Position numbers and translations under genes: made by a program. From UHGV virus genome UHGV-0203358: 41,751 nucleotides of DNA; one strand, given 5' to 3'. The notes under the pieces were generated by a model. That model saw nothing but the letters and a program-made list of their open reading frames with translations. It ran no database searches and had not been told where the DNA came from. Shown here piece after piece: positions 1-41,751 of the stretch (position 1 is its first letter; the number at the start of each line of letters is the position of its first letter). Source of the stretch: a virus.

Positions 1-603
1 ATGGCTACTGTAGGCGTATGCAAACCGTACTACGCAATCTACGCAAACTCCGGCGCGACCGTGTCCTACTCGGCGGGCGGCGTCGTCGGAAAGGCTGTCA
101 CCGTCTCGGTCGACATCGAAACGTCAGACAGCAATGACCTTTACGCAGATAACGCAATCTGCGAGAGCGAGAAGACCTTCACCGGCGGCACTCTCGGTCT
201 GACCACCGATGACTTTGAGCAGGCGGTCTCGAAGGCAATGCTCGGTCTGAAGGAGGAATCCATCACCGGTATCGAAGGCGTCACCGACACGTCGGTCAAA
301 GAGCTTATCTATGACGACGACCAGGCAACTCCGTATCTCGGCGTCGGCTTTATCATCAAGAAAATCAAGGGCGGCGTCTCCAAGTGGCGCGCAATCGTGC
401 TGACCAAGGTCAAGTTCTCGGTCCCGTCGGACGCCGCGAACACCCAGGGCGAGACCATCGAGTGGCAGACCCCGGAAATCTCCGGCACCATCATGCGCGA
501 CGACAGCGCCAAGCACGCGTGGAAAAAGGAGGCTACCTTTACGTCCGAAGCTCAGGCTGAGGCGTACATAAAGGCAAGGCTCGGAATCACGGAGGCGGTG
601 TAA
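1..603 (+). CDS. Major tail tube protein (phi13-like family)
   Basis: 200 aa with 'DLYADNAICESEKTFTGGTL' and 'TQGETIEWQTPEISG' motifs typical of siphovirus major tail proteins; lies upstream of chaperone and tape measure genes; RBS at the window's 3' end. Confidence 0.9.
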   Translation: MATVGVCKPYYAIYANSGATVSYSAGGVVGKAVTVSVDIETSDSNDLYADNAICESEKTFTGGTLGLTTDDFEQAVSKAMLGLKEESITGIEGVTDTSVKELIYDDDQATPYLGVGFIIKKIKGGVSKWRAIVLTKVKFSVPSDAANTQGETIEWQTPEISGTIMRDDSAKHAWKKEATFTSEAQAEAYIKARLGITEAV

Positions 604-606
604 AAA

Positions 607-990
607 ATGCGGACGGCGAAACTCAGGCTCGGTAAAAACGATTATTTACTCTGCTTCTCGACACGCGTCGTCCGCGCCGTCAACGAGCGGTACGGCGGTG
701 TCGACAAAATCGACACCGTCCTCCGCGACGGCGACACCGCGAAGGCGCTCGACGAGATGCTCTGGCTCATCCACACGATGATGGACGGCGGATACCGCTA
801 CGCGAAGCATGAGGGCATCGACACGCCGGAACCCCCCGCGCTCGACGACCTCCAGGACATCTGCGACGTCTCCGACTTCGCGGGACTTCGCGACAAAATC
901 AACGAGACGATAACTAGCGGCGCTACTCCGGACGTCGCCGTTGAGGATAACCCAAAAAACGCCGGAAACACTCAGACGGAGAACCCCTGA
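607..990 (+). CDS. Tail assembly chaperone (gpG-like)
   Basis: Position between major tail and tape measure genes; slippery CCCAAAAAAC near the 3' end. Confidence 0.85.
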   Translation: MRTAKLRLGKNDYLLCFSTRVVRAVNERYGGVDKIDTVLRDGDTAKALDEMLWLIHTMMDGGYRYAKHEGIDTPEPPALDDLQDICDVSDFAGLRDKINETITSGATPDVAVEDNPKNAGNTQTENP

Positions 991-1163
991 CCGTCGAGTG
1001 GTATATATGGTACGGGCTCACGCTCGGGCTCGGATATGACCGCACCCTCGACCTGCCGTTCGGCGAGCTTTTAACGCTGATCGCCATCGAGCAGATCAAA
1101 CATGAGGGCGCGAAACGGAAAGGGGTATGCGATGACGAAGAAATCATCCCCGATGTGGAATAA
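951..1163 (+). CDS. -1 frameshift extension of tail chaperone (gpGT-like C-terminal part)
   Basis: Overlapping heptamers C CCA AAA / A AAA AAC at 951-960; the -1 frame stays open (KRRKHSDGEPLTVEWYIWYGLTLGLGYDRTLDLPFGELLTLIAIEQIKHEGAKRKGVCDDEEIIPDVE) to TAA 1161-1163, filling the gap before the tape measure gene. Confidence 0.8.
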   Translation, partial: PKKRRKHSDGEPLTVEWYIWYGLTLGLGYDRTLDLPFGELLTLIAIEQIKHEGAKRKGVCDDEEIIPDVE

Positions 1164-1175
1164 GGCGGTGAGAAA

Positions 1176-3842
1176 ATGGCTATAGACATCGGACCGAAGA
1201 TAGGGATTGACGGCGAGGCGGAATTCCGGAAATCTCTGCAAAACATCAACCAGCAGTTAAAAACGCTCGGGTCCGAGATGAAAGCCGTCACCTCGGCTTT
1301 TACCGACGAAACATCGGCACAGGAGAAAAGCCGCCAATCCTCGGCGCTCCTTCGCGAGGAGATCTCGAAACAGCGGGAAAAAATCGAGCTGCTGAAAAAA
1401 GGGCTTGACGAGTCTGCCGCCAAATACGGCGAGAACGACGATAAAACGCTGAAGTGGAAGCAGACGGTCGCCGAGGCAACATCGCAGCTGAACTCACTCG
1501 AAGGACAGCTCAAAAAAACCGAGGACGCCGCCCAAGCGGAAAAATTTGAAAAGTTCAAGACAGTGATGTCCGGCGTCGGAAGTGCCTGCGCCGCGACGGC
1601 AAAAGCAGTGGCGGCTGTCGGAGCCGCCGCCGCCGGGATCGCCGTTTCACTCGGGAAAGAGGTCGTCTCGCAGTTCGGAGAGCTCGAGCAGAACCTCGGC
1701 GGCTCGGAAGCCGTCTTTGAGGAATACGCCGGGAAGCTTCAAAAGATCGGCGAGGACGCTTACAAAAATCTCGGCGCGTCACAGTCTGACTACCTCGCGA
1801 CCGCGAACAAAATGGGATCGCTTTTTCAGGGCTCGGGGCTCGAGGTCCAGGAAAGCTTTGACCTGACAACAAAAGCCATGCAGAGAGCCGCCGACGTCGC
1901 GTCGGTCATGGGCATCTCAACCGAATCCGCGCTCGAGTCGATCGCCGGTGCCGCCAAGGGAAATTTTACCATGATGGACAACCTCGGTGTCGCGATGAAC
2001 GCGACCACACTCCAGGCATACGCCCTCGAGAAAGGTCTCGTCTCCGCGTCCGAGGTCGACATGAGCAAGGTCGAAGCGGCACAATACAAAGTGCAGAAAG
2101 CGCAGCTCTCGGTCGCGTCGGCACAGGAAAAATACAACGCCGCCGTCGAAAAATACGGCGCGGACTCGACACAGGCAAGGCAAGCCACGATCTCGCTCGA
2201 AAAAGCGCAGGTCGACCTTGCCGCCGCGTCGTCAAAGGTCGAAGCGGCAATGCAGCCCGCATCCGAATCGACCACCGAATGGTGGAACTCCCTGTCGAAC
2301 GCGGACAAAGCCCGCGTCGCGATGGAAATGTTTTTCGAAAAAACCGAAAAATACGCCGGGAACTTCGCACGGGAATCGACCGAGACCATCACCGGATCAC
2401 TCGGACTTCTGCAAGCCGCTACTGAGTCGCTTGTCGCCGGTCTCGGAAACGCCGACGCGGATATCGCCAACCTCGCGAACAATCTTGCCGACGCTTTCTC
2501 CGCCGTCGTGACCAACGTCACGCCGGTCATCGAGAACCTCGTCGCCGCTCTGCCGACCGCAGTCGGGGCGCTCGCGACAGCACTTCAGCAGCTTCTGCCC
2601 ACTCTGCTTTCGACCTTTACCGGGCTTTTTGCGCAGATACTCGAAATGCTGACGACGCTGCTGCCTCAGCTCGCGCCGGTTGCGCTCGACGCCGTCATGA
2701 CCATTGTCAATACGGTAATCGAAAACATCCCGGCTCTGCTCGACGCTGGACTGCAAATCATCTTACAGCTGGTCAACGGCATCACCGACGCGCTGCCGGA
2801 GCTCATCCCCGCCGCGGTCGACGCGGTGCTCACCGTGGTGCAGGGGATTCTCGACAATCTGCCGGAAATACTGCAAGCCGGACTTGACCTGCTGCTCGCG
2901 CTGGCGGAGGGAATCCTCGACGCGCTGCCGGAGCTCATCGAGCGGCTACCGGAGATCATCACGTCCATCATCGACTTCCTTATCGGCGCTATCCCGCAGA
3001 TCATCGACGCCGGGCTCAAGCTCTTCCTCGCGCTGATCGACGCGCTGCCGGAAATCATCGACGCTATCGTGACGGCTCTGCCGCAGATCATCACCGCTGT
3101 CGTCGACGCGCTGACAAACCCCGAGACGCTCGCAAAAATCATCGACGCCGGAATCACGCTTTTCCTCGCGCTCATCACGGAATTGCCTAAAGTGCTCATG
3201 GACATCTCCGCCGCGGCATGGCAGCTGGTTGGAGAGCTGATTGACGTACTGCTCGAGGCTTTGCCGAAACTGGCGGAAAACGGACTCAACGCCATGAAGG
3301 AACTTGTCAAACGGCTTCCCGAGGCGCTGGACGAAATCAAGAACGCCGCCGGGGACATCATCGACAAATTTATCGACACGATAAAGGACGCGTTCGACCG
3401 CGTTAAAGATATCGGATGGCAGCTTGTCTCCGGAATTTGGGACGGCATCAAATCCGGAATTAACTGGTTCAAGGAGAAAATCGGCGGATTCGCCGACACG
3501 GTTGTCGACAGCGTCAAAGGCGTCTTCGGCATTCACTCCCCGTCCCGTGTCTTCCGCGATGAGATCGGAAAGCAGCTCGCCGCCGGTATCGGTCTCGGCT
3601 TTACGGACGAAATGCGGACGGTCTCCGACCAGATGCAGCGGGCAATCCCAACTCCCGAGGTCGCTTTCTCAAGCGCCGCCGCCGGGATGGTCAACGGCGT
3701 CTCGACCGCGGTCTCCGGCATCGGCTCAAATCAGCCGGTAACGATCATCCTGCAAACCGCCGACGGGCAGGCTCTCGCCCGCTGGCTGCTCCCCGACCTG
3801 AGAGCCGCATCACGCGCTAATCCGGAGGTGGCGATGGCATGA
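1176..3842 (+). CDS. Tape measure protein
   Basis: 888 aa, helical and Ala/Leu-rich with 'LPEII/LPQII' repeats; N-terminal 'IGPKIGIDGEAEFRKSL'; C-terminal 'FGIHSPSRVFRDEIG'. Confidence 0.95.
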   Translation: MAIDIGPKIGIDGEAEFRKSLQNINQQLKTLGSEMKAVTSAFTDETSAQEKSRQSSALLREEISKQREKIELLKKGLDESAAKYGENDDKTLKWKQTVAEATSQLNSLEGQLKKTEDAAQAEKFEKFKTVMSGVGSACAATAKAVAAVGAAAAGIAVSLGKEVVSQFGELEQNLGGSEAVFEEYAGKLQKIGEDAYKNLGASQSDYLATANKMGSLFQGSGLEVQESFDLTTKAMQRAADVASVMGISTESALESIAGAAKGNFTMMDNLGVAMNATTLQAYALEKGLVSASEVDMSKVEAAQYKVQKAQLSVASAQEKYNAAVEKYGADSTQARQATISLEKAQVDLAAASSKVEAAMQPASESTTEWWNSLSNADKARVAMEMFFEKTEKYAGNFARESTETITGSLGLLQAATESLVAGLGNADADIANLANNLADAFSAVVTNVTPVIENLVAALPTAVGALATALQQLLPTLLSTFTGLFAQILEMLTTLLPQLAPVALDAVMTIVNTVIENIPALLDAGLQIILQLVNGITDALPELIPAAVDAVLTVVQGILDNLPEILQAGLDLLLALAEGILDALPELIERLPEIITSIIDFLIGAIPQIIDAGLKLFLALIDALPEIIDAIVTALPQIITAVVDALTNPETLAKIIDAGITLFLALITELPKVLMDISAAAWQLVGELIDVLLEALPKLAENGLNAMKELVKRLPEALDEIKNAAGDIIDKFIDTIKDAFDRVKDIGWQLVSGIWDGIKSGINWFKEKIGGFADTVVDSVKGVFGIHSPSRVFRDEIGKQLAAGIGLGFTDEMRTVSDQMQRAIPTPEVAFSSAAAGMVNGVSTAVSGIGSNQPVTIILQTADGQALARWLLPDLRAASRANPEVAMA

Positions 3843-4213
3843 CACAGCTGATCATCAACGGCATCACACTGCCGGAGGCGTCCGGCGGGAAATACGCTTG
3901 TTACGAGGGAACGCTGTCTGAGCAACTCGAGATGATCTCCGGTCGGATGGTCACAGAGGTGCGCGGGCACGTCTGGTATATCGAGTACTCATACGACTAC
4001 ATGGGCAACGAGCTGACGCGGCGGCTTCTCGCCGCGCTCCGCTCCGGCGCCGCGCTGACCGTGCGGTATCTGCCGGACGACTCGGACGACCTCGAGGAAT
4101 CGACCTTCCTCTGTGAGGATCTGACCGCGCCGAAGTTCGCATTCTCTCGCTCCGGCAAGCCCTTCTGGCACGATATATCGTTTAAGCTCCGGGAGGTGAG
4201 ACCGCATGACTGA
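3839..4213 (+). CDS. Putative distal tail protein
   Basis: 124 aa directly after the tape measure gene (ATGA overlap); beta-rich; called by position. Confidence 0.6.
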   Translation: MTQLIINGITLPEASGGKYACYEGTLSEQLEMISGRMVTEVRGHVWYIEYSYDYMGNELTRRLLAALRSGAALTVRYLPDDSDDLEESTFLCEDLTAPKFAFSRSGKPFWHDISFKLREVRPHD

Positions 4214-5771
4214 GTCAAGCGAGGCGTACAAAACCGCCGTCGTCGCTGACGCCCGGCGGACGTATATCCGGGCGGTCATCAACATCATCGATCCCGACAT
4301 TGTCTTCGGTTCACCGTCCGTCTCTTCGGACGCCGGATATTCGCAGCTCCCACAGCTTGTGGACGCCGAGTTTGCCACCGGAGACAACTACACGACGATG
4401 GAAAAAAACAGGTGGCTGCTGAACGGCGGCTTCGACACGATCCCGGACAGCGTATCCCGGCAAGTCGGCGCTGTCACCGCCGGGATATCCGGCACGGACG
4501 GGGCTTTCGCCGAGGCTCAGACCGCGACGATCAACTTCTCCGGCGTCGAGACTCTGCAAGTCATCACGTTGCAATTTTCAGAGAACGCATACGACGGAAT
4601 CCCTGAAAATTTTACCGTGACCTGCGGCTCGCAGACTTTCACCCGGACCGGAAACACCAAGACCCGCGTCGAAATCGACGGCTTCACCGTCGCAAACCCG
4701 ACCTCGGTCTCGATATCGGTGACAAAGTGGTCTATGCCCAACCGGCATGCGCGGATCATCGAAATCTTCCCCGGTCTCCACGAGGAGTGGAGCGGGGAGG
4801 ACGTCCATCAACTCAGCGTCAATCAACAGGCGAATTTCGCCGCCGCGGCGCTTCCGTATGGAACGGCAACGCTGAGCGTCGACAACACGACGCGACGCTT
4901 TGAGCCGACAGCGCCGGACGGTATCTTCCGATCCATCGAAGAGCGGCAGGGCATCGATCTCTCGGTCGGCGTCCTGCTTGAGACCGGAGCGGTCGAATAT
5001 AAGCCGCTCGGCAGATACTACCAATACTCCGGCGGCTGGAAAACCGGACAGAACGCCATGACCATTCAATGGTCGCTTGTCGATATCGTCGGATTGCTCG
5101 CCGACCGCGAATACATCCCCCCGTCAACGCTGCCGACCACTGCCGGCGGGTGGATCGCGTCGGTTGCGGCTCAGCTCGGCGGAAACTTTACCTCTGAGCA
5201 CACCGCCGACGCCGCGCTCTCCTCTGTCTCCCTCTCTCCGGACAATCGCGCGAATGTCACCGGAAAAAGGTGCGCCGACATCCTGTCATGGGTCGCGATG
5301 GCTGCTGGTGGATACATCGTAGCGGACGCGGCAACCGGGAAACTCGCGCTGAAGCAGATCAGGAGCACCGGCGGGACGCTGGCGCTCGACGATCTCGAAA
5401 AATATCCGGTGGTCAGAGCGAATGACGACCTCGGAGCTATAGTCTTTACGCTGCATGATGGGAACGGCACTAAATTCACCGTCGCAGGCAACGCCGCCGC
5501 TTCGTCCGCTACGCTAAGCATCGATAATCCTTTCATCAAAACTCAGGCTGCCGCTCAGGCGGTCGCGGAGCGGATACTGAAATTCTACGGCGGCAACGCT
5601 TTTGAAACCGTCGGGCGGGGAGACCCCGCCGCGGAAATCGGAGACGTCGACACCATAGCGATCACGCGAACGCAGAGCGCGAACGGCAGGCGCTTCGCGC
5701 AGAGCTTCAGCTTCAGCGGCGGTGTCTTAAAAAGCTGTCAGTCAAAATTTATCGAGGTGAAAAGCTCATGA
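4206..5771 (+). CDS. Tail/baseplate hub-like protein
   Basis: 521 aa in the tail module; C-terminal 'RGDPAAEIGD' typical of hub/Tal proteins. Confidence 0.65.
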   Translation: MTESSEAYKTAVVADARRTYIRAVINIIDPDIVFGSPSVSSDAGYSQLPQLVDAEFATGDNYTTMEKNRWLLNGGFDTIPDSVSRQVGAVTAGISGTDGAFAEAQTATINFSGVETLQVITLQFSENAYDGIPENFTVTCGSQTFTRTGNTKTRVEIDGFTVANPTSVSISVTKWSMPNRHARIIEIFPGLHEEWSGEDVHQLSVNQQANFAAAALPYGTATLSVDNTTRRFEPTAPDGIFRSIEERQGIDLSVGVLLETGAVEYKPLGRYYQYSGGWKTGQNAMTIQWSLVDIVGLLADREYIPPSTLPTTAGGWIASVAAQLGGNFTSEHTADAALSSVSLSPDNRANVTGKRCADILSWVAMAAGGYIVADAATGKLALKQIRSTGGTLALDDLEKYPVVRANDDLGAIVFTLHDGNGTKFTVAGNAAASSATLSIDNPFIKTQAAAQAVAERILKFYGGNAFETVGRGDPAAEIGDVDTIAITRTQSANGRRFAQSFSFSGGVLKSCQSKFIEVKSS

Positions 5772-6304
5772 TGACCAATCTGATATATGACCGGACACTC
5801 GAGGACGTCGCCGAAGTCCGGCGGCTGTTGGCAAAGCTCGACCCCGAGACCGGAGACAGACTGACCGCCGCGGAGCAAGCTAAATGGGACGCCGGGCTCA
5901 AAGGCGCTTACAATTTTACCGACCTCAACCGCGTCGAAGCGGCTGTAAAAACCCTCGCCGCCGCGCTGACGTCGGCGGGGTATCCGGTGGAGGTGACGCC
6001 GGTGCTTAAGGGGAGCAAAGCAGAAGACCGCGAGTGGCAGGAAGGCGACATCGTTCGGCGGGCGCAGTGGTCGACGTATCTTGAGAATGTGCAGAGGCTC
6101 CGGGACGCTTACTACACGCTCGCGGAGACCGGCGAACTTCCCGCGCCGGAGGACAAGCTCGGCTACGTCGGCGCGAACACCATCGAAAAAGTCCTCGCGG
6201 ACATCGACCTACTTATCGACTGCATGAAATCGAGCTATCGACGGTGCGGAACCTTCCGCGCCGGGAACAACGCGGCGCATCTGCCGCTGAAAGGAAGTAT
6301 CTAA
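5768..6304 (+). CDS. Tail-associated hypothetical protein
   Basis: 178 aa, 'KGAYNFTDLNRVE' motif; translationally coupled to both neighbours. Confidence 0.6.
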   Translation: MMTNLIYDRTLEDVAEVRRLLAKLDPETGDRLTAAEQAKWDAGLKGAYNFTDLNRVEAAVKTLAAALTSAGYPVEVTPVLKGSKAEDREWQEGDIVRRAQWSTYLENVQRLRDAYYTLAETGELPAPEDKLGYVGANTIEKVLADIDLLIDCMKSSYRRCGTFRAGNNAAHLPLKGSI

Positions 6305-7470
6305 TGGCATATACAGCGCCGACTATCAAAGATCGTGTCGCTGCCGGTGACAACAAGTACACCATGCAGACGCTATCGGACGGACGGGTTTTACTTACAC
6401 CGTCGCCGGATGAGGTGGAAGAGGCAGGGACGGAAATCAACAAAGTGCTGTTGCAGCCGCTGTTTGATCTCGCGGCGTCGCATGACACGGCAATCGAGAA
6501 AATGCTGGCTGACCTCGGGATTCTCGCGCCTTACAAAGACTACTGGTGGCGGATCAGGTCAAGTTCTGGGGCATATGTACTTCGGACGGCGGCGGCAGGA
6601 AGCATCGACGGAGCATACTGGACGCCTACGAGCAGCAACAGCCGTGTCGACATACTGCGTAGTTTGTCGGCAACGACGGGCAACCCTGCGAGCAATGGCG
6701 TGACGACTTTGCAATACGCATCAAGCATCTCAGTAGATTCGTCGGGAAATATATCGCTTGTTAATCCGACGTCACTAACCGTTAGTGCAAGCACAATACA
6801 ATCATACGCAAGTACACTTAACGGAAAATATGTCAAAAACCTGTTCACAAACGATACCCTGATATACAAGATCAACACTGCATCAATAACGACACACACT
6901 GAAAGATGGGGCGTCGGCGCGAGCGGAGAAACCGAAATCCGCACGTACTATGGCTATGAACTCGCAAGCTTAGCATCGACGACCGTCGAGGTCGCTGTCG
7001 CGCAGTACTCATCGGCCTCAAGTGACTACACATACGTCCACAACTCCGACCCCAATTTCTACCCGCATAGCGGCACGACTGCTGGGACGGAATACCAGTA
7101 TCTCGGCAAAATACACGATGTTGCCGCGGCGGACGCGCCATTTTCGCTAAAAACGGTGAACATCACGTCGGCAAGCTGGGACGGAAACAAGCAGTACACC
7201 GTCACTACGAAATGCAAAAGATACTTGCTCTGGGGCGGAAAAACTACATCTGTATACGGGTCAGCGGTGCTTGTGGACGGGACAAAAGGATACGGGGTGA
7301 GGGCATATTACGGCGCAACGGGATATGACAGATACGCCTCAATACTCGTCGGCGCCGCAACCGTACCCGTGGGCAGTGCGACCGTCACCTTTACGTCCAC
7401 CGGCTTCCGGCTTTCCCACTCCGAGAGCACCGGACCCGCGCTGACGCTTGCATATCTGCCATTAGCATAG
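6304..7470 (+). CDS. Putative tail fibre / receptor-binding protein 1
   Basis: Start re-assigned to ATG 6304 (TAATG overlap, MAYTAP...); Ser/Thr/Tyr/Gly-rich beta composition; visibly more AT-rich than its neighbours. Confidence 0.6.
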   Translation: MAYTAPTIKDRVAAGDNKYTMQTLSDGRVLLTPSPDEVEEAGTEINKVLLQPLFDLAASHDTAIEKMLADLGILAPYKDYWWRIRSSSGAYVLRTAAAGSIDGAYWTPTSSNSRVDILRSLSATTGNPASNGVTTLQYASSISVDSSGNISLVNPTSLTVSASTIQSYASTLNGKYVKNLFTNDTLIYKINTASITTHTERWGVGASGETEIRTYYGYELASLASTTVEVAVAQYSSASSDYTYVHNSDPNFYPHSGTTAGTEYQYLGKIHDVAAADAPFSLKTVNITSASWDGNKQYTVTTKCKRYLLWGGKTTSVYGSAVLVDGTKGYGVRAYYGATGYDRYASILVGAATVPVGSATVTFTSTGFRLSHSESTGPALTLAYLPLA

Positions 7471-7479
7471 GAGGACACA

Positions 7480-7812
7480 ATGACCTATCAACTCTGGGAT
7501 AAAATATCCCCGATCTACGACATCACCGCCGAACAGGCAATGACAAATAACCCACTGTACGGCAGCGAAAACAGCTACCTAATCCTCCGCGACGACGGAT
7601 CAATTCTCGACATCCTGCCGATCTCGACGCTGCGGAAACTGACCGGCAAGAGCGAAACGGCGACCGACGACGAGGTATGCGAGGCATACATCGCGCAGAT
7701 CACCGCGCCGCCTCCGGAGCCGTCCGGCGGCGACGTCTCCGAACTCGCCGCGAAGGTCGCAAGCCTCGAGGAGCAGCTCGCCGCGGCAAAAATTTTACTG
7801 GGGGTGGAATAA
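7480..7812 (+). CDS. Putative tail fibre chaperone / hypothetical protein
   Basis: RBS AGGAGG; C-terminal coiled coil ELAAKVASLEEQLAAAKILLGVE. Confidence 0.55.
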   Translation: MTYQLWDKISPIYDITAEQAMTNNPLYGSENSYLILRDDGSILDILPISTLRKLTGKSETATDDEVCEAYIAQITAPPPEPSGGDVSELAAKVASLEEQLAAAKILLGVE

Positions 7813-8237
7813 TGACAATGATTGAAAAAGCACGGGAACTCCGCGCACTGATAGAAAAGGCAATGACCGTGACGACGAGCCTAACCGAAGAGGAAGCTAT
7901 CGCGGCGACGTGCATGTACCCGAAGTGGAGCGGGGATAGCATCGCGTATGTCAAGGGACAGCGGGTACAGGATGACGGGGTGCTTTACACCGTGCTCCAA
8001 AACCACACCTCTCAGGCGGGATGGAAGCCGACCGCTGCGCCGTCACTTTTCGCGAAAGTGCTGATCCCTGACCCGTCGATCGTCCCCGAGTGGGAACAGC
8101 CCGACTCGACGAATCCGTATATGAAGGGCGATAAAGTGAAGCACAACGGCAAGACATGGGTGTCTCTGGTCGACAACAACGTCTGGGAGCCCGGCGTCAC
8201 CGGAACCGCCGCGCTGTGGCAGGAGGTGACTGAATGA
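7812..8237 (+). CDS. Protein with two CBM5/12-like (chitin-binding type 3) carbohydrate-binding repeats
   Basis: Start ATG 7812 (TAATG); 'YVKGQRVQDDGVLYTVLQNHTSQAGWKP' and 'YMKGDKVKHNGKTWVSLVDNNVWEPG'. Confidence 0.75.
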   Translation: MTMIEKARELRALIEKAMTVTTSLTEEEAIAATCMYPKWSGDSIAYVKGQRVQDDGVLYTVLQNHTSQAGWKPTAAPSLFAKVLIPDPSIVPEWEQPDSTNPYMKGDKVKHNGKTWVSLVDNNVWEPGVTGTAALWQEVTE

Positions 8238-8569
8238 GCATCGGAGAAATGCTCGCAGCCATCGGACTGCCAACCGCTGTTACGGCGTTTTGCTTTTGGA
8301 TGATCGAGCAAAGAATTATCAAGCGTGAGAAAGCCGCGCAGGAAAAAGCCGCAGAGCGGGAAAAAGCCCGCGAAGACTTACAGATAATGACAATTCAGAG
8401 CGTGAACGCCGCTATTGCGCTGTCCGAAGCCACAGCCCGCGCCGTGCAGAGAATCCCCGACGCCCACTGCAACGGAGACATGCACGCCGCACTCGACTAT
8501 GCGGAGAACGTCAAGCACCGGCAGAAAGACTTTCTGACAGCGCAGGGAATCCACTCTATGATTGACTGA
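8234..8569 (+). CDS. Small membrane protein (holin/hemolysin-like)
   Basis: N-terminal hydrophobic helix then coiled coil; 'CNGDMHAAL' motif. Confidence 0.5.
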   Translation: MSIGEMLAAIGLPTAVTAFCFWMIEQRIIKREKAAQEKAAEREKAREDLQIMTIQSVNAAIALSEATARAVQRIPDAHCNGDMHAALDYAENVKHRQKDFLTAQGIHSMID

Positions 8570-8580
8570 GGAGGATAAAA

Positions 8581-10944
8581 ATGATTGAAATTAAAGCCGT
8601 GCCGGGCAAACTGATCATGCTAGGCAAGCAGGGCGAAAACCTCGCGCGGGAAGTCGTCTTTGACGTCTCCGGCGTCCGCGCGGAGTTCGGGGACGGGGCT
8701 TTCCGACTCTCCGCGAAGAGACCGGGAGAGGCGGACGCTTATCCGGCGACCGTCACCGAAACCGGCGACACCGTTGTGTGGGCGCTGACCGGCGCGGACA
8801 CGCAGAACGCCGGGCGCGGGCAGTGCGAACTTGCCTACTACGCCGGAGAGACCAGACTTAAGACGTGGACTTATGATACGGCAATTGCCAAGTCGCTGAC
8901 CGGGTCGCCGAAAACCGATCCGTACAACGAGTTTTTAGACGAGGTCAACCGGCTCGCGGCTGAAGCGGCAATCTCGCAGCGGGAAGCGAAAAACTCGGAA
9001 AACGCTGCGAAAAACTCGGAAGAAAATGCGAAAGCATCCGAGAACGCCGCGAAAACCTCCGAGGACAACGCCGCCGAGTACGCGCGGGCAGCCCTCGCCG
9101 CTGAAACGAAATCCAAGCAGAACGCCGAATATGCCGCTTCCGCCGCGACGACTGCCGGGCAGCATGCACAAAACGCCGCGACGTCCGCGACGAACGCAGC
9201 CAACAGCGCGAGCGCCGCCGAAACGCACGAAAAAGGCGCGAAAGACGCCGCCACCGCCGCTGCGAAATCCGCCGAAGGACTTGCGGACGCCGTAAAACGC
9301 GCCGAGGACGCCGCGACGAGCGCACAGGACAACGCCGGGAAGACCGTCGCTGACCGCGAAGCCGTCGCCGGAATGAATGCCGCCGCCCAGACCGCACAGG
9401 GCAACGCGGAGAAAGCCGCTACTGCCGCCGCCGGGTCCGCGACCTCTGCCGGAGAATCCGCCGCCGCCGCGGAGACGTCGAGGAAAGGTGCGGCAGAGAT
9501 CAAAGCGCAGATTGACGAAATCAAAGCCGGAATCGATACGACGAAAGGCGAAATCGATCAAGCGAAAGCTGATATCGACCAGACCAAAACCGATACGCTC
9601 GCCGCGAAAACCGCCGCCGAAACCGCCGCGACGACCGCGACCGAAAAAGCCACGGAAATCGCGGACAGCGCGGCGCAGATCGCGGAGAATACCGAGAATA
9701 TCGGGAAGAACGCGACGGGCATCGAAACCAACGCTGAGGACATTGACCTCCTCCGGCGCGAGAACGTTGAGCTTAAGGCAAAGACCGACGCGCTTTGGAA
9801 GCTGTCGGAAGGAAAATCTTATGATTTTGTCGAGGACGCAGCCGAGGCGTACAGCAAAGACGTGCCGACCGGGTGTAGGTTTGCACAAGTCGAGAAGATC
9901 GGCGGAAAGACCGTGGCGCGGGATACTGGGGAACTTGTCAGCGCGGGGGTGGAGGACGTGGAGGTAGGCTTCCCGGAACAGTCGGGCAACACGGTGACTA
10001 TCTCCGACGGCATCGACGGACACGCACTGGACATCACCGCAAGCTGGACGCCGACGCAGACGGGAAGCGGTGATCCGAGTCCCGAGAACATACGACCGAT
10101 ATCCGGGCGGGACAAGATCACACTGACGAGAACCGCCGGGAGCGATACTCAGACGGCGACGCTCTCCCTCCCCGAAACGATCGACGGCGGCAGTGTAGAT
10201 CAGGACGGGAACGGAGTAAAGGAATGGGCGCTGCTGACGCTGGATGGGACGGAGGACTGGGCTATCCGTGACAGCTATATCGGAATCTACAGTTTTCTCC
10301 CGCCGAATAGAGGGGCAATCTGTTCGCATTTCACGTGCAAAGGCTCTTACAGCCTCGATAACAACCTCATAATCTCGACATCTGGCACAACATATTTATC
10401 CACTGCGCTCTCCGCGAAGTATACCCCGGACACGTGGAAGTCCTACCTCGCCGCCCAGAAAGCCGCCGGGACACCGGTGCAGCTCGCCTATAGGCTCGCG
10501 TCCCCGACGACCTTTACCGCAGCTGGTGCGAAGACCATCACGGCGAAAAGCGGCGTGAATACCGTGTTTTCCGACGCGGGCAGCGTGAGGGTGAAATACT
10601 CCGACGATGCCTACCCCATCCCTGACGCCGTGAAGGCTCTGACGGGATATGGATGGAGCGCCGGGAGCGTTTGCAACGAAATTGTCCGGAGAGCGGACGG
10701 GTGGGATTATGTACAGCGGGTCGGACTGCCCGCGACGACGGATGGGTACACCGCCCTCGACACTCCAACAACTACTGACATCACTGACCTCATGACCGGC
10801 GCACTGCCGCTGGTGACGACGGAGCCGGGCGGCACGATCACCATGCATCACGCACTCGCGGACGACGGGCTGACGCTCGACGTGCCGAACACTATCAAAT
10901 ATATCCGCGACTTAAAGGAGGTGGCAAGCAGTGGCACTGAATGA
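8581..10944 (+). CDS. Tail fibre / baseplate protein with BppU-like N-terminus and Ala-rich coiled coil
   Basis: N-terminal 'LGKQGENLAREVVFD...W...DTQNAGRGQCEL'; AKNSEENA/AATSA repeats; beta-rich C-terminus. Confidence 0.7.
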   Translation: MIEIKAVPGKLIMLGKQGENLAREVVFDVSGVRAEFGDGAFRLSAKRPGEADAYPATVTETGDTVVWALTGADTQNAGRGQCELAYYAGETRLKTWTYDTAIAKSLTGSPKTDPYNEFLDEVNRLAAEAAISQREAKNSENAAKNSEENAKASENAAKTSEDNAAEYARAALAAETKSKQNAEYAASAATTAGQHAQNAATSATNAANSASAAETHEKGAKDAATAAAKSAEGLADAVKRAEDAATSAQDNAGKTVADREAVAGMNAAAQTAQGNAEKAATAAAGSATSAGESAAAAETSRKGAAEIKAQIDEIKAGIDTTKGEIDQAKADIDQTKTDTLAAKTAAETAATTATEKATEIADSAAQIAENTENIGKNATGIETNAEDIDLLRRENVELKAKTDALWKLSEGKSYDFVEDAAEAYSKDVPTGCRFAQVEKIGGKTVARDTGELVSAGVEDVEVGFPEQSGNTVTISDGIDGHALDITASWTPTQTGSGDPSPENIRPISGRDKITLTRTAGSDTQTATLSLPETIDGGSVDQDGNGVKEWALLTLDGTEDWAIRDSYIGIYSFLPPNRGAICSHFTCKGSYSLDNNLIISTSGTTYLSTALSAKYTPDTWKSYLAAQKAAGTPVQLAYRLASPTTFTAAGAKTITAKSGVNTVFSDAGSVRVKYSDDAYPIPDAVKALTGYGWSAGSVCNEIVRRADGWDYVQRVGLPATTDGYTALDTPTTTDITDLMTGALPLVTTEPGGTITMHHALADDGLTLDVPNTIKYIRDLKEVASSGTE

Positions 10945-11113
10945 GACTGAAAAAGCGATGATCAAGGCGGCGGGGCTGACCGAAGCCGCATTTGAGGGGG
11001 AAAAGGGCGAAAGCCCTGAACCGGGCGCCGCCACAGACCCGGAGCTCGAAAAGCGCGTTGCGACGGTCGAAGAAACCGTCGAAGCGGTGAAAATTATACT
11101 TATGGGGGAGTGA
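10931..11113 (+). CDS. Small hypothetical protein (putative fibre chaperone)
   Basis: RBS AAGGAGG and GTG start; C-terminus resembles that of 7480..7812. Confidence 0.55.
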   Translation: MALNETEKAMIKAAGLTEAAFEGEKGESPEPGAATDPELEKRVATVEETVEAVKIILMGE

Positions 11114-11119
11114 TAAATC

Positions 11120-11920
11120 GTGAGAGGAATCGATATCTCGAAGCACAACACAATCCGATCTTTCCCCGCGATAAAGTCACAGGGTGTGGATTTCTGCATC
11201 ATCCGCGCCGGGTACGGCACGGTGGTCGACGCGAAATTTGAAACCCACATAAAAGCGGCGAAAGACGCGGGAATGCTCGTCGGCGTATACTGGTTCTGCT
11301 ATGCCCGCGATACCGTCGAGGCGCGGCGCGAGGCTGAGGTCTGCGCGAACACCTTGACCGGGTACAAGCTCGATCTGCCGGTGTTCTACGACTTTGAATA
11401 CGACACCGAAAGATACGCGGCGAAGACACAAGTGAAGTACACAACAAAGTTACGGACGGACATTATCGAAGCATTCTGTACCGAAATCACCCGACGCGGA
11501 TATAAAGCCGGAGTTTACACGAACCCCGACTACTGGCTCTACAAGCTCAATTCCGACCGCCTCGCGAAGTGGGCACTGTGGATTGCCGCTTACCGGCAGT
11601 CTGACTGCAAGGCATCCTTCGCGACCACCTCGCCGTCCGACCTCCCCGCCGCTTACGGTAACGCCATAATATGGCAGTTCGGCAAGTGTAAATTCACGAA
11701 AGCCGTCGGCGACGTGGATATCAACTATGGCTATGGCATCAAATCGCCGGTCCCGGCGAAAACCTACAAAGTCGGCGACACCTACACCGTCAAGGCGGGC
11801 GACGTCTACACGACCGGACGGAAAGTTCCGGCGCGGCTCGTCGGGAAGACTTACACCGTCCGACAGGTCCGCTCCGGCGCGGTGCTCCTCAGCGAGATTA
11901 ATTCCTGGGTGAGCGTATGA
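11120..11920 (+). CDS. Endolysin, GH25 muramidase with C-terminal cell-wall-binding region
   Basis: 'GIDISKHN', 'IIRAGYG', 'GVYWFCYA', 'PVFYDFEY', 'IWQF', 'VDIN' GH25 motifs. Confidence 0.92.
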   Translation: MRGIDISKHNTIRSFPAIKSQGVDFCIIRAGYGTVVDAKFETHIKAAKDAGMLVGVYWFCYARDTVEARREAEVCANTLTGYKLDLPVFYDFEYDTERYAAKTQVKYTTKLRTDIIEAFCTEITRRGYKAGVYTNPDYWLYKLNSDRLAKWALWIAAYRQSDCKASFATTSPSDLPAAYGNAIIWQFGKCKFTKAVGDVDINYGYGIKSPVPAKTYKVGDTYTVKAGDVYTTGRKVPARLVGKTYTVRQVRSGAVLLSEINSWVSV

Positions 11921-12273
11921 GGTATTTGAAGCGGCTGATACTCGCTGTGCTGATTTACCTCGCGGTTTACCTGCCCTTTATCGCCGTGCTGCAAGCCCTC
12001 ACCGGCACCGACCTGACCGCCGCCTTTTCGGTCGGCGGGATCGTCGGCGCTGTGGAACTCGCTCTCGGCAGCGTCATTAAAATCACCGAAAACAAAGAGA
12101 TAAGCAAGAAAGGATTTATCGAACATGAACAAGATGGATATAACACCGATTCTGGAACTGGCAGTGAAGCTGATCTTCGCGGCAGTGACGATTTTCCTGA
12201 TCCCGAAGATCAAGAAGCTGTTCGCGACAAAAGTCTCGGAGAGCGACCAGAAGAAACTGATCCGCTGGGCTGA
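11917..12273 (+). CDS. Two-TM membrane protein (holin/antiholin candidate)
   Basis: Two hydrophobic helices at the N-terminus; acidic tail overlaps the next gene. Confidence 0.6.
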   Translation: MRYLKRLILAVLIYLAVYLPFIAVLQALTGTDLTAAFSVGGIVGAVELALGSVIKITENKEISKKGFIEHEQDGYNTDSGTGSEADLRGSDDFPDPEDQEAVRDKSLGERPEETDPLG

Positions 12274-12478
12274 AATCGCCGTACAGGCTGCGGAAGAGGC
12301 TGCGCGTTCCGGACTGATCGACAAAAAGGCGAAGTACCAATACGCGAAAAGCTTCCTCGAGGCTCGCGGTGCGACCCTCGACGCCGACGCCATGCAGGCG
12401 CTGATCGACTCCACCGTGTGGGAACTGTTCAACCAGTTCAAGAAAGATTCCGACGCTGACGCCGAAAGCGAGGCGTGA
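12125..12478 (+). CDS. Holin, LL-H-like family
   Basis: One N-terminal TM helix; 'WAEIAVQAAEE', 'KYQYA', 'ALIDSTVWEL' pattern. Confidence 0.8.
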   Translation: MNKMDITPILELAVKLIFAAVTIFLIPKIKKLFATKVSESDQKKLIRWAEIAVQAAEEAARSGLIDKKAKYQYAKSFLEARGATLDADAMQALIDSTVWELFNQFKKDSDADAESEA

Positions 12479-12479
12479 A

Positions 12480-12692
12480 ATGAGAGCTGACGACGTGGCT
12501 GACCTCACGCGATCCGAGTGGACGCGAATCATTGACGAGTGCATCCATGATCGGAAATGGCGAGATATTTTTAAGCGCCGCTGGCTCGATGGGATCAAGT
12601 TCGAGCCCCTCGCGGAGGAATTCGGGCTTTCAGTCCGTCAGACTCAGCGGATTGTCAAAGCCTGCGAGCAGAAAATCAAATCACGTATATAA
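12480..12692 (+). CDS. Small HTH protein (sigma-70 region 4-like)
   Basis: 'RWLDGIKFEPLAEEFGLSVRQTQRIVK'. Confidence 0.7.
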   Translation: MRADDVADLTRSEWTRIIDECIHDRKWRDIFKRRWLDGIKFEPLAEEFGLSVRQTQRIVKACEQKIKSRI

Positions 12693-12700
12693 ATGTCATG

Positions 12701-12730
12701 AAACCGTCGCGAAAGCGGCGGTTTTTCTTC
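12701..12730 (+). terminator. Intrinsic terminator ending the late operon
   Basis: AAACCGTCGC-GAAA-GCGGCGGTTT followed by TTCTTC. Confidence 0.75.
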
Positions 12731-12731
12731 G

Positions 12732-12760
12732 TTCACTTTGCACAAAAATCGTGCTATAAT
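12732..12760 (+). promoter_or_regulatory. Sigma-A-type promoter for the Cys-rich cassette
   Basis: TTCACT-17 nt-TATAAT with extended -10 TG. Confidence 0.7.
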
Positions 12761-12809
12761 ATATGTGCCGGAGGAAACTCCGAGTATATACTTAGGATGG
12801 TGAATCCAC

Positions 12810-13382
12810 ATGGCAGAATTCGCAAGCAACGGCAAGGCAAACGCGGCACTGACTACCGGCATTATCGGTACGGCGGGCGTCGGCGCGGCTCTTCTCAACG
12901 GCGGGCTTAACGGGCTCTTCGGCGGCGGCTGGAGAAACGGCGCGTGCGGCTGTAACGAAGATCACGTCGTCGATCGCTACGAAGCGGGACAGGCGGCGCG
13001 GATCGCACAGCTGGAGACCGAAGTGAAGCTGCGCGACGCGAACACGTACACGGACCAGAAAATGCTCGAGATGTATAAATATTTCGATGGCAGGACCCGT
13101 GCGCTCGAGGCGTCCGACGCTGCTCAGGCAGTCACTAATCAGCGCATGGTGGACAGCTTTGAAGCCGTCCATAACGACATCAACTGCGTCAAGAACGAGC
13201 TTTACGGCGCAATCCGCAACGAAGCCGAAAAGCGCTGCTGCGGCGACAACAGCATCGTCACCTACGCGAACGCGACATTTTATCCCAAGATGGTCGCGGA
13301 CGTCACGACCGGCACCGGAACCACCGCGCAGAGCACGTACAACCCGCTCCCGAAGTGCGGGTGCGGCTGCGGCTGTAACTGA
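12810..13382 (+). CDS. Gly-rich N-terminus, coiled-coil, Cys-rich hypothetical protein
   Basis: 190 aa; GACGC, RCC and terminal CGCGCGCN. Confidence 0.8.
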   Translation: MAEFASNGKANAALTTGIIGTAGVGAALLNGGLNGLFGGGWRNGACGCNEDHVVDRYEAGQAARIAQLETEVKLRDANTYTDQKMLEMYKYFDGRTRALEASDAAQAVTNQRMVDSFEAVHNDINCVKNELYGAIRNEAEKRCCGDNSIVTYANATFYPKMVADVTTGTGTTAQSTYNPLPKCGCGCGCN

Positions 13383-13420
13383 CGGCAGGGGCGGCAACCG
13401 CCGCCCCATGAGGTGATGAT

Positions 13421-13759
13421 ATGGTAACTCTGGCACAGGCAACCGCCGGGATCGAGCGATATCTCGACACTGAAATCCTCGCGAAAATCCCCGGCTGGCA
13501 AAAATGGGTCCTCGGCGCGGCGGCGTCGCGTATGCTGTCCCGGTCGGGAGAAATTTTTAACACACTGAAAAGCAACCCCGTCGTCTCGGCGATGGGGATC
13601 ATAGATGAGCAGGATCAAATCGACATCGACGCGGTTTACCAAGAATTCGCGGCGCAAGCACAGCGCGGAGCAGTCACTTTTGACGTGCCGTTCGTCGGCG
13701 CCCTGACGCTAACCACCGCCGATGTAGACAAGCTGTATCGATATATAATCGGAGGGTAA
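13421..13759 (+). CDS. Hypothetical protein
   Basis: RBS GAGGTG; 112 aa; second gene of the cassette. Confidence 0.8.
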   Translation: MVTLAQATAGIERYLDTEILAKIPGWQKWVLGAAASRMLSRSGEIFNTLKSNPVVSAMGIIDEQDQIDIDAVYQEFAAQAQRGAVTFDVPFVGALTLTTADVDKLYRYIIGG

Positions 13760-13760
13760 A

Positions 13761-14045
13761 ATGAAAGACGAAGTAATGCGCGGCGTCATCTGGATGACGA
13801 CCGACGGCATCAAGGACGCGGGCATGGCGTACGACTACGCCGAAGACGCGAAAGAAGCAGGAAAGCCGGAACTCGCGGCGCTGTTTATCGAGGACGCGAA
13901 GTACCGGCTCGGGAAGGTGAAAGAGTGGTACGACAGAGCGATGACCATGCACGGAGCTGTCGACGGAGTGACCGATGAGCTCATCGAGTGGCATCGGCAG
14001 GCTTACCGGGAGCTGCTGGACAGGGTCATGAAATTCAAGGCTTAA
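13761..14045 (+). CDS. Helical hypothetical protein (four-helix/ferritin-like pattern)
   Basis: RBS GGAGG; amphipathic helices; 'KPELAALF'. Confidence 0.7.
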   Translation: MKDEVMRGVIWMTTDGIKDAGMAYDYAEDAKEAGKPELAALFIEDAKYRLGKVKEWYDRAMTMHGAVDGVTDELIEWHRQAYRELLDRVMKFKA

Positions 14046-14050
14046 GCCGG

Positions 14051-14073
14051 AGGAGCGGAGACGCTCCTTTTTT
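14051..14073 (+). terminator. Intrinsic terminator
   Basis: AGGAGCG-GAGA-CGCTCCT followed by a T-run. Confidence 0.9.
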
Positions 14074-14091
14074 CTTTACTCAAAACTTTTT

Positions 14092-14152
14092 TGAGAAAAA
14101 TATATTTTTTTCTCGAAAACCCCTTGACAAAACAGAGAAAGTGTGGTATAAT
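14092..14152 (+). promoter_or_regulatory. Strong sigma-A promoter with upstream palindrome (copy 1)
   Basis: TTGACA 14124-14129, 17 nt, TG-N-TATAAT 14147-14152; upstream GAGAAAAATATATTTTTTTCTC. Confidence 0.9.
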
Positions 14153-14212
14153 ATATATACAGAAAAGGAAAGCACAAAGCCCCCGATAAAATTAAAATCA
14201 AGGAGAAAACAA

Positions 14213-14557
14213 ATGAAACTCACAAGCGAAATGATTGAAAAGGCAATAGCAGCAATCGAAGCTGACGAAACTCACGAAATCTTCGGAATCCGCACTCAGG
14301 AAATCCCCTTCGAGGCGGGTAAAATCTATCACCGCTCCTTTGTCTGGGACAGAGGTGATGTTACAGACGAAGAGCTGGATGGCGTCTGCGCGACAAGAAT
14401 TGACCCCGACGACATCGTGAAGTCGCTCAACCGCCACGTCCGCGAAGGCTATGAGGGCGAGCACATTGCGATCCTCGCTGGCGGCTACAGCAAGTCGGGT
14501 GAAGATCCTTTCGAGACCATCATGGAGAACCCCGACGTCATCGCGATCCTCGCGTAA
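14213..14557 (+). CDS. Small acidic hypothetical protein
   Basis: RBS AAGGAG and ATG 14213 (MKLTSEM...); real start is downstream of the track start 13988. Confidence 0.8.
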   Translation: MKLTSEMIEKAIAAIEADETHEIFGIRTQEIPFEAGKIYHRSFVWDRGDVTDEELDGVCATRIDPDDIVKSLNRHVREGYEGEHIAILAGGYSKSGEDPFETIMENPDVIAILA

Positions 14558-14562
14558 ATCAA

Positions 14563-14593
14563 CCGCTCCTGAGCCGTCGAGCGGATCGGCGGC
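14563..14593 (+). ncRNA. Candidate intergenic H-type pseudoknot
   Basis: CCGCTC/GAGCGG stem; loop GCCGTC pairs with downstream GGCGGC. Confidence 0.35.
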
Positions 14594-14605
14594 ATCCCAA
14601 AAATC

Positions 14606-14636
14606 AAGCTGACGCACCGGCTACACGGCGAAGGAG
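14606..14636 (+). ncRNA. Repeated RBS-proximal structured RNA motif, copy 1
   Basis: AAGCTGACGCACCGGCTACACGGCGAAGGAG; covaries with copy 2. Confidence 0.55.
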
Positions 14637-14644
14637 AAACGAAT

Positions 14645-14938
14645 ATGAAAGGTATCAACCAGTTCATCACGGATCACGATCTACAGGACAAGGTCACCCT
14701 CCGGGGAGTTTTCCCGGACGACGAAGCCCGCGTCGTGTTTTACAATGGAACGGAAATCGTTCTCACGCTCTCGTTCGGATCAGCCGAGGAAGCAGCCCGG
14801 ATAGCTTTGGACGCCGCCAAAGAAACGAACTTCTCGATCTACTCTGACCGGGTTCGCTTCATCGCGGTCGGAGTGAGGAAGACCGCTATACACTACGACT
14901 ACCTAACCGGCGACGAAATCAAGAAAATTTTAGCATAA
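14645..14938 (+). CDS. Hypothetical protein
   Basis: RBS AAGGAG; 97 aa. Confidence 0.8.
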   Translation: MKGINQFITDHDLQDKVTLRGVFPDDEARVVFYNGTEIVLTLSFGSAEEAARIALDAAKETNFSIYSDRVRFIAVGVRKTAIHYDYLTGDEIKKILA

Positions 14939-14945
14939 ATAAAAA

Positions 14946-14978
14946 AAGCTGTCCTACCGGCTTGACGGGGAGAAGGAG
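14946..14978 (+). ncRNA. Repeated RBS-proximal structured RNA motif, copy 2
   Basis: AAGCTGTCCTACCGGCTTGACGGGGAGAAGGAG. Confidence 0.55.
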
Positions 14979-14984
14979 AAGCTC

Positions 14985-15404
14985 ATGTTTAATCTTTACG
15001 AAGACACCGCCCACGAGGCAGGAATCATCATCCACAGCGAAGAAGCCGTAATCGTCGCCAACTGGAGCAGCTACGAAGACAATCGCGTCCCGATGCTGCT
15101 CGCTCCGCTCGGCCTGATGGAGTGGCCGGTGGAGGACGAGGACGCGAAGATCGTGAAGCTCCGCGACGTCGAGGACATCCGCGATGAGCTTCCCGGAAAA
15201 GTCTGGATCAACGAGGATGGCGACGCCGAAACCGACATGGATATCGTCAGCGACGAGAACGGTGATCTTTCAGCCCTGTTCGGCATCCGCACCGGCGACA
15301 CCGACCCGGGCTTTTACAAGACTATTCCCGGGCCGTTTTGCGGCAGTGTTTATGAGATCACCGGAACCGATATTAAGGTGATCACGATTAGGGCGTGGAA
15401 CTGA
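14985..15404 (+). CDS. Strongly acidic hypothetical protein
   Basis: RBS AAGGAG; about 30 D/E versus about 10 K/R in 139 aa (hand count). Confidence 0.8.
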   Translation: MFNLYEDTAHEAGIIIHSEEAVIVANWSSYEDNRVPMLLAPLGLMEWPVEDEDAKIVKLRDVEDIRDELPGKVWINEDGDAETDMDIVSDENGDLSALFGIRTGDTDPGFYKTIPGPFCGSVYEITGTDIKVITIRAWN

Positions 15405-15443
15405 TTATGGCATGAAAAAAAGAGAAAAAGGAGAAGGAATGAC

Positions 15444-16343
15444 ATGGCGGAAATGATATCTTACAAACGACTCGCGAAACTCCCGCGCGTCGTACTCGAG
15501 GGAACCATGCTTCGTCAAGTGCGGAGGTGGTTCGACGAAAACCACCTCTCGCCGCTCGTCCCGCCGATATTTAACCGCTTCGTCATCGAGTACCCGGCGA
15601 GCATTAAATGCTCCGTGCCGGTGAGCGATGTCCCGAGATTCCTTGCGGGAGGGTTTGAGCGGTTAAACGTCGACGAACTTGAACAGTACTCCGAGATGAA
15701 AATTCCGCCTGAGTACGACAAGCTCGAGCCGCATGAATGGTTGAAGTGGACGGTGAAGACTGAACTACTTGTCGATTACGAACCATCACTGACTAAAGCG
15801 GTCGTCACGGTATATGACCAAGAAAAGCGGCGTTACATCATCGATCTCGACTACGATGATCTCGACGCCAAGTCCGGCATCTGGCACGCCGGCATAACAG
15901 CCGAAGAGCCCACCGAAGAGGAAGCGCGTGAAGCCCTCGAGGAAAATCAGGAACACGCGCAGGAAGTCATCCGCAGCGTCATCGCGGTGCAGAGCTATAT
16001 ATTATATCACCGCTCGGAGCAGATAGCCGCCCCGAAGGTGATAAAAGTCAAGTCGAAATCCGCCGAGACCACCGGCAAGAAGCCGAAAAAGCGCAATTCC
16101 GACAAAACCGCCGTGACGATCAAGCACCAGAAACGGCAAGTCATCTTTATCCGCGAAAGCGACCCCTTGCCGCGGAAAGAGTATAATTATCGCACCCTCG
16201 CGTGGAACGTCCGCGGGCACTACGCCCGGCGCGGATCGGATAAGCACCTGACATATATCGCGCCGTATATCTGTCGGCGCGGAGACGAGAAAAAGAAACC
16301 AAGAGCGGTTGAGTACCGCATAACGGAAGGAGACAAAGAATGA
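15444..16343 (+). CDS. Hypothetical protein with basic C-terminus
   Basis: 299 aa; 'WNVRGHY...YIAPYIC.RG' motif. Confidence 0.8.
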   Translation: MAEMISYKRLAKLPRVVLEGTMLRQVRRWFDENHLSPLVPPIFNRFVIEYPASIKCSVPVSDVPRFLAGGFERLNVDELEQYSEMKIPPEYDKLEPHEWLKWTVKTELLVDYEPSLTKAVVTVYDQEKRRYIIDLDYDDLDAKSGIWHAGITAEEPTEEEAREALEENQEHAQEVIRSVIAVQSYILYHRSEQIAAPKVIKVKSKSAETTGKKPKKRNSDKTAVTIKHQKRQVIFIRESDPLPRKEYNYRTLAWNVRGHYARRGSDKHLTYIAPYICRRGDEKKKPRAVEYRITEGDKE

Positions 16344-16768
16344 AAAAAGTTATACAAGGCGTCCTCTGCGACACCAGCACAGCCAAGCACCTCGGATCGG
16401 CGTCCTACCTGGGCGTCCGCGACTTCGCCCACTGGAGCGAGGAACTTTACCGGACGAAATCCGGAAAGTACTTCCTCTACGGCGAGGGTGGACCCGCGAG
16501 CCGATACGCCGTGACCATCGGGCAGAATGAGTGGTCAGGCGGCGAAAAAATCCAGCTGCTTTCCCGCGAAACCGCCATGAAATGGGCGGAGGAATATCTC
16601 GACGGCGACGAGTATATCGCAGCTTTCGGCAATCCGGAGGAGACCGAGAAAGCCACGCTGGTCGTCCTGCCGATAAAGACTCGGGACCAGCTCGAAGCAC
16701 TCAAGCGCGAGACCGGGATGACCTTTTCGGAGATCATCGCGCGGGCAATTGATGGATATCAGAAATAA
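16340..16768 (+). CDS. Hypothetical protein with C-terminal ribbon-helix-helix-like DNA-binding domain
   Basis: 'ELYRTKSGKYFLYGEGG' N-domain; C-terminal 'TLVVLPIKTRDQLEALKRETGMTFSEIIARAI' fits RHH/CopG. Confidence 0.7.
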   Translation: MKKVIQGVLCDTSTAKHLGSASYLGVRDFAHWSEELYRTKSGKYFLYGEGGPASRYAVTIGQNEWSGGEKIQLLSRETAMKWAEEYLDGDEYIAAFGNPEETEKATLVVLPIKTRDQLEALKRETGMTFSEIIARAIDGYQK

Positions 16769-16774
16769 AAGATG

Positions 16775-16803
16775 AGCCGGGGCGACCCGGCTTCTTTTTA
16801 TTT
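16775..16803 (+). terminator. Intrinsic terminator
   Basis: AGCCGGG-GCGA-CCCGGCT followed by TCTTTTTATTT. Confidence 0.9.
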
Positions 16804-16806
16804 CTA

Positions 16807-16867
16807 TGAGAAAAATATATTTTTTTCTCGAAACCTACTTGACAAAATTGAGAAAGTATGGTATAAT
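16807..16867 (+). promoter_or_regulatory. Strong sigma-A promoter with upstream palindrome (copy 2)
   Basis: TTGACA 16839-16844, 17 nt, TATAAT 16862-16867; near-identical to 14092-14152. Confidence 0.9.
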
Positions 16868-16935
16868 ATATACGTAAACAAGAGGGGAGCGGATAACCCG
16901 GAAACCGCAGGATAATAAGATAAGGAGAATTCGAA

Positions 16936-17175
16936 ATGTGGAGCGAAGGAACAATCGAAATTAAAAAAGCGAACGGAGCGAAAGTGCCAGTTCGCTATTG
17001 GGTGAAGCATTACGATGAGCCGAGCCCATGGGGCATTGAGAACGGCAAGATATCGAAACTCACGCTCGAGCAGGACGAAGAGACGGTATACAACTACGAC
17101 CGCGCAGCTGATATTTCTGCCAAAACTCCGGAAGCGAAAGCGGCTCTGGCAATGTTAATGCAAAAATACAATTAA
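16936..17175 (+). CDS. Small hypothetical protein (monocistronic)
   Basis: RBS AAGGAG; 'YWVKHYDEPSPWGIENGKISKL...YNYDR'. Confidence 0.8.
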   Translation: MWSEGTIEIKKANGAKVPVRYWVKHYDEPSPWGIENGKISKLTLEQDEETVYNYDRAADISAKTPEAKAALAMLMQKYN

Positions 17176-17176
17176 A

Positions 17177-17209
17177 CGAAAAACCGAGGGATTAACCCCT
17201 CGGTTTTCG
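17177..17209. terminator. Bidirectional intrinsic terminator
   Basis: AAAACCGAGGG-ATTAAC-CCCTCGGTTTT between convergent genes. Confidence 0.9.
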
Positions 17210-18736
17210 CTATTTCGCCGTAAACGGCACCACAAAGATGATATATGGTGTTCGCCTGAGACTGTTCTGGTGAGCCACTGGGGAGCTCAGGCGAACACCG
17301 TCGCCCGAGCCTGCCACATCATCCAGCGTGACATCCACCTCGTTTTTCCCGCTGCCGAGCGGGTCGAAGACGATTTTTAAACGGTCGTTGAAAACAAAGA
17401 CCTTGACGAGGAACGTCTGGAACAGCTGCATCCTGTACTGCCGGTCCGAAACATCTCCGCCGCGGAAGCTCTTGAGGTAGCCGACAACCTGATCGCGGGT
17501 GACGTTGATCTGGTCCGCTGTCAACAGCGCCAACTGCTCGGATATCTTCGTGCTTTCCGCCTCGAGCTCCATCAGTCGCGCCTTCGTCGATTCCGTAAAA
17601 ATCCCCGCCTCGATCGCCGCGAGGATGTTTTTTATCGCCTTCGCGTTCTCCGCTTTTTGCTCCTCGAGCATCTTTATCTCCGGCTGATCCTTGTGACGCC
17701 GCTGATACTCCATCACCTCGTCCGCGATCTGGTCGATAATCTCATCACTCATGATCCGCTCGACGAGCGCCCGTGCGACGGCGTCCTCGATGCGGTCGCG
17801 ACCGACGTTGTCTTTTTTGCATCCACTGCCGGTCCGGCGTCCGACGCATGAGTAGTAATAGTACACCGCGCCGGATTTCCCCGCGCCGCACATTCCCGTC
17901 ATCGGCTCGCCGCACTCTCCACAATACAGTTTCCCCGTCAGCTGATAATCAGCCGCGGGGTTTTTCTTTGGCTTGCTCATCGCCGCCATCGCCTCCCGAT
18001 ACAAGCTGTCGTCGATGAGCCGGGGCATACCACCGACGACGCGCGTTTTATCAAAAATGTAAATCCCGAGATACCGCTCGTTGCCGATGATCCGGTGAAA
18101 GCTGTTCCGTCCCCACTCGCGACCGCGCGAAGTCTTCACGCCGCGGGCGTTGAGGTCCATCGCAATCGACGCGATTGTTTCACACGCCGCCACCCGCGCA
18201 TATATCTCGCGCACTATCGCCGCCGCCGGTTCGTCGATCTCAAACCGACCGTCAGCCCCCGACTTATATCCGTATGGCGCCGGACCGTTCGCCCGGCAGT
18301 TCTGCGCGTTGTCCGCCTGCGTCCGCTTGATATCCTCGCCGAGGTTTTCCGAGTAAAACTGGTTCACAGACATCATCGTCCGGAGCGCAAAACGCCCGGC
18401 GGCAGTATTCCCGAACTCCTCCTTCGCGTAGAGCACATTCACACTGCTCCGGGTCATCTCAACTTCAAAATTTAACGCATTCAACATATTTCGCGCAATT
18501 CTGCTCGATTTATATGCTATAATTGTATCAAAGATTTTTTTACCCGCGTCCCGACGCAGACGCTGAAACTGCGGGCGTCGGTCTGAGCGCCCGCTTATCG
18601 CCGCGTCGGCGTATACGTCAATGACCGTCAAGCCGTTCGCCGCCGCGAAAGCCCGGCACTCCGCAACCTGCTGCTCAATCGATTCCTCGCGCTGATTGTG
18701 CGATGAGAACCGGGCATATATCACCGCTCTGCTCAT
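17210..18736 (-). CDS. int: Large serine recombinase (integrase)
   Basis: 'IYARFSS' catalytic Ser, 'D.AISG..RPQF', 'SRIARN', recombinase domain, zinc ribbon 'LYCGECG...YYYSC...C', coiled coil. Confidence 0.95.
   Translation of the reverse strand: MSRAVIYARFSSHNQREESIEQQVAECRAFAAANGLTVIDVYADAAISGRSDRRPQFQRLRRDAGKKIFDTIIAYKSSRIARNMLNALNFEVEMTRSSVNVLYAKEEFGNTAAGRFALRTMMSVNQFYSENLGEDIKRTQADNAQNCRANGPAPYGYKSGADGRFEIDEPAAAIVREIYARVAACETIASIAMDLNARGVKTSRGREWGRNSFHRIIGNERYLGIYIFDKTRVVGGMPRLIDDSLYREAMAAMSKPKKNPAADYQLTGKLYCGECGEPMTGMCGAGKSGAVYYYYSCVGRRTGSGCKKDNVGRDRIEDAVARALVERIMSDEIIDQIADEVMEYQRRHKDQPEIKMLEEQKAENAKAIKNILAAIEAGIFTESTKARLMELEAESTKISEQLALLTADQINVTRDQVVGYLKSFRGGDVSDRQYRMQLFQTFLVKVFVFNDRLKIVFDPLGSGKNEVDVTLDDVAGSGDGVRLSSPVAHQNSLRRTPYIIFVVPFTAK
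17247..17299. other. Candidate attP site
   Basis: Perfect 14-bp inverted arms GGTGTTCGCCTGAG / CTCAGGCGAACACC around a 25-bp core, within the integrase 3' end. Confidence 0.6.
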
Positions 18737-18739
18737 TTC

Positions 18740-19477
18740 TCAGAACTGCATCTGCATTCCGGGATACGCAATCACGTCATAGTGGTCAATGTCCGCGAGC
18801 GCGACCTTGTTCGCGTCGCCGATATTTGATACCTTGAACGTCCCCTTCGCTCCCGCCGCGATCTCGTCGGTATATGTCTTCATCACGCCGAGGACTTTTC
18901 CGTCGGCGTCGTACATGATCACCACAACCTCAATCATGCTCTGGTCTTCGTCGCCGCCATTCTCGACGCGACCGACCGCCTCGAGCGTCCCCATGAGGTC
19001 ATCCTCGCTGAGCGACACGTCGCTGACTTCATAGCGAGTGTTCGGGATCTTCGCCTCGACCGCCTTATAGGTCGGGACGACCTTATAGTCTCCCTCCGCC
19101 GACACCGACTGCTCGCCGTATATAATCGTCGTCTCGCCGGGCGATATCACCGTCGGGGTTTCCGAAGCTAACGTCATCGTGTCGACGAGCTTGCCGTCCG
19201 CCGTCTCGATGTCCATGCCGGCGTTTGAGATATACAAATCGCAGTTGCCAGTATTCTTGACCGTCGCGATTCCGACTACCCACGTCGTACCGATGGAGTT
19301 TGTGAACACCTTCGTCGACACATCGACAAGCTCTGACGCCGGTTCGCTCTTCACCGCTTCGGTCGTCTCCTTGTCCTCCGTCCATGTGCCCTCGCCGACA
19401 GTGATGTTGGGCTCACTTCCACAGCCGGTCGCCGCCAGCATAGCGGCGAGTAAAATAATTGTAATCGTCTTTTTCAT
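18740..19477 (-). CDS. Lipoprotein with FxLYD-like beta domains (superinfection-exclusion candidate)
   Basis: Signal peptide and lipobox 'LAATGC'; 'GRVENGG...VVVIMYDADGKVLG'; located in the lysogeny block. Confidence 0.75.
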   Translation of the reverse strand: MKKTITIILLAAMLAATGCGSEPNITVGEGTWTEDKETTEAVKSEPASELVDVSTKVFTNSIGTTWVVGIATVKNTGNCDLYISNAGMDIETADGKLVDTMTLASETPTVISPGETTIIYGEQSVSAEGDYKVVPTYKAVEAKIPNTRYEVSDVSLSEDDLMGTLEAVGRVENGGDEDQSMIEVVVIMYDADGKVLGVMKTYTDEIAAGAKGTFKVSNIGDANKVALADIDHYDVIAYPGMQMQF

Positions 19478-19492
19478 TTTATTGTCTCCCTT

Positions 19493-20032
19493 TCATCCCC
19501 GCACCCATCCGATATGCGGATTAAAAACGTCCACTGCAAGCATAGTGCAAATGAACGCGACGAGCAGGACTATCAGAAACAGAAGCACATGGCACTCCCG
19601 CCGCGACCTCGCGTTCGCCGCCTTCTGGTCCTCGACCCGCTGCCGCCAGTCCTCGATCCTCTCGAGATACACTTTTTCAAGCGCCGCCAGTGCCGCCTTC
19701 ATGTCATTCTCCCTTTCCGCCTCGATCTCCGCCAGGTCAACGGCGGGATAATCCGCGTCAACTCCGGGACAATCTCCGTCAACGGACGAATTGCCCGGCT
19801 CGCCGCCGGTCAACGATGGGTCCGCGACGGGTTCATCCGCCGTCAGCTCATCGACCGTCGTTTCGAGCGCCAGAGCGATCATCTCCGCCGTCGTCAACGT
19901 CGTCGACGCCCCGCTGAGAATCCGCTTGATCGTGCTCTCGGACACCTTCGATTCCAGCGCAAGACGAGCGTTCGACAATTGCCGCTCGTTCATCTTCTCG
20001 CGGAGCCGCGGGAGGTTTACCGTCAGGTTCAT
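19493..20032 (-). CDS. XRE-HTH protein with C-terminal transmembrane helix
   Basis: 'LSNARLALESKVSESTIKRILSG' HTH; C-terminal 'VLLFLIVLLVAFICTMLAV'. Confidence 0.8.
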   Translation of the reverse strand: MNLTVNLPRLREKMNERQLSNARLALESKVSESTIKRILSGASTTLTTAEMIALALETTVDELTADEPVADPSLTGGEPGNSSVDGDCPGVDADYPAVDLAEIEAERENDMKAALAALEKVYLERIEDWRQRVEDQKAANARSRRECHVLLFLIVLLVAFICTMLAVDVFNPHIGWVRG

Positions 20033-20086
20033 TTCCGGTCATCGCCCTTTCGTCTAAGTTGCCCCAAGATTGCCCCATAGTTGCCC

Positions 20087-20115
20087 TTGCTTTTTGTCAG
20101 TTTTTAATGTATAAT
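20087..20115 (+). promoter_or_regulatory. Sigma-A promoter for micro-ORF 20220
   Basis: TTGCTT-17 nt-TATAAT. Confidence 0.6.
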
Positions 20116-20147
20116 GGATGCAGGATATATATTTTTTTGACATAATA

Positions 20148-20176
20148 ATTATATCACTTTTTTGGTAATTTGTCAA
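20148..20176 (-). promoter_or_regulatory. Sigma-A promoter for the HTH-TM / lipoprotein / integrase operon
   Basis: Minus strand TTGACA-17 nt-TATAAT with extended TG. Confidence 0.85.
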
Positions 20177-20219
20177 TGGTTTTTGCGTAAAAAATAGAAA
20201 AATAAAGGAGAATGTCGAA

Positions 20220-20321
20220 ATGATCACACTGCTCGAAGTCATCATCGCGAAACTCAAAAAAATGACGCCGGAGGAACTGCACGAAGTCTACGCCTACATA
20301 CGGAGGATGAAAACCAAATGA
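20220..20321 (+). CDS. 33-aa micro-protein (candidate antirepressor peptide)
   Basis: RBS AAAGGAG; MITLLEVIIAKLKKMTPEELHEVYAYIRRMKTK; own promoter and terminator; absent from the ORF track. Confidence 0.7.
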   Translation: MITLLEVIIAKLKKMTPEELHEVYAYIRRMKTK

Positions 20322-20322
20322 G

Positions 20323-20357
20323 AAAGGGGCGGTCGCCTGACCGTCCCTCTCTTTTTT
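20323..20357. terminator. Terminator between micro-ORF and repressor
   Basis: AGGGGCGGTC-GCCT-GACCGTCCCT followed by CTCTTTTTT. Confidence 0.8.
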
Positions 20358-20781
20358 ACTCGTCGTCCTGTCGAATCTTGTCTTCGGCTTTCTTAAACTC
20401 CCGGATCACGTCCCGGAGCTTTCGCCAGCCGGTGTCGCTCAGCGCGGATAAAGTCAAGATGAGTTCCGTTTTGAAGTCGTCAGGTTCGTCAGTCAGCGCT
20501 TCGCTGACGAATCCCGCGATCTTCTCACGTCTGGTCATCTTCCGGAACATCTCCCCCGCGCCGGTCTCAAGCCACGCGATATCCACGCCGCATATCTCTG
20601 CTATCTGCTCGAGATAACGTGGGTTCGGCTTGATTCGGTCGTACTCAATGTTTTTTATTGTTCCCAATCCAAGTTTTACTTTTTTTGAGAACTCCGATTG
20701 CGACAACCCGAGCGCTTCGCGCACTTGTTTTACGCGCATATTCGCCTCAGATTCGGCTATATCGAGTATATCATCCTCCAT
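20356..20781 (-). CDS. CI-like XRE repressor without peptidase domain
   Basis: RBS AAAGGAGG then MEDDILD...; 'RVKQVREALGLSQSEFSKKV...IKNIE...WLETGAGEMF'. Confidence 0.88.
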   Translation of the reverse strand: MEDDILDIAESEANMRVKQVREALGLSQSEFSKKVKLGLGTIKNIEYDRIKPNPRYLEQIAEICGVDIAWLETGAGEMFRKMTRREKIAGFVSEALTDEPDDFKTELILTLSALSDTGWRKLRDVIREFKKAEDKIRQDDE

Positions 20782-20805
20782 GCTGCCACCTCCTTTCTTT
20801 ATTAT

Positions 20806-20834
20806 ATTATACCACATTTCGGTGGCGTTGTCAA
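20806..20834 (-). promoter_or_regulatory. Repressor promoter (leftward)
   Basis: Minus strand TTGACA-17 nt-TATAAT with extended TG. Confidence 0.9.
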
Positions 20835-20943
20835 TACCAAAAAAGATTATTTTTTTTTGAAAATGGTCTTGACAAATCCAGAAAAGTATGGTATAATGGT
20901 ATCAACAACACCGAATAAATAAAAAATCGCTATTGACAATACC
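20824..20943. promoter_or_regulatory. Four 15-bp operators, consensus GGTATTGNCAATACC
   Basis: GGCGTTGTCAATACC 20824, GGTCTTGACAAATCC 20865, GGTATCAACAACACC 20898, GCTATTGACAATACC 20929. Confidence 0.75.
20869..20897 (+). promoter_or_regulatory. Early lytic promoter (rightward)
   Basis: TTGACA-17 nt-TATAAT; spacer resembles the 14124 and 16839 promoters. Confidence 0.9.
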
Positions 20944-20959
20944 AAAAGGAGACACCAAA

Positions 20960-21265
20960 ATGGAGACAATAAACAAGAAAGTAACGATCGAAGGCATGGA
21001 TTTCGCCATCGTCAAGGAACCGGCGTGGGGCGAGACCCACCAGTACGGCACGATCCCGCACTCCGAGGTCGACGAGAACGGACGCATAAAACGTGCCTTG
21101 AATGGCTTCGAAATGTGCTGCGCGGCAAGCCCCGAGAAAGCAATTGAGCAGCGCGAAGACGTCCTACTCGCCCGGAAGTGGAAAGCGGAGCACCCGGACG
21201 CGACCGAAATCCAGGAAATGAACGCGGTCGCCGAAATCATCAGACGCAGAGTGGCGGGGGCTTAA
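20960..21265 (+). CDS. First early gene, hypothetical protein
   Basis: RBS AAAGGAG and ATG 20960 (METINKK...); no recognisable HTH. Confidence 0.8.
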   Translation: METINKKVTIEGMDFAIVKEPAWGETHQYGTIPHSEVDENGRIKRALNGFEMCCAASPEKAIEQREDVLLARKWKAEHPDATEIQEMNAVAEIIRRRVAGA

Positions 21266-21307
21266 GCTCCCCCGGTAATGCGGTCAGGCAGACGGTCACA
21301 AACCCCG
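21245..21307 (+). ncRNA. Candidate circularly permuted twister self-cleaving ribozyme
   Basis: CGCA-GAGUG-[hairpin P1]-UAA-UGCG-GU-C-AGGCA-G-ACGG-UCACAAAC-CCCG; P2, T1 (GUG/CAC) and T2 (GU/AC) pairings all possible; P4 and the base of P1 are imperfect. Confidence 0.6.
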
Positions 21308-21340
21308 ACAGCCGCATAAAAACAGAAAGGAGAAAAAACC

Positions 21341-21520
21341 ATGGCAAACACCACTACCCTCGACAAGGACACGAAATTCCTCGCCGAGATGATCCAGGAA
21401 CTCAAGACCATAAAAAGCGAGACGGCTCGACGCGACATCCTCAACATCGCGAAGGGCATCGTGATCGGCGAAACCCCAAGAAAGGAGACCGCAGAAAATG
21501 ACGCTATCAGCACTCAGTAA
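21341..21520 (+). CDS. 59-aa helical micro-protein
   Basis: RBS AAAGGAG; MANTTTLDKDTKFLAEMIQELKTIKSETARRDILNIAKGIVIG...; absent from the track. Confidence 0.75.
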   Translation: MANTTTLDKDTKFLAEMIQELKTIKSETARRDILNIAKGIVIGETPRKETAENDAISTQ

Positions 21521-21650
21521 AGAAAACCGCGAGCTGCTCGCAAAAGCGACGCTCGACGCCGTAAGGCGGCACATCGAAAAACAAAAACAGGAGGAGACCA
21601 AAAATGACAACACAAACCATGGACAACAAAGACCGGCTCGCAACGATTAA
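21498..21650 (+). CDS. 50-aa micro-protein
   Basis: RBS AAAGGAG; MTLSALSKENRELLAKATLDAVRRHIEK...; absent from the track. Confidence 0.65.
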   Translation: MTLSALSKENRELLAKATLDAVRRHIEKQKQEETKNDNTNHGQQRPARND

Positions 21651-21909
21651 AAGCGCACAGAACGCGCTGGTATACGACCTCATCATGCAGGGGCTCAGAG
21701 CCGCGACGGCATCAAAAGTCCATCTCAGCGTCTGGGTGGACAAAGACGGCGACCTGACGGTCAACACCGATAGAAAGCACCAAAGGTCATATATCCGGTT
21801 CGGCGACGACATCAAAAACTCGGACATCGACGTCCTTGTCGATATCGTCGAATGGGTGCTCGACGGAGCGCCGGAGGAGAAAGACGAGGAGGAAACAGAC
21901 GATGAGTGA
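21604..21909 (+). CDS. Hypothetical protein
   Basis: RBS AGGAGG; 101 aa. Confidence 0.75.
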   Translation: MTTQTMDNKDRLATIKSAQNALVYDLIMQGLRAATASKVHLSVWVDKDGDLTVNTDRKHQRSYIRFGDDIKNSDIDVLVDIVEWVLDGAPEEKDEEETDDE

Positions 21910-22162
21910 CGTCACCTACGAAAAAATGCTCGAGGTCCAGACCGACCTCATCCGCCGGCAGGACCGCAAAATCGACGAGCTGACCGCGGCGAAAAAAGCC
22001 CTCGAGGTCACCGCACAGACCCTCGCCGAAGCCCTCGTCCGGGAGCTCGACCGCGAAGGACGCGACCGGGCTTTCGTCCCGGCAAAGGAAATCAACCGCG
22101 GCGACGTCCGTTTCCGCGTCGAGCAGACCATCGGCGGCGACATCCTGCTCGTCAGGATATGA
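21902..22162 (+). CDS. Coiled-coil hypothetical protein
   Basis: RBS GGAGG and ATG 21902 (MSDVTYEK...). Confidence 0.7.
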   Translation: MSDVTYEKMLEVQTDLIRRQDRKIDELTAAKKALEVTAQTLAEALVRELDREGRDRAFVPAKEINRGDVRFRVEQTIGGDILLVRI

Positions 22163-22257
22163 AAAAGGCTCGCGCAGAACTGCAACTTCCGCGCGAGCCC
22201 CAAAAAAGGAGACTTTTATGACACCAACATTATACCACAGAAAAGGAGATTTGTCAA
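22162..22257 (-). promoter_or_regulatory. Antisense promoter plus hairpin/terminator (candidate short antisense RNA)
   Basis: Minus strand TTGACA-17-TATAAT at 22257-22229; GGCTCGCGC...GCGCGAGCC hairpin followed by a U-run on the minus strand. Confidence 0.6.
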
Positions 22258-22845
22258 GTGTTACTGCAAAAAGCAAAGAAGATCTGTAAAGCCGGAACGA
22301 CGGTCATCGTCAACCGGCTGAACGGCGACCAGTGGCTCGGAACCACCGGAGCTATTTACCCCGTCTTCGGCGGAATCGACCTCACCGAATCATCGGTGCG
22401 AACACTCTTTGACGTCCGCTCGGACGACGAGAGCTTCGCCGTCCGCACCCTCTCAGAGGAGGTTTTCACCGACCGCGGCTACTCCCTCGAGGACGTCGCC
22501 GACGAGGAGCACGATCTCGCGCTCACATCATGGACGCTCGAGTACAAGGGGCGGAGCTTCATTCCCCTGACCGCCGCGGCGGACACCTCGACCATAGCTT
22601 TCATCGACGCCGACCACCTCGCGCCGCTCAAGGACTGTGACGAGCTGTCGCTCTGGCTCCGGTTCGCGAACAACGGAACTTACGTCGTCGCGAAAAGCGG
22701 ATTCCTCGTCGTCGCTCTGATCTCGGTCGAGAAAATCCCGGACGTCGCGCGGTTGTCCCTCGCGATGATCGCGTCAAACGCCGACAGCGTCAGCAGTGAC
22801 AAATACAAAAGAGCGGAGCTTGTCCCGCTGGAGGAAATCAAATGA
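22258..22845 (+). CDS. Hypothetical protein
   Basis: RBS AAGGAG and GTG; 195 aa. Confidence 0.75.
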   Translation: MLLQKAKKICKAGTTVIVNRLNGDQWLGTTGAIYPVFGGIDLTESSVRTLFDVRSDDESFAVRTLSEEVFTDRGYSLEDVADEEHDLALTSWTLEYKGRSFIPLTAAADTSTIAFIDADHLAPLKDCDELSLWLRFANNGTYVVAKSGFLVVALISVEKIPDVARLSLAMIASNADSVSSDKYKRAELVPLEEIK

Positions 22846-23048
22846 ACGACCTCAGAGATCATCCGGACATCGAACGGACAGAGCGGACAGGGTACGCCGA
22901 GGAGCCGGAGCCGCCGCTCCGGTGTCCTGGATGCGGCGAGGAGCTCTCGGTTTTCGACACGGTTTACGTCAAGCGCAAAACTGCCGAAATCATCGGCTGC
23001 TGCCACTGCATGATGGCAGTTGAGGCGGGAGCGGTGGAAATGATATGA
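22842..23048 (+). CDS. Small Zn-finger protein
   Basis: CPGC...GCCHC. Confidence 0.7.
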   Translation: MNDLRDHPDIERTERTGYAEEPEPPLRCPGCGEELSVFDTVYVKRKTAEIIGCCHCMMAVEAGAVEMI

Positions 23049-23653
23049 ACACCTACATCTCCACCGTCGGCATGAGCCGCGCCGACTGGCTCAAAGCCAG
23101 ACAGTCAGGCATCGGAGGAAGCGATTCCCCCGCCCTCGTCCTCCCGCGCGAGGTCTACAGCTGGTCGCGCCCGAAGGACATTTATAAATCGAAGGTCAGC
23201 GAGCCGGACGAAACGTCCCCGCTCGCCTGCCGGGTCGGAAGCTTCCTCGAGCCGTTCGTCGCCGATCTCTTCACCGAGGCGACCGGGCTCCGGGTCCACC
23301 GGCTCAACAAAATCATCGTCTCCGGTGAAAATCCGTTCATGTTCGCGAACATCGACCGGAAACTTTACGGCGTCGACTACGGTCTCGAGATAAAAACGAC
23401 GACCGTGTACAACGACCGCAAATTCACCGAAGACACCTACCCCGCCAACTACTACGTACAAATGCAACACTACATGGCGGTCACGGGGTGGAAAAAATGG
23501 TATCTTGCCGCGCTGATCGGAAATCAGAAGTTTGTGTGGTACGAAGTGCCACGAAACGACGAAGATATCGCCGAAATCATCGCGACCGAGAAAAAATTCT
23601 GGAACGACGTCGTCGTCCCAAGAAACACGGAGGAACTTGAAAGATGGGGATGA
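23045..23653 (+). CDS. YqaJ-like (lambda exonuclease family) recombination nuclease
   Basis: 'WLKARQSGIGGSD', 'FMFANIDR', 'LEIKTT', 'YYVQMQHYMAVTG'. Confidence 0.93.
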   Translation: MNTYISTVGMSRADWLKARQSGIGGSDSPALVLPREVYSWSRPKDIYKSKVSEPDETSPLACRVGSFLEPFVADLFTEATGLRVHRLNKIIVSGENPFMFANIDRKLYGVDYGLEIKTTTVYNDRKFTEDTYPANYYVQMQHYMAVTGWKKWYLAALIGNQKFVWYEVPRNDEDIAEIIATEKKFWNDVVVPRNTEELERWG

Positions 23654-24411
23654 GCTTACAACTCTTCAAAAATCCCGAGCCCGTCGCCGAGCTGAATTTC
23701 GACCTCGAGTCCATCAAACGGGACTACGCCGAAATCGCAGCTGCGCAAAGCGAGGTCGGAGGAATCGCGACATTCCGCGCCAAAGTCGCCACCGGCGGCG
23801 GAAAGAACTTTGAAATCGACACCGGCGACGAGGACACCAGCACGAGCGTCCCGAACTTCTCGGGCGTCATCGTCTACAACCACAACTGCAACGCCTACTT
23901 CGACGAGGACTCGAGCGGCAACACCCCGCCGGTCTGCTCATCGATGGACGCCGTCACCGGCGTCGACACGATATCCGGAGAGTGCGCCTTCTGCGAGCAG
24001 TGCCCGCGAAACGTCTTCGGATCCTCGAGCAAAGGACCCGGTAAAGCCTGCAAAAATATGCACCGGCTTTACATCATGGTCGAGGGCTCGGCAATCCCGC
24101 TGATACTCTCGCTCCCGCCGACGTCGCTCAAAGCCTTCCGCAACTACCGTTTGTCGACCCTCGCGTCGAAGCATCTCAAACCCTGCGAAGTTGTCACCGA
24201 GTTCTCGCTCGCGCCGCAGATGTCGCAGAGCGGGCAGAAGTACTCCGTCGTGAAATTCAAGCTTCTCGGAAAGCTCGACCCCGCCGACGCACAAGTCGCC
24301 CGGTACTTTAACGAGCAGATGAAGAACGCCGCCGGAAAGGCGCCGGAAATCACCGCCGAGGACTACGACCGCGGCGGAGCGGAGACAGATCATGGTGCTG
24401 TGGAGGAATGA
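23644..24411 (+). CDS. Putative ssDNA-binding/annealing protein with Zn site
   Basis: Follows YqaJ; 'PVCSS.D', 'C..CP.N.FGS', 'GKACKN', 'LSLPPTSLK'; acidic tail. Confidence 0.55.
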   Translation: MGMSLQLFKNPEPVAELNFDLESIKRDYAEIAAAQSEVGGIATFRAKVATGGGKNFEIDTGDEDTSTSVPNFSGVIVYNHNCNAYFDEDSSGNTPPVCSSMDAVTGVDTISGECAFCEQCPRNVFGSSSKGPGKACKNMHRLYIMVEGSAIPLILSLPPTSLKAFRNYRLSTLASKHLKPCEVVTEFSLAPQMSQSGQKYSVVKFKLLGKLDPADAQVARYFNEQMKNAAGKAPEITAEDYDRGGAETDHGAVEE

Positions 24412-24742
24412 ATCGCAGCTGCTGAACGCCATCATCCGGGTGCTCTACCCCTACTGCGTACTGCACCGGGTAAACGTCGGGCGGATGAAAACCCCCGACG
24501 GCAGATGGTTCTCGACCGGCGTCCCCGCGGGCTACCCCGACCTCTCCGGATACCGGAAGAGCGACGGGAAAGCCGTCTATATCGAATGCAAGGTGAAACC
24601 CAACAAGCCGACACCAAAGCAGATAGATTTTATCACCAAAGCACAAGCCGCCGGATGTCTGGCTGCCGTGTGTTACAGTCCGGAGGAAGCACTCCGACTG
24701 GTCATCCCTGTCGCCGAGGGTATCGACGAAAAAGATTTTTGA
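24392..24742 (+). CDS. VRR-NUC domain nuclease (Holliday junction resolvase-like)
   Basis: 'GYPDL', 'YIECK', 'PTPKQIDFI'. Confidence 0.88.
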   Translation: MVLWRNESQLLNAIIRVLYPYCVLHRVNVGRMKTPDGRWFSTGVPAGYPDLSGYRKSDGKAVYIECKVKPNKPTPKQIDFITKAQAAGCLAAVCYSPEEALRLVIPVAEGIDEKDF

Positions 24743-24750
24743 GGTGAGAG

Positions 24751-25770
24751 ATGGCAAGACCCGCACGAAAAGGGCTTGCGTACTTTCCGAAAGATGTTGA
24801 CTTTTATCAGGACGAGAAGATCGTGGACCTTGCCTTGAAGTACGGTCCGCTCGGTCTCACGGTCTTCGACGTCCTGTTAACGCTCGTCTACCGCGAGGGC
24901 TACTATCTGGAGCTGCCGCTGTCTAAAGTCGGACAGATGATCGTCCGCACAGTCGGTGAAAGTTGGTTTAGGAAAACGGGGATGAGTGCCACGGACCTTA
25001 GTGTTGAGGTTATTCTTTACTGCGCCGAGATCGGGTTAATCAATGCACCCCTCGTGAGGCAGAACGTTATAACTTCCGTCGCAATCCAAGAACGGTATGC
25101 CGCCGTTACGAAGAGGAATAAGGTCAATTTAACACGCTACTGGCTTCTCGACAACCGTAAAGTCGATGGGGCTTTGGAAAGTGCGCCCAAAAACACGGTT
25201 TCTGTTACAGAAACCCCCGTTTCTGTCGCAGAAACCCCCGTTTCTGTCGCAGAAATGCCACAAAGTAAAGTAAATAAAAGAAAAGAAAATGACTATGACG
25301 TCTCTGCGCGAGTTTCTGTTACAGAAACCCCTGAGATTTCCACAGTTTCCACAGGGACGGACACGGACGACGACACGGACGGGAAAGTCGGGTTCATCCT
25401 CGCGGAGTACCGAAGGATTCTTCCGTCGCTTCCCCCGCCGGTCATAAACACGAAGCTCATGGTCAACCTCTTCAAGGCAGACCGTCCGCTCTCCGACTAC
25501 ACAGCAGTCTTCGAGCGGGCGGCGGCAAGCCGGTTTCTCAGCGAGCCGAAAGACGGATGGCAGCGCAATATCGGCTGGCTCACCGACCCGGTCAACATGG
25601 ACAAAGTCCTCGCCGGGAAGTACGACGATTACAAAAAGCCCCGGAGCCGGAAGGAGAACCAGACCATCGGAGACGCCGACAGCGGCTTCGACACCGAAGA
25701 GTTCTTCCAGGCGGCACTCCGGCGCGGAATGAAAGGTATGAAAAAAGATGGCGAACCTGAATCTCAATAA
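24751..25770 (+). CDS. Replication initiator (DUF4373/Lin1244-like N-terminus)
   Basis: 'MARP.RKGLAYFPKDVDF', 'ITSVAIQERY'; internal iterons; C-terminal 'KVLAGKY'. Confidence 0.85.
   Translation: MARPARKGLAYFPKDVDFYQDEKIVDLALKYGPLGLTVFDVLLTLVYREGYYLELPLSKVGQMIVRTVGESWFRKTGMSATDLSVEVILYCAEIGLINAPLVRQNVITSVAIQERYAAVTKRNKVNLTRYWLLDNRKVDGALESAPKNTVSVTETPVSVAETPVSVAEMPQSKVNKRKENDYDVSARVSVTETPEISTVSTGTDTDDDTDGKVGFILAEYRRILPSLPPPVINTKLMVNLFKADRPLSDYTAVFERAAASRFLSEPKDGWQRNIGWLTDPVNMDKVLAGKYDDYKKPRSRKENQTIGDADSGFDTEEFFQAALRRGMKGMKKDGEPESQ
25198..25331. repeat. Iterons / replication origin
   Basis: Palindromic GTTTCTG-N3-CAGAAA(C) at 25198, 25219 and 25240 (21-bp period) and at 25312, flanking an A-rich tract at about 25261-25290. 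Confidence 0.8.
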
Positions 25771-26185
25771 AGTCATCCTCGGAGGACGGCTCACCGCCGA
25801 CCCCGAACTCAAACAGACAGCGAGCGGAACCCCCGTCACGGCGTTCTCGGTCGCGGTCAGTCGGAAGTACGCCGCGAAAGCTGAAAACGGCACGCCGACA
25901 CAGCCGACAGCAGATTTTATCAACTGCGTCGCATGGAGAGCGACGGCAGAGTTTATAAGCCGGTACTTCCACAAGGGCTCGAGCATCTGCGTCACCGGCA
26001 GAATACAGACGCGAAGCTACACCGACAACGCCGGAAGCAAAAAATACGTCACCGAAATCGTCGTCGATGAAGCGTACTTCGTCGACTCGAAGAGCGAGCA
26101 GAAGACCGGGAACGCCGCCGGATCGCAGTACCCGGACGCGCCGCAGTTTGAAGTCCTCAGCGATGAGGAAGAGCTGCCGTTTTAA
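25748..26185 (+). CDS. ssb: Single-stranded DNA-binding protein
   Basis: 'LNKVILGGRLTADPELKQT', 'DFINCVAW', 'GRIQTRSY', C-terminal 'EELPF'. Confidence 0.97.
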   Translation: MANLNLNKVILGGRLTADPELKQTASGTPVTAFSVAVSRKYAAKAENGTPTQPTADFINCVAWRATAEFISRYFHKGSSICVTGRIQTRSYTDNAGSKKYVTEIVVDEAYFVDSKSEQKTGNAAGSQYPDAPQFEVLSDEEELPF

Positions 26186-26205
26186 GGCTGAAAAAGGAGA
26201 ACATT

Positions 26206-26568
26206 ATGAACAAAGAGACCAAAAACGAAATCAAGGCAGAAAACGCCGCCGACGCCGTGAGAAAATTTATCACGGATATCCAAGTCGAGCGGATCATGGA
26301 GCGTATGGGTGCTGACGTCGACATAATTCTCGGCTGGCTCGTTCACCGCGCCGGGAACATGGAATCGGTCGGTGGACGCGAACCCGACAATCTGTTGATG
26401 ACCGTCGACAATCACCGCATCACGCTCGAGTTTACGGACAACTGTTCTGAGATCGTCGCGGACGATGTGGAGATCAGCGTCGAGAACTTGCAGAAAGCCG
26501 TCCGCCGCATCGTCACGCACGACCACGAAAGGATGTGGACGGCGCAGTCGAAAGGAGACCGAGCATGA
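26206..26568 (+). CDS. Hypothetical protein
   Basis: RBS AAAGGAG; 120 aa. Confidence 0.75.
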   Translation: MNKETKNEIKAENAADAVRKFITDIQVERIMERMGADVDIILGWLVHRAGNMESVGGREPDNLLMTVDNHRITLEFTDNCSEIVADDVEISVENLQKAVRRIVTHDHERMWTAQSKGDRA

Positions 26569-26876
26569 ACAAAAGGCAAAAAAAGAAGATGACCGACACC
26601 ATCCGCTCGCTTGTTATACAGGTCGACACTCTTTACTCGGACGGATGGCACACTGAAATATACCCCGAGGCGATCCGCCTCAACGGCAGGAGATTTCGCC
26701 GGTACTGGTGCTACGCGATAAGCCGCGGCATCTTTCACACGACGTTCATCGACGAGCTTGTCCTCGCCCACTCTAACCCCTTCAAGCCGGACAGGCATTA
26801 CGGCTTCTACCTGATGCAAGAGGCGTACTCTAGCCGCCCGGTCGCCCTGTGGAGAAGCTGCGAAGGGAGAGGATGA
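26565..26876 (+). CDS. Hypothetical protein
   Basis: RBS AAGGAG and ATG (MNKRQKKK...); ATGA overlap. Confidence 0.7.
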   Translation: MNKRQKKKMTDTIRSLVIQVDTLYSDGWHTEIYPEAIRLNGRRFRRYWCYAISRGIFHTTFIDELVLAHSNPFKPDRHYGFYLMQEAYSSRPVALWRSCEGRG

Positions 26877-27097
26877 CCGTGAAGAAATCCGATTTCGTCC
26901 ACTCCCGCCTCTCCCCGCTGCTCCGCGCACTGGACGACGACATCCTCGCCGTGTCCTACGGCAAGGTGGGGACAAAAGAGCATGTTTACATCATCTTCGG
27001 CGGCGGATACCTCGGCATCGACGTCTCGGGGCTCGACAACGCCGGAATCACCGAACTTGTAGTCAGGAGGTTGATCAGAAATGGGCAGACACGCTAA
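26873..27097 (+). CDS. Hypothetical protein
   Basis: ATGA overlap (MTVKKSDF...). Confidence 0.65.
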   Translation: MTVKKSDFVHSRLSPLLRALDDDILAVSYGKVGTKEHVYIIFGGGYLGIDVSGLDNAGITELVVRRLIRNGQTR

Positions 27098-27389
27098 GTG
27101 GACACCAGACAAAATCGACGAGATCGTCGAGCGGCTGAAAAAAGGCGAAAGGTATAGCGACATCGCCGCCGATTACGGCGTGACCGTCAAATCGCTATAC
27201 GGCGTCACCCGCAGATACCCTCGCGCGTCGATAATCGTCAGGGACACCCGGGTCCTCACGATGGCCGAAAGATGGAAGCAGGGCGCCCGCGTCGAGCAAA
27301 TTGCCGAAGAGTTTCACATCAAGCCCGCGACCGTCTACGCCACGGCAAGCGCCTTTCGTGACATCTTTCCGAGGAGGTGCAAAAAATGA
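27081..27389 (+). CDS. Tandem HTH protein
   Basis: 'YSDIAADYGVTVKSLY' and 'VEQIAEEFHIKPATVY'. Confidence 0.75.
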   Translation: MGRHAKWTPDKIDEIVERLKKGERYSDIAADYGVTVKSLYGVTRRYPRASIIVRDTRVLTMAERWKQGARVEQIAEEFHIKPATVYATASAFRDIFPRRCKK

Positions 27390-27931
27390 TCACCAAAGAC
27401 GAAATCCTCGCCGAACTTGAAAACACCCCCGAGCCGGAAAAGAAGCTCCACGAAATCGCCGGCCGGACGAGGCTGCCGGTCATGGTTATCCGGAAAATCC
27501 TGAAAGGTCTCGTCACCGTCGTTCCGCCGGAGCGCGGACACGACAACACCGACCGCGTCGCGGAAAGCCACATCGAAAAAGGCGTCAACCGCGGCAGATG
27601 GTCGGACGAAGATATCCAGTACATGGCAGAATGCTGGAACCGGGGCGCGGACATCTGCGAAATCGCCGAAGCCGTCTGCCGGTCGGAGCAAGCCGTCCGG
27701 GGCGTCATGCAGCGGAACCGCGAGCTCTTCCCCCGCCGCCACGAGCGCGGGAGAATCTGGTCGCCGGAGGAAATCGCCCGCGCCGCCGACATGTGGTCGG
27801 ACCGCGATATCAGCGAATCGGAAATCTGCAACGCCCTGCACAGGTCGCGGAGCGACTTCTACCAGCTCCGCGCTGAAAATCGGAAGCTCTTCCCGTCGAG
27901 GCGGAACACCTACAGGAGGGTTGAACCATGA
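27386..27931 (+). CDS. Protein with repeated Myb/GcrA-like HTH units
   Basis: 'WSDEDIQ...ICEIAEAVCRS' and 'WSPEEIA...SEICNALHRS' repeats. Confidence 0.7.
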   Translation: MITKDEILAELENTPEPEKKLHEIAGRTRLPVMVIRKILKGLVTVVPPERGHDNTDRVAESHIEKGVNRGRWSDEDIQYMAECWNRGADICEIAEAVCRSEQAVRGVMQRNRELFPRRHERGRIWSPEEIARAADMWSDRDISESEICNALHRSRSDFYQLRAENRKLFPSRRNTYRRVEP

Positions 27932-28269
27932 AAGCACGAATGTCCCCCACCACAGCGCGGAAAAACCTCCCGGCGGGAACGCAAGAAGCCGTCCGGGCTA
28001 TGGTCGACGCCGAGTTCGCGGAACGGCAGAAAATCTACGCGAACAGAATTCTGCTCGCCGTGTGTCTGGCACTCAACGACATCGCCGGATTCGGCGACAA
28101 ACGCTTAATGTACATTCTGCAAGGCATCGAGGACATCACATCCGACTACGCCGAAAGAGCCGGAAAGAACTACAGACCCGAAACCGCCGAGGAGGACAAA
28201 GTCGCACAGATGATGCAGGACGAACTCCTCGGGCGCGGGAGAACGCATATAGTAATTAAATCTAAGTGA
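27928..28269 (+). CDS. Hypothetical protein
   Basis: RBS GGAGG; 'ALNDIAGFGDKRL'. Confidence 0.75.
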   Translation: MKARMSPTTARKNLPAGTQEAVRAMVDAEFAERQKIYANRILLAVCLALNDIAGFGDKRLMYILQGIEDITSDYAERAGKNYRPETAEEDKVAQMMQDELLGRGRTHIVIKSK

Positions 28270-28280
28270 GGAGAACGATT

Positions 28281-28955
28281 ATGAGAAACGAAGACGAGAA
28301 ACTGCGGGAAGCCGCGAGGATGCTGAGCGCGAACTGCGACAGACACAGCACCGGGTGCAAGGGCTGCCTGTTCTGCCGCGACGAACTGTACTGCAAAATC
28401 AATGGAATCCCGATAGCGTGGGATAATGATTTCGAGTTTGGCGACCATTTTCGTGAGGTCACGAAAAAGCCCAAAGACCAATTTGCGGAGGTGCGCAATA
28501 TGGTTGATGACCATTCTGCCAACACCGGCAAAAAGGTCGGTGATCGTTGTGCTGAGCTCAGCAAAGCGATCGGCGCTATGGTCGGTACACCAACTGATAC
28601 ACCAACTGCGCCAGTTGCACCAACTGATACACCAACCGATACACCAACTGCCCGTGCCGAAATCCTCGACGCCGCAAAGAGAATCGTGACCGGGGATCGG
28701 GAGAAGCAGTATGGAAGTCCGGAGGACAATTTTGCGGTTATCGCGAGATTCTGGGAGGTCTACCTCTCCGAGCGCTGCGTCGGCGGCGGGGCGGAAGTGA
28801 CACTCAATCCCGACGACGTCGCGATGCTCATGACGCTTATGAAAGTCGCGAGGATCATGACCGGGACGTTTAAAGGAGACAGCTATATCGACGCTTGCGG
28901 GTATCTGGCTTGCGCGGCAGAGATCGTCGGGAGGATACATGAGAAAAATTACTGA
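28281..28955 (+). CDS. Zn-binding N-terminus plus DUF6378-like domain
   Basis: 'EILDAAKRIVTGDREKQYGSPEDNF..IA..W', 'DVAMLM.LMKVAR', 'DSYIDACGY'. Confidence 0.8.
   Translation: MRNEDEKLREAARMLSANCDRHSTGCKGCLFCRDELYCKINGIPIAWDNDFEFGDHFREVTKKPKDQFAEVRNMVDDHSANTGKKVGDRCAELSKAIGAMVGTPTDTPTAPVAPTDTPTDTPTARAEILDAAKRIVTGDREKQYGSPEDNFAVIARFWEVYLSERCVGGGAEVTLNPDDVAMLMTLMKVARIMTGTFKGDSYIDACGYLACAAEIVGRIHEKNY
28587..28652 (+). repeat. Imperfect 12-bp tandem repeat (PTDT linker)
   Basis: ACACCAACTGAT-type units encoding TPTDTPTAPVAPTDTPTDTPTA. Confidence 0.8.
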
Positions 28956-29937
28956 GACACACACTGGCAAAATCGTGTCCGATACAGATCTGGGTATCGA
29001 ATACCTTTATGTTGGTGACTACGGAAAGGAAAACAATATAAAGGCGGACTTCCTCGGATATACAAAACGCATCGAAAAGGTCGAACACAAGCCTGTCAAT
29101 CTCGCCGACAAGCTTGTCGTTACCGTGTCCAGTCAGAAGGGCTGCCCGATGGACTGTAATTTCTGCGACTGTCCGAAGTTTGGCTTTCATGGAAACGCGA
29201 GTATAGCAGAGCTTGTCTCGGAGATCACAACCGGTATAGCCCTTTCGGGCATCAAGCACGGCCAACGTCTTAATGTACACTATGCCCGCATGGGTGAGCC
29301 GACATTTAATCCGAGCGTCATCGCGTCGGCTCGCATTATCGCCGAAATGGTTACGATGGACGGGGCGGATGTTTCTTTTGATACCTATCATCCTGTCGTT
29401 TCGACCATGATGCCAAAATCCAATAAGAATCTCGACAATTTCTTAAGGGCATGGGTTGAGACGGGGTTTGTGTATGGCGGTGAGGATGGCTTCGGCTTAC
29501 AGTTCTCCATCAACACACTTGACGAAACGCAGCGCAACGAGATGTTCCGTCATCGGTCGCTGTCCCTTAAGGAGATCGGCGATATTGTCAAGTCACTTCC
29601 GATGCCGAAGAAGCGCAAATACACTCTGAACTTCGCTGTCACGTCCGCCTGCAATCTCGATGTCGACCTGATGAACCAGTATTTCGATAAGGACAGGTGC
29701 ATCGTGAAGATCACACCGATTCATGAAACAGTTGAAGCCGTTCGCGAGGGCTACGAAATTGTCACAGACTTTGATGTCTATGAAAAATTCGAGAAGCCTC
29801 TCACAGAAGATGGCTGGGATGTGATTGTCTTTGTGCCGAGCAAAGAAGAGGACGCTGATCGTATTACCTGCGGTAATTCGCTGATTGCCCACAAGAGCCT
29901 GCTGAAAAAATCAAAAGATATGGAGGACGAGCAATGA
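28939..29937 (+). CDS. Radical SAM enzyme, RlmN/Cfr-like
   Basis: 'VSSQKGCPMDCNFC', 'MGEP', 'FSIN', C-terminal 'ITCGN'. Confidence 0.85.
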   Translation: MRKITETHTGKIVSDTDLGIEYLYVGDYGKENNIKADFLGYTKRIEKVEHKPVNLADKLVVTVSSQKGCPMDCNFCDCPKFGFHGNASIAELVSEITTGIALSGIKHGQRLNVHYARMGEPTFNPSVIASARIIAEMVTMDGADVSFDTYHPVVSTMMPKSNKNLDNFLRAWVETGFVYGGEDGFGLQFSINTLDETQRNEMFRHRSLSLKEIGDIVKSLPMPKKRKYTLNFAVTSACNLDVDLMNQYFDKDRCIVKITPIHETVEAVREGYEIVTDFDVYEKFEKPLTEDGWDVIVFVPSKEEDADRITCGNSLIAHKSLLKKSKDMEDEQ

Positions 29938-30269
29938 CTGATATAGAATACATCGCACAGAAGCTGAGCCGGGAGGACATTCTCTGCCAGCTCGCGGAGG
30001 AAGCCGCCGAACTGGCGCAAGCGGCGCTGAAGCTCAGGCGGGCGATCACCGGGACAAATCCGACGCCGGTTTCGGTTGATGACGCGGATCACGCATTGAA
30101 CGAAGAAATCGTCGATATTGCTGTTGCCACTGAAGCTTGGTTCGAATCCGAGGTCGGCGGTATTGATGGAGTAGACACCGACGATATTATAAGCGCCCTC
30201 GGCACTTTCGCGGATATAAAGATTGCCCGATGGGCACAGCGGCTGAAAGAGAAGGAGGACGATAAATGA
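29934..30269 (+). CDS. MazG-like NTP pyrophosphohydrolase
   Basis: 'QLAEEAAELAQAALK...LNEEIVDI'. Confidence 0.75.
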   Translation: MTDIEYIAQKLSREDILCQLAEEAAELAQAALKLRRAITGTNPTPVSVDDADHALNEEIVDIAVATEAWFESEVGGIDGVDTDDIISALGTFADIKIARWAQRLKEKEDDK

Positions 30270-30580
30270 AAATCTTAGTTGATAAAATGCCAAAAACGGT
30301 GGAAGAATGCCTATGGGCGCATCGAGACGCATGGGGGTATGTCTGCTACGCCGTCGGCTGGGGCGACTGGACTTTGCCGGGATGCATGGTCTATTATGGC
30401 GGCAAGTGTCCGTATCTGAGAGAGCTGCCGGAGGAAAAGAAAGCGGAAGAGGCGGAGCGTGTCACAGTGTGGCAAGCCGCTGCCGAATTTGGTCGCTCCG
30501 CAAGTGACACATGGGAAAATGCGAATGGTGCGACCAAGACCTTGGCTGACGCACTGTACAAACCGGAGGAGGATAAATGA
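30266..30580 (+). CDS. Cys-containing hypothetical protein
   Basis: RBS GGAGG; 'MPKTVEEC...C...C...CPYL'. Confidence 0.7.
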   Translation: MKILVDKMPKTVEECLWAHRDAWGYVCYAVGWGDWTLPGCMVYYGGKCPYLRELPEEKKAEEAERVTVWQAAAEFGRSASDTWENANGATKTLADALYKPEEDK

Positions 30581-30759
30581 ACAACACGTTCGAAAAACGC
30601 TCAATGGCATTCATGAACTGCCCATGAAAATCCACTGCTGGATGTAATCTTATCTGCGAAACGTGCTTACACAGCGATTCAGATGGGCTTAAGACAATTC
30701 TTGATGATATCAACAGACTGAGGAGACAGATGAAAACAAAGGAGAACGAAAATGGCTGA
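30577..30759 (+). pseudogene. Small Cys-rich ORF interrupted by an in-frame TGA
   Basis: MNNTFEKRSMAFMNCP*KSTAGCNLICETC...ENENG; TGA at 30625-30627; good RBS and overlaps at both ends. Confidence 0.55.
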
Positions 30760-31069
30760 ATACATCGACAGAGAAGCGTTCATCGAAGACATAAAAACCG
30801 AAATCACCAATCTATTTCTTAATGGGTTGAAAGGGACTCCGAGACCGCGCGATGAACTGTATGGCTTTATCGAACGGATTTACGCGCAACCCGCCGCAGA
30901 CGTTACGGAGGTGAAGCACGCTCACTGGACGCATATAGTCGGATACGACCCGCGCGACGCATGGGCTAAGTGTTCCCGATGTAAGGCAACGGTGAAGTAT
31001 CCGGGGACGAAGTATTGCCCGGAGTGCGGGGCGAAGATGGATGAGGAGGACGAAAATGGACGCAGTTGA
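30752..31069 (+). CDS. Zn-ribbon hypothetical protein
   Basis: 'MAEYIDRE', 'PAADV', 'CSRC...YCPECGAKMD'. Confidence 0.8.
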   Translation: MAEYIDREAFIEDIKTEITNLFLNGLKGTPRPRDELYGFIERIYAQPAADVTEVKHAHWTHIVGYDPRDAWAKCSRCKATVKYPGTKYCPECGAKMDEEDENGRS

Positions 31070-31421
31070 ATTTTTGAAAGAAGCCGATCGGATGCACAAT
31101 TTTGACGATCAAGACTGTGCTGGATGCGAAATCAATAAACGCAGGGGTGATAATCTCTCGTGCGTCAATTGGGTTCTCAGTCATCCCGACGAAGCCGTCA
31201 AAGTAGTCGAGCAATGGGCAAAAGAACACCCCCGGAAGACCCGGCAGAGCGAGTTCCTGAAGATGTTTCCGAGAGTGAGCATGACCGCCGACGGTATAAT
31301 AGCGTTCTGTCCGGATAGCATGGATTCGGAATTTGAGTGCCCACGCAAAACGCGGGACAACATTGATCCGATCTGCGGAGAATGCCGGAGGGAGTACTGG
31401 CTTGAGGAGGTTGAAGAATGA
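31056..31421 (+). CDS. Cys-rich hypothetical protein
   Basis: 'MDAVEFLKE', 'VEQWAKEHPRKTRQSEFLKMFP', 'CGECRREYW'. Confidence 0.8.
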   Translation: MDAVEFLKEADRMHNFDDQDCAGCEINKRRGDNLSCVNWVLSHPDEAVKVVEQWAKEHPRKTRQSEFLKMFPRVSMTADGIIAFCPDSMDSEFECPRKTRDNIDPICGECRREYWLEEVEE

Positions 31422-31660
31422 GAATTTTCAGATCAACCCCGTTCATCCTGCTGTATATCTCCATCGCGATTCTCGTCGCTGGATGTGTATTTGCGGGAAT
31501 GAGAGAAACGCTGAAGCCGTTCGACGTTTTACCGCTTGCCATTGGACTGATGTCCACGGGCGTGGTACTCACGATAGCTGCGGCGTGCCTCGTGGCAGCA
31601 TTTGTGGCTGACAAATTTGACGACGGATATTTTGATGAGGAGGACGACGATGAACACTAA
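31418..31660 (+). CDS. Small two-TM membrane protein
   Basis: Two hydrophobic helices and an acidic tail. Confidence 0.7.
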   Translation: MRIFRSTPFILLYISIAILVAGCVFAGMRETLKPFDVLPLAIGLMSTGVVLTIAAACLVAAFVADKFDDGYFDEEDDDEH

Positions 31661-32093
31661 GCTTATGTTTTCATCGGAGAGAGAGGACTGGGAGACGCCG
31701 CAAAGTTTCTTTGACGGGCTAAACAGAGAATTTCATTTCACGCTTGACGCAGCGGCCTCACCCGAAAATGCGAAATGTGCCAACTACTATACGAAAGAAA
31801 AAGACGGGCTCGCGCAAAGCTGGGCTGGACACACTGTGTGGGTCAATCCACCATATGGGCGCTATACAACAGGGCTATGGGTTCGTAAGGCATACGAAGA
31901 ACATCAGCGAACTGGATGCACAGTTGTCATGCTGTTGCCCGCACGCACCGATACGATATGGTTTCACGATTTCGTGCTTGGAAAAGCTGAAATCGCATTC
32001 GTTAGAGGACGTTTGAAGTTTAGCAACTGTAAAGTTCCCGCACCATTCCCGTCTTTAGTGGCTGTATACGGAGGAAAAATCGATGAACAATAA
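31650..32093 (+). CDS. Phage DNA N6-adenine methyltransferase (phage Dam-like)
   Basis: 'DWETPQ.FF', 'FTLDAAA', 'VWVNPPY', 'LLPARTDT.WFH', 'RGRLKF', 'APFPS'. Confidence 0.9.
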   Translation: MNTKLMFSSEREDWETPQSFFDGLNREFHFTLDAAASPENAKCANYYTKEKDGLAQSWAGHTVWVNPPYGRYTTGLWVRKAYEEHQRTGCTVVMLLPARTDTIWFHDFVLGKAEIAFVRGRLKFSNCKVPAPFPSLVAVYGGKIDEQ

Positions 32094-32496
32094 AATCAAG
32101 CAAGAAGCAATGCACCTGCACAACTGGTGCACCGAACAATGTGACTGCGTGCACTGCGATTTCGGACGTGACAATCGCACGTGCAAGATCAGCGGGATTC
32201 CGGCGACGTGGTTCGACGATGAAGACCATTCTGCCGCCGCTGGCAATATGGCCGATGAAGGCTGGATAAATATCAAAGACAGGCCGCCAAAGGACGGACA
32301 GCTGGCCGCGATACTGACTGTCTTCCGCGGGACAACGCCGGGGAGGATGGTCGCGCGGTATCTGCCTAAGCGGTTCCCCAACAATCCGTGGACGTTAATG
32401 CACGGGGAGATAGTGTACTACTGGGCGCCGCTGCCAGAAGTACCGGGTAAAGAATGGGAGGATGTAATCAATGGCGAGACGGTACATAAAAATTAA
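32083..32496 (+). CDS. Zn-binding N-terminus plus DUF551-like domain
   Basis: 'WINIKDRPP...VYYWAPLPEVP'. Confidence 0.75.
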   Translation: MNNKIKQEAMHLHNWCTEQCDCVHCDFGRDNRTCKISGIPATWFDDEDHSAAAGNMADEGWINIKDRPPKDGQLAAILTVFRGTTPGRMVARYLPKRFPNNPWTLMHGEIVYYWAPLPEVPGKEWEDVINGETVHKN

Positions 32497-32662
32497 GATC
32501 GGCTGCTGCGGCGAATGCCCTTATTACAACTACAGAAAGCATAAGTGCGGTAAGGGCGCTGTGAAGGAGACCAGACCATTCGATCCGTTTTATGACGATT
32601 GTCCGTTAGAATGGGAAGAGATTAAACGCGAGGAGGACGAAAATGATCAAAGCAACGATTAA
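32471..32662 (+). CDS. Small Cys-rich protein
   Basis: 'CCGECPY...C...DCPL'. Confidence 0.65.
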   Translation: MARRYIKIKIGCCGECPYYNYRKHKCGKGAVKETRPFDPFYDDCPLEWEEIKREEDENDQSND

Positions 32663-32834
32663 AACCGGAGAAAATGGCGTACTCGAGCTTGAAGGCACTG
32701 CAAAGGAGATCACAGAGGAGGTTGCGGCTCTCATTCAGAGCGTCTATCTGTCACTGGATGAACCGACCAGAGCAATCTACAAAGAGGCGCTTCTCATAGC
32801 GATAAGGGAAGGGATGATACTCAATGGCGATTAA
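32643..32834 (+). CDS. Small hypothetical protein
   Basis: RBS GGAGG; 63 aa. Confidence 0.65.
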   Translation: MIKATIKTGENGVLELEGTAKEITEEVAALIQSVYLSLDEPTRAIYKEALLIAIREGMILNGD

Positions 32835-33024
32835 GATTATCAAGCCGGGCAAAAAGCCCGAACCAATTCACTTCGAGTGCAAGCACTGTGGGTGTGTATT
32901 CGAAATGGACGCGGCTGCTTACGATGCCGATATGGGCGGGCTGCTTTCGCCGGACTACGCCGCGTTCTGCCCGACGTGCCGCAAATGGTGCTTCTCCAAA
33001 GGAGCCAAGAAAGGACAAAGATAA
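32824..33024 (+). CDS. Zn-ribbon protein, paralog A
   Basis: MAIKIIKPGK...FECKHCGCVFE...YAAFCPTC. Confidence 0.75.
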   Translation: MAIKIIKPGKKPEPIHFECKHCGCVFEMDAAAYDADMGGLLSPDYAAFCPTCRKWCFSKGAKKGQR

Positions 33025-33224
33025 TGGCAATTAAAATCATCAAGCCGGGCAAGATCAAGAACCCGAGAGACACACGGCGGTTCACCTGTCTCCTCTGCGG
33101 GTGCGTCTTCGACGCCGATCGCGGAGATTATGAGGCATTCGATCAGTATCAAACCACCGAGTACGCGGCGATCTGCCCGACCTGCCATCATACGACGTAC
33201 CGCTCCGAGCCGCTCGATGAGTAA
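33024..33224 (+). CDS. Zn-ribbon protein, paralog B
   Basis: TAATG overlap; MAIKIIKPGK...FTCLLCGCVFD...YAAICPTC. Confidence 0.75.
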   Translation: MAIKIIKPGKIKNPRDTRRFTCLLCGCVFDADRGDYEAFDQYQTTEYAAICPTCHHTTYRSEPLDE

Positions 33225-33528
33225 ACCCCGCTATATCTGGTGGGGCTACGTAAAAGCCCTCATCCGCGCCTGCGGAAACCCCCGCTCCCCGAAACGGCGA
33301 TATCTCAACGACGACGAGATAAACGCCTTTCAGGTCGCCTGGAACGCCGCGGACGCCGAGCGGCGGCGGCTCGTCTCGATGGTGCTCATCCACCAAAGCC
33401 ACACGATCCCCGGCGCGGCAATGAAGCTCCACGTCTCCGAAAGGACAGCGCAAAGGTGGCACGCAGAATTCATCTGCGCCGTCGCCGCGGGGCTCGGAAT
33501 GAAAATTGGCATTAAAAAGCCATCATAG
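33217..33528 (+). CDS. Putative late transcription activator (RinA/ArpU-like position, C-terminal HTH)
   Basis: MSKPRYIWWGYVK...; 'TIPGAAMKLHVSERTAQRWH..F'; last gene before the late promoter. Confidence 0.7.
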   Translation: MSKPRYIWWGYVKALIRACGNPRSPKRRYLNDDEINAFQVAWNAADAERRRLVSMVLIHQSHTIPGAAMKLHVSERTAQRWHAEFICAVAAGLGMKIGIKKPS

Positions 33529-33573
33529 TGTGTTACAATAACAGCATCTTAAGGAAAGGTGCTGTTATTTTTT
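33506..33573 (+). promoter_or_regulatory. Putative activator-dependent late promoter with inverted repeats
   Basis: TG-N-TACAAT at 33531-33539 with no properly spaced -35; TGGC-N8-GCCA palindrome; AATAACAGCATCTT/AAGGTGCTGTTATT inverted repeat. Confidence 0.5.
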
Positions 33574-34329
33574 ATGGCTTATGGCGAAACGTATGAAGAA
33601 TTTGTCGATAAATTCAAGCCCAAGCTGACGACGGATGATTGCTATACACCGCCGAAAATCTATGCGGCGGTTCGCGACTGGGCTTGCGCGAAATACGGCA
33701 TTGATCCGGCAAAAATCGTCCGGCCATTTTACCCCGGCGGGGATTTCGAGGCTTTCGATTACCCGGACGATTGTGTAGTACTTGATAATCCGCCGTTTTC
33801 GATTCTTTCGAAAATCTGCGGTTTCTACCTTGACCGCGAAATCCCGTTTTTTCTCTTCGCACCGAATCTTACGGCGCTCGGTAGTGCGTCCACCGCAATG
33901 CGAATGAACCATATTTTCTGCGATGCGAATATCGTCTACGAGAACGGCGCTGAGGTCAACACCGCTTTCGTCACGTCATTCGGCGGTGACATTATCGCGC
34001 AGACCGCGCCCGACCTCGGGGAAACGCTGAGAAGGCTCAACGACGAGGCGCGCCACGCGGCGGCAAGGAAGCTTCCGAAATACGAGTACCCCGCCCACGT
34101 TCTGACCGCCGCGATGATGCATCGGTACGCGCTCCGCGGAATCGATTTCGAGGTGCGGCGCGGCGAGTGCGTCAGAGTTGCCGGGCTGGATTCGCAGAAG
34201 GAAAAGAAGAAATCAATCTACGGAGGCGGGCTGCTACTGTCGGACAAAAAAGCAGCTGAACGCCTCGCAGCAGATGTCTGGGAGCTGTCGGAAAGAGAAA
34301 TGGAGATTGTGCGAGGACTCGGGCAATGA
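33574..34329 (+). CDS. Putative DNA adenine methyltransferase
   Basis: 'TTDDCYTP', 'RPFYPGGD', 'LDNPPFS' catalytic-type motif; alternative GTG start at 33559. Confidence 0.65.
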   Translation: MAYGETYEEFVDKFKPKLTTDDCYTPPKIYAAVRDWACAKYGIDPAKIVRPFYPGGDFEAFDYPDDCVVLDNPPFSILSKICGFYLDREIPFFLFAPNLTALGSASTAMRMNHIFCDANIVYENGAEVNTAFVTSFGGDIIAQTAPDLGETLRRLNDEARHAAARKLPKYEYPAHVLTAAMMHRYALRGIDFEVRRGECVRVAGLDSQKEKKKSIYGGGLLLSDKKAAERLAADVWELSEREMEIVRGLGQ

Positions 34330-34643
34330 ACTACAATCCAGCTGATGAGCCGATAAGGTTCTACAGCTCAAAAGCATGGGATAAAGTCTCAGCGATGGTG
34401 CGCAAGTCGGATCATTATCAGTGTGTGCTGTGCGGTTCGGCGAGACGACCGCTCATTGTCCATCATGTCAAGCATCTTAAGGACAGACCAGACTTAGCGC
34501 TGAGTGTTCGCGATCCGGACACCGGCGAGCGGCAGCTGATCACGGTCTGCAAGCGATGTCACGAGAAGCTGCACCCGGAGGCGTTGCAGGAGACGCGAGG
34601 ACGGGGCAGGAAGGACGAAGTTTCGGCGGAAAGATGGGATTAG
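34326..34643 (+). CDS. HNH endonuclease (terminase-associated, HK97 gp74-like)
   Basis: 'FYSSKAW', 'CVLC', 'VHHVK', 'VCKRCHEKLH'; directly upstream of terS. Confidence 0.9.
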   Translation: MNYNPADEPIRFYSSKAWDKVSAMVRKSDHYQCVLCGSARRPLIVHHVKHLKDRPDLALSVRDPDTGERQLITVCKRCHEKLHPEALQETRGRGRKDEVSAERWD

Positions 34644-34748
34644 ACCCCCCCGTCAGAAAAAGCCCAGAGGGGCTAAAATCGCTAATCGTGTGGGTCCTCG
34701 ACAAAACGGGGATTTTCGCGCGATGAGTTTTGGATTCCGCGGCGGAAG
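34644..34748. other. Probable cos region
   Basis: Non-coding gap between HNH and terS with ACCCCCCCG, GGGG and CGCGCG tracts, the usual location in HNH/P27 cos phages. Confidence 0.5.
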
Positions 34749-35108
34749 GTGGTGATGAATGCCGTGGGCAAGAAAAAGATTGACTTTAATCAGAAAATTG
34801 ATGATATTCTCGCCGCCGCGTCGAGGACCGGCGCCGAGACCAGCCTTTACTATGTGACAACGCTCGAGCGGTATAATACGCAGCTAAAAATCATGGAAGA
34901 GCTGAAAAAGGCTATCGCTGAGGACGGGATGACCGTGACCAAAGAGTATGTTAAAAACCGCAAGAACATCGTTATCAATCCCGCCGTTACCGAGTACAAT
35001 AAAACCGCCTCGGCGGCTAACCAGACCGTCCAGACGCTGCTGAAAATCGTACAGGCCTACAACGACGGGAACGACATGGCAAGTTCCACTGAGGATGATG
35101 AAATGTGA
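34749..35108 (+). CDS. terS: Terminase small subunit (P27 family)
   Basis: 'IAEDGMTVTKEY', 'INPAVTEYNK'; position. Confidence 0.85.
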   Translation: MVMNAVGKKKIDFNQKIDDILAAASRTGAETSLYYVTTLERYNTQLKIMEELKKAIAEDGMTVTKEYVKNRKNIVINPAVTEYNKTASAANQTVQTLLKIVQAYNDGNDMASSTEDDEM

Positions 35109-36760
35109 CCGGGTGCCCTTACATCGACGGGTATATCGACGAACTTCGGACCGGGCGGACGCCCGCCTGCCGCGAAATGCTCCTCGCTTGCGACTACGTC
35201 GAACGGAAACTCGCCGCTCCGGATGTGTTTATTGACACCGCCAAAGCCGAGAAGGCCGTTGAGCTTATCGAGCGGTATTTCGCAATGGAGCTGTTTCCGT
35301 GGGAACGGTTCGTCATCGCGCTTGTGCACTGCTTTCACACCGACACCGACACCGTCGTCTTCTCAAAGTATTTTATCGAAATGGGACGCGGCAACGGAAA
35401 GAATGGATTCATCTCCGGACTTGTCTGGTACCTGTCCTCAAAAGCCCACGGGATTCAGGACTACAACGCCGACATCATCGCGAACTCCGAGGATCAGGCG
35501 AAAACCTCGTTCGAGGACGTTTACAAAATGCTCGAGCGGACGCAGCGCAAATCACGGAAGTTCTTCCGCTGGACACTTGAAAAAATTGTTAATATCGACA
35601 CCGGCAGCTACATCAAGTACAACACAGCTAACGCGAGAACAAAGGACGGTAAACGCCCCGGCTGCATCGTCTTCGACGAAATCCATGAGTATGAAAACTA
35701 TGACCGCATCAAGGTCATGCGCTCCGCTTTCGGCAAGGTCCGTCACGCCCGGGAGTTTTACATCACAACCAACGGCTACGTCCGCGAAGGCGTCATCGAC
35801 GAGGAAGAGCGGATCGCCCGCGAAATCCTCAACGGGACAATCGAGGATTCCCGCGAACTGCCGCTTATCTGGAAACTCGACAACGAAGCCGAAGTGGACG
35901 ACCCGGCGATGTGGGTCAAAGCGAACCCGTCACTGCCGTTCCGTCCGATTCTGCGGCAGGAAATCGAAGAAAGCTACAAAGAAAGCAAAATCAAGGCGGA
36001 CACCCGGCTCGACATGATGACCAAGCGATTCAACATCCCGAAATCGAACCCCGAGCTCATGGTCGCCGACTACGGAAACATCCAGAAAACGAACAAGCCG
36101 CTCGACGTCAGACCCGGCGCTCCCTGCACCGTCGGCATCGACTACGCAGAACTCGACGACTGGGCGGCGGTCAACTTCCACTTCCGCGACGGGCAGAAAA
36201 GGCTCGACATCAACCACGCATGGATATGCCGAGATTCACCGTCGCTCGCCCGGGTCAAAGCGCCGTGGCAGGACTGGGTTGACCAAGGCCTGTGCACCTT
36301 CGTCGAAGACGTCTCAATCTCGCCGGAACTGCTGACCGACTACATCGCCGACATGGGACGCCGGTATATGATACGAATGCTCGCAATGGACAACTTCCGC
36401 TGGTCCGCCGTCGCCGACGCCCTTCGAAAAATCGGATTTGACGCAAACGACAAAAAACGCGTCAAGCTCGTCCGACCGTCCGACATCATGCGGACCGACC
36501 CGGTTATACAGATGTGCTTCACCCGCGACCTTTTTGTCTGGGGCGACAATCCCTGCCTCCGCTGGGCGACCAACAACACAAAACGCACCCGATCTTCTCA
36601 ACGAATCGGATGTGACACCGGCAACTTTGTCTACGCAAAAATCGATGGCAAAAGCCGGAAAACCGACCCGTTCATGGCGCTTGTCGCATCGATGATATGC
36701 GAGGACGTCCTCGGAACCGGACGAGTTGAAGTTCCGAAGATCGGGGCTATCAAAATATAA
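35105..36760 (+). CDS. terL: Terminase large subunit
   Basis: Walker A 'GRGNGKN', Walker B 'IVFDEIHE', 'ITTNG', 'WVKANP', 'GIDYA...D', 'KTDPFMA'. Confidence 0.97.
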   Translation: MTGCPYIDGYIDELRTGRTPACREMLLACDYVERKLAAPDVFIDTAKAEKAVELIERYFAMELFPWERFVIALVHCFHTDTDTVVFSKYFIEMGRGNGKNGFISGLVWYLSSKAHGIQDYNADIIANSEDQAKTSFEDVYKMLERTQRKSRKFFRWTLEKIVNIDTGSYIKYNTANARTKDGKRPGCIVFDEIHEYENYDRIKVMRSAFGKVRHAREFYITTNGYVREGVIDEEERIAREILNGTIEDSRELPLIWKLDNEAEVDDPAMWVKANPSLPFRPILRQEIEESYKESKIKADTRLDMMTKRFNIPKSNPELMVADYGNIQKTNKPLDVRPGAPCTVGIDYAELDDWAAVNFHFRDGQKRLDINHAWICRDSPSLARVKAPWQDWVDQGLCTFVEDVSISPELLTDYIADMGRRYMIRMLAMDNFRWSAVADALRKIGFDANDKKRVKLVRPSDIMRTDPVIQMCFTRDLFVWGDNPCLRWATNNTKRTRSSQRIGCDTGNFVYAKIDGKSRKTDPFMALVASMICEDVLGTGRVEVPKIGAIKI

Positions 36761-36842
36761 CGCTTAGTTTTACTTAGTTTCAGCGTTAAGTTTCAGCGAT
36801 AGAATTTTCCAACGCTAAAAAACGCGATAAAGGAGTGATAAA

Positions 36843-38051
36843 TTGGGATTCTGGGAATGGCTTCTCCCGAAAAAGGGGAAGACGGTATTCGTCGACGTAC
36901 CGGTCACCGAGCTGTGCACGTCGTCGCTCGAGTACTCCGCGTCCGAGCTCGCTTTCATGGGCTGCGTGAACCTCATCGCGAACGCGATATCCCGTTGCAC
37001 AATCCGGACGTTCGACCGGGATAAAGAGGTGCAAGGACGCGACTATGTGCTGTGGAACATCGAACCGAATGCGAATCAGAACGCGACGGTTTTCTGGCAC
37101 AAGCTCGTCACACGACTTTTCTCGGACGGCGAGGTTCTCGTCGTGCCGACCAAGCGGACCGACGGGCTGAACCGCGGCGAGAACGCCTGGTGTGTGGCGG
37201 ACAGTTACACGCTGCCGGAAATCTATCCGGCGCAGATGTGCAAATACGAGCAAGTCACCGTCGGCGAGGTGACATATGACAAGGTGTTCCGCGAAAACGA
37301 GGTGCTGCACCTGACGCTTAATCATCTCAACATCAAGCCGGTACTCAACGGCATCTACTCGGCATATTGCCGGATGCTCAAAGCCGCGATGACCGACTAC
37401 AACTGGGGAATGGGACAGCACTGGAAAGTCCACGTCGATCAGCTCGCGGGCGGTCAGAACGACTTCTCGAAGAACTTCGCCACCATGATCCGCGAGCAGG
37501 TGAAAACCTTTTTCGACACCGACGGCTCGGTGCTGCCGGAATTTGACGGCTACACCTACGAGCGCGTCGGCGGAAACTCCAAGGACACGCGCGACGTCCG
37601 GCAGATCATAGATGATATATACATCTACACCGCGCGCGCGCTCGGCATCCCGCCGGTACTCGTCGCGGGAAACGTCGCCGGGATCGGGGAAGTAAACACG
37701 CAGTTTCTCACTTACTGCGTCGACCCGCTATGCCGACAGATCGAGACGGAAATCAACCGCAAGTGCTACAGCTTCGCGCAGTTCGCTGCCGGAACGCGCG
37801 TCACCTGTGATTCGTCGACGATCATGCACTTTGATATCTTCGGCACCGCCTCGGCGGTTGAAAAAGCCGTCGGCTCCGGCGCGTTTACTATAAACGACGT
37901 CCGCCGCGCCGCCGGTCAGCCGACGATAGACGAGGACTGGGCAAACCAGTCCTATATGACCAAGAATCTCGGTCCTACCGTAACACAGGAGGAGGTGAAA
38001 GAAAATGAGACGAATGTGGGAAATCAAGAACCAGACGGAGACGGCGCTTGA
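36843..38051 (+). CDS. Portal protein (HK97 family)
   Basis: RBS AAGGAG and TTG; 'NIEPNANQNA..FW', 'ARALGIPP', 'TINDVR'. Confidence 0.93.
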   Translation: MGFWEWLLPKKGKTVFVDVPVTELCTSSLEYSASELAFMGCVNLIANAISRCTIRTFDRDKEVQGRDYVLWNIEPNANQNATVFWHKLVTRLFSDGEVLVVPTKRTDGLNRGENAWCVADSYTLPEIYPAQMCKYEQVTVGEVTYDKVFRENEVLHLTLNHLNIKPVLNGIYSAYCRMLKAAMTDYNWGMGQHWKVHVDQLAGGQNDFSKNFATMIREQVKTFFDTDGSVLPEFDGYTYERVGGNSKDTRDVRQIIDDIYIYTARALGIPPVLVAGNVAGIGEVNTQFLTYCVDPLCRQIETEINRKCYSFAQFAAGTRVTCDSSTIMHFDIFGTASAVEKAVGSGAFTINDVRRAAGQPTIDEDWANQSYMTKNLGPTVTQEEVKENETNVGNQEPDGDGA

Positions 38052-38799
38052 CCTTTACATCTATGGCGAAGTCAAAGGCGATTCCTACGACTGGTGGAAC
38101 GATGAGGTTATCGAATCCGAGACTTCCGCGAACGCCTTCCGCGATGCGCTTGCATCCGCGGGCAATGTGGGGACGATAAACCTCTACATCAACTCGGAGG
38201 GCGGCTCGGTGTTCGAGGGCTCCGCGATTTACTCGCAGCTTATGCGCTCAAAAGCCCGGAAAGTCGTCCACGTCGACGGTTTCGCGTGCTCTATCGCCGC
38301 CGAAATCGCCATGGCGGGCGACGAGGTTATCATGGCTCCGAATGCGCTGATGATGATTCACAACGCATGGAGCTACGCCGTCGGAAACTCGGCGGAACTC
38401 CGGAAAGCCGCCGACGACCTCGACGTCATCAACTCCGCGCAGCGCGGCGCATACCTCAAAAAGGCGGGCGATAAGCTCTCAGAGGACGAACTTGTCCGCA
38501 TGATGGACGCCGAAACATGGCTCAACGCCGAGGACTGCGTGAAATACGGACTCGCCGACAAAATCGGAGAGACCGCCGCGGACATCCCAAACGCCGGTGA
38601 AACCGTCGCCCGGATGACGAACAGCCTGCAAAGCCGCATCGCGGCTTGCCGCTCCGTCGCCGCGCAGCTCCGCCAGCTCGTCACGTCCCCGCCCCCGGCG
38701 AAGACGCCGGAGCCGACGCCAGAGCCCGAACCCGAACCGCAGTCCAAAGAACCCGACGCCACCGGCATCATGTCGATGCTTGCCGGGCTGAAAAATTAA
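38005..38799 (+). CDS. ClpP-like prohead protease
   Basis: 'INSEGGSVFEG', 'VDGFACSIAA.IAMAGD', 'MMIHNA', 'ETWLNAEDC...GLAD'. Confidence 0.93.
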   Translation: MRRMWEIKNQTETALDLYIYGEVKGDSYDWWNDEVIESETSANAFRDALASAGNVGTINLYINSEGGSVFEGSAIYSQLMRSKARKVVHVDGFACSIAAEIAMAGDEVIMAPNALMMIHNAWSYAVGNSAELRKAADDLDVINSAQRGAYLKKAGDKLSEDELVRMMDAETWLNAEDCVKYGLADKIGETAADIPNAGETVARMTNSLQSRIAACRSVAAQLRQLVTSPPPAKTPEPTPEPEPEPQSKEPDATGIMSMLAGLKN

Positions 38800-38823
38800 A
38801 TTTGCAAAGGAGTAAAAACAAAA

Positions 38824-40278
38824 ATGATCATGAATCAGATCCGCGACCGCGACGCCATCCGCGCGTCCATGCAGGAAGCGCTCAAGAACAACGACACCGA
38901 CGGCTTTTACGCCGCTATGGATGAGATGATCCTCTCCATCGAGCAGGCAGTCCGCGCCGACAACGACGCTTACCGCTCCGAGCAGGACACCCGCATCCTC
39001 GCCGAGCGCGGCGTCAGACAGCTCACCTCCGCTGAGAGAAAGTATTACAACAAGGTCATCGAGGCTATGCGCTCGACCGACCCGAAGGCGGCGCTCACTA
39101 ACCTCGACGTCGTCATGCCGGAGACCGTCATCAACTCGGTTTTTGACGAACTCCGCACCCGTCACCCGCTGCTCTCCAGAATCAACTTCATGGCGACCAA
39201 CGGCAAAATCAAGTTCCTGATGAACACCAACGGCGAGCAGAAGGCGGTCTGGGGCACCCTCACCGACGCCATCACCAAGGAGCTTGCTTCCGGCTTTAAG
39301 GAAGTCGACGCGACGCTGATGAAGCTCTCCGCGTTCCTTCCGGTCGCGAAGTCCATGCTCGACCTCGGTCCGGAATGGCTCGACAGATACATCCGCGAGG
39401 TGCTCTATGAGGCACTGGCGAACGGTCTCGAGGCGGGCATCGTCGACGGCAACGGTCAGAATCAGCCGGTCGGTATGTCCCGCGAGGCTGACGTCGCGAA
39501 GTCTTCCGGCGGTATCTTCCCGCAGAAGGCAAAGATCGTCGTCAACGAGTTCACCCCGTCGACTATGGGCAAGCTCGTCGCGCTCCTCGCGAAAGACCCG
39601 AAGGGTCAGCCCCGCTCGGTCGGCAACTTTATCCTCGTCGTCAACCCGCAGGACTACTACGAGAAGGTAATGCCCGCGACCACCATGCTTCGTTCGGACG
39701 GCACCTACCGCTCCGACGTCCTCCCGATCCAGGCTGACATCATCCAGTCTTCCGCACTGAGCCGCGGCGACGCTATCTTCGGCATGGCTGACCGCTACTT
39801 CGCGGCTGCCGGCACCGACACTGACGGCAAGATTCTTTTCTCGGACGACTACAAGTTCCTTGAGGACCAGAGAATGTACCTTATCAAGGCGTACGCAAAC
39901 GGTCTCCCGAAGGACAACGTTTCCTTCCTCTTCCTCAACATCTCCGGTCTCCGTCCGCTCGTCCTCACCGTCCAGCAGGAGACCGCGCCGACCGCTTCGA
40001 CCGACGCTACCCTCTCGTCCATCGACGGTCTGACTCTCTCCCCGACCTTCGCGGCGTCGACTGGCACCTACACCGCGGCGACCACCAACGCGGCTGACGT
40101 CGTCACTGCTTACCCGAGCGACATCAACGCCACCGTGCAGCTCACGCTCGGCGCGAAGATCATCGAGAACGGCTCCGCTGTCAAGTGGACTGACGGCACG
40201 AACACCCTTAAGGTCAACGTCGTCGCTGAGGACGGCACGACCAAGAAGACCTACACCATCACGGTGACCAAGTCGTAA
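38824..40278 (+). CDS. Major capsid protein (HK97 fold) with C-terminal cadherin-like beta-sandwich domain
   Basis: Delta-domain-like N-terminus; 'MPETVINSVFDEL...HPLL', 'GNGQNQPVG'; C-terminal 'DATLSS...LSPTF...Y...AEDGTTKKTYTITVT'. Confidence 0.95.
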   Translation: MIMNQIRDRDAIRASMQEALKNNDTDGFYAAMDEMILSIEQAVRADNDAYRSEQDTRILAERGVRQLTSAERKYYNKVIEAMRSTDPKAALTNLDVVMPETVINSVFDELRTRHPLLSRINFMATNGKIKFLMNTNGEQKAVWGTLTDAITKELASGFKEVDATLMKLSAFLPVAKSMLDLGPEWLDRYIREVLYEALANGLEAGIVDGNGQNQPVGMSREADVAKSSGGIFPQKAKIVVNEFTPSTMGKLVALLAKDPKGQPRSVGNFILVVNPQDYYEKVMPATTMLRSDGTYRSDVLPIQADIIQSSALSRGDAIFGMADRYFAAAGTDTDGKILFSDDYKFLEDQRMYLIKAYANGLPKDNVSFLFLNISGLRPLVLTVQQETAPTASTDATLSSIDGLTLSPTFAASTGTYTAATTNAADVVTAYPSDINATVQLTLGAKIIENGSAVKWTDGTNTLKVNVVAEDGTTKKTYTITVTKS

Positions 40279-40598
40279 TGGCACGGCGGGACAACCTCCC
40301 CGCCGGTCTGCTCGACGACGTAAAAAACCATCTCGGAATCACATGGACCGACAACGCCACCGACACCCGGATCGCCGGGCTCATCGGCTCCGGGATGGCC
40401 TACATCGACAGCAAATACGGCGGAGACGCGGACTATATCGAGGACGGATTTCCGCGAACCCTGCTGATGGAATACGTCCGCTACGCCAGGGATGCCGCGC
40501 TCGACGTTTTCGAGAACAATTACGCCGCGCTCATTCTCGCCATGCAGCATGAAAGGCAGGTCGAACGACTTGAAGAGCTACAAATACCCGAGCCGTGA
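40278..40598 (+). CDS. Head-tail connector (adaptor)
   Basis: 'LLDDVKNHLGITW.D...D', 'LLMEYVRY...FE.NY'. Confidence 0.85.
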   Translation: MARRDNLPAGLLDDVKNHLGITWTDNATDTRIAGLIGSGMAYIDSKYGGDADYIEDGFPRTLLMEYVRYARDAALDVFENNYAALILAMQHERQVERLEELQIPEP

Positions 40599-40932
40599 GC
40601 GAAATGTCGTCTCCCAGACCTACAACGACGGATACGTGAAAATCTACGCCGCCGAGGACGGAGCCGACCCCGGACACATGCCCGTCGAAAAGCTCACGCT
40701 CAAAGCTCAGCTCTTTTACGCTGAACAGCGCGTCGGAATCTCAAGATTTTACACCGCGCAGCAGTATCACGACGACGTCGAACGGCTCATGCGCGTACAA
40801 CGCGCCGGAGTGATCGCCAACCGCGATATCGCCGAAACCGAAGACGGGCAGCGATACAACATCGCCATGGTGCAGACCGTCGACGGGGTCTTCCCCCCGT
40901 CGCTCGATCTGACGCTCACGAGGATAAAATAA
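40570..40932 (+). CDS. Head closure (stopper) protein
   Basis: 'TYNDGYVKIY', 'RFYTAQQ', 'RYNIAMVQ', 'LDLTL'; start uncertain (TTG 40570 or ATG 40549). Confidence 0.7.
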   Translation: MKSYKYPSRERNVVSQTYNDGYVKIYAAEDGADPGHMPVEKLTLKAQLFYAEQRVGISRFYTAQQYHDDVERLMRVQRAGVIANRDIAETEDGQRYNIAMVQTVDGVFPPSLDLTLTRIK

Positions 40933-41267
40933 TGAGCTGGGTAAATAAAATCATCGACGCGCACCTCGCCGTCACCGACCAAGTCTCGCGGTACCGGCGG
41001 CTCAAATCCGACCGGTATTTTGTGTGGTCTGAGGACAGCACCAACGATCTTGTCTCAGGCGGCGCGCACATCGAGCGGGCAATCATCGGAACGACCGATC
41101 TTTACACAAAAACCGAGGATGATCCGTGGGCGGGTCAGCTCGAAACAGCCTTTGAAGCCGCCGGCATCCCATACTACCGAAACTCCGTGCAGTATGAGGA
41201 GGAAACCGGATATATCCACACCGAGTGGGTCTGGGAGGTGCCGGAAGATGGCGATGATACGCTTTAG
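40932..41267 (+). CDS. Putative tail terminator
   Basis: 'DLYTKTEDDP', 'YEEETGYIH.EW'. Confidence 0.65.
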   Translation: MSWVNKIIDAHLAVTDQVSRYRRLKSDRYFVWSEDSTNDLVSGGAHIERAIIGTTDLYTKTEDDPWAGQLETAFEAAGIPYYRNSVQYEEETGYIHTEWVWEVPEDGDDTL

Positions 41268-41751
41268 CAAGCTCCGGGATTACGAGCTTATGCTCGGAAA
41301 ACTCGGAAACAAGACGCCGGAAATATGCGGAAAAGCCATACACGAAGGCGCGAAAATCATCGCGGACGAGGTAAAGAACAACCTGAACTCGCTGAGCGTG
41401 ACCACGGACGAGCTCGCCATGCTTAAAGCAAGAAAAGGCGAGCCGACGTACATCACGAAGCGGGCGAAGGAAGGGCTTATCGAATCCTTCGGCGTCACCC
41501 CCATGCAAAAAGACCGCGACGGCATCTACAACGTGAAACTCGGTTTCGACGGCTACAACGCCGTGAAAACCAAAAAATGGCCGAAAGGTCAACCGAATCA
41601 GCTTATCGCCCGCGCCTGCGAATCCGGCTCGTCCGCGATGATCAAGCAACCGTTCTTCCGCCAGGCGGTGCAGAAAAAGCGCCGGAAAGCTGAAAAGCGG
41701 ATGGGCGAAATACTCGATGAGGAAATCAAGAAAACAGGAGGATTTAATTAA
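41248..41751 (+). CDS. HK97 gp10-like tail completion/neck protein
   Basis: RBS GGAGG and ATG 41248; 'AIHEGAKIIADEVK', 'ESGSS.M.KQPF.R.AV'. Confidence 0.8.
   Translation: MAMIRFSKLRDYELMLGKLGNKTPEICGKAIHEGAKIIADEVKNNLNSLSVTTDELAMLKARKGEPTYITKRAKEGLIESFGVTPMQKDRDGIYNVKLGFDGYNAVKTKKWPKGQPNQLIARACESGSSAMIKQPFFRQAVQKKRRKAEKRMGEILDEEIKKTGGFN

Follow-up and report, generated by a model that had tools for sequence, protein, structure and literature searches.

A type-P5 twister ribozyme lies at the boundary of the first and second early genes of the phage genome UHGV-0203358; the whole stretch of 41,751 nucleotides that was analysed is called the window. The preferred reading, given a probability of roughly 60%, is that the ribozyme belongs to the early operon of a temperate phage and likely cuts the transcript at U21276/A21277 when the stop codon of gene 1 is free of ribosomes, that the 3' piece then refolds, and that the ribozyme core is also a site of gene exchange, with an Endo VII gene taken up at P3 in two relatives. 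Judged from its sequence the ribozyme is ordinary and the locus unusual, with a GU/AC subfamily with extended P4, an anti-P2 tail, a crossover in the core and, above all, an allele split by an endonuclease gene. The exchange breakpoint inside the core and the Endo VII gene inserted exactly at the P3 site in the two relatives appear to be new.

Identity and anatomy of the ribozyme

The Rfam covariance model Twister-P5 (RF02684) matches 21245-21308 on the plus strand over its full length (model 1-58 of 58) with 40.6 bits (E 3.5e-05), only 3 bits above the cut-off of 37.6, and it is the sole Rfam family at gathering score across the whole 41.7-kb window. Weak matches to Proteo-phage-1, sR53 and others (E 3.9-5.6) were dismissed as chance. 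At the level of sequence this confirms 21245-21308 as a type-P5 twister ribozyme, a known class in a known setting. Type P5 belongs to the twister class that Roth et al. (2014) are said to have described.

A preliminary description of this DNA had read the same nucleotides as a permuted twister core and named a covariance search as the check; the match above cut-off over the full model bears the assignment out. Every element listed there is found where it was placed, and its catalytic G21249 and A21277 and cleavage site agree with the consensus alignment; what it missed is an extension of P4 (21287-89/21311-13) and a slipped register of P1. The elements are given below, those of P2, GAGUG, the cleavage site and the T2 strand as aligned to the Rfam consensus.

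21245-48, plus strand: 3' strand of P2 (P2'), CGCA
21249-53, plus strand: GAGUG, with putative general base G21249, A21250 and the T1 strand 21251-53
21254-21275, plus strand: P1 hairpin, with the UAA stop codon 21263-65 in its loop and an unpaired base G21254.G21275
21276-78, plus strand: predicted cleavage site U21276/A21277, followed by A21278
21279-82, plus strand: 5' strand of P2, UGCG
21283-84, plus strand: T2 strand, GU
21287-21313, plus strand: extended P4, made up of 21287-89/21311-13, an internal loop and 21293-95/21305-07 with one extra C
21296-303, plus strand: loop L4, UCACAAAC, which carries the partners of T1 and T2
21311-21317, plus strand: anti-P2 tail, whose predicted partner is 21278-84, either in the 3' product or with P2' occluded

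Pseudoknots T1 (3 bp, 21251-53/21297-99) and T2 (2 bp, 21283-84/21302-03) are both Watson-Crick paired in the window, and the consensus-line nucleotides G21249, A21250, A21277, A21278, U21296, A21300 and A21301 are kept. G21249 and A21250 owe their assigned roles to analogy with the O. sativa twister, where the counterparts are G45 and A7 (PMC5408937, in part). Three permutations of twister are known, type P5 among them, and P3 and P5 are optional (PMC5408937, in part). A closed P1 and a missing P5 therefore define the type and are no defects; the Rfam model itself has no P5 stem, and the window copy has P1, P2 and P4 with its termini at the P5 position.

Position in the early operon

The ribozyme overlaps the end of the first early gene behind a promoter-like site, which agrees with the location in the first early cistron proposed in the preliminary description. 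The stop codon of this gene lies in the P1 loop, as had also been noted there.

17210-18736: large serine integrase, to the left of the ribozyme locus
20356..20817, minus strand: XRE/cI-like repressor gene (PHROG repressor families, best E 6e-16), divergent from the early operon
20869..20897, plus strand: rightward sigma-70-type promoter-like site, 12/12 consensus with extended -10 (8 such sites found against 1.3 expected)
20960..21265, plus strand: first early gene (gene 1, 101 aa), whose last six codons and stop codon are ribozyme sequence
21326..21520, plus strand: Shine-Dalgarno sequence (21326-32) and conserved 59-aa gene (21341-21520)

The site at 20869-20897 is likely the early lytic promoter, judging from its match to the consensus. 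Recombination and replication genes are found to the right of the locus. The best named matches of the integrase are in Faecalibacterium and Roseburia phages (41-50%), which suggests a clostridial host; no named phage is similar over the ribozyme region.

The 59-aa gene has homologues in L263 (92%) and in L264 and L178 (66%), in each case downstream of the same ribozyme 3' half, and by this evidence it travels with that half. Twelve of the 14 listed changes in run X1 fall at third codon positions of the frame (hand count). No family was found for the 59-aa protein, nor for the 101-aa protein in Pfam, PHROG or the Atlas, where matches under 0.9 were treated as leads only. A single GTDB match to gene 1 covered only 13 residues and was rejected.

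Two further features of the window lie near the operon. On the minus strand, 22257-22165 holds a 12/12 promoter-like site directed against the early operon and next to it a 15-bp terminator-like hairpin, a candidate for an antisense RNA of about 60 nt. At 20220-20348 an ORF of 33 aa with a Shine-Dalgarno sequence is convergent with the repressor gene and has a terminator-like hairpin in common with it. No family match was found for this ORF, which resembles small repressor-binding peptides.

Variation within the family

A pattern scan of IMG/VR, from which 122 of about 210 stretches were obtained and to which further loci were added, gave 113 twister matches that passed a filter requiring pairing in P2, T1 and T2. 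Pseudoknot types were counted in 87 distinct matches with L4 read without requiring pairing. T1 is GUG/CAC, the commonest form, in 81 of the 87. T2 is GC/GC in 71, GU/AC in 11, GU/GC in 3, GC/AC in none and of another kind in 2, so that GU goes with AC in 11/87 and GC with AC in 0/87, among copies that are not phylogenetically independent. This covariation bears out the earlier view that GU/AC is a compensatory form of GC/GC. The first P1 position is A.G in 71 of the 113 matches and G.G in 6; by these sequences an unpaired P1 base is usual for the family.

The GU/AC subfamily was aligned in 28 rows, consisting of the window and 27 of 46 GU/AC-pattern loci picked by eye from 28-nt matches. The extra nucleotide (C at 21304 in the window) is kept in 24 of the 28 rows, and P4 is lengthened across the internal loop by 21287-89/21311-13. 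The extended P4 beats 500 of 500 shuffles both on paired cells and on covariation score; it does not do so for the number of double changes (101 of 500 shuffles). A C-G to A-U change at P4 pair 21293/21307 occurs in 2 of 20 distinct rows. The G-G mismatch, extra C and absent P5, on account of which the window copy had been suggested to be possibly slow or dead, are all normal for the family.

At L185 and L200 the twister-like 3' halves are of the GU/AC kind, and their extended P4 is nearly fully paired. Three to six P5 twisters are arrayed in L008, L026/L046, L048 and L208/L209, each between small genes.

Gene exchange at the core

Relatives match the window on opposite sides of the ribozyme core. 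Locus L263 matches 20180-20912 (77%) and 21272-22600 (93%) with nothing between, and has a different first gene and a different 5' half of the ribozyme; L178 and L264 have the same right edge at 21272. Loci L125, L128, L126 and L001 match from 20947/58 to 21295/311 and have gene 1 and the 5' half in common with the window, and their 3' halves or downstream genes differ. By lineage the window copy goes with L125/L128 in its 5' half and with L178/L263 in its 3' half, and the crossover with relatives falls in the region 21276-21284. The window ribozyme is thus a recombinant and the core a recurring breakpoint. These comparisons show that relatives exchange the first gene together with a 5' half-ribozyme, and at the DNA level the conserved core is the place where phages swap first-gene cassettes. 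The literature search found no paper that joins ribozymes with phage mosaicism and gene cassettes.

A loose end in run X20 shows a further chimera, which joins an L125-type P1 to the window's 3' half. Runs X1, X2, X3, X5, X11 and X17 have a near-identical gene 1 and ribozyme and a promoter/operator segment different from window 20850-20945, which makes the left edge of the cassette a breakpoint as well. Locus L353 has an L125-type ribozyme and downstream gene with a different upstream gene, and the P4 G next to L4 is changed.

Predicted folding and activity

In the free RNA the pair probabilities are 0.62-0.97 for P2 and 0.89-0.95 for the extended P4. P1 contains two extra nucleotides and can therefore slip into a register that captures U21252-G21253 of the T1 strand, so that the fold compatible with catalysis costs 4.4 kcal/mol, computed with nearest-neighbour energies that leave out T1, T2 and Mg2+. 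This cost ranks the window allele 88th of 103; that of L125 is 0.7. Fold z-scores, at -0.5 to -1.4, are uninformative. Folding did not predict a true P5 stem between the flanks, and a local GUC/GAC hairpin at 21283-93 was rejected because it is present only in a truncated 64-mer and falls to 0.01 once the tail is included.

Activity can be compared with the CHiTA tests, which were made on type-P1 twisters only. In these, imperfect P1, P2 and P4 stems are tolerated, and it is the pseudoknots and catalytic residues that are sensitive (PMC11662667, in part), all of which are intact in the window allele. An imperfect P4 pair nearest L4 lowers the mean cleaved fraction from 0.76 to 0.58 (PMC11662667, in part), and the extra C of the window lies at, or adjoins, this pair.

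The ribozyme region is covered by contigs from runs on faeces, pig gut, manure and wastewater. In runs X1, X11 and X17, for which all listed substitutions are accounted for, none falls within 21245-21316, so the extra C does not stem from faulty assembly. Gene 1 is almost equally invariant and differs at only one site in these runs, so the identity reflects recent shared ancestry and not selection. A contig that starts at 21276 was considered as a trace of the cut and rejected as an assembly break at the shared core. The RNA-labelled runs X19 and X20 gave short contigs only, and X20 is probably DNA.

The window allele could instead be a chimera formed recently from two twister lineages, slow or dead as a ribozyme and maintained solely as a linker for recombination and a spacer for the Shine-Dalgarno sequence. 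The join of an L125/L128-type 5' half to an L178/L263-type 3' half, the cost of the slipped P1 and the recent spread indicated by X1, X11 and X17 would fit, as would the 5' halves at L248, L257 and L365, which have P1 intact and no P4, run directly into a Shine-Dalgarno sequence and are apparently decayed. However, each half is normal for its lineage, all catalytic and pseudoknot positions are intact and the energies omit T1, T2 and Mg2+. A slow or dead allele is considered improbable.

Overlap with the first gene and the downstream tail

Gene 1 has 41 homologues at 70-98% identity. The C-terminal tail encoded by the ribozyme is found in 37 of them, all with the same stop codon, and the other four stop earlier. 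The ribozyme is absent from 4 of the 41 homologues and from 3 of 7 examined gene-1 loci, and is therefore dispensable. The ribozyme-free form is seen in L124, L127 and L129, which diverge directly after a common CGCAG. Behind the ribozyme-free allele of these three loci comes a long ORF that has an NPPF-type motif and, judged by eye, looks methyltransferase-like.

Among 77 distinct phage cores with enough upstream DNA, 49 have the end of an ORF between -4 and the cleavage site. The stops cluster at -4, -3, +7 or in P1, and the 49 ORFs come from 46 unrelated protein clusters. A stop triplet at -3 ends a real ORF in 19 of 27 cases and one at -4 in 11 of 16, against a background of 8%. Overlap with a stop codon is thus common across phage P5 twisters and not special to the window locus.

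The anti-P2 tail contains a second CGCA (21313-16). The helix 21278-84/21311-17 has a probability of 0.02-0.03 in the free RNA and of 0.84-1.0 with the 5' strand masked to 21271-21277 or cut off; under the masking P4 falls below 0.1. The P2 strand is captured by a downstream tail in the 3' product of 72 out of 103 copies, compared with 30-47 when the tails are shuffled (30 shuffles). The 7-bp helix as such is not conserved: its outer pair is kept in 2 of 20 distinct rows, and the G-C at column 6 is broken in 10 of 20. No compensatory change was seen in these rows, which is uninformative because one arm of the helix is the invariant core.

The preliminary description had proposed this pairing as a competitor of P2 in a switch. 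The idea has genuine support, though from computation alone, in the helix predicted when P2' is occluded; the poor conservation of the helix and the missing compensatory change speak against it. In the strict form of this idea, a ribosome terminating at 21263-65 strips P2', 21311-17 captures UGCG and the ribozyme is locked off, so that only transcripts with untranslated gene 1 are cut. The masking result, the placing of stops in 49/77 copies with real stops at -3 far above background and the common stop codon of all 37 tailed homologues agree with such gating. Dense packing of phage genes can also account for the stop position, which varies freely among copies; moreover, the UGA at +7 and the UAA at the cleavage site are inherent in the consensus, the helix is poorly conserved, and a role after cleavage accounts for the tail equally well. 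Twister cleavage rates are 1-10 per min (PMC5408937, in part), slow enough for interference by ribosomes, so that damping is possible and strict gating is still a live rival, though a rather unlikely one.

In the preferred reading, cleavage followed by refolding, the ribozyme would fold during transcription and cut U21276/A21277 whenever the stop codon is momentarily free of ribosomes; ribosomes terminating on gene 1 would damp cleavage rather than gate it on and off. The 5' product would hold the complete gene 1 with an 11-nt 3' UTR and end in the P1 hairpin. The 3' product would begin with a 5'-OH and a 64-nt leader in which the Shine-Dalgarno sequence is left free, and it is predicted to refold into a hairpin that starts at its second base. 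The two products would then have separate lifetimes. The anti-P2 helix is equally well accounted for as this product-refolding hairpin. In B. subtilis a 5' hairpin stabilises mRNA and RNase J1 degrades the 5'-OH product of glmS (PMC3997798, section 7); by analogy with RNase J of this species the end hairpin may shield the 3' product from 5'-exonuclease, which would give the tail a purpose without a switch.

Endonuclease insertion in two relatives

In L001 and L126 the twister is split by 419 nt between T2 and P4, that is, at the P3 site (L001 3300-3718, L126 3329-3747). The insert consists of a Shine-Dalgarno sequence and an ORF of 134 aa whose stop codon closes it, and compared with the empty alleles L125 and L128 no host base has been lost. 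The protein matches PF02945 (Endo VII) with 76.8 bits and has a C-terminal domain CX2C-DHDH-R-CX2C-N, the full DHHRN motif, with an N-terminal cysteine region ahead of it. PF02945 was found in two of four genomes tested, L125 and L128 being empty, and the window has no Endo VII homologue (best E 0.68). An identical insert protein is found on seven contigs. No intron family was found in L001 (Rfam, E<=0.5), only the twister half, and the insert is nothing but the Shine-Dalgarno sequence and the ORF, which does not fit a mobile group I intron.

L126 is identical to L125 over 200 nt upstream and the 40-nt 5' half. Between L001 and L126, the only two carriers seen, the inserts are identical at 416 of 419 positions (99.3%) and the adjoining 300 nt upstream at 82-92%, which may point to lateral spread; that reading is weakened by the wider flanks, which are about 95% identical, and by the small number of carriers. 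GC content is 42% in the inserts and 57% in the 300 nt upstream. The endonuclease insert is likely a selfish gene that uses the ribozyme as a landing site.

The ends of the insert can close a 3-bp P3, GAC/GUC in L001 and GGC/GCC in L126. Two of the five positions at which L001 and L126 differ within 449 nt are accounted for by the compensatory change from A-U to G-C in this stem (chance by simulation about 0.002, post hoc), a third difference keeps T1 as a wobble, and the catalytic positions are intact in both. It is tempting to suggest, as a tentative possibility only, that the endonuclease targets the conserved twister and lands in P3, that the ribozyme still folds with a coding loop of 419 nt in it and releases an endonuclease mRNA with a short leader, that the core also serves as the crossover for early genes and that the GU/AC 3' half of the window, different at the insertion site, is an immune allele; small ribozymes would thus serve homing endonucleases as group I introns do.

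It is somewhat more probable that the insert simply destroys the ribozyme, or that two deletions occurred in a ribozyme-gene-ribozyme array, and that the apparent P3 is coincidental. The split P3 has a pair probability of 0.001-0.002, enforcing P2, P3 and P4 together costs 4-5 kcal/mol, and P4 of L126 reaches only 0.15-0.23. The case is a single event on two contigs, a 2-nt AG repeat stands at both insert junctions, the start of the insert resembles the J/P4 strand of the GU/AC subfamily, and tolerance of a long P3 is reported only for hairpins of more than 50 nt (PMC11662667, section 33). Against this stand the precise insertion, the compensatory pair with the kept T1 wobble and the intact catalytic positions.

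Beyond the L001 and L126 contigs no further split twisters were found among 46 loci or among 111 distinct 5'-half matches, which were drawn from 119 of 121 loci and 36 of 64 collection parts and include 41 loci with flanks too short for a distant P4. Of 41 Endo VII-related loci, the 39 others have no twister 5' half in their vicinity. The literature search, with most subscription papers outside its scope, turned up no account of a small self-cleaving ribozyme with an ORF inside it; the searches of PMC10085705 (in part) discarded candidates that carried very long unstructured insertions.

Comparison with known systems

The window copy resembles the type-P5 twister RF02684 in its permutation, stems P1, P2 and P4, pseudoknots T1 and T2, conserved G and A and phage context (PMC5408937 and PMC10085705, both in part). 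It differs from the typical member in its GU/AC T2, its extra C, an extended P4 in place of P3 and P5 and its chimeric halves, and in that one of its alleles is interrupted by a coding insert of 419 nt.

Clustered prophage hammerheads are likewise self-cleaving RNAs between phage cistrons of variable identity, for which polycistronic processing has been proposed, and in tandem they cut native polycistronic RNAs of about 2 kb in vitro (PMC3088659, in part). Hammerheads of this kind flank single genes, whereas a single RF02684 match per genome was found in all five relatives searched. Stop-codon overlap and recombination at the ribozyme are seen here and are not mentioned for the hammerheads in the accessible part of PMC3088659.

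As in the glmS/RNase J1 pathway (PMC3997798, section 7), self-cleavage would give an mRNA with a 5'-OH end in what is likely a Firmicute host. Unlike glmS, the twister needs no cofactor, and its 3' product is predicted to be capped by a hairpin and hence stabilised, not destabilised. The function of self-cleaving ribozymes in bacteria and phages has been largely elusive (PMC6765202, section 13). Behind gene 1 there is now a natural allelic series with no ribozyme, an intact GC/GC form, the chimeric GU/AC form and the endonuclease-split form, which makes processing, ribosome coupling and homing directly testable behind one gene.

The insert is similar to DHHRN homing endonucleases such as F-CphI in having the motif in its C-terminal half, in its optional presence and in its precise insertion (PMC6083498, in part). 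Known DHHRN endonucleases are free-standing or in group I introns according to the same partial source, and the insert in contrast sits within a small self-cleaving ribozyme that is unable to splice it out. Cleavage by the split form would make it a small ribozyme that naturally folds around a protein-coding gene and would give homing endonucleases a new refuge, and covariance searches would miss split ribozymes of this kind. A further Endo VII homologue of 133 aa (P0043), 52% identical to the inserted protein, is found on three contigs.
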